64,000 nt of DNA, from the NCBI GenBank assembly GCA_002269645.1, contig NIVC01000494.1, positions 372,001-436,000 on the forward strand, in the 5' to 3' direction. The position numbers and the translations under genes are program-made. This document shows positions 1-64,000 of this stretch, one piece after another. Position 1 is the stretch's first letter. Every line of letters begins with the position of its first letter. Under the pieces are notes generated by a model. That model had not been told where the DNA came from. It did not search any database and saw only the letters and a list, made by a program, of their open reading frames with translations. This DNA comes from Macrostomum lignano. Lineage: Eukaryota.

Positions 1-388
1 TCTCTGCCTGTCTGCCTGTCTGTCTCTGCCTGTCTGCCTGTCTTTCTGCCTGCCTGTCTGTCTCTGCCTGTCTGCCTGTCTGTCTCTGCCTGTCTGCCTG
101 TCTGTCTCTGCCTGTCTGCCTGTCTGTCTGTCTGCCTGTCTGTCTGTCTGTCTGCCTGTCTGTCTTTCTGCCTGCCTGTCTGTCTCTGCCTGTCTGCCTG
201 TCTGTCTCTGCCTGTCTGCCTGTCTTTCTGCCTGCCTGCCTGTCTCTGCCTGTCTGCCTGTCTGTCTCTGCCTGTCTGCCTGTCTTTCTGCCTGCCTGTC
301 TGTCTCTGCCTGTCTGCCTGTCTGTCTGTCTGCCTGTCTGTCTCTGCCTATATGCCTGTCTGTCTGTCTGCCTGCCTGTCTGTCTGTC
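1..388. repeat. Compound (TCTG/CCTG)n microsatellite
   Basis: Continuous tctg/cctg units from the window start to about 388. Confidence 0.95.
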
Positions 389-939
389 CTGTTGAAACGC
401 GGAGCAGGCAGCCCCAAGCCGGGCAGGCAGTGAGCGGGCAATCCGGCAGAGGTCAAGCCAGTAAATCATCAACAAGCGAGGCCGCCCAGCCGCAGCGGGA
501 GCAGTGAAATGAGTCGCCCGCAATGCTAGGCTAGCAGAAATGAAATCAGGAATGATCACAGTCCGGGCGGCAGTCAACATGGCAGTCGGTTTCCATCAGG
601 AGGGCGGCCGGATGCCCCGCGCAGACCCGCACATGACCTTCACGCACGGGTGCCCAATTCAGAGTCTCTGTTCTGCTCCACCTCATCTGTGATGCTGAGG
701 CGACCTGACGGAGTTACTGCATCAGTAAGTGTGCAGGCTCTCTGACTCTCTGACTCCCTTATTCTTATTCTATCTCTGCCCGCTCTCTGCTCCTGTCTTC
801 AGGTCAAAAATCGGAGCCTAAGCTACTTAGATAAGAATATATAAGAAAATATGACACTCTCATGGAATAGGAAAGATCAAGGCAGACTGCTGGTCCGTAA
901 TAGTGATAAGGGCCGTCATTAGGAAGATGCGAGAATGTC

Positions 940-1140
940 AGGAAAGGTGACAGGATGTCAGAAGAGGTGATGGGTGTCAGGAAAGGTGCCAGGATGTCAG
1001 AAGAGGTAATGGGTGTCAGGAAAGGTGACAGAATGTCAAAAGAGGTGATGGGTGTCAGAAAAGGTGACATGATTTCAGAAGAGGTGATGGGTGTCAGGAA
1101 AGGTGATGGGTGTCAGGAAAGCTGATGGGTGTCAGGAAAG
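940..1140. repeat. 39-bp minisatellite in a copine intron
   Basis: Unit ggaaaggtgacaggatgtcagaagaggtgatgggtgtca, about 4 copies that decay to shorter units. Confidence 0.9.
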
Positions 1141-1252
1141 ATAATAATGGTTCACTGAAGGGTGTCAGAAAATGCCAAAGTAGTTGTAGGCTTCCAAGAA
1201 TCGATAGAGTTTTTCTGACAATATTTCCACGTCGTCGAAACGGGCAGCTCAC

Positions 1253-4200
1253 CTGCCCTTGTCGTTTCGCTTGTCGATGATCATGTAGGGGTCAGACTTG
1301 CCGAACAAGTCCTTTTTATCGAGGCCTCGGCCGTTTAATTTGAGCAGCATGTTTTCCTAGAAAGCGGGGCCGAGGTTTAAGGCTTAACTCAATAGGTAGA
1401 GGGGTATAAGGTGAGGGCCGTAAAGCGCCAGGTGAGGGCCGTAAAACCCCAGGTGAGGGCCGAAAAGCGCCAGGTGAGGGCCGGAAAACCCCAGGTGAGG
1501 GCCGTAAAGCGCCAGGTGAGGGCCGTAAAGCGCCAGGTGAGGGCCGGAAAACCCCAGGTGAGGGCCGGAAAACCCCAGGTGAGGGCCGTAAAGCGCCAGG
1601 TGAGGGCCGGAAAACCCCAGGTGAGGGTCATAAAACCTAAAGTGAGGGTCGTAAAAATCTTAAGGTGAGGGCCATAAAACCTCAGGTAATAGCCATAAAA
1701 CCCCAGATGAGGGCCAAAAAACCGCAGGTGAGAGCCATAAAACCCCAGGTGAGGGCCATAAAACCGCAGGTGAGAGCCATGAAACCCGAGGTGAGGGCCA
1801 TAAAAACACCAAGTTAGGATCATAAAAAACACCCGCCGAATGAGGGCCATAAAACAACAGGTAAGGGTCATTAAAAAACTGGTGAGGGTCATTGAACCCC
1901 AAGTGAGGGCCATAAAACCCCAGGTGAGGGCCATAAAACCCCAGGTGAGGGCCATAAAACCCCAGGTGAGGGCCATAAAACCCCAGGTGAGGGCCATAAA
2001 ACCCTAGGTGAGGGCCATAAAACCCCAGGTGAGGGCCATAAAACCGCAAGTGGGGGCAATGAAGCACCAAGGTATGTAAAATAAGATAAGTCTGCTTAAA
2101 AAGCCTGAATAACAAGGTGAATTATACCCACCTTATTTCCAGCATATTCCTCAACGTGAACTGAAACAGGGATAAAAAAGGTCAATGTCAGAAAATTTTG
2201 CTGCTAAAGCATCAAATCAAATTATTAATTGGTGAATAAAAGCACTCTTCTTTTATTGAACTTCAAGCTCGACAGACTGATAAGCAACAGATATAATCCT
2301 GGCCTGAGGCTAGACCAGATCACATGGAGGTTCATGTAATGGAAGGGTGGAGTTGAGATAGAACGACAGCCAGACAGAATGTGAGCAGCACACGTGGGAC
2401 GTGAGGCATTGATTTTGTTCTGGGTTCTATGGATGGAGGAGAGAGGCTGGGCTGAGTATCAAGTTGCCATGGCTAGAGATGGGGGTGTGGCGCCTCAGTG
2501 TGTTTCTGTGCCATCCTCACATTTTGGTTCGGCATGCCAGAGACCAGGGACGCTTAAAGCTAGAAACCTGGATTAAGAAAGTCAAAGTATACAAGCAAGC
2601 AGCGGGATCTGGAGTAACCATTCTAAGCTACGCTCGTAAGCTCATATTCTCTGACAAAATAAGATCGACTGTCGTTCTTCTGCACAGCGGATGGGCGATT
2701 TTCTCATCGTGTGGAGATAGGAGAGATGGAGTGAAGGAGAGAGAGTGGTAGAGACACGGAGAGGGAGGGAGAGAGGGAGAGAGAGGAACAGCAGAAGAGA
2801 GAGAGGAAGACAAAGGCAGAGGGATGGAGGCAGAGGGAGAGGGAGATAGACAGGGAGACAGAGGGGGGAAGGAAGAGAGAGGGGGAGGGGAGAGACGGAG
2901 GCAGAGAAAGAGAAAGGAAGAGAGAAGTAAAGAGGGAGAGAGAGAGGGAGACAGGGGGAGAGAGATGGAGAGAGGTAGAGAGAGAGGGGAGAGGTAGTGT
3001 CGCGACTTTCCTAGTCATTTCTTTAGTTCACCTTCACTTGTCTCTGTTTACTCTGTTTTCTCTCTTCTCTGTCCAGCTCAATCTTGTTATTCTTATCTCT
3101 CTCTCCCTTGCTGCCTTCTGATTGGCTCTCCATTCTCGCCTCTCTCTTCAGTCGCGCACTCCACCCCCTCTCTTTATTATTCTAGGCTCAACCCCCCAAA
3201 GTTAAATGTTCTATAAATATATCGGTTTGGGCCCTGCGCCCACTTACTGCTCCTTCAATTTAACTCCAATTAAATAGTTTTTAGTTTAGTTAGTACTTTT
3301 TCTACAGGTAGAGAAGGAGAGGTAGAGACAGGGGAGAGGTAGAGAGGGGAGAGGTAGAGAGAGAGAGGGGAGCGGTAGAGAGGCGAGAGAAGTAGAGAGG
3401 GGGAGAGGTAGAGGAGGCGGGAGAGGTAGAGAGAGAGGGGGGGAGAGATAGAGAGGGGGAGAGGTAGAGAGAGAGAGAGAGGAGGAGAGATAGAGAGGGG
3501 GAGAGATAGAGAGGGGGAGAGGTAGAGAGAGAGAGGGGGGAGAGATAGAGAGGGGAGAGGTAGAGAGGGGAGAGGTAGAGAGAGAGAGGGGGGGAGAGAT
3601 AGAGAGGGGGAGAGGTAGAGAGAGAGAGGGGGGAGAGATAGAGAGGGGAGAGGTAGAGAGGGGAGAGGTAGAGAGAGAGGGGGTAGATAGAGGGAGAGGT
3701 AGAGGAGGCGGGAGAGGTAGAGAGAGAGAGGGGGGAAAGATAGAGAGGGGAGAGGTAGAGAGGGGAGAGGTAGAGAGAGAGAGAGAGGGGGGAGAGATAG
3801 AGAGGGGGAGAGGTAGAGAGGGGAGAGGTAGAGAGAGAGAGAGGAGGAGAGATAGAGAGGGGGAGAGATAGAGGGGGAGAGGTAGAGAGAGAGAGAGGAG
3901 GAGAGATAGAGAGGGGGAGAGGTAGAGAGGGGAGAGGTAGAGAGAGAGGGGGTAGATAGAGGGAGAGGTAGAGGAGGCGGGAGAGGTAGAGAGAGAGAGG
4001 GGGGGAAAGATAGAGAGGGGGAGAGGTAGAGAGGGGAGAGGTAGAGAGAGAGAGAGAGGGGGGGAGAGATAGAGAGGGGGAGAGGTAGAGAGGGGAGAGG
4101 TAGAGAGAGAGAGGGGGAGATAGAGAGGGGGAGAGGTAGAGAGGGAGAGGTAGAGAGAGAGGGGGGGGAGATAGAGAGGGGGAGAGGTAGAGAGGGGAGA

Positions 4201-6311
4201 GGTAGAAAGAGAGGGGGTAGATAGAGGGAGAGGTAGAGGAGGCGGGAGAGGTAGAGAGAGAGAGAGGGGGGAGAGATAGAGAGGGGGAGAGGTAGAGAGG
4301 GGAGAGGTAGAGAGAGAGAGAGAGGGGGGAGAGATAGAGAGGGGGAGAGGTAGAGAGGGGAGAGGTTAAGAGAGAGAGGGGGAGAGATAGAGAGGGGGAG
4401 AGAAAGAGAGGGGAGAGGTAGAGAGAGAGAGGGGGGAGAGATAGAGAGGGGGAGAGAAAGAGAGGGGAGAGGTAGAGAGAGAGAGGGGGGAGAGATAGAG
4501 AGGGGGAGAGAAAGAGAGGGGAGAGGTAGAGAGAGAGAGGGGGGAGAGATAGAGAGGGGGAGAGGTAGAGAGGGGAGAGGTAGAAAGAGAGAGGGGGGAG
4601 AGATAGAGAGGGGGAGAGGTAGAGAGGGGAGAGGTAGAGAGAAAGGGGGGAGAGATAGAGAGGGGGAGAGGTAGAGAGGGGAGAGGTAGAAAGAGAGGGG
4701 GTAGATAAAGGGAGAGGTAGAGTAGGCGGGAGAGGTAGAGAGGGGAGAGGTAGAGGAGGCGGGAGAGGTAGTGAGGGGAGAGGTAGAGAGAGAGGGGTAG
4801 ATAAAGGGAGAGGTAGATGAGGCGGGAGAGGTAGAGAGAGAGAGGGGGGGAAAGATAGAGAGGGGGAGAGGTAGAGAGGGAGAGGTAGAGAGAGAGAGAG
4901 AGGGGGAGAGATAGAGAGGGGGAGAGGTAGAGAGGGAGAGGTAGAGAGAGAGAGGGGGAGAGATAGAGAGGGGGAGAGAAAGAGAGGGAGAGGTAGAGAG
5001 AGAGAGGGGGAGAGATAGAGAGGGGAGAGAAAGAGAGGGGAGAGTAGAGAGAGAGAGGGGGGAGAGATAGAGAGGGGGAGAGAAAGAGAGGGGAGAGGTA
5101 GAGAGAGAGAGGGGGGAGAGATAGAGAGGGGAGAGGTAGAGAGGGAGAGGTAGAAAGAGAGAGGGGGGAGAGATAGAGAGGGGGAGAGGTAGAGAGGGGA
5201 GAGGTAGAGAGAGAGGGGGGGAGAGATAGAGAGGGGGAGAGGTAGAGAGGGGAGAGGTAGAAAGAGAGGGGGTAGATAAAGGGAGAGGTAGAGTAGGCGG
5301 GAGAGGTAGAGAGGGGAGAGGTAGAGGAGGCGGGAGAGGTAGTGAGGGGAGAGGTAGAGAGAGAGGGGTAGATAAAGGGAGAGGTAGATGAGGCGGGAGA
5401 GGTAGAGAGAGAGGAAAGGAGAGGTACGAGCGTAGAGGCTGACTGGCCTATCTACAGCATTTAAACCGCAGAAGTGCAGTCAGCTTCATCCTTGATTAAA
5501 CGAAGGATCCGAAAAAGAAATCTGTTACTTCAGAAGACTGCGGCATAAGGGTCTCTCCGGTGAAGCCAAGCGTGAGGAGGTGGGGTGTAGGTGATGTAAC
5601 AACCAGAAGCTGAGGCAAACACGCAGACAGAAAGATAATCCATAGTGTTTTCAGTGTACCAGTTTTCCATTAGTTTATTCAGACTTTGGGTGGAAGTCAA
5701 ACGGGCAGATGTGAAGACAGCAAAATAGATAAGTATGTAGCGATCCTTAATAGCAAGAAAAGATTGATGCAGAGACAAACTATAATGTTAAATTTGGAAA
5801 GAAACCAGCGAGTTGAAGGAAAGCGTAGGATATATTTTAATCACTGCGCAAAACTGGGTGAGGGGAGAGGGCCGATGGATGAGAGAGGGCGGGTGGATGA
5901 GGGTAGAGGGCGGGTGGATGAGAGAGGGCGGGTGGATGAGGGTAGAGGGCGGGTGGATGAGGGTAGAGGGCGGATGGATGAGGGTAGAGGGCGGATGGAT
6001 GAGAGGAGAAGGCGGATGGTTGAAGGAAGAGAGCGGATATATGATTGGAGAAGATGGCAGATGACAGATAGATGAAGAATGTAGAGAAAGGGAGTGAGGG
6101 AGAAGATAAAAGGATGAAAAAAAGAGAGAGAGGGACAGAGAGAGGGAAGAGGGAGATAGAGGCAGAGAGTGGGGGAGAGAGGGAGATAGAGGCAGAGAGT
6201 GGGGGAGAGAGGGAGATAGAGGCAGAGAGAGAGGTGGAGAGAGGGGGAAGATAGGGAGAGAGAGGGAGTGAGAGGGAAAGAGGGAAAGAGAGGGAGAGAG
6301 AGGGAGAGAGA

Positions 6312-6368
<57 letters not shown>

Positions 6369-8111
6369 CAGGAGAGAGGGAGAGAGGGAGAGAGAGGCAG
6401 AGAGAGGTGGAGAGGTACAGAGGGACAGTATGGAAGTCCGGAGAACAGCCAAAACAGATTAGATAAAAAGCAATGAAAATAGACAGAGACAAGTAATAAC
6501 AAAAACGATCGTTGATAGTACAGGCAAAGCACAGAGAACGCATTGAGAACGAGAACAGGAATGCTTTAAGAAACGAAAGCAAAAACACGGTAAGCCGGGG
6601 TAATTTTAGCATTCAATATTCGATAGAGCAGCTGGTACAGATAATGCAAGGGGTAGCCATCCATTAGACCCTTAATGGAGAGATCGGCTCAATAAAGCCT
6701 ATTGACCTAACAATTATTGACGCAACAGTTAGCAGAACATTCGCTAAGAAAAGATGCGATCTTTTTTTAAGTGCCGCTACTGCTGTTGCAGCTGCAGAAG
6801 AGGACCAGATCAGATGGCAGAGGCAACAGTTATATACTCTCATGAGACACTGTCCATCTGACAGCGAGCAGTCTTCAGTACACGCATATGCAGCACAGAC
6901 TTTTCGGATGAAGAAGAGAGTCTGTCTGTCTGAGAGATTAGATCAGAGGTACAGACCACCATAGAGAGAGTAGATCAGAAGTAGAGACCACCATAGAGAG
7001 AGAGTACATCAGAGGTAGAGACCAACATAGAGAGAGTAGATCAGAGGTACAGACCACCATAGAGAGAGTAGATCAGAAGTAGAGACCACCATAGAGAGAG
7101 AGTACATCAGAGGTAGAGACTACCATAGAGAGAATAGATCAGAGGTAGAGACCAGCATAGAGAGAGTAGATCAGAGGTAGAGACCAGCATAGAGAGAGTA
7201 GATCAGAGGTAGAGACCACCATAGATAGAGTAGATCAGAGGTAGAGACCACCATAGATAGAGTAGATCAGAGGTAGAGACCAGCATAGAGAGAGTAGATC
7301 AGAGGTAGAGACCACCATAGAGAGTAGATCAGAGGTAGAGACCCCCATAGAGCGTAGATCAGAGGTAGAGAGCACCATAGAGAGAGTAGATTAGAGGTAG
7401 AGACCACCATAGAGAGAGAGAGTAGATCAGAGGTAGAGACCACCATAGGGAGAGTAGATCAGAGGCAGATACCACCATAGAGAGGGTAGATCAGAGTTAG
7501 AGACCACCATAGAGTGAGTAGATCAGAGGTAGAGACCACCATAGAGTGAGTAGATCAGAGGTAGAGACCACCATAGAGTGAGTAGATCAGAGGTAGAGAC
7601 CACCATAGGGAGAGTAGATCGGAGGCAGAGCCTATAACTAGTCAGTAACAATGAGCAGTCGCAAAGCGAATCGCAGGAACTTACTTGTGCACACAGCCGG
7701 ACTGGACGAGCTGCGGGATCGCAATGGGAAATCGAGGAGGAATTAAATTACGCAATAATTTTCAATTTTAAACGCTTTCGCATAAAATTTAGTTGCCATG
7801 GGAACAATGCATCGCAGATGGACGCACCAGAGTTGACAGTCGAGCGATCCGCCGCTGTGAATCAGGTGGCCCAGGCTGACTGTGCACGAGCCGATCACTT
7901 TGCGCTGAGAAAAATGGGAATTACTCATATCGATGAACTATTTGCGACATGCGAAACACAAGTAAATTATAACAATAAGGAATACTAAGACTCTGGCTTA
8001 CACTGGCTGCTCTGGAGGAATGATCGTCCATTGCGCAGTGGCTGGAATTTTATTTACAAAGCCGTGTTAGAGAGATTTTGCATACTCAGATAGATAGACA
8101 GATAGATAGAG

Positions 8112-8159
<48 letters not shown>

Positions 8160-8161
8160 AT

Positions 8162-8193
<32 letters not shown>

Positions 8194-8231
8194 CACAAAC
8201 AAACAATGCATAGAAAGACAGACAGACAGAT

Positions 8232-8276
<45 letters not shown>

Positions 8277-9221
8277 CGCCAGACTCACATTTCCAGCTCG
8301 ATCATCTGTCTCTCCTCAAACTTATAGCTAGTTATGAGCGGTATTGAGTAGGTGGGGTTGTGCGTCTTGTCCACAGTCTCAGTAGTCACAGTCTGTGGAA
8401 AAATGAGGTAATGTACACTCAGCTGTGAGATTATCGTAGCAGCTTGTTGGCTGGCTGTAAAAAGTGCATGTTTATGTCTGCCATGAAGTAAGTAAGTAAG
8501 AGGCAGTTTCAATAGAGACCCGACCCCGCCGCCACGAATGGCAGCCTGAAGTATTGGAAACTGCTCAGATACGGAATGTCCGCTTCTCGAGTCTCAGTCC
8601 GAGCTTTAAGCCTGTTGCCAGCGCGAGAGAGAACACTAAGCCAGCCTCAATTTGCAGCCTCCAGTTCCTTCTCATCATCACCATCATCATTATTCTCTTT
8701 CAAGGTCCTCCTCTCTTTCTCGTCATCTTTCTTCCCCCTTCTCAGTTTCTCTTGAGCTTCTCTTGCTATCCTCGAGGGGTTTTAGGCCAGTCTTCTTCCA
8801 CTCTAAAGTATTTTAGTTACAACGCGGGACCTAGAAATATTTATATACATGGCCGCACACTCGGAACCAGATGTGAGCAATAAGTTCATTATGCATGCGG
8901 ATAGCCAATGTTATACACTCGTAATCCATCTAAATTGCCCGCCTCCGTCTGAAAAAGTCTGAGCAGCGAGCAGTACTTTCAGTTCATGTTTATGTACAAG
9001 CTGATAGCTACCATATGACTTCTGTTTTATTACCATGAATAGTTTTAGTTAGTTAGTTAGTTAGTTAGCCAGTTAGTTAGTGAGTTAGTTAGTTAGTTAG
9101 TTGGTTAGTTAGTTAGTTGGTTAGTTATTTAGTTAGTTAGTTGGTTAGTTGGTTAGTTAGTTAGTTGGCTAGTTAGTTAGTTAGTTAGCTAGTTAGTTAG
9201 TTATTTAGTTAGTTAGTTAGC

Positions 9222-9260
<39 letters not shown>

Positions 9261-9323
9261 CTAGTTAGTTAGTTATTTAGTTAGTTAGTTAGCTAGTTAG
9301 TTAGTTAGTTAGTTAGTTAGTTG

Positions 9324-9356
<33 letters not shown>

Positions 9357-9357
9357 C

Positions 9358-9392
<35 letters not shown>

Positions 9393-9410
9393 CTAGTTAG
9401 TTAGTTAGTC

Positions 9411-9447
<37 letters not shown>

Positions 9448-9483
9448 AGTTAGTTAGTTAGTTAGCTAGTTAGTTAGTTAGTC

Positions 9484-9520
<37 letters not shown>

Positions 9521-9539
9521 AGTTAGTTAGTTAGTTAGC

Positions 9540-9586
<47 letters not shown>

Positions 9587-9600
9587 CTAGTTAGTTAGTC

Positions 9601-9631
<31 letters not shown>

Positions 9632-9652
9632 CAAGTTAGTTAGTTAGTTAGC

Positions 9653-9698
<46 letters not shown>

Positions 9699-12600
9699 TT
9701 TATATATTTATTTATTTAGTTAATTAGTTAGTTAAGTTAGTTAGATATTTAGTTAGTTCTTATGAAATTCCCTTGAACAGTAAAATTAGATTTATTCACT
9801 GCAAACAGCACTCACATCTTTCTCCGTCATGTAGCTGCCGCTGTGCAGGGCGATGACGGCAAACGAGCGGTCCACTGGGAGGTCCCTGGAAAGATTGAAT
9901 TCAGCGGTAAAATTTAAATCCACTACACATGGGGAGAATTTAGCCTTGTGATTGTATTGCGACACAGTTTGGTATAACAGTACGTATGCAGCAGGTTAGA
10001 ATATTACTATGTATCTCGTTAATTACAGTTAATCACACTTCAATACATCGAAACCCTACAGAAATTTTGGTAAAAAATCGTTTTGAAGGCCGATTTCGAC
10101 AGAGATCAGCCTTAAACACCTTGTTGAAACTCAAGCAGAGTTTTTTTTAATTTCTCCATTTAATAAGATCTGCATAATATAGAAGTCAATACTGCATACT
10201 ATTATATATTGTACTAATTAGTCTGCGATTTTATTTTACAGAAACAGTATAACAATAGATTAAGAATGGGCATAAAAACCCCTCAGCCAGTTTTAACCAG
10301 TCCAGGCCAGGGTTTAGGAGAACAATAGACTTTAGCAGAGCTTAGAAGTGGAATATACTTGCACTTGCAGCATGTAATGCGGTACTCATGCAAAAAAACA
10401 GAGCGCTATGCTTACCAGCGTATAATCTCAAAAACCGTTCTAACAGCCAACTAAGGAAAAGAGTGCACGTGCACGTGATCTTACTACTAAGTAAATCACA
10501 AACTATTCAAACACAAAGTTCGGATTACACCGCTGCATCTTTGCAACTACGAGTAACTGTAAGCCCGAAGAATCCCATTCTTTTCAGCTTTTACCTTGCT
10601 TATCCTAATCTACGGCAGCCCATACGCCTGTCTGTCTGTCAGTCTGTGTGTCTGTGTGTCCGTATGTCTGTCTGTCTTAGTGTCTGTCTGTGTGTCTGTG
10701 TGTCTGTGTGTCCGTATGTTTGTGTGTCTTAGTGTCTGTGTGTCTGTGTGTCCGTATGTTTGTGTGTCTTAGTGTCTGTGTGTCTGTGTGTCCGTATGTC
10801 TGTGTGTCTGTCTGTGTGTCTGTGTGTCTGTGTGTCCGTATGTTTGTGTGTCTTAGTGTCTGTGTGTCTGTGTGTCCGTATGTCTGTGTGTCTTAGTGTC
10901 TGTGTGTCTGTGCGTCCGTATGTCTGTGTGTCTGTCTGTGTGTCTGTGTGTCTGTCTGTGTGTCTGTGTGTCCGCATGTCTGCGTGTCTTAGTGTCTGTC
11001 TGTGTGTCTGTGTGTCCGTATGTCTGTGTGTCTGTGTGTCTGTGTGTCCGTATGTCTGTGTGTCTGTGTGTCTGTGTGTCCGTATGTCTGTGTGTCTGTG
11101 TGTCTGTGTGTCCGTATGTCTGTGTGTCTTAGTGTCTGTCTGTGTGTCCGTTCTGTGTGTCTTAGTGTCTGTGTGTATGTGTGCCTTAGTTTCTTAGTGT
11201 CTGTCTGTCTGCCTGTCTGTCTGTCTGTCTGTCAGTCAGTTCTGGTCATTTATTCATCAGCCAGTTTGTCTGCCTTAGTGCCCGTCTGTCTGCGTCTGTC
11301 TCAATAGATTAATGTCTGTCGTTCCGTCCGACTTTCTTCCCATTCTCCCTACTTGAGTATCCGGCCGTTAAACTGCATCTCAGCAATGGCTGGCTGGGTT
11401 AGTTAAAAAAGGATTGCAGCTGAACACATGGCAGCTTGGCTAGTTAAGCAGTGAGGTACATAACCCCTAGCGCTCTCAATCTCTATCCTGCTCCCTTATT
11501 GAGCCCGGCATAGCGCCATCAATCAGCAGAGCTGCAAGTTGCAGCGGCAGCGATGTCTGCATTGACGGAGGCACGGAGACGGAGGAGCACAGGCGAGGCT
11601 TGCTCGCAAATGATGTAAAGAATTTTTTCCTTATTCCTTCTCTCTTTCTTCGTCTCTTTCTCGTCTGGCTCCCTGGTGACCAAGCAGTACAGGCACTACC
11701 AGCTTTCTTACTGCTTCAGGTGAGCCGCGAGAAAGAAAGAGTGTTCAACTACAATCTCAACCCCTCCCCCCGCCTTCGAAGCCACCCACTCAGCTCCGAT
11801 GCTCTGTTTGAGCTCAGTAATTGAGTTTGTTAACGACCAGTTCTGATGATTCTGATAGAGTGGCTGAGTGAGCCAGTGGCGGCCCTCACAGTTAAATAAG
11901 ATCGATGCATCAATGCTGACAATAAAGACGGGGATCGCGGTATCGCGGAGACCGTGATTTGGCCGAGGCTTCAAAAAGAAGAAAATGTCAGAAGCGCGCA
12001 AGTAAATGAAGGTTGAAGCATTAAACCCGGTGTATTTCGCTGGGGAATTAAGCGAGAAGTCGAGGCAGAGTCGAAATTAGGATCGAAGCTTGCGCCAAAA
12101 AGACAAGACAAGAATTCCAGATTGGCTGTCTTAACAGCTTAGAAGCGAGAACGAAATCAAATCCGTTCAATCGATGAAACAAATCTGCCCAGCTCAGGGG
12201 GGGGGCTTCAGGCCTCAAAGGAACACTCAAAGGGCACCAAGCTTTGCAGCGAATTCCCCAGAGAGTAGGGAGATGGCCTTACAAAACCACAATAACTTCA
12301 TTCGAGTTGCAGTCAAGGTCCTGATAAGAACGAGACGCTTTTATGGCGATAGTTTAATCGCGCTCCAGTGTCAGATTGAGCTTACTTACCAGAATCGAAA
12401 TGTTTTCAATCAAGGTAACAATGCGCGAAATTTCCCAGAGTCTCAAGACACTTTAGTATACAAACTGATTTTACTAAGTGAAAATTTCCTAAACTAGGCT
12501 TACGAGGGAATTGCTGAGATGTCAAGGCTCACGGGAGGAATTGCTGAAATGTCAAAGCTCACCGGAGGAATTGCTGAGATGTCAAGGCTTACGAGGGAGT

Positions 12601-13393
12601 TGCTGAGATATCAAGGCTCACAGGAGGAATTGCTGAAATGTCAAAGCTCACGGGGAATTGCTGAAATGTCAAAGCTCACAGGAGGAATTGCTGAAATGTC
12701 AAAGCTCACGGGGAATTGCTGAAATGTCAAAGCTCACGGGGAATTTCTGAAATGTCAAAGCTCACGGGGAATTGCTGAAATGTCAAAGCTCACGGGAATT
12801 GCTGAAATGTCAAAGCTCACGGGGAATTGCTGAAATGTCAAAGCTCACGGGGAATTGCTGAAATGTCAAAGCTCACGGGGAATTGCTGAAATGTCAAAGC
12901 TCACGGGGAATTGCTGAAATGTCAAAGCTCACGGGGAATTGCTGTAATGTCAAAGCTCACGGGGAATTGCTGAAATGTCAAAGCTCACGGGGAATTGCTG
13001 AAATGTCAAAGCTCACGGGGAATTGCTGAGATTTCAAAGCTCACGGGGAATTGCTGAAATGTCAAAGCTCACGGGGAATTGCTGAGATTTCAAAGCTCAC
13101 GGGGATTGCTGAGATGTCAAGGCTAATGAGGGGGAATTGCTGAGATTTCAAAGCTCACGGGAGGGATTGCTGAGATGTTAGGGCTGAAGTCAGAAGCTAC
13201 ATGTAGTTTACTCAAAAATTTGTATTCCATTGTTTGTAGGCTCCCATCGGGGGGGGGGGGCGCTAATTGCTATAGTTTCTACTAAAGCCTGACTAAAAAA
13301 GCACGAGTAGCAATTTTCAACTTACCGACACTTGACTCCGATGACCACTTTGGCGCACTCTCGTTCAGTTGGAGACTTCTGTTGCTCGTCCAT
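1253..13393 (-). CDS. CPNE: Copine (C2A-C2B, expected vWA beyond the window), 5' part, 8 exons
   Basis: Phase-consistent GT-AG exons on minus: 13393-13326, 9885-9816, 8392-8289, 8041-8002, 7904-7828, 7710-7685, 2160-2132, 1356-1253. Spliced product: [185 protein letters not shown] is the copine C2B signature, and TE..NP.Y..Y.FEE.Q matches copine C2A. The last donor GTGAG at 1252 implies further exons left of the window. Confidence 0.9.
1408..2045. repeat. 21-bp minisatellite in a copine intron
   Basis: Unit ggtgagggcc(g/a)taaa(gcgc/accc)ca, about 30 copies. It explains the ALTWGF-type ORFs. Confidence 0.95.
2735..5425. repeat. GA-rich compound satellite (main block 3305-5425, smaller block 2735-3000)
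   Basis: Near-pure purine strand built from gagaggtagaga, gagagatagaga and G-runs. Confidence 0.95.
5860..6420. repeat. 21-bp repeat (gagggcgggtggatgagggta) followed by (GA)n-rich tract
   Basis: Direct inspection. Confidence 0.9.
6945..7630. repeat. About 32-bp minisatellite
   Basis: Unit agaggtagagaccaccatagagagagtagatc, about 21 copies. Confidence 0.95.
8087..8280. repeat. (GATA)n then (GACA)n microsatellite
   Basis: Direct inspection. Confidence 0.95.
9046..9760. repeat. (TTAG)n microsatellite
   Basis: About 700 bp of ttag with ctag, ttgg and tcag variants. Confidence 0.95.
10625..11240. repeat. TG/TCTG-rich compound repeat
   Basis: tgtgtc, tctg and ccgtatg units. It explains the VCLCV-type ORFs. 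Confidence 0.95.
12505..13185. repeat. 28-bp minisatellite in copine intron 1
   Basis: Unit ggggaattgctgaaatgtcaaagctcac, about 23 copies with degenerate ends. Confidence 0.95.
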
Positions 13394-15397
13394 CGTCCTG
13401 GCTGCTGCTGCTGCTGCTGCTGTTGTTGCTGATAATGGCGTCTTTCTGTAAAGGCTGCTGCCGCGCGGCACTTTAATATCAATTAAAGACAAATTCGGTG
13501 ACTGAGACGCCGAACGGGCTGAACGCTGGGAACGGCGCATTCTTTGATAGAACAAAGAGACAGTCGCCTAACTTAGATAGTAAGTGCCTAAAACTACAAA
13601 ACAACTTGTTTCAAGAGAAAAAACTAAAGCCTAATTCACTACCTATCAATTTCTTGAATCAATCTGCTATTATTTTATACAAGAATTAAAAACAACTTAA
13701 ACTAAAACTAGTTGGAATGAAATGAAAAAAAAAGAATTGGAACACCAAACTAGCTCGTCGCTGGCCAGTTAGTAGCACAAGTGCATAGCAGCAAGTCTGT
13801 TCTGTTGACGGTTTTAAAAAAGCACGAAAAAATGAGAGAGTAGGGGAAGCTGAGAAACTAGAAGCTTCAGGGGGATCTGATCCCGCTAACAACAGGCCCT
13901 CCAGTCGCTGACGCAGGCCTGCGGAAGGGCAAGGGAGCAGGCCGCTAAACCAGAAATATATTTATCCGCCCCACCTCATCTCCCATCTACCGGCTCAAAT
14001 GACTTGCGATGCAGGGGAGAAGTTTTAGGATCGGAGGAGGGGACTTCTTGGGATTTTGGGGAGGGGGATTCTAGGCTTGCTTGGATGAGAGAGAGGAAAG
14101 AGGCCGCCCGAAAGAACTAGCACTTGATTGGGCTTGACGTCTAATCCAATGGTTTATAAGCCTGATTTTGGTATCATGGCTCACTCTCACTTGCCGGCTG
14201 TGCATTTCCTGTCTCTCTGGATACCCAGACCAGAGAGCAGTAGTTGCCTGCTGGTCGGCCGTCGCAATATCCCATTTATCAACTAGACTTATCCCGTTCT
14301 CAGTTCTAGCTGCCTGTCATTCCTCTTACAGTCTTCACTGTTCACAGGTCGCCCGCATGTCTTTGAACAATTGCATTGATGCGGCGCCGTTCCGCAGCTC
14401 AAAAATCATATATAGCACACAGCAATCATTCTATCCCGCTTCCACCGGCCCTACCTAATGGCTGCCTCTACAGCTGATCCAGACCAACCGTGCTCCATTA
14501 AAATGATAATGCTATATGTGGCATCACAATCTTTTTTACTGAGGTAGCTTCGTATTAGAAGACGTGGCCAAGACGGATAAGTACAATTCAAGATGACGAG
14601 CAGAGAAGGACGTGACAAGCGGGAACTGCACGGGCCATCCATACACATCCGTCCCGTATTTTCAATATTAATTATTTAAAGTTAAGAGCGTGGAATGGAA
14701 TGGCATTTGACATAAACAGCCTGAGCCCACGTTGGACAAACCGAAAGAGACGAGAACGAAGACACTGCAGTCCTGATCTTTCAAGCAATCCGTCAAGCTT
14801 TCTCTAAACTTGACTTGCCCAGCTCTGCTAGTTCTATTGACTTTCACTTTCAAAGCAAGGAGGGGCAGGAATGAGGCGGACTGCACTGGCCCCTGCTGTT
14901 TGCGGATGACTCGAATTAGACAACGGAGGCACAAGCTGGAGGACATGGCTTATCCAGGGCAGACAAAACTTCGTTTCAAAAGCAAATTGGGCCAAGGTTT
15001 TCTGCACAAAAATGGCAAATATGGAGAAAGCAAAACTTTCGATGCAAACGAAAAATCTAAAATAACAGAATGAAAATGCCAAGATAAAGTAGATACCTCA
15101 TAAACTATCGTTAAGAGCAAAAAAATTCCCTACAAGCTAGATTTTCTAGTCTGTGCCCTTTCTGCGTTTCTAGACCAATACTTCGGACAAAAATTGCGAG
15201 CAGGCGAACAAATTCTAAATACGAAGCCTAGAATCAAGCCTAGAAATAAAGTTTAAAGATTATGTTAGATATATGAAAAAACGAATAACGTGAACCACAT
15301 AAGTAGCCTACTTTCAGTAGAAATACGAAAGTTTGTTAAGGTTTTTTTAAATGCATAAGCTAGCATGTTGTGGAGTATATTGACGCCTGTTGGCTTG

Positions 15398-15848
15398 TCA
15401 CTGCTGCCACTGCTGGCGTCGACGTCGACCGCCAGACGGCTTCTCGCGCAGCCGCGGCACAAATGTCAGCTGGCACCTGTTTGACAGGCCGCAGTCGCTC
15501 AAAGTGGCTCGATCGTCTAGCAGTTTTTTACTGCCCAGGGCAAGAGCGAATCGGCGCCATACCTGGCGCCAGCTTACTGACCGGTAGGGACCGCCGAGGC
15601 GGCGAATTAGGTGTTTGCTTTCTAAAGCGACCACATGCTTCAACTCGGCAATGGTGGCCTCGGGCTCGACAAAACAGTCGAGGCTATGCAAGTCGCCTCG
15701 ACTGACGCGAATTAGCCAGCAGCGGCCGAGCTGCCTCTGCAGCAATCGGTCAGATTTGAAGGCGGCGTAGCGCCAGGACTCTGTGCCGATGGCGAAGTTC
15801 TCTATGCCCGTTAGTTGACTGCAGATCGCTGAGACGAACGGCCGACAA
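15398..15848 (-). CDS. SNRNP25: U11/U12 snRNP 25-kDa protein-like ubiquitin-fold domain, terminal exon (5' exon not fixed)
   Basis: Acceptor ttcttcag ends at 15849, then an open frame to TGA at 15398. SVSWRQVWRRFALALGSKKLLDDRATLSDCGLSNRCQLTFVPRLREK parallels the SNRNP25 C-terminus as I recall it (ISWSYVWRTYHL..GEKLTEDRKKLRDYGIRNRDEVSFIKKLRQK), and ATIAELK parallels ATVLDLK. Confidence 0.75.
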
Positions 15849-16327
15849 CTGAAGAAATCGGAGTGGGAAAATACAATGATTTAAGATGACGAGGCATTTG
15901 GCCGTCACAATTTAGGATGAAACTTGAATAATCACTGAGGAATATTAGGACGTCGATCTCGCTATTTTAAAGGAAAACAGATCCCTATCAACATGAAAAA
16001 CGTCTCATTACTAATGCACTGAAAGTAGCTAACTATAATCTCGCCGAAATGCACTTGACAAACATTTTTTCTTAACTAAGAACATACTATCTACGAGTGT
16101 AACTTCGTACGATATATGAGGTGTGTAGCTTTTATTTGTAATTTTTTAAAAACTTTAGTAGTTCTAGAATATTTTTTCGCGTCTGAGTCAAGGTTCCCTA
16201 GAAGTTTTAGGCATACATTCGAAATCTGGGCTTAAAGAAGCAATTTAGCAATGTCTTTTAATACGCATGTATATTGCATATTACGTAACAGTATGAATAC
16301 CAAGACATTTTTCGCTCGTCGAGTTAC

Positions 16328-16427
16328 CCAGGTGTGGGGAATTCCTCCGACAATGTTTTGCTGCTCCGAAACAGAACAACGCAGGCAGAAACCAGCAACA
16401 CCAGCTCCACTGGAACGGTTGCACCGA
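16328..16427 (-). CDS. Candidate 100-nt exon with a hydrophobic stretch, phase-compatible with the SNRNP25-like exon
   Basis: Acceptor ctgtag and donor gg|gtaact. Reads [32 protein letters not shown] and ends in phase 2, which 15848 requires. No homology recognised. Confidence 0.3.
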
Positions 16428-16523
16428 CTACAGGCAGACCCGCTCTGCAATGCCTAGCCTGAACAGGGAAGTCTCTGAATATTTGACCTCACTTAACTCA
16501 CTTAACAGAATCGACTCAGGGAG

Positions 16524-16905
16524 ATGTGCATGGTTTTAATAGATGGATTCTTCCAAAGACATATCTCGTTGCAAACGTTGCGCCCCACTTTTCTTTTTTG
16601 TGGCATAGGAGAGGAGACCGCGGAGAATCACGTCACGTTCTGCCCTTACTTTAATAAGGTGCGGCACAAGCACCTCGGCCACTTCCAGCGGATGGACAAG
16701 CTGAGCACCCCGGACAACATCTGTAACCTTCGTGCCTTCGTCCGAGATACTGGCCGGATGAGGGTTTCCGATGCCTCTTCTGCGAACCTGCCGACTACTG
16801 GCGGGCTGGACGCATCCCCAAGGTTAAGCTTTGGTTTACTTTACCTTGGGTTGCGATAGGTTCCTCGCAACCTGATCGCGGCGTGGCGCCCCCAAGTAAG
16901 TAACG
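16524..16905 (+). mobile_element. 5'-truncated non-LTR retrotransposon remnant (ORF2 C-terminal zinc-knuckle region plus 3' end)
   Basis: [50 protein letters not shown] fits the GH..HL..C..C..EET.EH..CP...R..LG..F...GR pattern of I/Loa/R1-type LINE ORF2 ends (first Cys lost). It is followed by a short aagtaagtaa tail near 16895. Confidence 0.7.
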
Positions 16906-19739
16906 CAGGCAGAAACTTGAGAAATTCGCAACAGGGTGTCCATAGACACTTCCTGTCACATGCTGAAGGTCCAGAAGCTCCGCCTGGGTAAAGGCCAGTG
17001 ACTAACGAAGTCAGAGCTGATGGGGTTTATCAAAAACACTCGCGCTTATGAAAAAAATCCGACCTTCTGGCAGAATTTTTTAATATCTCGACGGTCCGGA
17101 GGGGTGGCGAATTGTTTCTTGTTTGAGAGAGTGCGTAAAAAATTGTTTCGGCGCAGAAAAACTTGTCACGGGGGAACTCTTCTTCGGTTCTACTGCTAAA
17201 TTATTATTTAGTTCTTTACAAAAGCGTACGATACTACTCGAAGAAAATTAATGAGATTAGTAAGTTTTTCACACAGATTAAGCTTCAGTTAATCTGCTAA
17301 CGGAGCAGTAAGAATTTTTCAGGCAACAATAACATTAACAAGCAGAAACTCACAATAAGCACACCTGCTAGGGTTTTAAGCGCGTTATTACACCTGCTCT
17401 ACACAACAGCGATACCAATGGAAATTCATGCCTCTTCAATACAGCTACGCATTATTGCTAACACAATACACACAATATGCTATAGAAAGTAGTGCGCAGC
17501 AAGCAAACACTTCGAATGCCACCAAGGAACAAAATTGACTTATTTTCTCTCACACTCCCTCAGATCGCTCTTTAGCTGAGTCTAGCGCCTGAATAAACAC
17601 AAGAAGAAAAGTGCCTTTCCATATTATTCCCCTTCTCCGAACAGCCTGTTTACATTTTATGCCTGGAGCCAAACAGAATTCTTCCTTCCTGCCTGCACTA
17701 AACCAATGAGAACGCTTTTTTAACTTCTAATGCTAGGCCATATGAGAAGCACAAATACATTCGAGTCGCCCACTGCGTTTTTATATCACTTATCCGTGCT
17801 GAGGTTGTTAGCTTAGCTGCTGGTAAGCAGTGTATTTTTATTTTATCCAGTCAGCACACACGCAAGGGACTGGAGACGCCACGGAAGAAGTCGAGAAATG
17901 AAACCAGCAATTTTTATGCATTTCAAAAACCGAAAAGTCACGTCACGCGCGCAGCTTCACGAGCAGCTCACTCTAAGCAATTTTATATGCGAGCTTGTAA
18001 TTTAGACAGAGAACATTTTCTGCGCCTTGCTCGTGTTTGAATAGCGGAAAATCGTTTTAGCAGATGCACTAATTGATTCAGAGAGCCTTCCCGATTGGAT
18101 TCATGTCAATAGAGACGAACAAGCTAACGAATCGTCAAAATCTAGTGAGTAAAGAGGTTGTGCTCGCACTGATATTTGATTCAGAGGCTAACCTCCAACT
18201 AATCCTCCTTGAAAATGCCCTTACTTAAAGGGTTTTATCGGCAAAGACAGACAGAAGATGCTGTACAGCATCTCAATCTTCTTCGTGCATCTCAGGTCTT
18301 TTACCTTCTATTTATCACCCGATTCTCTTTATCTCAAATACACTTTGCCTTCTAATCGCTATCTGGATAATCTTCTCTACTAACCTTTGTACGCCTAATC
18401 TATTTCTAATCATTTTCACCTATAAAACGAATTACCGTTGAACTTCAACAAAAGTGCGATTCACTTTAAACAACGTCAACATTTGATTTGTTATAAGAAA
18501 CTGCATTAAACAAAACGCCAATTATTGACATTCGAGAGAAAATTTTTGAGTTAAAAGTGTACACTGGACTGGAGAATTTCACGTTACCAAACATTGCCTA
18601 AATTGATAACGGGATTTTTTCCCAGTTCGCCCAGACGGTATTTAATCAAGCACAAGATATGATCTAAACAACAGATTCTATATACACCTAGACGGGTAAT
18701 AACTCCAGCCGAAGTGCGAAAACCTGGGTTTTGACCATAGACTGTAGCTTAGCAGCAGCAGCCAGTGTCTATGGCCCTAACCCGGGGTTCTTCGGAATCT
18801 TGGAGACGGCCGCTAAATACATTAGCGAATGCTGGAGTGACTCATGAAGTTGCGCTAGCTGTTTGAATTGCTTTGGCAAGATTTTGTCATCAAAATCGCC
18901 AACACTCACATGTATGCAACATCGACTAGCAGCTAAAAGCCAAATATTCTTCTTGAATATAAAACTACTTCCTGAAAAATTTTAGTGTAAGAATTTTAAA
19001 AATTCTTCAAAAGACTCTAATCACTGTTTTACTGACAGAAAATTCCAATTATTTATCTATTTTGAGAAACTAAATTATCCCATCTTTCACCTTCAAGGTA
19101 GACAGACGGTCTCTTACTCTACGGACGCGATCAAATCGATCTCAATTATTTGAAATCCTGTATAGTTTAATAGACAGCAGCTAGCAGAAATGCTCACAAA
19201 CTGCATTTGTATGCACAGCAAAGCTAAGCGCGGATGTTGCTCAGAACAGACAGACCAGCCGCGTACCAATATGCAAATGGACTAATAATATTATTGCTCA
19301 GTCAGGCTTAGGCTGGCAGGAAAGCACCGCCAGCCTCCTGAAACTGCAGAAAGCGAAATCGTGTCTCCATTGACGGCAACAGCGTGGCGGCTTCTCAGGG
19401 GCCACGAGAAATCATAAATTTTATTTATTTTAGCCTGATGCGCGCGAATCGGCTGGGATAAAAACTGCTACACTGTGAACCGGGCTCCCATTTGGGCTGG
19501 CTTTAGTGTTGAAATAAATAACATCTGACTGCGATCCCTATGTGAGGAAGATACGGCATTATACCAGCGCATATAATTGTTCAATACCGCTTTTATAGCA
19601 CTAACCAATGCGTAGCGACTGTGGCGCCAGGAAACTGCTTGCAAACATAATTCGCTCCTGCTGCTAAGCACAACCCATGCTAATTTTAACGCAATCGAAC
19701 AAGCCCTCCACTTTTTCCCATTCTTCCCTGTACCTTTCC

Positions 19740-21830
19740 CTTTCTCAATCTGCCGCTCCTGCTGTCAGTTCCTCAATCTGCCGCTCCTGCTGCTGTCAGT
19801 TCCTCAATCTGCCACTCCTGCTGCTGTCAGTTTTTCAATCTGCCACTCCTGCTGCTGTCAGTTTTTCAATCTGCCACTCCTGCTGATGTCAGTTCCTCAA
19901 TCTGCCACTCCTGCTGCTGTCAGTTCCTCAATCTGCCGCTCCTGCTGCTGTCAGTTCCTCAATCTGCCGCTCCTGCTGCTGTCAGTTCCTCAATCTGCCA
20001 CTCCTGCTGTCAGTTCCTCAATCTGCCGCTCCTGCTGCTGTCAGTTCCTCAATCTGCCACTCCTGCTGTCAGTTCCTCAATCTGCCACTCCTGCTGTCAG
20101 TTCCTCAATCTGCCACTCCTGCTGTCAGTTCCTCAATCTGCCGCTCCTGCTGCTGTCAGTTCCTCAATCTGCCACTCCTGCTGTCAGTTCCTCAATCTGC
20201 CACTCCTGCTGTCAGTTCCTCAATCTGCCACTCCTGCTGTCAGTTCCTCAATCTGCCACTCCTGCTGTCAGTTCCTCAATCTGCCACTCCTGCTGTCAGT
20301 TCCTCAATCTGCCACTCCTGCTGTCAGTTCCTCAATCTGCCGCTCCTGCTGCTGTCAGTTCCTCAATCTGCCACTCCTGCTGTCAGTTCCTCAATCTGCC
20401 ACTCCTGCTGCTGTCAGTTCCTCAATCTGCCGCTCCTGCTGCTGTCAGTTCCTCAATCTGCCACTCCTGCTGTCAGTTCCTCAATCTGCCACTCCTGCTG
20501 CTGTCAGTTCCTCAATCTGCCACTCCTGCTGTCAGTTCCTCAATCTGCCGCTCCTGCTGTCAGTTTCTCAATCTGCCGCTCCTGCTGCTGTCAGTTCCTC
20601 AAACTGCCACTCCTGCTGTCAGTTCCTCAATCTGCCGCTCCTGCTGCTGTCAGTTCCTCAATCTGCCGCTCCTGCTGCTGTCAGTTCCTCAATCTGCCAC
20701 TCCTGCTTCTGTCAGTTCCTCAATCTGCCACTCCTGCTGTCAGTTCCTCAATCTGCCACTCCTGCTGTCAGTTCCTCAATCTGCCGCTCCTGCTGCTGTC
20801 AGTTCCTCAAACTGCCACTCCTGCTGTCAGTTCCTCAATCTGCCACTCCTGCTGCTGTCAGTTCCTCAATCTGCCACTCCTGCTGTCAGTTCCTCAATCT
20901 GCCACTCCTGCTGCTGTCAGTCCCTCAATCTGCCGCTCCTGCTGTCAGTTCCTCAATCTGCCACTCCTGCTGCTGTCAGTTCCTCAAACTGCCACTCCTG
21001 CTGTCAGTTCCTCAATCTGCCACTCCTGCTGCTGTCAGTCCCTCAATCTGCCGCTCCTGCTGTCAGTTCCTCAATCTGCCACTCCTGCTGCTGTCAGTTC
21101 CTCAAACTGCCACTCCTGCTGTCAGTTCCTCAATCTGCCACTCCTGCTGCTGTCAGTTCCTCAATCTGCCACTCCTGCTGTCAGTTCCTCAATCTGCCAC
21201 TCCTGCTGCTGTCAGTTCCTCAATCTGCCACTCCTGCTGTCAGTTCCTCAATCTGCCACTCCTGCTGCTGTCAGTCCTCAATCTGCCGCTCCTGCTGCTG
21301 TCAGTCCCTCAATCTGCCGCTCCTGCTGTCAGTTCCTCAATCTGCCACTCCTGCTGCTGTCAGTTCCTCAAACTGCCACTCCTGCTGTCAGTTCCTCAAT
21401 CTGCCACTCCTGCTGCTGTCAGTTCCTCAATCTGCCACTCCTGCTGTCAGTTCCTCAATCTGCCACTCCTGCTGCTGTCAGTCCCTCAATCTGCCGCTCC
21501 TGCTGCTGTCAGTTCCTCAATCTGCCGCTCCTGCTGCTGTCAGTTCCTCAATCTGCCACTCCTGCTGTCAGTTTCTCAATCTGCCGCTCCTGCTTCTGTC
21601 AGTTACTCAATCTGCCACTCCTGCTGTCAGTTCCTCAATCTGCCACTCCTGCTGCTGTCAGTCCCTCAATCTGCCGCTCCTGCTGCTGTCAGTTCCTCAA
21701 TCTGCCGCTCCTGCTGCTGTCAGTTCCTCAATCTGCCACTCCTGCTGTCAGTTTCTCAATCTGCCGCTCCTGCTTCTGTCAGTTACTCAATCTGCCACTC
21801 CTGCTGCTGTCAGTTCCTTAAACTGCCACT
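19740..21830. repeat. 26/29-bp minisatellite (about 2.1 kb)
   Basis: Unit tcagttcctcaatctgcc(a/g)ctcctgc(tgc)tg, about 75 copies. Confidence 0.97.
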
Positions 21831-22739
21831 GGACCTTTCTCATGAGCATGAGTTGCAAAACCAAAAATCATAAGCAAAAATACACAAAAATTCAGTGTTC
21901 CAGCGCACTTGCTTTCCCAAAGCAGAAAAAGTGGAAATTGTTTGCCACTGGTCACGCCATTGCACTGGGAGAGAGAGAGTTGAGAAATCGAGACAAAAAC
22001 AGTCTCGGCCTCCGCCAGACTTGCCCTATACACGCACAAACTCTACAGTGACACAATACCATTGTAAACCCCTTCCCCGTTCTGTCTCTAATCCTAATAG
22101 AGAATTTGGGAATTAGTTCGGCTAATTCTATTCCAACCCCAAGTATAATAAACTACGATCAATAGTCAGCGCAGCACGTGAGCAGGAGGTGAAACAGCGC
22201 AGCGGTAGGTCGATCGAGTTACTGTAGCGTGCTAAAATTTTGCACTGAGAGTCGGCTTGTGAAAGTTTTCAACTGCGTTTATGGCTTATAGGTTTCTAAG
22301 GCTCCTTCTACCCATTGCTACACGTATGGTGAGCGTGCGGGTGATTTCGTCATAAACATTCCAGGAATGTTTGTATACTTCTCCAAACGTATGAGATCAC
22401 CCCGATCAAATCCAACTATATCTTTTAGCTTCCTATTTTGTTTATTTCTGCAAAGTTCGTTTCACCATTCACCAGGGATCAGCAAACCTTTTTTTACCTG
22501 AGGGCTATATAGAGAAGGGGCCTGAGGAGGGGAGAGATGAGAGGGAATAAAGGAGAAGAGCGGAGACGAGAGAGGAGAGATGAAATAGAAGACGAAAGAT
22601 GAGAGGAGAAAGGAGGAAGGAGGAAGAAGAGAGGATAGGAGAGGTGAGGAGAAAAGAGAGATACGAAATAATACAGAGAAAAGAGCACTGAAGAGAGATA
22701 TAAAAATTGAGCGGATTGCTATTGAAAAGTTTCAAAGAA

Positions 22740-22812
22740 CCCGGAGGGCCGGATAGAGAGGCTTTGCGGGCCTCATGTGGCCCGCGGGCCGGATTTAGCC
22801 GACTTGTGCCAT
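22740..22812. mobile_element. Possible hAT/Charlie-like non-autonomous element end
   Basis: gggccggat...ggcccgcgggccggatttagccgac resembles the subterminal motif common in such elements. No partner end or TSD found. Confidence 0.35.
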
Positions 22813-22994
22813 AGACTAAGAACTAAAATCACCAGTTTGTCTGTGTGTACATTATCTCTGCCACGCCAGACTGCTGACTGCCTAATGGGCAGATGTGCAG
22901 CCGACAGCTCAGCTGCAGCTATTGCGCGGCGCATCTGAAGGCTGCGTACGGCTGTTCAAAGACTGGGGATGGTCGTCGCTACAAACACCCTCAA

Positions 22995-23119
22995 TTACCC
23001 CAGCTAACGCTGGCACCCATTTTACAGCTTGGTAACTGAGGCAAGGACACAAATAGTTCCGCGTGGGTCGACAATCGAACCCCCAACCTTCCAGTCGTGA
23101 GTCCGACGCTTTAACCACT
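22995..23119 (-). mobile_element. tRNA-derived SINE, copy 1
   Basis: Minus strand: agtggttaaagc (A-box-like)...ggttcgatt (B-box), then tgtgtccttg...ctgtaaaatgggtgccagc, a CORE/Meta-like central domain. It matches the copy at 49696-49853. Confidence 0.75.
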
Positions 23120-24386
23120 AAAACTAAAACCTCTTTCGACAGCTATGAAACTTTCCAATCGATTGTTTAATTACCCATGCTGACAGATAAACAGCAAAGA
23201 CAGACTTCAGAAGGAGTCACACTTAATTCTAATCGAAAATCCTACGATTTATTGCCGCATAAGAGTATACGCAATGTCATTCTGACTGACAGAGAAATTG
23301 CTTAAGCAATAATCCTCTTTGCTGTAGCTTTTACGATCTGGGTTCGAAATTTTGTCTATGTTGGCCACCCCGAAGGGGGGCACATGATTGCTAGTCCTAT
23401 ATACTAAAGTGATTTGTTTTTATCCAGGTGGTCCAAGACTAAGCTCACGCATTAAGAAAACGCCAATTACGCTATATAGTACAGGTATGCAGACAGACAC
23501 CGGCCAGTTAGGTACTGTGCCAATAATGCTACAAGCAGAGAAACACAGATAGGAGAAAAAAGTTTAGCAAGAGAAACTGATTGAGTAGTGAAAGAGGATC
23601 AGCAGAAGGATAGAGTAGGATCAGTAGGAGAGGCACGAAGGGACAGCTGGCTACAGAAGGAAAAAACTTGCGTGCTTCGCAGACGCGCGAGTCGAGTGGA
23701 ACTAAGTTCAGAAAAAGAGAACAGACTGGCGGGCAGAAACCGATACAGAATTCTTGTCCCGAAATCTGAGCTCTGCTTTGCATCGGATGGATATAGATGG
23801 TTTATTCTAAGTTGCGATTTTTTGTTCGTTTTGTTAGCCCCATCAAAAGTATCAAATGTCCAGGAAGTAAATGCGAGAGTAGGGCAGGTGAATGATAGAG
23901 AAGTTGGAGAGATTTTGCAAGACAAGAATTTTTTAACCATTGGAAATGTGACGATATGAGGCAATCATACGCGATGATTGAGGATAAATAGGATTTTTTA
24001 GGATACGGAAGCTCGAGGATTAGGAAGATCAGGTAAAGTGAATTTTAAAGATAAGAAGTCACTAATCCAGGATTAAGACACGCACCTACGGGAGGAGGTC
24101 AAAGGCAAAAAAGAAGAGGGCAGGTGAGATACCGCTGCCAGAGCTGAAGACAAAAAAGAAAGACAGAGGAGACTTAAAAGCAGAAGGCAATCCAGAGAGG
24201 CTAAAAAACGAATTAGGAAGGGAAGGAAAGGGAGAGTCAGACTGAGCGATCGAGATTGAGAGATGATATGCAAATGAGGAGTTGGAAAGGGCTGATCTAA
24301 AGCAGATGCTTATTAAAGCTGCCTTAGAGATACTGGCGCAGGATGCATGAAAGCCACAGTTACAGGGTAAAATATCTCTGCTTAGC

Positions 24387-24387
24387 G

Positions 24388-24420
<33 letters not shown>

Positions 24421-24588
24421 ACTGACTAACTAACTAACTAACTAACTCACTAACTAACTAACTAACTTATTAACCAACTAACTAACCAACTGACTAACTA
24501 ACTAGCTAACTAACCAACTAACTAACTAACTAACTAATTAACCAACTAACTAACCAACTGACTAACTAACTAGCTAACTAACCAACTG

Positions 24589-24682
<94 letters not shown>

Positions 24683-24764
24683 CAACTGACTAACTAACTA
24701 GCTAACTAACTAACTAACTAACTAACTAGCTAACTAACTAACTAACTAGCTAACTAACCAACTG

Positions 24765-24822
<58 letters not shown>

Positions 24823-24867
24823 CAACTAAACGGAATAACTAACTAACTAACTAACCAACTGACTAAT

Positions 24868-24908
<41 letters not shown>

Positions 24909-24985
24909 CACTAACTAACTAACTAACTAACTAATTAACCAACTAACTAACCAACTGACTAACTAACTAGCTAACTAACCAACTG

Positions 24986-25043
<58 letters not shown>

Positions 25044-25107
25044 CAACTAAACTGAATAAGTAACTAACTAACTAACCAACTGACTAATTAACTAACAAAC
25101 TTATTAA

Positions 25108-25138
<31 letters not shown>

Positions 25139-25145
25139 ACCAATC

Positions 25146-25180
<35 letters not shown>

Positions 25181-25366
25181 AAACTAACTAACTAACTAAT
25201 TAACCAACTAACTAACTAACTAACTAACCAACTAACTAACTAACTAACTAATTAACTCACTAACTAACTAACTAATTAACTAACTAACTAACTAATTAAC
25301 TAATTAACTAACTAACTAACTAATTAGTTAAATAACTAATTAACTAATTAACTAACTAACCAACTG

Positions 25367-25415
<49 letters not shown>

Positions 25416-25514
25416 TTAGTTAAATAACTAATTAACTAACAGACTTACTAACAGACTAACTAATTAACTAATTAAATAACTAACAGACTAACTAACAGAC
25501 TAACTAACTAACTA
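24387..25514. repeat. (TAAC)n microsatellite (reverse complement of the 9046-9760 motif)
   Basis: About 1.1 kb of ctaa with variants. Confidence 0.97.
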
Positions 25515-25554
25515 AAAACAAGAGCCGTGGGCGCAGCCGCGGGAGAAGACTCAC

Positions 25555-25768
25555 CAGGAGCTGCATCGGCCGATGCGGCAACAGATGGAGGCTGCTGGGT
25601 GTCCATCAAATCGACGAATGCATCCCGCAGATTTTCTAGCTGGGTAGAGCATTTAATTAGCCGGGCTACCTGTTCCGAGAGCTCGACGAGATCAGATAGC
25701 AGCTGCTCCTCGGCAGCGCAGGACTCCGTGCTGGCAGTCTGGAAGTCTGGCATGCTAGAGGCGGAAGT
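25555..25768 (-). CDS. Orphan internal exon, predicted helical/coiled-coil, unknown gene
   Basis: Acceptor cttcctacag and donor g|gtgagt. A GC-rich island between two microsatellites. Reads TSASSMPDFQTASTESCAAEEQLLSDLVELSEQVARLIKCSTQLENLRDAFVDLMDTQQPPSVAASADAAP. Confidence 0.6.
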
Positions 25769-25949
25769 CTGTAGGAAGGGTTTTGATGAGAGATAACAAA
25801 ACTGATTAATTAGCTGTTTTTTAATTCAGCAGCGAAATGCAGCTTGGAACGGGGATTTTTACCTGTTTAGTAGACTTCGGAAATTAATATTGATGGGGCA
25901 AGAGCTCAATTTAAAATTGACTTGGACATTCAACTGAAGCTAGAGCCAT

Positions 25950-25970
25950 CTCCGTGTCTGTCTGTCTGTG

Positions 25971-26039
<69 letters not shown>

Positions 26040-26052
26040 GTCTGTCTGTCTT

Positions 26053-26103
<51 letters not shown>

Positions 26104-26104
26104 T

Positions 26105-26165
<61 letters not shown>

Positions 26166-26198
26166 GTGTCCGTCCATGTGTTTGTCTGTTTCTCTAAC

Positions 26199-26286
<88 letters not shown>

Positions 26287-26345
26287 CTACTGTCTGTCTG
26301 TCTTTCTGTCTGTGTCTGTCTTTCTGTCTGTTTGTCTGTTTGTCG
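25950..26345. repeat. (TCTG)n microsatellite
   Basis: Direct inspection. Confidence 0.97.
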
Positions 26346-27084
26346 GTCTATTTGACCAGCCTCCTGTCTATCTGTCAGCATGTGTCCGCATACCTGTATG
26401 CAAAGCTAAATTTGATCAATCTACTTATTTATCCACAAGTTTTTCTGTCAGCAGCTTACCTGTCTGTCTGCCAGTATTCACTCTCACAGCTACCCGGTTC
26501 CAAGCAAGCAAGCGTTAAACTTAGCCAACTATAAGCAGCTAATCCCAGCGCCAAGAGAGGCATAACATAACGGCAGGGAACGGGGAAGAGGGATATCTGG
26601 GACAGAGGGGACAACTGTGAGAGCGCCGTGGTTGGCCAGTTTCTCACAGGGACAGCCAGAAGGCTGTACAATGACCCAGCCGCGAAGGACAAAGTTCGCT
26701 AGCTGAAAGGCATAAAATATTTCAGCACCCCTGTGCGTGTCTGCAGTCGCCTATCATGAATAATAGCATTAGGCTCGGCCGGAGCACAGCTTAAACCTAT
26801 TATCGAAATAATAATTGGCTTGCATTACTGCAAAATTTGCCCAAAATTTCAATTCTATACGCAACGCTTTGCACGCAATAGAAAAATTATTCTTTTTTCT
26901 ATTTCGATGAAGAACTTTCGTTGTCGAGGCGAGGCGCGGGAAGTTTTTGACAAGCAGTAAATGCTGAACTCACTTCCCAAGTTAATTTATCACTCATCAG
27001 GAGCTGACTGCCTGGGGTAGGGTTCTGGTGAAACACAAAACATGCTTGTGTACTTTATTAACACTGAAGCTCGTTGCAGAGTGC

Positions 27085-27330
27085 GGAACACTCCCATATC
27101 TCATCTCTCCTATCTCACTATCTATTTCACTCGCCCATATCTCATCTTCCAGATCTCTATTCATCTCACCCACTCATATCTCATCTCCCCAATCTCTCTA
27201 TCCATCTCACTCTCCCATGTCCCCAATCTCTCTATCCATCTCTCTCCTATATCTCATCTCCCCAATATCTCTATCCATCTCACTCTCCCATCTCTCATCT
27301 CCCCATCTTTCTATCTATTTCACTCTCCTT
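27085..27330. repeat. Degenerate pyrimidine-rich tandem repeat
   Basis: Recurrent atctcatctcccca and tctctatccatctc units. Pure (AG)n tracts follow at 27562-27635 and 27795-27838. Confidence 0.8.
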
Positions 27331-27558
27331 TCAATTTGGATGGCCAAGTAAATCTCTTTGCTAATACAACCTAATCTAATCTTCTATACAGGCCAGCGTG
27401 TCCATCGCTTGTCTCCAAGCATATTGCATGCATCCTGACCTTCATGCATTAAGCATCAACACCCAATTAGTGACCCTAACACAGTATTGAATTCAAAACA
27501 CTGACTTATGCGTTGGTTACTATCACAGTAAGTGAGCATGAAAGACAAGTGTGTTTTG

Positions 27559-27637
<79 letters not shown>

Positions 27638-27788
27638 CCCTAGGCAACGAATCGCATGGATGAGTTTTCATTATGGATGACTATAACTAGCACAGTGATT
27701 AGCAATATGATTGATGGAACCCGGCTTCACACAGGCCGCACAAGCACCAAAGACACACAGGCCAAATGGAACTGCTCTAGCCTAGCTA

Positions 27789-27841
<53 letters not shown>

Positions 27842-28067
27842 TTGAGAGACAGACAGTCTGCAATCTTTATGGGGTACAGAATTCTGCTTATGGGGAGGGG
27901 TGCCGGAAGAAGTTCGCACTTTAAACTCAAACAGCAGAATTCCTCAATAGCTAATTGGCCAAGGCAGTCTTTATTCAACTTTACTGTGCTACAATGCGAA
28001 TAAAAAAAGTTTAATCAACTTGGGCTTTTGCAATTGCACGCTTCTAATGGTACGTGCTTTTCCCAAT

Positions 28068-28320
28068 GTGCGCTTATGCTAATGCGCGCTTGTCCGAGTG
28101 CGCGCTTATGCTAATGCGCGCTTGTCCCAGTGCGCGCTTATGCTATTGCGCGCTTGTCCCAGTGCGCGCTTATGCCAATGCGCGCTTGTCCGAGTGCGCG
28201 CTTATGCTAATGCGCGCTTGTCCGAGTGCGCGCTTATGCCATTGCGCGCTTATGCCGATGCACGCTTCTTATGGTGCGCATTTCCAAAAGTGCGCTTGTC
28301 CCAGTGCGCGCTTACGGTAC
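28068..28320. repeat. 32-bp CpG-rich minisatellite (dimer of 16-mers)
   Basis: Unit tgcgcgcttatgctaatgcgcgcttgtccgag. Confidence 0.9.
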
Positions 28321-28914
28321 TCTGTGCCTGCGCATTGAAGCCAGCAAGTTTTTTGCAACAAAATGTACAATTGTAGAGTTCAGAGCACTGCACACAAATG
28401 TAACGCACTTTTGATGGATTGATTTCAAGACAGACCGATAAACATGAGATCAAGCCTGTCTGTAATTAACACAGAATCCATGACTTGTCTTCTGTGTCAA
28501 AGGAAAATTCTGTTTGTGTAAAGCCTAACCAACTACTCTGTACATGCCGAGCAGGGACTTCGATCATCTTTCTCTGTGCACCATTTTATCAAGCTAGTCA
28601 ATACCCTAATCCTATTTATCCGACAGCAAAAGCACTGATTGATTGTCGTGATTCTTTTTATAATAAACATCCTATGATTTCAGACACTTATTGCTTATGT
28701 TGTCGCGAGTGCAATAGCTTGTACCGGACTTATTGCGACAATAATCCCGATTATATATATAATGACAAGCACCTATTGGCTGTAACATCGTCTTCTTACG
28801 CTCGTAACTCAATGTAACGCGTCTTTTCTGTTGTTTGGACTGGACAAGCCTTCCTGATCCTCTTCTGCGTAGGTACTTGTCCTTCTACGGTATTCCATTT
28901 TCTATTGCCCACTC

Positions 28915-29950
28915 TACTGTCTACCCTATCTCTCTCTACTGTCTACCCTATCTCTCTCTACTGTCTACCCTATCTCTCTCTACTGTCTACCCTATCTCTC
29001 CTCTGTCTACGACGTATAATGTCTACCCTATCTTCCTCTATCTCTAATGTCTACCCTATCTCCATCTATCTCTAATGTCCACCCTATCTCCCTCTATCTC
29101 TAATGTCTACTCTATCTCCCTCTATCTCTAATTTCTACCCTATCTCTCTCCACTGTCTACCCTATCTCTCCTCTGTCTACGACGCATAATGTCTACCCTA
29201 TCTCCCTCTATCTCTAATGTCTACCCTATCTTCCTCTATCTCTAATGACTACCCTATCTCCCTCTATCTCTAATGTCTACCCTATCTCCCTCTATGTCTA
29301 ATGACTACCCTATCTCCCTTTATCTCTAATGTCTACTCTATCTCCCTCTATCTCTAATTTCTACCCTATCTCTCTCTACTGTCTACCCTATCTCTCCTCT
29401 GTCTACGACGTATAATGTCTACCCTATCTCCCTCTATCTCTAATGTCTACCCTATCTCCCTCTATCTCTAATGACTACCCTATCTCCCTCTATCTCTAAT
29501 GTCTACCCTATCTCCCTCTATCTCTAGTGTCTACCCTATCTCCCTCTATCTCTAATGTCTACTCTATCTCCCTCTATCTCTACCCTATCTCCCTCTATCT
29601 CTAATGTCTACTCTAACTCCATCTATCTCTAATGTCTACTCTATCTCCCTCTATCTCTAATGTCTACCCTATCTCCCCTCTCTATTTAATGTCTACCCTA
29701 TCTCCCCTTTCTCTCTAATGTCTACCCTATCTCCATCTATCTCTAATGTCTACCCTATCTCCATCTATCTCTAATGTCTACCCTATCTCCCTCTATCTCT
29801 AATGTCTACTCTATCTCCCTCTATCTCTACCCTATCTCCCTCTATCTCTAATGTCTACCCTATCTCCCTCTATCTCTAATGTCTACTCTATCTCCCTCTA
29901 TCTCTAATGTCTACCCTATCTCCCTCTATCTCTAATGTCTACCCTTTCTC
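28915..29950. repeat. 28-bp minisatellite
   Basis: Unit tctaccctatctccctctatctctaatg, about 36 copies. Confidence 0.95.
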
Positions 29951-30699
29951 GCCCATCTCTCCTTTTTTCCTCCAACTTTAAGCCAAGACACACAAACAGG
30001 TTATTAACTATCCTTATATAGAACTAGAAACGTCAGGTGCAAATGCGTTTGTGTGTCTGTGTCAAAAATTCACAGCCCAACTCAATCTTCTAGCCCAACT
30101 CGAACAACTTAATCTCCTATTCTGGATTCTCATCCGAGATCTGGGAATTCCAGACTAAGGCCCGGCAGTCAGATAGGCAACTATTAGGCAAATAAAAATG
30201 CGAGCATGCACATGTATCCCAGAGAGAAATCTGTGACACAATTTTATTATTATTAAACCTGGCCAGAGTGCTAATCAAATAATTCACAGCCTGTTTGCGC
30301 TCAAACAGAATAGCTTTATTACAGGAGCTGGCCAGATGCGCACACTTCTCTGTAATAAATTAATCCGATCATGCCAGACTTAGACAAGGAGGGAGAGGAA
30401 GCGCAGAGGGAGGGGGGATGCCGGATTGTTATTTGCTTTAATTAAGGTGCCACGTCAGACCAGCTGCTTATCCGACTCTTGTAAAATGAGTGGCTGAGGC
30501 CAAAGCGACCAGCTTCCGCCACGCAGACAGACAGGGGGCAGGAGAGACTGCAGATATGCAGGGAGCGGGATGAGGCCGCTCGGGTGCTAAAACATGTACA
30601 GGGCGGCAGTGAGGGAGGGGAGTGACTGGGATCAGGACAGAGTGGCAGATAGACGGGGAAAGTGGGAGATGTGAGAGGGGCAGTGTGAGAATGATTTTT

Positions 30700-30717
30700 T
30701 GACACAGACAGACAGTC

Positions 30718-30785
<68 letters not shown>

Positions 30786-30793
30786 GGACAGTC

Positions 30794-30828
<35 letters not shown>

Positions 30829-30915
30829 GAGACAGACAGAGAGACAGACAGAGAGACAGACAGACAGACAGAGAGACAGACAGACAGACAGAGAGACAAA
30901 CACATAAGACAGACA
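30700..30915. repeat. (GACA)n microsatellite
   Basis: Direct inspection. Confidence 0.95.
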
Positions 30916-31399
30916 GAAGCAGAAAAAAAATAAATGTAAGGTAAGGGAAGGTTCTATTATGAATAAATTATAGCATACCTACGAATTCATACTAGCCGAA
31001 GTCATATGGGCTCGAGCTTGGCTAAAGAGCAGCAGTTCTAAGAAAACATTTGGCCAAATACGCAAATCAAATCGAAGATGGAAGGGACAGAGGGGCTCTG
31101 AGACAGCAGAAGTCAGCCTGTCTCTAATGGACCGCAGCCGGGCTAGAAAATTGGCCCAACAAATCCGGGGAAAAATTCGATTGAATTGACAATTGGAGCA
31201 CACAGTGGCTTCTCAGAGCTTGATTTGCGCTGCCGGAGCATTTGCCGGTAATGCTGACTAGCCATGCCTGCCACTGTTCGCGTTTCAGCTGCTGTGCTTA
31301 GAATTAGATGCTGCACCGGCTGGTAGTTTATTGCACTGCTAGAAATCCTCATGACCCTATTCACTCTTCTCCTTTCTACCCTCCCTTCCCCTATGTACC

Positions 31400-33950
31400 C
31401 TCACTTCCTCTCTCTAACTCCCTTTCCCTCTCTACCCTCACTTCCCTCTCTACCGACTCTTCTCTCTCTACCGACTCTTCTCTCTCTACCCACTCTTCCC
31501 CTCTCTACCCCCTCTTATTCTCTTTACCCACTCTTCCCCTCTCTACCAACTCTTCTTCTCTCTACCCACTCTTCCCCTCTCTACCCACTCTTCTTCTCTC
31601 TACCCACTCTTCCCCTCTCTACCAACTCTTCTTCTCTCTACCCACTCTTCCCCTCTCTACCCACTCTTCTTCTCTCTACCCACTCTTCCCCTCTCTACCA
31701 ACTCTTCTTCTCTCTACCCACTCTTCTTCTCTCTACCCACTCTTCTTCTCTCTACCCACTCTTCTTCTCTCTACCCACTCTTCTTCTCTCTACCCACTCT
31801 TCTTCTCTCTACCCACTCTTCTTCTCTCTACCCACTCTTCTTCTCTCTACACACTCTTCTTCTCTCTACACACTCTTCACCTCTCTACCCACTCTTCTTC
31901 TCTCTACCCCCTCTTCTTCTCTACCCACTCTTCCCCTCTCTACCCACTCTTCTTCTCTCTACCCACTCTTCTTCTCTCTACCCACTCTTCTTCTCTCTAC
32001 CCACTCTTCTTCTCTCTACCCACTCTTCTTCTCTCTACCCACTCTTCTTCTCTCTACCCACTCTTCACCTCTCTACCCACTCTTCACCTCTCTACCCACT
32101 CTTCACCTCTCTACCCACTCTTCCCCTCTCTACCCACTCTTCACCTCTCTACCCACTCTTCCCCTCTCTACCCACTCTTCACCTCTCTACCCACTCTTCC
32201 CCTCTCTACCCACTCTTCTTCTCTCTACCCACTCTTCACCTCTACCCACTCTTCACCTCTGTACCCACTCTTCTTCTCTCTACCCCCTCTTCTTCTCTAC
32301 CCACTCTTCCCCTCTCTACCCACTCTTCACCTCTACCCACTCTTCACCTCTGTACCCACTCTTCTTCTCTCTACCCCCTCTTCTTCTCTACCCACTCTTC
32401 ACCTCTCTACCCACTCTTCCCCTCTCTACCCACTCTTCACCTCTCTACCCACTCTTCCCCTCTCTACCGACTCTTCTCTCTCTACCGACTCTTCTCTCTC
32501 TACCCACTCTTCCCCTCTCTACCCACTCTTCTTCTCTCTACCCACTCTTCTTCTCTCTACCCACTCTTCTTCTCTCTACCCACTCTTCCCCTCTCTACCC
32601 ACTCTTCTTCTCTCTACCCACTCTTCTTCTCTCTACCCACTCTTCTTCTCTCTACACACTCTTCTTCTCTCTACACACTCTTCACCTCTCTACCCACTCT
32701 TCTTCTCTCTACCCACTCTTCTTCTCTCTACCCACTCTTCTTCTCTCTACCCACTCTTCCCCTCTCTACCCACTCTTCTTCTCTCTACCCACTCTTCTTC
32801 TCTCTACCCACTCTTCTTCTCTCTACCCACTCTTCCCCTCTCTACCCACTCTTCTTCTCTCTACCCACTCTTCTTCTCTCTACCCACTCTTCTTCTCTCT
32901 ACACACTCTTCTTCTCTCTACACACTCTTCACCTCTCTACCCACTCTTCTTCTCTCTACCCCCTCTTCTTCTCTACCCACTCTTCCCCTCTCTACCCACT
33001 CTTCTTCTCTCTACCCACTCTTCTTCTCTCTACCCACTCTTCTTCTCTCTACCCACTCTTCTTCTCTCTACCCACTCTTCTTCTCTCTACCCACTCTTCT
33101 TCTCTCTACCCACTCTTCTTCTCTCTACCCACTCTTCTCTCTCTACCCACTCTTCACCTCTACCCACTCTTCCCCTCTCTACCCACTCTTCTTCTCTCTA
33201 CCCCCTCTTCTTCTCTACCCACTCTTCCCCTCTCTACCCACTCTTCCACTCTCTACCCACTCTTCTTCTCTACCCACTCTTCTCTCTCTACCCCCTCTTC
33301 TTCTCTCTACCCACTCTTCTCTCTCTACCCACTCTTCTCTCTCTACCCACTCTTCTCTCTCTACCCACTCTTCTCTGTCTACCCACTCTTCTCTCTCTAC
33401 CCACTCTTCACCTCTCTACCCACTCTTCTTCTCTACCCACTCTTCTCTCTCTACCCCCTCTTCTTCTCTCTACCCACTCTTCTCTCTCTACCCACTCTTC
33501 TCTCTCTACCCACTCTTCTCTCTCTACCCACTCTTCCCCTCTCTACCCACTCTTCCCCTCTCTACCCACTCTTCACCTCTCTACCCACTCTTCCCCTCTC
33601 TACCCACTCTTCCCCTCTCTACCCACTCTTCACCTCTCTACCCACTCTTCCCCTCTCTACCCACTCTTCACCTCTCTACCCACTCTTCCCCTCTCTACCC
33701 ACTCTTCCCCTCTCTACCCACTCTTCTTCTCTCTACCCACTCTTCACCTCTCTACCCACTCTTCTCTCTCTACCCACTCTTCACCTCTCTACCCACTCTT
33801 CCCCTCTCTACCCACTCTTCTTCTCTACCCACTCTTCCCCTCTCTACCCACTCTTCACCTCTCTACCCACTCTTCCCCTCTCTACCCACTCTTCTCTCTC
33901 TACCCACTCTTCCCCTCTCTACCCACTCTTCACCTCTCTACCCACTTTTT
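31400..33950. repeat. 19-bp pyrimidine-rich minisatellite (about 2.5 kb)
   Basis: Unit ctctacccactcttc(ttct/ccct/acct). It causes the 889-aa and 868-aa ORFs. Confidence 0.97.
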
Positions 33951-34419
33951 TTCTTGAGTTCCCCCTCCGCGTCTTAGCTATGACCGTCCATGCACATGTC
34001 TATTCGCAGAAATAACGTCCCTAGTACTCGTAAAACTCAGACAGCCGAAATTCCACTCTGTCTGAAAGCTTCCTAAAGACGGGCAGATGGGAATGAATGG
34101 CAGCTGGTCACATCGATGGAGGGAGGTTAGAAAGTCTAAACTAACAGACAGAAATACATGTACATAGATTTAGCCTATTGTAAGGAATTATCTAGATTTT
34201 GGCGAGCTGCCACTCCATTTCTAACTTTGACAAAATCGCTGCTAGTCTTCGCACTTACTTTGTACTTCCCACCTTTATGAGCGTAAATACATTGGACCCC
34301 CACCCCTAAGACCGCAGTCACTAAATATCACACCTTTGTCAGCCTGTCCGTAAAATTCGAATCTCACAATCTACTTTTCTAGCTTGATTAAATCTTACAT
34401 CTTAGGAATCTCATATCCT

Positions 34420-34900
34420 CCGAATCTCAACCTTTGAATCTCATTCACCCTCTGAATCTCTCACCCTTTGAATCTCTCACCCTTTGAATCTTTCACCCTC
34501 TGAATCTCATCCTCTGAATCTCACCCTCTGAATCTCTCACCCTCTGAATCTCATCCTCTGAATCTCATCCTCTGAATCTCACCCTCTGAATCTCTCACCC
34601 TTTGAATCTTTCACCCTCTGAATCTCATCCTCTGAATCTCACCCTCTGAATCTCTCACCCTCTGAATCTCATCCTCTGAATCTCACCCTCTGAATCTCTC
34701 ACCCTCTGAATCTCTCACCTCTGAATCTCACCCTCCGAATCTCTCACCCTCTGAATCTCACCTTCTGAATCTCACCCTCCGAATCTCTAACCCCGAATCT
34801 TACCCTCCGAATATCACCCTTTGAATCTCATTCACCCTTCAAATCTCACCATTCGAATCTCACCCTTTGAATCTCACCCTTTGTATCTCACACCCTCCGA
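34420..34900. repeat. 13-16-bp minisatellite
   Basis: Unit ctctgaatctcacc with variants. Confidence 0.9.
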
Positions 34901-35394
34901 ATCCGAATCCGAACCTGTCTCTCCCTTTCTCTTCGTCTCCCTCCAAACACCTCGCGCTTTTCTTGCCATCCTCCCGACCTATTTTTTTTCCTGCGCGTCA
35001 CTTCTATCTTCATCATTAGTTTAACCTTACAGACTTTTTAAATGCCCCTCTCATATTCTCGAAAAGCAGGGATATAGTACTTAGTGGAAAATTGATACCG
35101 CTCTTAACCGATCACTCAAGATTTTCAATCGAGCCTGTTCCGCGTTCACTGCAATTAGGCAGCTCACAGGCCATTATTGGAATTCGGAACTTGAGTAGGG
35201 TAAATATTATATTACTAAACAGTATAATTTTTAATGATTCTATTCTTTATGAATTCCATTAGAGAGATGACGCGTCCCTTGCCATCAAATTCATTACAGG
35301 ATCGTCAAGAAGAGACAGTGAGGTCGAACTCCTATTTAAATTATCGGAGGGTCCGAATGAAGAAGTTTTAGCGCTGGCAGGAGGCAGAAAGACT

Positions 35395-35900
35395 AAGTAA
35401 GGGCGATTCTGGATGAGTAAGGGCGATTCTGGATGAGTAAGGGCGATTCTGGATGAGTAAGGGCGATTCTGGATGAGTAAGGGCGATTCTGGATGAGTAA
35501 GGGCAATTCTGGATGAGTAAGGGCAATTCTGGATGAGTAAGGGCGATTCTGGATAAGTAAGGGCAGTTCTGGATGAGTAAGGGCAGTTCTGGATGAGTAA
35601 GGGCAGTTCTGGATGAGTAATGGCAGTTCTGGATGAGTAAGGGCAGTTCTGGATGAGTAAGGGCAGTTCTGGATGAGTAATGGCAGTTCTGGATGAGTAA
35701 GGGCAGTTCTGGATGAGTAAGGGCAGTTCTGGATGAGTAAGGGCAGTTCTGGATGAGTAAGGGCAGTTCTGGATGAGTAAGGGCAGTTCTGGATGAGTAA
35801 GGGCGATTCTGGATAAGTAAGGGCGATTCTGGATAAGTAAGGGCAGTTCTGGATGAGTAAGGGCAGTTCTGGATGAGTAATGGCGATTCTGGATGAGTAA
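35395..35900. repeat. 20-bp minisatellite
   Basis: Unit gggc(ag/ga)ttctggatgagtaa, about 25 copies. Confidence 0.97.
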
Positions 35901-36329
35901 GGGAGATGCTTGATGGGTAAAGGCGATCCTTTGGTGGTAAAAATACTAATGACACTAATTTTTGAAGGGTTGTAAGCCATTTTTTCAAAACTATTTTTTT
36001 ATCATTTGTTTGTTTTAGTGAAATTCAATTCAGTAAGTCTGAATTTTAGGCTACAGCCATCACAAATATTTACAGTTCAATTGTACAGAAAATGCCATTA
36101 AAAGATACGAGGCCAGTTTATCCTAACTCTGCAACTTTTGTTATACTATAATGCATCCGTTATGGGCCAAACAGTCTGAACTAATTGATTAAATCTGTCA
36201 ATCACGATTGCCTTTTTTACGTTTATACAATACTGCCCCACATATATCATTATGAAGTTGTAGTGGCCGTATAAGACTGTTGGTGAAATGCAGGTCACAC
36301 ACAGTTTGCTGGTGGGGGAGGGGGTAGAT

Positions 36330-36800
36330 ACCAAGTCTACCTGCTTAGTAAGGGTAGAAATTTACTGTTTTATTGGGGCTGAAGTCCACCGATTTACTGG
36401 GGGTAGAAGCCTAGTGATTTGCTAAGGGTAGAAGTCTATCGATTTACTGGGGGGGGGGGGGGGGGTAGAAGTCTAACAGTTTACTGAGGGTAGAAGTCTA
36501 TCTATTTATTGAGGCTAGAAGTCTGCCGATTTGCTGAGGGTTGAAGTCTAGTGGCTTATTGGGGCAGAAGTCTACCGATTTACTAGGGGTAGAAGTCTAG
36601 TGGATCATTAGGGGGGGGGTAGAAGTCTACCGATTTACTGATGTTGACTGAGAATAGAAGTCTACCGATTTACTAGGGGTAGAAGTCTAGTGGATCATTG
36701 GGGGGGGGGGTAGAAGTCTACCGATTTACTGATGTTGACTAAGAATAGAAGTCTACCAGTTTACTGGGGGTAGAAGTCTAGTGGTTTATTGGGGGTCAAA
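36330..36800. repeat. Degenerate about 25-bp minisatellite with poly-G expansions
   Basis: Recurrent gggtagaagtctaccgatttact. Confidence 0.85.
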
Positions 36801-37249
36801 ATGTACCGGATTTACAGAGGGCGAGTCTACTCGCTTACTAAAGATGTTGATAGGCTAGAATCCTGACTAATCACATGTCTAAATAGTAAATTTCAAACAA
36901 TCCTTTGCCGACTTACCAACAAAGTGGAAGCAGTCGCAGTCAAACAGCAGTCTGAGCTAAATTTGGAGGGCCTTAAAAGTACAGTTCCGGATAGGCAAGC
37001 AAATCAAAGCATTAAAACCGTTTTGCTTCAAGTGCTAGAGAGACCTGGAATCGAACAGAATTGCTTGTTTTATCTCATCATCAGCAATTTCCTTTCAAAA
37101 CCCGTATATACTATTTGTATTACTTAAAGTAGTATTGTGAATTTAGATTGGCAATCGAATTTTCGGGTAAAGCAGAATAAGAATTTTCTGAACAACTTTA
37201 TTTCTAATAAAGATTATAGTGATAGAACTATTTATACTGACCGTTAGTG

Positions 37250-38505
37250 AGAGTTAGACGGAATTCCCCAGTGACAATTTTGTGAGAGGAAGAGGGAATT
37301 CCCACGGGGGACGATTCGTAAGAACCAAAGAGAATTCCCAGAGTGACGATTTGTGAGAACCAGAGGAAATCCCCTATAGTGACGATTTGTGAGAAACAGA
37401 GGGAATTCCCAGAATGACGATTTGTGAGAACCAGAAGGAATTCCCCAGTTAGCAGTATTTCACTAGAGGGAATTTCCCAGAGTGACGATTTGTGAGAACC
37501 AGAGGGAATTCCCCAGTTATCAGTATTTCACTAGAGGGAATTTCCCAGAGTGACGATTTGTGAGAACCAGAGGGAATTCCCCAGAGTGACGATTTGTGAG
37601 AACCTGAGGGAATTCCCCAGAGTGACGATTTGTGACAACTAGAGGGAATTCCACAGAGTGACGGTTTGTGAGAACCAGAGGAAATCCCCTATAGTGACGA
37701 TTTGTGAGAACCAGAAGGAATTCCCCAGTTATTAGTACTTCACTAGAGGGAATTTCCCAGAGTGACGATTTGTGAGAACCAGAGGGAATTCCCCAGTGTG
37801 ACGATTTGTGAGAACCAGAGGGAATTCCCCAGAGTGACGATTTGTGACAACTAGAGGGAATTCCCCAGTGTGACGATTTGTGAGAACCTGAGGGAATTCC
37901 CCAGAGTGACGATTTGTGACAACTAGAGGGAATTCCCCAGAGTGACGATTTGTGAGAACTAGAGGGAATTTCCCAGAGTGACGATTTGTGAGAACCAGAG
38001 GGAATTCCCCAGTTATCAGTATTTCACTAGAGGGAATTTCCCAGAGTGACGATTTGTGAGAACCAGAGGGAATTCCCCAGAGTGACGATTTGTGACAACT
38101 AGAGGGAATTCCACAGAGTGACGGTTTGTGAGAACCAGAGGAAATCCCCTATAGTGACGATTTGTGAGAACCAGAAGGAATTCCCCAGTTATTAGTACTT
38201 CACTAGAGGGAATTTCCCAGAGTGACGATTTGTGAGAACTAGAGGGAATTCCCCAGAGTGACGATTTGTGAGAACCTGAGGGAATTCCCCAGAGTGACGA
38301 TTTGTGACAACTAGAGGGAATTCCCCAGAGTGACGATTTGTGAGAACCAGAGGAAATCCCCTATAGTGACGATTTGTGAGAACCAGAAGGAATTCCCAGT
38401 TATTAGTACTTCACTAGAGGGAATTTCCCAGAGTGACGATTTGTGAGAACTAGAGGGAATTCCCCAGAGTGACGATTTGTGAGAACCTGAGGGAATTCCC
38501 CAGAG
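37250..38505. repeat. 36-bp minisatellite with higher-order repeat
   Basis: Unit gagtgacgatttgtgagaaccagagggaattcccca. Variant monomers recur in a fixed order. Confidence 0.95.
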
Positions 38506-39589
38506 AAATGACTTTTGAGTCAGGAAATTTACGACTTTACAAAGAGGTGGAAGCAAATAGAATTCCCCAAGGGTAGAAACAGCACAGGATGAAAAATAAA
38601 CTTTTTAAAAGAAAATATACACAAGAACTCACAATAAAAATTATTGTTTCATGCCATAATTAGATGATTGCCGTTTAAAAAAGAATTTTCCAGATCAGAC
38701 CGCGTGTTTACCAACTATATATTGTTAATTTAAACATTCATTTTTGTCGATTAAACTTGACAAAAAGTTGATATGCACAAAAACAAATATTTTTAATCAT
38801 ATTGACAAAGATTTTGGGGTAATTAGTTTCCGTAAAAGTCAGGGTATTGTAAATGTGCTAATTTCTGTAAATTTACCAAGATGGAATGAAATTAAGTCTC
38901 ATATTATAAACCCCATGTACTACTAAAATAAATGAAACATTCTAGTAAAAATAAAACGATAGAACCTATTTAACCCGTTACCCAAGCAGTTTTAAATACC
39001 AATCTAATTATATAATTAGAAGCGAACATTGATACTTTACTGAGTAGTATGTACTGACTATCCAACCAATAAAATACCATCGCTAGTTAACGGAACCAGC
39101 AGATAGATAGCAGTCAGTTTCTTAGGCCACGGAAATGTTTTATTGAGGAGAAAAAAAAATACATCAAACAGCTAATGCTTGAAAACTAATAATAAACAAA
39201 TAAGTTCAGGAATACGTGACAGACACTACAATGTGGAAAGCCAGCCTTGGATATTGATGAGTACAATTGGAATCCAGTTATAATTGGCATTGATGATCAG
39301 GACTTAAGTTAATAAATACGAGTACAAAGCAAAAAAACCGAATTACAAGACACTGCTCGAATAAAGCAATTATTGTCTGCTTGTAACAATTCGGAATTAC
39401 ATTTCAATTATTGACTTCTTAATTAATTTAAAACTGCTAACAGCCAATCTGATTATGCTATCAGAAAAAAACTTTCATGCGCAATAAGGATTTTCATCTA
39501 CTCTATAAGAAACACACGTGTACTAAAAATATTTTGACGAGTTTGCTTCCATATTTTTGACGAGGTTCTGCTGCTCAGCCAAATGGATT

Positions 39590-40050
39590 TCCCTTGTCGA
39601 CCCTAGAAATAATGTACACTATACGATAGAGGGATTTCCCTGCCCCTAGACAGAATGTACACTAGGAGATAGAGGGATTTTCCTGCCCCTAGACAGAATG
39701 TACACTAGGAGATAGAGGGATTTCCCTGCCCCTAGACAGAATGTACACTAGGAGATAGAGGGATTTCCCTGCCCCTAGACAGAATGTACACTAGGGGATA
39801 GAGGGATTTCCCTGCCCCTAGATAGAATCTACACTAGCGATAGAGAGGGGTTTCCCTGCCCCTAGACAGAATGTACACTAGGGGATAGAGGGATTTCCCT
39901 GCCCCTAGACAGAATCTACACTAGGCGATAGAGAGGGGTTTCTTTGCCCCTAGACAGAATGTACACTAGGGGATAGAAGGATTTCCCAGCTTTTTAGATA
40001 GAATGCAGAACAATGGATAGGAAGGGATTAGTCTGTCCCTAGGCAGAATG
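39590..40050. repeat. 43-bp minisatellite
   Basis: Unit tttccctgcccctagacagaatgtacactaggagatagaggga, about 10 copies. Confidence 0.95.
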
Positions 40051-40556
40051 TACATTATAAGTATCTACTAGGAGTTTTGATCAAGCGGTGAATAATATCG
40101 GGTAATTTTAGACTATCCCAACACGTTACAGCAATAAATTTAGCATTAATATATAATTGTAATATACTTTGAATTTAAACATTTGGATTCGGTTTACAAT
40201 GCTAGCGAGACAATATACAATCTAAATTTGAACACCAATTCTAGCCTAACAACTTCACAATGTCCAGCTATATTTAGAAACTTTATCAGCATTGTACTAC
40301 TGCCCCCCCCTCGTATGAATCTTAGCAAATGTGAATAGCAATCACTCTAATACTCAAAAAGACCCTACAAGCCTAACTGGCAATAAAAACATGCTCATTA
40401 ACACAACACAATAGCGGGAATATAGCATTTATAAACAGTAGATTATCTAGATAAATATATTATCATCATAAAACACAAGAGTAGCGTAAATCCGACACGC
40501 GCAAACACACAATAAAGTCAACCAAATCCGACACGACGCCGCCGACCACCAGCCCG

Positions 40557-42730
40557 CTAGGCATTTCGCGAGGCGGCAGCTGCAGCCGCTTTGCTGCCAA
40601 TAACGCTGCTCAGCTCCTCCTGTACTCGCCTCTGCGCCTCTCTGGTGTTCTTCGGCACGGAGGTGCGCATCGTCTCTACAATGCCGTTTAGGCCGTCAAA
40701 GTACACCTGGATCATCTGCTGGCGCATGGAGGTCTCGGTTTCCTAGAAAGAGAAACAACAAATCAAATTAGGGCGACGGTAAAGTGTATTTTTATTTTTT
40801 ATAAATTAAAAACGAAACTGGGTGAACAACTAGCATGTGAAGTATAAAATATCTATATCAATATAAAATACCTTTATCTCTCAATCTAGAATACCAAATC
40901 TCTAAATCTAGAATGATCCGATTACCCAATCTAGAATACCCCAATCTCTAAATCTAGAATGATCCGATTACCCAATCTAGAATACCCCAATCTCTAAATC
41001 TAGAATGATCCGATTACCCAATCTAGAATAGCCTAATCTCCTAACCAAGAATACCCCAGCATTTCAATCTAGAATACCCCAGCATTTCAAACTAGAATAC
41101 CCAATCTCCTAACCAAGAATACCCCAGCATTTCAATCTAGAATACCCCAATCTCCTAACCAAGAATACGCCAGCATTTCAACCTAGAATACCAATCCCAG
41201 ACTCACCTCAATCATTCGGCCAATAGTGAAGATATGAGCCTGCATATCGGCCACAGTGGCCTCCTTCTCCACCTGGCGGGTGAGGCTGCCGCCAATGTCG
41301 AACTCGCCAGCGGCTGTGTCGGCAGTCCGCACCCACAGCATGGTGGTGGCGGTCAGCTTGTATTTGGCACTGCGGCCGCCAATTTTGTGAGCCACCTCCA
41401 CAACATGAATAGAATCCCATTGGCCGCGTGTTCTAGCCGCGTCGCCGATCTTTTTAATTAGCACCACTCCGGCGAAGCCGTTGTCCATGTCCCACAGGTA
41501 GGCAGAGGAGATGCCGCCGCCAAAGTACAAATCCTGGTATTGCTCCATCGCCGAATTCAAATCGATTTCAAGCGAACGGAGTCGATCTGATGGCACTGTG
41601 CCGTCCTCTAGCGGCGGGTCGTATCTGGGAGATATGGTTGATATATGCATTGATCGTGTATGCGAACACTGATAGTGCCCTGCCAAGGCATTTCGGTATC
41701 CCAACTTGCTCTTTGGAGATTTTGGTGGCAAGTAGTATCGAGTGTTTCTTATTGTATTCTTTTCAAAGGGGGATTCCTATGAAGAGTTTTTCAATGCGAT
41801 ACTTAAACACTTAAGCCTTGTGGGCCTTTTTCTTTATGAAGACGCAATTTTTTGATGCAGTGTTTGCTAGCAAAATTTTTTGACAATGTAAATTTTAGAG
41901 CTTGTGAAGCTTTGAACTTGTGAAGATTCGAGATTTTTTGACAATTCGAACTTGTGAAGTTTCGAGATTGTGAAGATTCGAGCTTGTGAAGTTTCGAGAT
42001 TGTGAAGTTTTGAGGTTGTGAAGTTTTGAGTTTTTTTTTTTTTGAGATTGTGAAGTTTTGAGATTGTGAAGTTTTGAGATTGTGAAGATTTGAGATTGTG
42101 AAGACTAGAGATTGTGAAGATTCGAGATTGTGAAGTTTTGAGATTGTGAAGATTTGAGATTGTGAAGACTAGAGATTGTGAAGATTCGAGATTGTGAAGT
42201 TTTGAGGTCGTGAAGTTTTGAGATTGTGAAGATTAGAGATTGTGAAGATTCGAGATTGTGAAGATTCCAACTTGTGAAATTTCAAAATTGTGAAGAATCG
42301 AGCTTGTGAAGAATCGAGCTTGTGGAGAGTCGAGCTTGTGAAGAATCGAGCTTGCGAAAAATCGAGCTTGTGGAGAGTCGAGTTTGTGAAGAACCGAGCT
42401 TGTGAACAATCGAGCTTGGGAAAGATTCGTGTCTGACTTGTATGCATCCGTGATTCCGTGTGCACAGATTTTCAGTTAGCTAAAGTCTCACTTGTTACTC
42501 CAAGGTGACCTGTAGCTGTCGGCATCCCGATTATAATCGCATAGCAAATAGTCTTTGTTGCAGGACGAATCTCTGGCCACTTTGAGCGGCTGATCAACAG
42601 AGCAGAGCAAATTCTCTGTCAGGTCCGGCACCAGGTCGATCAGGTGAGCCAGATTGGCTTCGACCTCCTGTGGCGGCAGGCGGCGCATCATGTCCAGCGC
42701 GCAGTTTAGTCGGCGATCTCCGGCGTCCAT
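40557..42730 (-). CDS. CAPZB: F-actin capping protein subunit beta (divergent), 3 exons, 280 aa
   Basis: Exons 42730-42492, 41624-41207 and 40742-40557, GT-AG and phase-consistent. Motifs: [92 protein letters not shown]. Confidence 0.95.
40880..41195. repeat. Compound tandem repeat in CAPZB intron 2
   Basis: Units built on tctagaataccc(c)aatct and agaataccccagcatttca. Confidence 0.85.
41880..42420. repeat. 15-16-bp minisatellite in CAPZB intron 1
   Basis: Unit gag(a/c)ttgtgaag(ttt/att/aatc). Confidence 0.9.
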
Positions 42731-43033
42731 TGTGCTGCTTGCTTGCCAGATGGCTTAGCTAATTAGCTAGCATGAAATTTTAATTAGCTCGCTTGATAAG
42801 AAACTAATGATAGTGAATAAATGTGATATTTAATTTAATTGGTTTGTCACTAATTGACACTCAAACAAACTGGCAAACAACTCCAATTCATTAAGCAGAT
42901 AAGCCTACATTTCATATCAAAGTAAACATACCTTTTGTTTCAGGTAAGTTGCATTTTGATCAAAAAGTAAGTTGTACAGCTGGGTGAAATTTCGAAGTTG
43001 GGCATGTATAGTATGTGTATAGACCATACATGT

Positions 43034-43193
43034 GCAACCTTGGGAATCACCTAGCCATTTCTATTGGCAACACACACACACGCACGTAAGTTGCTATTGG
43101 CTAAGAGCAGTCACGTGACTACTATTCTGTCCAATAGCAACTTAGATGCGTGTTGCCATTAGAGAAATGGCCAGGTAAATCCCTAGGTAGTGC
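43034..43193. mobile_element. About 160-bp palindromic (hairpin) element, copy 1
   Basis: Arms gcaaccttgggaatcacctagccatttcta-ttggcaac...taagttgctattgg and ccaatagcaactta...gttgcca...agaaatggccaggtaaatccctaggt around a central agtcacgtgact. Confidence 0.65.
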
Positions 43194-45569
43194 CCCAATA
43201 TGGTATAGACTAAGCCTAGAAAAATAGGTAAAACTAGAAACCAATGAGAGGGGGTAGATTAGGGCACAATATCTAGAATAACTAGATAGGCCACTCAGCA
43301 CATTTGTATTTATATATAAACTACTTTTACTTTAGTAGTAAATTAGACAAGCATTTTAATGCATTTTTAAAGCCAATGCTTGTTTATTGGCTCTTATTCC
43401 TAGCCTACACCCCACCCACACACCAAAATATTAAACATGTATACCCAAAGCCCAAAATCACTTTTTACTATAGATTAGGTCACAATAAAGATAATTTGCT
43501 TATTGATATACTATGTAGACACTTTGTTAAGCCTATAGGGGGATTATAAATCTGAAAGGCATTATAGATAAAAAGGTAATTAGAAGTTAGTTTCAGTCTA
43601 TACTTACCATTATATATGTTGGCATTTTGGTTCTTTGCATCTATCATATTTAAGAATTTAAGTTTTGAGGTCTTTTTCCCTTGGCCTTAGCCTTTTTCTC
43701 TTTTTGTATTTTTGTATTTCCTGAGTTTTGCCAATCCTAGGATTCATGGAAGTGGGATATCCTAGACTTTGCTAATTCTAGGATCCCAACAAATTAGAAA
43801 AAAATTGATAAGGTTTCTAATTTTTTGGTGTAATTTTAGTTTATGAAGCCATTCAATAATTATTTCAAAGGGCTTTCAATGATAAAAGTTTAACAGAATA
43901 AAATATTCTGCAAATAAGAAACTGACGGTGAGCTCTGAATTGGAGTGTGATAGATAGGCTGGCATATTAGATGTGTTTTTTACATGCCAGTATCAGCTCA
44001 GGGAAGACCCCACTTGATTGTCATATAACCTGGGGAACAATAGCTTACAGAGCTATGGCCTAAGGTATTAATACCAGGTTAGAAGGGGATCAGACCTCAC
44101 CTTCCCAGGGGCACCCGCCTTAGAGAATTGGTAGCTTTGGTTGTGGTCCAATAGCAAGGTCCTAACTCCCACTGTTCTAATCCCAACTATAGCCAAGGAG
44201 TTTTGAAGGTAGGGACTGTTAAAAATAGTTCTACCACCAACCCTATTCTAGGTATCTAAAAGGGTGCCTTGACAATGCTAAGAATGAGGTCTTTTGCATA
44301 GGGGGCTTCTGATCTGCACAAGGTTGAGACTTGAGACCCCCGACTTTAGCTAGGTTTGAGATAGAGGGAGAGTTCAAATGAACAATGATTTGACTCCTAT
44401 CTAGTAAGCTATAGCAATGACAGCTTCAGTTTTGTATATCATGCAGCCCTAGGCTTCTCACTAGCTTGCATGCTTAAAAGATTATTAATCAAAGCAAGAC
44501 AAATAGTTAATAATTTCAACTGACAAATAGCTCAGCTGCAGATACTACTTGAGAATGAATGATTAAATTATTGCAAAACAGGATTGAGATCTTGATGGTC
44601 AATTTCAGGATTCTCAAATCCTAGAAAATTGTGATCTTGGGATTTAGAATCCCAGGATTTGGGTCTAAGCCAAGGATTTTGGGATCCTAAGATCCTAGGA
44701 TTGTATTCCCTAGTAGCATTTCTAGTTCTCTTTCTCTATATTAACCAGGGCTTTTATATATCTAATATATAGATGAAATATATTTAAAATAGCAATATCC
44801 TAGTTTTGACACTAGATTTTAAATAAACTAACTAAAACAAATTTATTAATGTGTATTTAAGGTCTTAAGGTCAAAAAAGAATTACCCAACATAATAATAG
44901 ATGGCTTCTAGTTAATTCATCTATTGAAAACTGCCAAGTAAACAAAATGCCTTTTTCTTTTAAGACTATTTATCTATTAGGAAATAAGGATAGGGAAAAG
45001 AGTGGGATAGGAAAGAGAATAGGATAAGGAGCCCCTTAACAATGTCTTTGTTAATATTGTTGAAAATACTATGGGTTGCATCATTTTAACAAACTATTTC
45101 ATAATAGTATATATAATATCTATAGAAAGAATAACAAACTTGACTTTTAGAAACTTTAATAAAATGAAAACTATTGAAAATTTTCTAAAGATTAAAAATA
45201 TCAATAGATTGTCTTTCTTATTCAACAATTTTCAGATGTAAAACATATGTCATTTCAAATCTAAAGTTATCGCATACTGTGTCTCCCCCTTTTTAAATTC
45301 TTATCTTTATTTTCTAATAGAAAGAGAAAACTTTGTCTGCTCAGCAGATAAAATAACTGGTATTTTACTAAGGTAAAATTTATCCCAAAAACAAAAAATG
45401 TAGTTTACATAAAAAGTAAAAATATTAAATGTGTGTATATAGAACTTTATTAAAATACAAAATAAATAAGGTATGGCTATGAGAGCTTTAGTAAATTAAT
45501 ATTGGTGCAAATATTACCATTGCTATATTTAATTAATAATGTCTCTGCAACTATGGCTATTATACATGT

Positions 45570-45717
45570 GTAACCTTCAGAATCACTTGGCCGCTTCTAT
45601 TGGCAACCCACACATATATGTTGCTATTGGCTAAGAGTAGTCACGTGACTACTATTCTATCCAATAGCAACTTACATATGTGTTGCCAATAGAAATGGCC
45701 AGGTGAATCCCTAGGTT
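45570..45717. mobile_element. Palindromic element, copy 2
   Basis: Same arms and same orientation as 43034-43193. Centre gtagtcacgtgactac is a perfect 16-bp palindrome. Confidence 0.65.
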
Positions 45718-46492
45718 GGGCCCAAGCATGATGGCTATGCTTTTTAGGCAAAAAATTGACTGTTTTATATACTTTCTATATTGTTTGGATTGTTGGATTG
45801 TTTGGATCAACAAAATATAGACAGTGATTGACAAACATGTGGTCATGTTAGGAAGCCACTGGTTGGGAAGTGCAAGTTATAGGCTTATGCCTACTAGCTA
45901 TTGCCTGTTAGTTATAAAGTCCTAGCAACACATATTGGCTATTGCTAGGCCTAAATAATTGGCAGCACTGACTTAGCAGACCTTAGCTTAAGTATGCTTT
46001 TAATAAACTTGTTTTCATTCATTTGTAAAAAATTTTATGTCAAAATAGGCCTAATTTTATGTGTAGAACTAGAGGCCTAGGTAGGGGCCTAGGGAATAGG
46101 ACATTTAAAATTGAAAATTGAGAAAAATTTCCATTTTCTAAGATTGAAACAATTCTCAAAAGAGTACCTATGACTATATCCCTAAGCTAATGAACTCAAA
46201 ATTTAAGGCATTAAGCAATACATCCCCTTCCCATGTTGGCTTTTTTTGCACAAGTGAGAAAAATGGTACATGACCAAGATACCTACATACCAAGATGGCC
46301 ACAGCTTTATATGTCTAAATCAAGAATGATAAGCCTATGTTTATATATTTTAATTATTTCTTATTAATAGTAATTTGAATTAGATGTAGATCTTTAAGTC
46401 TTAAAGAGATAGATGGTATAATGGAATGGAATTATATTACATTATAATCATCCCATTTGGCTTCAGCTTTTATTATATTATACCCTAGCCTT

Positions 46493-47159
46493 TAGAGCTG
46501 TCACGAGATCTTGACAAGACAAGATTTGAGACAAGATCTTGACATTTTCTTGTCTCGAGAAATCTCGAATTTTGTCAAGAAATTTGAGATGAGATTCAAG
46601 AATTTTTCTGATACCTTTTTTCAAAAGCTTTTAAGTGATAAGATATAAAAAGGGGAGCAAATTTTCATATAAATACAACTGTTTGTTGTAACATGCTTGA
46701 TAGGGCAATTTTCAAATGGTAAAATCGAGCAGTTTTAGTTATTTAACGAACATCGTTATATACAAGTTTGCATTGCATATGCGCTCTTTTAGTTATCATT
46801 TCAGTTCTGTGGCAAGGTGTATCACAGCAGACTCGAAGACAATCTACATAGGTCTTTTGACAAATTAGTAATAGACATAGTAGGGCCAAGGGCCTATATG
46901 CTACAAGCATAAATGCTTATGAATAAATAGCAAAGAATTAAAACTAGAATTAAGAAAGTATTCTGGAAAATCTAAAAAATATATTTTAGAATTATATCTT
47001 ATCAAGAAATTTAAGACAAGATAAGAGCAAGACAAGATGCAATTCTAAATATATTTTTTTAGATTTACTTTGTCTTGTCTCTTCTCGAAATTCTCAACTT
47101 ATAAGCCTTTCTCGTCTCGAATCTCGTCTCGAATAAAATCTCTAATTTTGATAGCTCTA
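46493..47159. mobile_element. Non-autonomous hAT-type element (667 bp)
   Basis: TIRs TAGAGCTGTCA and TGATAGCTCTA (1 mismatch). Perfect 8-bp TSD CTAGCCTT at 46485-46492 and 47160-47167. Subterminal gacaag/tctcg repeats, no ORF. Confidence 0.85.
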
Positions 47160-48849
47160 CTAGCCTTAGATATTTATTATTTATCCTAGCGTAGCGGGTC
47201 CATTGAGCACTGTGGAAAAGCAGAAAAATTAGAAAATTGGTAAAAAGGGTAGGGCCTAGTATTTTTGATTAGGAAAAACACTAAAAATAGAAGTTTTCAT
47301 GGAATGAAGATAGAAAGGTTCAAAAGATTATAAAAATTTTAAATTTTGCTTTAAATAAATATTTTTATAAGAGAATTGGTCAATATTGACAAAAGTTATA
47401 TATACTCAGCAGCATCAAAAAGTCGCCACTCTATGTGCCAATGAGCAATGTCTCTCAAACTATCCTGAAATAAAAAATATGAGAAAACTGATCAGGGTAG
47501 CTTTAATCTATCTAATCCATACACACACTGCCCTGGCCCCCTCACTTCATTCTTCAACTCAGGTGTGCCGCGGCATAGCTAAGTTGCGTCACTCACAAAA
47601 ATTGAGAGACTTTACCTGCACTCTCAAAAGTAGTAACCACAGACAGAATTTTCTGTGATAGCGACTTTTCAATGTTTCTGAGTTATTGAGTATTAGTAAT
47701 TAGAGTATATATTTAACAAAAACAAAGTTGTTCATTTTATTGTTTTAATAGCTTGGGGGAGGTCCAAACATGTTATAATCAGCTTTTCAAAGTGGTTTAA
47801 CACTTTAACATTTTTTAAAACTATTTAAAATAGGCCCTAGTTTAACAAATGATTCAAGAAGAAAAGAATGCAAATTGATTAAATATGATAATTAATATAA
47901 TAATAGCTATTAAGTTGCCAACTAGGCCTAATAGTAGAAAGAGAGTAGATATAATAGAGATTCAATATTGTGGCCATCTTGGTCCTACCCTTATACTGAA
48001 TAAATAGGCCTAGGCCTAGGAGTTGCACTTTCGTGGCTTAGTCTTCTATCTAGGGAATATAATATCTATGGTCTATACATTGCAAAAATATGCTCAAAAT
48101 CATAAATATTATATAGGCCTATAGCCACATGCCTAGGTTTCAATAACAGCAATAGAATTTTATAAAAATAGAAGTCAGATCAGAAAATTTTAAAAGGCCC
48201 TATATTAGTATATATTCTAGAATTTGAAATAATTCTAATAGTTCCTGCGCCATAAAATTTTAGGCCAGTAGAGGGATTGATCTTAAAATAAGGACAGATT
48301 TTAAAGCTTACGAACATAAAATTATAACAGGTAAAAACTACCTGGACATGGACATACTACATAATCATAAACGACAAACCCAGTTAAAACCATTGAACCA
48401 TAAGCCATTTAGGGAATAGCATGAGAGAGCAAAAAAGCGGAATTCACAGGTAATCAAAAAATAAATCACAATTAAGTTTAAAATTATTTTTGACGGAATA
48501 TTAAATGAATTCTTCGTGATTTATTATAGTCCTTACTTTTTCCTCTAATCTTTAAATGCGTATAAAATATATTTTACTTGTTATACCTCAAATCGAATTG
48601 GGCTGTGGAAACATTTTCAAATTTTAATTTTACTGGAAATAAACGACTAAACTTTTAAGAATGAGCGACATTAGCTGAAACGGCGGGCCAGAAAAAAAAC
48701 TTAATAAAATGTGGCTATAAATGACAATTTTAGATGATTAGACTAAATAAAACCAACAACCCCACACGGCCCACAGTTCAAACTGATACAGGAATAACGG
48801 GGTGAAAGCTAATTTTACTTGTAAAGTTGAATGTTTCAACACAAAATTG

Positions 48850-48979
48850 ATTCGCGGGCCACTTTTACATTGTTAGATAGTAAGAGTGCTGCGGGCGTGC
48901 AGGCCAGACTTGAAGGTGTCGTGGGCCAGATCTGGCCTGCCTGCAGCCTTTCTATAGGCCAGAGTTTGCCAACCCCTGG
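48850..48979. mobile_element. Possible hAT/Charlie-like element end
   Basis: gggccagatctggcc...ggccagagtttgccaacccctg resembles a Charlie-type terminus. Partner end not found. Confidence 0.4.
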
Positions 48980-49695
48980 TTTATAATGCTAAACTGCACG
49001 CTTGGCCTAACTTAACATTTTAACAATTACACCTGTAAATGTTAATTTAAGATATAGCCCATATATGTCTGTACATGATTCAGCTGATTCTTAAGTGTTG
49101 TGCTTTGTATTACGCTCTCTCTAACATATTATTAGATCATGACAGAATGGCCATATGACATTGTCAAAAGGTCCAAACAATAAAATAGCCACATTAGAAT
49201 TGATAAACAAAGCCCAATGATAGTATATGTAATTATTTTTGTTTGCATAGGCCTAGCAATTTTTTACCATAACCTAAATGTAGGCCTACCATAATAACTT
49301 TTACTATACCTCTCCTAGCTAAGTTTTTTATGTCATTAGTAGGCCCTATGCCATGACCATGACATGTCAAAATAAAAAAATGGCATAATGACTAATGAGT
49401 AATGATTTTGATGCTGTTATGCCAAAACAACATAATAATTTTTTGTCATTATGCCATTGCCAAATTGCCAATGCTGAATTTCCAATTCCAAATTTCAATT
49501 TTGCTTTTAAATTTGTTCAAATATTACCTTGTTTATTGTGGCAGTTGCATGATGTTACAATCAATGGCAAGTTGCATTTCATCATTTTATATTTTATGCT
49601 AATGGCATGTTGAAATTTAAAATTGCATTATAACAATTTTGATGAAAAAAACTCAGTGACCAAAAACTGGGGGTCACCATATGCATCCTTGATTT

Positions 49696-49853
49696 CCCTA
49701 GCTAATGCTGGCACCCATTTTACAGTAAAGATATAAATAAAGAAATGCAGAATTAAGTGTCTTCTCAAGGATGCACATTGTTCCAACTTCCAAGTGGGTC
49801 AAGAATCAAACTACTGACCTTTCAGTTGTTAGTCTAATGCTCCAACCACTAGG
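49696..49853 (-). mobile_element. tRNA-derived SINE, copy 2 (diverged)
   Basis: Minus strand: tagtggttggagc...agtttgattc...tccttgagaagacacttaa...ctgtaaaatgggtgccagcattagct. Collinear with 22995-23119. Confidence 0.7.
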
Positions 49854-50032
49854 ATACAACTCCTTATATACATGTTGATAGACAGATGGATATAAAAGTT
49901 CAACATGTCATGTTTATAGTACAATGCTAGATACGAAATACTAATCTATATTTGGGATATTTGGCAACTGCATGGGAAATCAGTTTGTCTACTGTCCCAT
50001 CTGAAACCCAACCCCCCCCCCTGGCTTGCTGA

Positions 50033-51867
<1,835 letters not shown>

Positions 51868-52490
51868 GTCATCATAGAGGGTAGCTGTGATTCTGGAATC
51901 ATCATAGAGGGTAGAGGTGATTCTGGAATGATCATAGAGGGTAGCTGTGATTCTGGAATGATCATAGAGAGTAGAGGTGATTCTGGAATGATCATAGAGG
52001 GTAGCTGTGATTCTGGAATGATCATAGAGCTAGAGGGTAGAGGTGATTCTGGAATGATCATAGAGGGTAGCAGGTGATTCTGGAATGATCATAGAGGGTA
52101 GCAGGTGATTCTGGAATGATCATAGAGGGTAGCAGGTGATTCTAGAATGATCATAAAGGGTAGCGGTGATTCTAGCGTTATCATGGAGGGTAGTAGTGAT
52201 TCTAGAATGATCATGGAGGGTAGAGGTGATTCTAGAATCATCATGGAGGGTAGCTGTGATACTAGAATGTTCATAGAGGGTAGCGGTGATTCTAGAATGA
52301 TCATAGAGGGTAGCAGGTGATTCTGGAATGATCATAGAGGGTAGCAGTGGTTCTAGAATGATCATAGAGGTTAGCAGGTGATTCTGGAATGATCATAGAG
52401 GGTATTGGTGATTCTGGAATGATCATAGAGGGTAGCGGTGATTCTGGTATGGTTTTAGATGGTAGTGGTGTTTCTAGAATCATCATAGAG
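51868..52490. repeat. 30/31-bp minisatellite directly after the GOLPH3 stop codon
   Basis: Unit atcatagagggtagc(t/a)g(g)tgattctggaatg. Confidence 0.95.
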
Positions 52491-53129
52491 GGCATTGTTT
52501 ATTAGTTGATGAGCTATATTTACATATATACTTCTATTTGAATAGTAATCCGGGAAGTTATTTGTAAACAAAGTTTCTTCTGGTCACGAGACAGGTTGCA
52601 TAGTATTTTCGTCTTATGTATAAATACATTCTTTTTAATTGTTTTAGTTGTCCCTTAATAATAAAATCGTGTATCTTTTGTGAGTTTTGATTGGTTATTA
52701 ATCTGTAAATACAAGCGTACAGTCTAATTATGTATGAGCAATATTAATAATCATTTGTTTAAATAAGCTCTCAAATTGGTTTGGATGGCTATATTTGAAC
52801 CCTCCGATCCCTGTACATAATTTACATAGAAAGTATTGTGTCAGATGTTAAATCAATTGGTTGGCTCCTTTTTTCTGGTAATTTGGTATTAAACTATCAT
52901 ATTTTGGTGCATTGTTATAATGTTATCTTGTTATTTTTAAAGAATATATGGTGTTTTGTTTTATGTACTTCTACTGTTCTTACGAAATTATAATTTTCTA
53001 ATCAGTTTTAATTTGTAGCAAACAAATACAACAAATCAGAGAGTTTATTAACAATAATTTCTGCGCTTTCTGGCATATAAAAAGTAAAGACTTAGTTTTT
53101 AGAGTCCACGTTTTTTTCAGTAATAATAA

Positions 53130-54252
53130 TTCTGTGTGTCAGTGCCGCTAAACTGTGTGTCATTGCTGCTAAACTGTGTGTCAGTGCCGCTAAACTGTGT
53201 GTCAGTGCCGCTAAACTGTGTCAGTGCTGCTAAACTGTGTGTCAGTGCTGCTAAACTGTGTGTCAGTGCCGCTAAACTGTGTGTCAGTGCCGCTAAACTG
53301 TGTCAGTGCTGCTAAACTGTGTGTCAGTGCCGCTAAACTGTGTCAGTGCCGCTAAACTGTGTGTCAGTGCCGCTAAACTGTGTCAGTGCCGCTAAACTGT
53401 GTCAGTGCTGCTAAACTGTGTGTCAGTGCTGCTAAACTGTGTGTCAGTGCCGCTAAACTGTGTGTCAGTGCCGCTAAACTGTGTCAGTGCTGCTAAACTG
53501 TGTGTCAGTGCTGCTAAACTGTGTGTCAGTGCCGCTAAACTGTGTCAGTGCTGCTAAACTGTGTGTCAGTGCTGCTAAACTGTGTGTCAGTGCCGCTAAA
53601 CTGTGTCAGTGCCGCTAAACTGTGTGTCAGTGCCGCTAAACTGTGTCAGTGCCGCTAAACTGTGTCAGTGCCGCTAAACTGTGTGTCAGTGCTGCTAAAC
53701 TGTGTGTCAGTGCTGCTAAACTGTGTGTCAGTGCCGCTAAACTGTGTGTCAGTGCCGCTAAACTGTGTCAGTGCTGCTAAACTGTGTGTCAGTGCTGCTA
53801 AACTGTGTGTCAGTGCCGCTAAACTGTGTCAGTGCCGCTAAACTGTGTGTCAGTGCCGCTAAACTGTGTCAGTGCCGCTAAACTGTGTCAGTGCCGCTAA
53901 ACTGTGTGTCAGTGCCGCTAAACTGTGTGTCAGTGCCGCTAAACTGTGTGTCAGTGCCGCTAAACTGTGTGTCAGTGCCACTAAACTGTGTCAGTGCCGC
54001 TAAACTGTGTCAGTGCCGCTAAACTGTGTCAGTGCCGCTAAACTGTCTCAGTGCCGCTAAACTGTCTCAGTGCCGCTAAACTGTGTGTCAGTGCCGCTAA
54101 ACTGTGTGTCAGTGCCGCTAAACTGTGTGTCAGTGCCGCTAAACTGTGTGTCAGTGCCACTAAACTGTGTCAGTGCCGCTAAACTGTGTCAGTGCCGCTA
54201 AACTGTGTCAGTGCCGCTAAACTGTGTGTCAGTGCCGCTAAACTGTGTGTCA
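53130..54252. repeat. 19/21-bp minisatellite
   Basis: Unit (tg)tgtgtcagtgc(c/t)gctaaac. Confidence 0.97.
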
Positions 54253-55242
54253 GTTCCAAATTATATTTCTTCAAACAATCGGCAGTATTCTTAATCCAGT
54301 TATTCCTAAACCGACATTGTCTCGGCAGGTAAAGTCCTCTCGAGAAAATAGCCGAAGAATTATTTAGTAAAACAACGTACGGCCGGTATATGTAAGGATC
54401 GACCAGTATTCAACCTTGATTGTTACTTCCTTGTTAACCATACATCATACCGGCTGATGCAATGCCTATTTTTGGAGTGTCCGAATAGCTGGGGAGCTAA
54501 ACCACGGAAATGCCACGGCCTTGCCGCGGAAGAACATTCAAGCAAACATCTAATCTTCTGTCCAGCAAGTGGCAACTCCGCGGGAAATCACAGGGCTGGC
54601 CGTGTGATGGCCTTCTATAGCCAGTTATGTTTCATTACGAGCTAAGTATTCAAATATTTTGAATTCTCCTGCAAGTGCGAGCTATATTTTTCTAAAACAG
54701 TGTATTCTTCATTGGTGTCCTAATTCGCGGTTTTTGGTAAGTAGATTATCTTAATACCTTTGTTGTACTGTATCCTTGCTTAGGGCCAGTCTAATTTAGT
54801 ACCGGATTATTAACCTTAATTCACTTCAACCGTAAAATTTCACACAGTTACTGCCATTTGAGCTTTATGTACGAACAATAATAATTCAGACCAAACCCGT
54901 AAAGTATATGGGCGTATTTATTCGATTTTTCTAGATAAAATACTCAAACTTCATTCACGTTTTTCTACTGTATGTCAGCTGTCGAGGAAATCCCCACTTA
55001 AGTGTGCACTGGGCTTTGTACATCATGCTATCCATCCCATTTCTCCCGCGGTAATTCCGTGGCTTTGCCGGATCGGCCGACCGCGGCTAATCTGTGGGAA
55101 TTCCCCGGGAAAAATGGCTTGAATAAATCGGCTCTTAAAATAGAATGGTGGCATGACTCACCCTCCGATCTCATCTTTCAGTTTCCGACCTCACTCATCC
55201 TACAATCTCACCTTCAGCTCAATTTAACCTGCTCCGATCAAC

Positions 55243-58011
55243 ATGCGATTCGGAAGTTGTCTACTGACGCTGTTCCTGATAATACATACATTTCTCCGAG
55301 GGTAAGCTCATGAGCATTGACTACTGATTAATTTGAGTAGTAAGTAACATATACGCATCGTAATTTACTATTCGAAAATTTCATTCTATCACACAGAACC
55401 TCTCCTGGTACGCAATTCTGCCTGCCAAACAGAGCTATCACTATCAGCATGAAAATGGACGCACTTCATCAAGACAGCGTCACTCTAGTTGCTAGGCCAG
55501 ATACTTCATCGCCCGCTGCACTTTATAAGTCGTCGAATTTCAACTGCAGATGGAATTTACTAGCGAAACCCTGTTCCCAGAGCAGTGAGCGGCAGTTGAT
55601 GCTGATTGGTGATCCATCGAGTAAGGTCGGCATTACGAATGAGATGCGATACTGGCTGAGTGGTTCCGAGTTCCCTGTGTACCCTGGCCTGATTCACGGA
55701 GTCACTCTAGGTGCCAAGTGAGTACTGAACTATATATGAACTTATTAATAATATTAATACTAACCACCTTGATTTGATTCTTGACCTTTGAGCTCTATAG
55801 ATTCTCAATAAATCGCACGAACTGTAATTGGAGGGGTCGCAACCCTAGGAAGCGCCAATGCTTGGTGTCTTGGTGGGCATCCCTGTCTCTTGTTAGGCAC
55901 CCCTGTCTCTTGTTAGGCACCCCTGTCTCTTGTTAGGCACCCCTGTCTCTTGTTAGGCACCCCTGTCTCTTGTTAGGCACCCCTGTCTCTTGTTAGGCAC
56001 CCCTGTCTCTTGTTAGGCACCCCTGTCTCTTGTTAGGCACCCCTGTCTCTTGTTAGGCACCCCTGTCTCTTGTTAGGCACCCCTATCTCTTGGTGGGCAC
56101 CCCTGTCTGTTGTTAGGCACCCCTGTCTCTTGTTAGGCACCCCTGTCTCTTGTTAGGCACCCCTGTCTCTTGTTAGGCACCCCTGTCTCTTGTTAGGCAC
56201 CCCTGTCTCTTGTTAGGCACCCCTGTCTCTTGTTAGGCACCCCTGTCTCTTGTTAGGCACCCCTGTCTCTTGTTAGGCACCCCTGTCTCTTGGTGGGCGC
56301 CCCTGTCTCTTGTTAGGCACCCCTGTCTCTTGGTAGGCGCCACTGTCTCTTGGTAGGCGCCACTGTCTCTTGGTAGGCGCCACTGTCTCTTGGTAGGCGC
56401 CACTGTCTCTTGGTAGGCGCCACTGTCTCTTGGTAGGCGCCACTGTCTCTTGGTAGGCGCCACTGTCTCTTGGTAGGCGCCACTGTCTCTTGGTGGGCGC
56501 CACTGTCTCTTGGTGGGCGCCACTGTCTCTTGGTGGGCGCCACTGTCTCATAGTAGGCGCCACTGTCTCTTGGTGGGCGCCACTGTCTCTTGGTGGGTGC
56601 CACTGTCTCTTGGTAGGCGCCACTGTCTCTTGGTGGGCGCCACTGTCTCTTGGTGGGCGCCACTGTCTCTTGGTGGGCGCCACTGTCTCTTGGTGGGCGC
56701 CACTGTCTCTTGGTAGGCGCCACTGTCTCTTGGTGGGCGCCACTGTCTCTTGGTGGGCGCCACTGTCTCTTGGTGGGCGCCACTGTCTCTTGGTGGGCGC
56801 CACTGTCTCTTGGTGGGCGCCACTGTCTCTTGGTGGGCGCCACTGTCTCTTGGTGGGCGCCCCACGAGCAATTTATTTGAACGTCAATCGCGCAAATCCT
56901 CATGTATTACAACCTGTACCGTTTCTCCCACCCCCTGCAGCAGCTGCATCATCAAGGTGTCGGCCTCCATGAGCTCCCAGCATCCTGCCGCCTCGGAGCC
57001 GCCCAGTCTCACAGCGGTGCTGCTTCATCCCGAGATCTGTGCCAGGGACTTTCTCCAGTTCAAAGGCGGCTGCTACACAGCCAGTCGAATCCGTCAGAGC
57101 TTCAAGGACTTCTCGAGCAGCATCCTGGGCTCTGCTCAGCTGGCCAGCTTCTCCTGCAAGGCTGAGATCAGCAGCTTCATCGTTGCAAGTGAGTCCAGAA
57201 AATGAGATTGAGGATGCATAAGAGGAATTCAAGTAACAGCATTAACTAAATTCACTTGAGACATGAATTAAGTGAAATAAACTTACTTGCTAATTTCCCA
57301 GACCTGCACCGAGCGCGGGCTTATCCGTACAGGCCGCCTCTGGACCTGACACAGCCGACTCGAATCGCCGTGTTTTACAGACCCTCCGATCACAGCGTGC
57401 TTTCGCCTGCTTGGAATGGGACTCACTGCTGGCTGCAGACGGTTGCTGAGCTGCAGAGCCTGGCAGACCATCTGTGAGTATCTGGGATTCCATCTTTTAA
57501 TACGTGTTTGTGTGTCTTCTACCTGAGTGTTTTGCGTTTCTGAACTACCAGCCGACGCAGGCCGCCAGACCCTCGCACAGCCAAAGCGGCCGTCCTGCTC
57601 TGCGCACACCTCACCACACCTACGGAGAAGTCGTTAGCATCAAATTGGTCAGTCGTCTTCGCTGACTGCGGCACTCCGATGCTGTCGCTGGTGGCCACCC
57701 GTCAGGCCCCGCAGTGCAACCTCAGCGATGCCATGCTGAAGGCTTTCAACAACGTCGAGACAGAAGCGCCGCTCGGAGGTGTGCAGAATGAGACAGAACT
57801 GGGCTCGACTTCTGGATCGGGAAGCTCAGGAGGGACTGCCGTCCTTGTCCCTGCTTTCTTGATTGCAATTTTATTCTTAATCGTTTTCTTAATCTTTCGG
57901 CAAAGGTGTGCGTCGGTTTGCGAGCATTCTGAGTCAGGTGCTGACTCAGGTGCTCAGCACAATCAGTTATCCAAGTTCCAGCTGCTCGAATTGAAGCTAC
58001 GGCAAGTTTGA
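55243..58011 (+). CDS. Receptor-like gene A: signal peptide, CUB-like domain, atypical C-type lectin-like domain, TM, short tail (about 419 aa)
   Basis: Phase-consistent GT-AG exons 55243-55301, 55397-55717, 56941-57188, 57302-57473 and 57552-58011. N-terminus MRFGSCLLTLFLIIHTFLRG. Exon 2 has FC...NFNCRWNLLAKP. Exon 3 has ICARDFLQFKGGCY...LASFSCKAEI. Last exon has LLCAHL..NWSVVFADC, then TM AVLVPAFLIAILFLIVFLIF-RQR. An extra intron after the TM (ag|gtgtgc) is possible. The gene structure is well supported; the domain names are inferred. Confidence 0.75.
55870..56862. repeat. 20-bp minisatellite in gene A intron 2
   Basis: c(c/a)ctgtctcttg(t/g)t(a/g)ggc(a/g)c, about 50 copies in three variant blocks. 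Confidence 0.97.
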
Positions 58012-58809
58012 GACTATAATTTTGTATAAATTTGCTCATCCAGTTTAGAGTGAAGTTGGCACTGCAGCTGAAATGAATTGCGAAATAACGAAGAGCAGAG
58101 GGCTCTGAAAGCTGAGTCACCATTACTGCAGCTTTAAAATGTGCTACTCAACCGAAAATTTTGTCCCAGAAATTTCCTATCCAGAACTCAAGAGACCAAA
58201 GATCCCTTAAGAGAACAGGACCTGCCCAAATCGCCATGTGCTGAGTAGAAAGTGAAGTTCATTCTCTGTTTAGGTGTGCTCCCCATGATAAATTTGAACA
58301 GGAAATCTCAGATAAAGTTTCGAATTTACGACGCAAAAGTATTACAGCAGAAGATAAAGTGTTTTTCCGAATATCTCAGGAAGATAGAGGCCATATAGTA
58401 ACTTCTAGAAAAATACATCACAGGCATGACGCAATTGCCAGAATGCAACTGCCCAGAGGCTTCATATTGGTACTTCCTCACTGCAGCTTGTTTTTGCATT
58501 AACTAATTTCGCTTGAATTAATCTCATAAAATATAATACTCGGCACCCTCTCTGTATATGCTTAATAATAGTTATAATAATGCTAATAGTAACAATAATA
58601 ATAGTAAAATATAAATAATCTACTAACGCTTAATGCATTCTTCGTATGTTATTGACTTTGTTTGCAGATATATATATTTAAATAGCTAATGGTATGAGGC
58701 ATGATGGGTAGGTATGTAAAAGTGGCGCGAGTCACAGTCAGGCCCAGACAGCGAGCTCTTGTCCTCTGTCAAGCCGCCACAGTCTGCTGATAAGGAAAAC
58801 ATGAGAGAC

Positions 58810-59150
58810 GGTCCGATACAGACTCTCAAGGTGTGGGACAGTCCGATACAGACTCACAAGGTGTGGGACAGTCCGATACAGACTGGACAGTCCGATACAG
58901 ACTCACAAGGTGTGGGACAGTCTGATACAGACTCTCAAAGGGTGGGACAGTCCGATACAGACTCTCAAAGGGTGGGACAGTCCGATACAGACTCTCAAAG
59001 GGTGGGACAGTCCGATACAGACTCACAAGGTGTGGGACAGTCCGATACAGGCTCACAAGGTGTGGGACAGTCCGATACAGACTCACAAGGTGTGGGACAG
59101 TCCGATACAGACTCTCAAGGTGTGGGCAGTCCGATACAGACTCACACGTG
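58810..59150. repeat. 30-bp minisatellite
   Basis: Unit gtccgatacagactcacaaggtgtgggaca. Confidence 0.95.
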
Positions 59151-59215
59151 GTGATTCATAGCTCATATACGACTCAATATTGTCCTACATGGGCCCGTGA
59201 GAAAACACACTGCAT

Positions 59216-59540
59216 GCGGGGGGTTTCACTAGGCCGAAATTTCACTTTGCCGAAAGCATCTTCCTTCACAAGGCCGAAACTTCATAAGGCCGAAACTTCA
59301 CTTTGCCGAAAAATCATTTTAGCATCGTCTTTCATTAGGCCGAAACTTCACTTTGCCGAAATGACTAACACGCTCTTTCTTCAGGCCGAAACTTCACTAG
59401 GCCGAAAAATCATTTTGCAGCCTCTTTCACTAGGCCGAAACTAATTTAATTAACTTGATTACGTCTACATGTACGATCCAGATCCAGACCGGCAGCCGAT
59501 TTCACAGTAGCGTAAATGTAAAACTGTAAATTTGCATTAT

Positions 59541-59607
<67 letters not shown>

Positions 59608-60004
59608 ACTATCTATCTTACGAAAATTAGATTTCTCGGTAGTTGCACGTACTCTTTTGCACTACTTGAGTAGTCTGATTTTCGTTCGGCATGGCTGGTT
59701 CCAGCAGGTAGTTCCTCTGGATAAAAGCGCTTACCGCGCCCATTGGCTTTCCAGCTGCCTTAATCGTTTCCGGTGATCTTGTGTGCGTGCTTTCAGCGTG
59801 ATTGGCTGCGGCAAGAGAGCTCGAAAGAGCTCGCTTCGCTCGCTCTTTCTCGCTATCTACTATCTATCTATCTAACTATCTATCTGTCTTTTTTGGAGGC
59901 TTAAGTTCACATCCCCTTTCGACCATAGTAAGGATGCTGCTAAAATGATTTTTCGGCAAAGTGAAGTTTCGGCCTAGTGAATTTTCGGCCTAGTGAAAGC
60001 GCCC
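59216..60004. mobile_element. Foldback/MULE-like non-autonomous element (about 790 bp)
   Basis: Left arm: tandem tttcactaggccgaaa/ttcactttgccgaaa (59216-59445). The right arm is the inverted array (59945-60004). Flanked by a direct repeat CACTGCAT at 59208-59215 and 60005-60012. Internal (TATC)n tracts. Confidence 0.75.
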
Positions 60005-60654
60005 CACTGCATATAAGTCTTTCTCTCTTTCTCTTTGACGATGTCTCAGATACCTAATGTCCCTAATCAGTTAAAAAAGTAAAAGGTCCGATAGCTTTCT
60101 CTCGATCTTTAGTCCTCAACACGGATGTTTTATTTCTTCCACTTTCTTACTCGTTACAGTTTCAAATAGATGCTCAGCACGTAATTGTATTAAGCAATTT
60201 AGTGAGAAGGAATAGAGCTTTAAAAGCACGTGACCTTTGAGGGATGGTCACTGGACACCCTGCCCTCTGTGGGCGTGTTTGAGTGCGTTTGAGCTGGATT
60301 TGAGAGTTTCATTCCAATACTTTTCGGGACTTCCAGTTCCTGATTGGCTCTCTTTTTGGCTCCTGGTTGAAGACGGATTTTCCATCGTTTCTCCATAGGC
60401 ATGAAATACATGTAGGTTTAAAAAAGCTATCTGTCTGCATGGTCTGTTTGGCAATAATTATCGCCTCGCAACTGCTTGGATACATGCGCATGCTAATGAG
60501 TGATGTTCATGGTAAGTTGCTTGGGAATTCAGATCTATTTTACACTTAGCATAAAAATGATAACTTTGAATTAAATGAGCAGGATAAACCGCTTGGCAGC
60601 TGATGGTTGTAAGCTCACATTTATATAAACAATGTTTTTTCGACTCATATCTAT

Positions 60655-61517
60655 AGCCATATCTACATCTATTCCCTCTGTGCCATATCTACATCCATTC
60701 CCTCTGTGCCATATCTACATCCATTCCCTCTGTGCCATATCTACATCCATTCCCTCTGTGCCATATCTACATCCATTCCCTCTGTGCCATATCTACATCC
60801 ATTCCCTCTGTGCCATATCTACATCCATTCCCTCTGTGCCATATCTACATCTATTCCCTCTGTGCCATATCTACATCCATTCCCTCTGTGCCATATCTAC
60901 ATCCATTCCCTCTGTGCCATATCTACATCCATTCCCTCTGTGCCATATCTACATCCATTCCCTCTGTGCCATATCTACATCCATTCCCTCTGTGCCATAT
61001 CTACATCCATTCCCTCTGTGCCATATCTACATCCATTCCCTCTGTGCCATATCTACATCCATTCCCTCTGTGCCATATCTACATCCATTCCCTCTGTGCC
61101 ATATCTACATCCATTCCCTCTGTGCCATATCTACATCCATTCCCTCTGTGCCATATCTACATCCATTCCCTCTGTGCCATATCTACATCCATTCCCTCTG
61201 TGCCATATCTACATCCATTCCCTCTGTGCCATATCTACATCCATTCCCTCTGTGCCATATCTACATCCATTCCCTCTGTGCCATATCTACATCCATTCCC
61301 TCTGTGCCATATCTACATCCATTCCCTCTGTGCCATATCTACATCCATTCCCTCTGTGCCATATCTACATCCATTCCCTCTGTGTCATATCTACATCCAT
61401 TCCCTCTGTGCCATATCTACATCCATTCCCTCTGTGCCATATCTACATCCATTCCCTCTGTGCCATATCTACATCCATTCCCTCTGTGCCATATCTACAT
61501 CCATTCCCTCTGTGCCA
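60655..61517. repeat. 26-bp highly homogeneous minisatellite
   Basis: Unit gccatatctacatccattccctctgt, about 33 nearly identical copies. Confidence 0.97.
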
Positions 61518-62691
61518 AAACTCTCTCGTCTCTTACATGTTTCACATCAGCTTTTTGCTGCCAATATAATATATGATTCGCTACTAGAGTCCTTGCTATT
61601 GGTTCCTAGTGGTCCTTGCGCGTGCCACTAGTGCCTTAAACTTGTACTGTACCCTGAATACAAACTTTACTCAATAGCAGCACGTCGGTGCAGCATGACG
61701 GTGAATTAGTCATAGTTAAATCCGTTAGCTAAGTCGTCATGGCCTGATATTGGTTACTGGTTTTCGACGGAATTTCCATGGTTTCTCCAATGAGCTTGTA
61801 ATAAATAAAAAAACTTTTATCAAGACTGTCTGTTTAGTCTATTTGGGAATAAGCGTCGCCTCCCAACCCAACTGTTTGGATACATGTACGCATGCTAATG
61901 ATGTGTTACCAGTGATGTTGGTCAAGTTGTTTCCGTTAGCCAAGTCGTCATGGCCCGAAATACCCGTGCCATTCTCATCGCTATTATTGGAACCTATTCA
62001 GTGTACACTTGCTGGAATTGCCGCTCCGCCACGGGGAATTCCGCGGTTAGCCCTCGGTCATGCCGCGATGATATACTGTAATTCTGGGGATAAATCCAAG
62101 GGCATTTCGCAGATAATTCCAAGGGCATCCCAAGGAATTGCCTTGTAATTGCCACCGAATTTTTCTTAAACTGTGCTTTGACAAAATCTGCTTTGAGAGA
62201 GTCGTCTTAATTAGCCTATCTGTCCATGCAAAAATTGGTAAGTTTCAATTTAAACATCCCCTTTTTGTTAAATTTTGTGTTTAACATGCAGAATACCGTA
62301 ACTCTAACTAGCTTTATCAGATAATTGTTACAGGTGCTAATACTTGTTCCAGCTTAGTGCTTCTCAAATAGATTTAAAAATTAAACTACTAAAATAGTTG
62401 TTTTAATTACCTTGCCGCCCAAGCCTTTGCTAAATTGTAGCACTATTTTTAGTTCCATGTTGCTTCTGTACACTTGTAGGAGTACACTGTCAAATGTAAT
62501 GTAGATATCATACTGTACATTGACTAAGGGTATTACCGCCAACTGACGAAAAGTACATTTTATATGAAAATAAATTTTACTGCAAAGGACTTATCCGTTC
62601 GTTTTTTAATTGTTGGTTAACAAAAAATCATAGCTGGAAAAAAACGAATCGATACTTCAGATTTCAACACTTCTTAAAACCTTTTTTCCAG

Positions 62692-64000
62692 ATGGCAACC
62701 AGAATTAAAATGTGCGAGCGTTTTGGCGAAATCCTTATTATTATCTTTTGCGTTGCAAGCATTCTAAGGTGAGTCTGTTGCTGAAATGTCAAAGTAGGAT
62801 TTGCGGTCAGTTACAATGATTTAAGAAGACTTACACTAAATTACGTATTTCAGTGCCTATGCTGGCAGTCATTATTGCTACAACTCTCGAACGGACGAAA
62901 TTGACATTGCCAAACGCCATCAAAAGGACGAGACACTGACTGCGGAACTGGAACCATCCAGTACTGCTAGAGTGTCGCCCCGGACACCTGCAAACTGTCA
63001 ATGGGAGATTTCCTGCTTTGGACTGAGGCAAAATGCGCCAATGCAGATGGCACTGATTGCAGGCAGGTACAACAGCAACATCGCGATGCACTATCAGATG
63101 GGTGAACATCAGTACGACGTTTCTAACGGTCTGATGCATGGAATCACCCTGTTTGATGAGTGAGTACTGACGCTTGGAGTCTTGGGTTATCATGGTGTGA
63201 GACCAGCTAGCATCTAATTAGCACTCTGAGACATTGTGAGACCAGCTAGCATCTAATTAGCACTCTGAGACAGTGTGAGACCAGCTAGCATCTAATTAGC
63301 ACTCTGAGACAGTGTGAGACCAGCTAGCATCTAATTAGCACTCTGAGACAGTGTGAGACCAGCTAGCATCTAATTAGCACTCTGAGACAGTGTGAGACCA
63401 GCTAGCATCTAATTAGCACTCTGAGACAGTGTGAGACCAGCTAGCATCTAATTAGCACTCTGAGACAGTGTGAGACCAGCTAGCATCTAATTAGCACTCT
63501 GAGACAGTGTGAGACCAGCTAGCATCTAATTAGCACTCTGAGACAGTGTGAGACCAGCTAGCATCTAATTAGCACTCTGAGGCAGTGTGAGACCAGCTAG
63601 CATCTAATTAGCACTCTGAGACAGTGTGAGACCAGCTAGCATCTAATTAGCACTCTGAGACAGTGTGAGACCAGCTTATACATTGTTGTTTTTGTATGCT
63701 ACGAGCGTATTTACAAAAATTTATATATTAAAACAAATATATATTAAAACAAAAATTTTTATATTACTCACTCGAACCGACCCAATCAACCTGCAGCAGC
63801 TGCATCATCAAGGTGTCGGCCTCCATGAGCTCCAAGCATCCTCCGGAGCCGCCCAGTCTAAGAGTGGTGCTGCTTCAATCCAATATCTGTGCCAGGGACT
63901 TTCTCTATTTTCAAGGCGGCTGCTACACAGCCAGTGGAATCCGTCAGAGCTTCAAGGACTTCTCCAGCAGCATCCTGGGCTCTGCTCAGCTGGCCAGCTT
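62692..64000 (+). CDS. Receptor-like gene B, paralog of gene A, 3' part beyond the window
   Basis: Exons 62692-62768 (MATRIKMCERFGEILIIIFCVASIL, signal-like), 62854-63159 (YC...ANCQWEI...GLMHGITL) and 63797 to beyond 64000 (about 93% identical to gene A exon 3). Intron phases are the same as in gene A. Confidence 0.8.
63195..63675. repeat. 39-bp minisatellite in gene B intron 2
   Basis: Unit accagctagcatctaattagcactctgagacagtgtgag, about 12 copies. Confidence 0.97.

What the first reader, a model, noticed from the sequence alone, without database searches (positions are those of the whole stretch)
55243..64000. Mosaic tandem receptor paralogs: highly diverged exon 2 next to a near-identical exon 3
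Seen: genes A and B share exon order and intron phases. The signal exons show no obvious similarity. Exon 2 proteins are only about 25% identical by eye (shared G..[FY]C, HQ, TL, NC.W, LI, M.Y, GL.HG.TL). Exon 3 differs by only 15 substitutions and one 6-bp indel over 204 nt, with similarity starting at the acceptor (cctgcag|cagctgc). Both intron-2 donors read gtgagtactga. Inference: an old duplication with recent gene conversion or exon shuffling of the membrane-proximal part, leaving a variable distal domain on a homogenised module. This architecture is expected of diversified immune, allorecognition or gamete-recognition receptor families.
Basis: partly seen in the sequence, partly recalled or inferred. 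Interest (0 to 1): 0.8.

Follow-up and report, generated by a model that had tools for sequence, protein, structure and literature searches.

The report
Mosaic tandem flatworm surface-protein genes
Two neighbouring genes of the flatworm Macrostomum lignano, from a family found only in that species, combine a very old, very different second exon with a third exon that shares a recent ancestor; this is a familiar kind of partial gene homogenisation, and nothing ties it to immunity or mating.

Summary
Gene A (55243-58011, 5 exons, 419 aa) has a signal peptide, a roughly 325-aa ectodomain, a transmembrane helix and a short tail. Gene B (62226-64000+) is cut by the window end. Both share exon order and intron phases.

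- **Exon 2:** 27% amino-acid identity, with synonymous sites saturated (dS about 2.3).
- **Exon 3:** exactly 15 substitutions plus one 6-bp indel over 204 nt (dS 0.07, dN 0.08).
- **Start of similarity:** 7 nt before the acceptor.

The window is Macrostomum lignano, because two UniProt models are encoded exactly by it. A third paralog elsewhere (A0A1I8GGG7) shows the same mosaic: 27-31% identity in exon 2 and 79-86% in exon 3. The pattern is therefore family-wide.

The best explanation is recent homogenisation of the 3' part, by ectopic gene conversion or unequal crossing-over, bounded in the minisatellite-filled intron 2. Reshuffling of exon cassettes cannot be excluded.

The N-terminal domain is a CUB-like beta-sandwich. 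Its last strands appear to be encoded by the conserved exon 3, so the boundary follows the exon structure and not the protein domains. The following region looks like a C-type lectin domain, but this is unproven.

This is a new member of a known kind, of modest interest.

The parts
55243..55301 (+). Gene A exon 1 (signal peptide, ends in phase 2)
   Evidence: ATG, hydrophobic core, GT donor
55397..55717 (+). Gene A exon 2: the variable, CUB-like beta-sandwich part (107 codons)
   Evidence: An alternative acceptor at 55581 is used in UniProt model A0A1I8IMD7
55718..56940 (+). Gene A intron 2, holding a 20-mer minisatellite at 55868-56861. The donor is gtgagtactga
56941..57188 (+). Gene A exon 3 (conserved): last sandwich strand(s), Pro-rich linker and the start of the CTLD-like region
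57302..57473 (+). Gene A exon 4
   Evidence: open frame, GT-AG, GC 0.61 against 0.34-0.41 in the flanking introns
57552..58011 (+). Gene A exon 5: end of the ectodomain, Ser/Gly stalk, transmembrane helix, 37-aa tail, stop codon
62226..62237 (+). Gene B 5' mini-exon (MQKL) in the annotated model
   Evidence: the spliced translation equals P0121 over 199 aa
62692..62768 (+). Gene B exon 1 (signal peptide, ends in phase 2)
62854..63159 (+). Gene B exon 2: the variable, CUB-like part (102 codons)
63160..63796 (+). Gene B intron 2, holding a 39-mer minisatellite at 63195-63676. The donor is gtgagtactga
63797..64000 (+). Gene B exon 3 (conserved), cut by the window end. The annotated protein continues for 13 more residues (FSSKAEISSFIEA) to the end of exon 3
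56934..57150 (+). High-identity tract in A, paired with 63790-64000 in B: 92.5% nucleotide identity plus a 6-bp indel
   Evidence: D7, D8

Best explanation
A and B are adjacent members of a Macrostomum lignano-restricted family of signal-peptide-bearing surface or secreted glycoproteins. Each has an N-terminal CUB-like beta-sandwich followed by a probably CTLD-like region. Gene A also has a stalk, a transmembrane helix and a short tail. The exon 1-2 cassettes of the family members are ancient lineages. Exon 3, and perhaps the rest of the 3' part, has been homogenised among paralogs fairly recently by ectopic gene conversion or unequal crossing-over between the tandem copies. The 5' limit of the exchanged tract lies in the unstable, minisatellite-filled intron 2. 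Shown: the step in synonymous divergence, the family-wide mosaic at protein level, and a boundary that follows exon structure and not domain structure. Inferred: the conversion mechanism itself, the extent of the tract, and any function.
For: 1) Exon 2 has dS 2.26 and exon 3 has dS 0.068. In exon 3, 12 substitutions are nonsynonymous and 3 are synonymous, so dN/dS is about 1.2. Exon 3 similarity therefore reflects recent shared ancestry and not amino-acid constraint.
2) A locus-against-locus blastn finds only exon 3, plus a weak 43-nt match at the end of exon 2 and the donor. Promoters, intron 1 and the exon-1 signal sequences are unrelated.
3) The third paralog P0122 (A0A1I8GGG7, encoded outside the window) shows 27-31% identity in exon 2 and 79-86% in exon 3 against A and B. 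Several loci therefore share the homogenised exon 3.
4) The AlphaFold2 model of B (pLDDT 65.6; 73-82 over residues about 80-140) places the strands 'CIIKVSAS' and 'SLRVVL', which exon 3 encodes, after nine exon-2 strands. Foldseek alignments to CUB and jelly-roll domains span about 130 columns, more than exon 2 encodes. The break in similarity therefore follows the exon structure and not the domain structure, as expected of a DNA-level exchange with an intronic end point.
5) GC3 rises from 0.52 (exon 2, both genes) to 0.72-0.78 (exon 3). This fits GC-biased conversion but does not prove it.
6) Differences within exon 3 are clustered: 13 of 15 lie in nt 38-122 (scan p=0.004), and the last 82 nt are 97.6% identical. 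This pattern is typical of patchy conversion or of a variable linker.
7) In M. lignano, indels remove non-coding similarity very quickly. Homeologs differ by about 2% in SNPs but by about 36% when indel length is counted (PMC10733133). Loss of intron similarity at about 7% divergence is therefore expected.
Against: Only two DNA sequences of exon 3 are available, and there is no outgroup, so conversion is not shown directly. The 3' end of intron 2 shows no significant similarity (p=0.64), although a genomic conversion tract would usually spill into it. Introns 3-4 of A are AT-rich (GC 0.34-0.41), which argues against long-term GC-biased conversion across the whole 3' region. The exon 3 sites give ((B,C),A), and exon 2 does not contradict that, so no discordance has been demonstrated. 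It is unknown whether B has exons 4-5.
Confidence: 0.55

Rival explanations
1. Cassette reshuffling or duplication, not conversion. In one form, a recent duplication of the 3' module (exon 3 onward) was placed behind pre-existing, anciently diverged exon 1-2 cassettes. An example is an ancestral gene with several alternative 5' cassettes and one constant region that later resolved into separate genes. In the other form, whole-gene duplicates had their 5' cassette swapped by recombination in the repeat-rich intron 2.
For: The same data as for conversion: the step in dS, a boundary at or in intron 2, and a break that follows exons and not domains. Each cassette carries its own signal-peptide exon and its own upstream region. 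Intron 2 in both genes carries a different long minisatellite, which is a plausible recombination substrate.
Against: It needs a source of old cassettes, and that source is simply older family members whose own exon 3 has vanished. This is hard to tell apart from conversion. In this window each cassette already has its own exon 3, so it is not a shared-constant-exon cluster.
Confidence: 0.25
2. An old duplication throughout, with exon 3 kept similar by unusually strong constraint at the nucleotide level. The constraint could come from codon bias, an embedded RNA or splicing element, or an overlapping antisense function.
For: Exon 3 has high GC3 (0.72-0.78). An antisense ORF (56900-57232) overlaps it. 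The stretches encoding SCIIKVSASMSS and GGCYTAS..LAS are almost invariant in three paralogs.
Against: In exon 3, 12 of the 15 substitutions change the protein, and dN/dS is about 1.2, which is the opposite of strong constraint. Third-position identity is 91% against 38% in exon 2 of the same transcript. No Rfam family matches. Antisense ORFs are common in GC-rich exons.
Confidence: 0.05
3. An assembly artefact. The M. lignano assemblies are partly chimeric and redundant, and a join inside a minisatellite could have attached a foreign exon 3 to B's exon 2, or placed homeologous or allelic material in tandem.
For: 36% of the Mlig_3_7 assembly length lies in chimeric scaffolds, and copy number is often misrepresented (PMC10733133; PMC5730564). 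Both exon 2-exon 3 links cross arrays of 0.5-1 kb.
Against: The two exon 3 copies differ at 15 sites plus an indel, so they are not a collapsed or duplicated copy. That is also 6-7 times the homeolog coding divergence of 1.1%. The flanks, introns and exons 1-2 of A and B do not align at all, so they are not haplotypes or homeologs. The public model P0121 joins B's exons 0-1-2-3, and an independent paralog, P0122, shows the same exon 2-exon 3 join.
Confidence: 0.07

Closest known systems
Partial concerted evolution of tandem or clustered paralogs by ectopic gene conversion. Examples are the clustered protocadherin variable exons, MHC class I genes and the red/green opsin genes (reviews PMC3966226 and PMC3924837; PMC1852091)
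   Same: Neighbouring paralogs in which one segment is kept nearly identical while another keeps old divergence, with a sharp step in synonymous divergence inside the gene.
   Different: In the opsin case the introns are homogenised and an exon resists conversion. Here the exon is similar and the adjoining intron is not. The family is a lineage-restricted orphan. Conversion is inferred from two DNA copies and one further protein, without orthologs.
[quoted passage not shown]
   Same: Diverse 5' cassettes, each with its own promoter and signal sequence, joined to a common 3' part.
   Different: Tested and not met. Each cassette here is followed by its own copy of exon 3 (A at 56941, B at 63797), and A's constant exons lie upstream of B's cassette.
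[quoted passage not shown]
   Same: A signal peptide plus a CUB-type sandwich combined with a CTLD-type domain, in expanded lineage-specific families.
   Different: Neither domain here reaches Pfam thresholds. The order is CUB-like then CTLD-like, with one of each. Gene A has a transmembrane anchor, whereas those CLECs are secreted. There is no evidence of pathogen-responsive expression.

Membership tests
CUB domain (Pfam PF00431) | Match to the family profile at or above the curated threshold | tested here: not met
   No CUB hit at E<=10 for A, B, P0121, P0122, P0123 or the isolated domain. A profile of four family members against PDB sequences gives no CUB hit.
CUB domain (Pfam PF00431) | Beta-sandwich (jelly-roll) fold of about 110 aa and about 10 strands | tested here: inconclusive
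   The AlphaFold2 model of B has 11 strands and pLDDT 65.6. Foldseek hits to CUB domains (BAI3, Neto2, enteropeptidase, PCPE-1, C1r CUB2, Gpr126, Kremen, spermadhesin) have E from 3e-4 to 8e-3, but target-normalised TM-scores are only 0.09-0.47 across them. The top hits are the C. perfringens enterotoxin C-terminal sandwich. UniProt names the paralog A0A1I8IMT6 'CUB domain-containing protein'; this is a source's automatic name.
CUB domain (Pfam PF00431) | Four conserved cysteines forming two disulfides | tested here: inconclusive
   Cys28, Cys70 (in the NC.W motif) and Cys129 (in exon 3) are conserved. A fourth Cys (79 in A) is not in register in B and C. Pairing was not testable.
C-type lectin-like domain (Pfam PF00059) | Match to the family profile at or above the curated threshold | tested here: not met
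   No Lectin_C hit at E<=10.
C-type lectin-like domain (Pfam PF00059) | N-terminal C..[WF]..F.G.CY.[FA]S motif followed by alpha1 and alpha2 | tested here: inconclusive
   In the exon 3 profile search against PDB, five of six sub-threshold hits are CTLDs (DC-SIGN family, KLRF1; E 0.4-0.8). They align exactly at the start of the CRD. The AlphaFold2 model of B shows a beta hairpin followed by helices at 167-211.
C-type lectin-like domain (Pfam PF00059) | WIGL-type core motif, the C-terminal disulfide pairs, and the complete fold | not testable with these tools
The resemblance of 'LLCAH...NW...ADCGT' to the CTLD C-terminal half rests on memory only.
Interlocus gene conversion / concerted evolution | Paralog divergence at synonymous sites far lower in the tract than in the flanking coding sequence | tested here: met
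   dS 0.068 against 2.26.
Interlocus gene conversion / concerted evolution | Paralogs within a species group together for the tract, while orthologs group together outside it | not testable with these tools
   No other Macrostomum genome or transcriptome DNA could be reached.
Interlocus gene conversion / concerted evolution | More than two family members share the homogenised segment | tested here: met
   A, B and P0122 are 79-86% identical in exon 3 and 27-31% in exon 2. This is protein level only for P0122.
Variable-first-exon cluster (PCDH/UGT1 type) | Several variable exons share a single downstream set of constant exons | tested here: not met
   A and B each have their own exon 3.
Diversified immune, allorecognition or gamete-recognition receptors | High allelic polymorphism or positive selection in the distal domain, with expression in immune or reproductive tissue | not tested
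   No population or expression data were reachable. Exon 2 dN/dS cannot be interpreted because dS is saturated. No signalling motif was recognised by eye in the 37-aa tail (sequence).

The most novel reading that the evidence does not exclude
The family could be a flatworm 'variable cassette plus constant module' recognition system. The long minisatellite that sits in intron 2 of every member, exactly between the variable and constant parts, would act as a recombination substrate. It would repeatedly reassort ancient CUB-like cassettes onto a homogenised module, in the germline or even somatically, somewhat like switch-region recombination.
Probability: 0.04. Interest if true: 0.8.

Novelty: new member of a known kind. 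Interest (0 to 1): 0.3.

Why it matters
This gives a clean, measured example of partial homogenisation in a neopolyploid, repeat-rich flatworm genome. The break follows the exon structure and cuts through a protein domain. It also shows that the public M. lignano models for this locus are fragments, one of them misnamed 'Alpha/beta hydrolase'. They hide a complete 419-aa type I membrane protein belonging to a species-restricted family. If the family proves large and polymorphic, it would be a candidate recognition family in a model organism for regeneration and sexual conflict. Nothing yet points that way.

Tried and rejected
1. The full-length A protein against the 5.8-billion-protein set found nothing. 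A trimmed query found the family.
2. Pfam found nothing for any member or sub-domain. A single-sequence search of PDB gave only non-significant LRFN5 hits.
3. A metagenome scan for relatives found none.
4. Look-ups of encoding contigs for window ORFs and for P0121, P0122 and P0123 found nothing on record. The window could therefore not be extended rightwards, and no DNA of other paralogs was obtained.
6. AlphaFold2 on exon 2 alone gave pLDDT 48 and meaningless Foldseek matches.
7. Rfam and tRNA scans of the window were empty.
8. GOLPH3 was used to identify the organism but gave only 'bilaterian'. The organism was settled later by exact matches to UniProt M. lignano models.
9. Rejected: A and B as haplotypes or homeologs, because the flanks do not align and divergence is 6-7 times the homeolog level. 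Rejected: a shared-constant-exon cluster. Rejected: protein-level constraint as the cause of exon 3 similarity.
10. A hint of similarity at the 5' end of intron 2 is noted but too weak to move the boundary. It consists of the identical 11-nt donor plus a 13-of-14 match 'GCTTGGWGTCTTGG' (p about 0.004).
Full report
**What is there**

Reading 54000-64000 and splicing the candidate exons gives gene A as five GT-AG exons: 55243-55301, 55397-55717, 56941-57188, 57302-57473 and 57552-58011. Together they form one open 419-aa frame.

- The protein has an N-terminal hydrophobic signal sequence and an ectodomain of about 325 aa with ten cysteines and four N-glycosylation sequons.
- It continues with a Ser/Gly stalk, one strong hydrophobic helix (19-residue windows with mean hydropathy above 1.6 start at residues 356-373), and a 37-aa tail.
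- Exon GC is 0.56-0.61, against 0.34-0.41 in introns 3 and 4, which supports the exon calls.

Gene B is 62692-62768, 62854-63159 and 63797-64000, running off the window. The public model P0121 adds a 12-nt 5' mini-exon at 62226-62237. It matches my splice exactly over the 199 aa encoded in the window, then continues for 13 residues (FSSKAEISSFIEA) to the end of exon 3. Introns 1 and 2 are phase 2 in both genes.

**Checking the observation**

- Exon 3 of A and B differ by exactly 15 substitutions and one 6-bp indel over 204 nt.
- The identical run begins at 'cctgcag', 7 nt before the acceptor.
- Both intron-2 donors read gtgagtactga.
- Exon 2 proteins are 27-28% identical, with the listed motifs, and are truly homologous (tblastn E=2e-7).

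Nei-Gojobori estimates make the contrast quantitative:

| Segment | dS | dN | Third-position identity |
|---|---|---|---|
| Exon 2 | 2.26 (saturated) | 0.82 | 38% |
| Exon 3 | 0.068 | 0.082 | 91% |

In exon 3, 12 differences are nonsynonymous and 3 are synonymous. The similarity of exon 3 is therefore not amino-acid constraint on an old duplicate; it reflects recent common ancestry.

A sensitive blastn of the A locus against the B locus finds only exon 3, plus a 43-nt, 74% match at the end of exon 2 and the donor. The 5' flanks, intron 1 and the 3' end of intron 2 show no convincing similarity.

**Organism and family**

The neighbouring genes are GOLPH3 (50048-51867) and a CapZ-beta-like ORF (41183-41731, named by eye). 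They only place the window in a bilaterian.

A first search with the whole A protein found nothing. This was an artefact of low-complexity words filling the candidate cap. Searching with only the constant ectodomain found two proteins:

- P0121, which is gene B itself.
- P0122, which is UniProt A0A1I8GGG7 from Macrostomum lignano.

An exhaustive profile search with exon 2 against 1.84 billion representatives found only three proteins:

- P0121.
- P0123 (A0A1I8IMT6, 'CUB domain-containing protein', M. lignano), which is 80% identical to A's exon 2.
- P0124 (A0A1I8IMD7).

P0124 is encoded exactly by the window: 55218-55301 is joined to an internal acceptor at 55581 and stops in the intron-2 donor. 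The window is therefore M. lignano, and in the searched collections the family is confined to this species. P0122 and P0123 are not encoded in the window.

This identification explains the context. Simple and tandem repeats make up about 15% of that genome (PMC5730564), and about 37% of this window. Homeologs differ by about 2% in SNPs (1.1% in coding sequence), but by about 36% when indel length is counted (PMC10733133).

**The mosaic is family-wide**

Identities from the alignment of A, A' (P0123), B and C (P0122) are as follows:

| Pair | Exon 2 identity | Exon 3 identity |
|---|---|---|
| A-B | 28% | 85% |
| A-C | 27% | 79% |
| B-C | 31% | 86% |
| A-A' | 80% | not available |

By eye on that alignment, B and C share the 2-residue deletion and seven substitutions in exon 3, which gives ((B,C),A). 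Exon 2 distances are saturated and star-like, so tree discordance can be neither shown nor excluded.

**Protein anatomy**

Pfam gives nothing. AlphaFold2 on exon 2 alone failed (pLDDT 48).

Folding the annotated B protein with the small family alignment gave pLDDT 65.6, and 73-82 over residues about 80-140. The model shows:

- eleven beta strands, the last two being 'CIIKVSAS' and 'SLRVVL', both encoded by exon 3;
- then a hairpin and helices.

Foldseek hits were beta-sandwiches. The top hits were the C. perfringens enterotoxin C-terminal domain. Many CUB domains followed (BAI3, Neto2, enteropeptidase, PCPE-1, C1r CUB2, Gpr126, Kremen, spermadhesin) at E from 3e-4 to 8e-3, with alignments of about 130 columns. 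That is longer than the 102 residues exon 2 encodes.

The N-terminal domain is therefore a CUB-like sandwich that appears to be completed by strands from the conserved exon 3.

An exon 3 profile against PDB sequences gave only sub-threshold hits. Five of six were C-type lectin domains (DC-SIGN family, KLRF1; E 0.4-0.8), aligned at the CRD start on the motif C..[FW]..F.G.CY..S. The CTLD assignment remains a lead.

**Mechanism**

The step in synonymous divergence, its recurrence in a third paralog, and a break that follows the exon map and not the domain map all point to a DNA-level exchange ending in or at intron 2. I favour ectopic gene conversion or unequal crossing-over between tandem members, homogenising exon 3 and possibly exons 4-5 (confidence 0.55). 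Supporting observations:

- GC3 is higher in exon 3 (0.72-0.78 against 0.52).
- Differences within exon 3 are patchy: 13 of 15 lie in nt 38-122 (scan p=0.004), and the last 82 nt are 97.6% identical.

Both observations fit, but neither is decisive.

Indels and array growth erase intron similarity far faster than substitutions accumulate. At about 7% divergence, which is 6-7 times the homeolog coding divergence, the intron would be expected to be unrecognisable.

The 5' end of intron 2 gives a weak hint. The 11-nt donor is identical, and a 13-of-14 match follows it immediately in B and after a 130-nt insertion in A (p about 0.004). The exchanged tract may therefore once have covered the whole intron.

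**Rival explanations**

- **Cassette reshuffling or duplication of the 3' module behind old 5' cassettes (0.25).** It cannot be separated from conversion with the data at hand.
- **Nucleotide-level constraint on exon 3 (0.05).** dN/dS of about 1.2 contradicts it.
- **Assembly chimerism (0.07).** The 15 differences between the copies, the non-alignable flanks, the annotated B model joining exons 0-3, and the independent paralog with the same join all make it unlikely.

A protocadherin or UGT1-type shared-constant-exon cluster was tested and not met, because each cassette has its own exon 3.

**Function and comparison with known systems**

No evidence supports an immune, allorecognition or gamete-recognition role. 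No expression or polymorphism data could be reached, I recognised no signalling motif in the tail, and exon 2 dN/dS cannot be interpreted.

The nearest known phenomenon is partial concerted evolution of clustered paralogs (PMC3966226, PMC3924837, PMC1852091). Unlike the opsin case, the exon here is homogenised and the intron is not. [quoted passage not shown]

**Verdict**

- This is a new member of a known kind, and interest is modest (0.3).
- The most novel reading is minisatellite-mediated reassortment of variable cassettes as a recognition system. It is not excluded, but I put it at about 4%.

Noticed in passing
window 1-64000: About 37% of the window (23.6 kb) is minisatellite or microsatellite arrays with units of 4-60 nt. 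Several lie inside introns: GOLPH3 at 50593-51307, gene A at 55868-56861 and gene B at 63195-63676. This fits the repeat-rich M. lignano genome.
   Followed up: partly
window 59211-60011: A foldback element between genes A and B. Its arms are built of GGCCGAAACTTCAC-type subrepeats (81 nt, 85% complementary), with (TATC)n tracts inside.
   Followed up: partly
window 43026-43202 and 45562-45730: Two direct copies (85-88% identical) of a roughly 175-nt internally palindromic element that looks like a MITE.
   Followed up: partly
window 55218-55720: UniProt A0A1I8IMD7 ('Alpha/beta hydrolase') is a fragment model of gene A. It reads the 5'UTR and exon 1 in the wrong frame, joins to an internal acceptor at 55581, and stops at the TGA in the intron-2 donor. 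The name is clearly wrong. It does hint that an alternative acceptor is used in transcripts.
   Followed up: yes
window 41183-42730 (-) and 50048-51867 (+): Conserved neighbours: an ORF that looks like F-actin capping protein beta (named by eye, not tested) and GOLPH3. The first 163 aa of GOLPH3 match human GOLPH3 in PDB at E=4e-55. Its intron holds a 31-mer array that stays open in frame, producing a spurious 426-aa ORF.
   Followed up: partly
window 60290-60530, 61714-61961: Related blocks of about 170 nt appear (by eye) to flank the 26-mer array at 60656-61517. A 37-nt direct repeat lies at 61714-61750 and 61925-61961 (84% identical), upstream of gene B. This is possibly a dispersed repeat.
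   Followed up: no
window 62668-62700: Gene B's main ATG sits directly after a strong acceptor (ttttttccag|ATGGCAACC). M. lignano trans-splices many mRNAs (PMC5730564), so this could be a spliced-leader acceptor as well as the cis-acceptor used in the annotated model.
   Followed up: no
(tool behaviour): The word-indexed protein search missed identical and 80-85% identical database entries when the query contained the transmembrane and Ser/Gly segments. The candidate list was at its 8000 cap. Trimming the query recovered them.
   Followed up: yes
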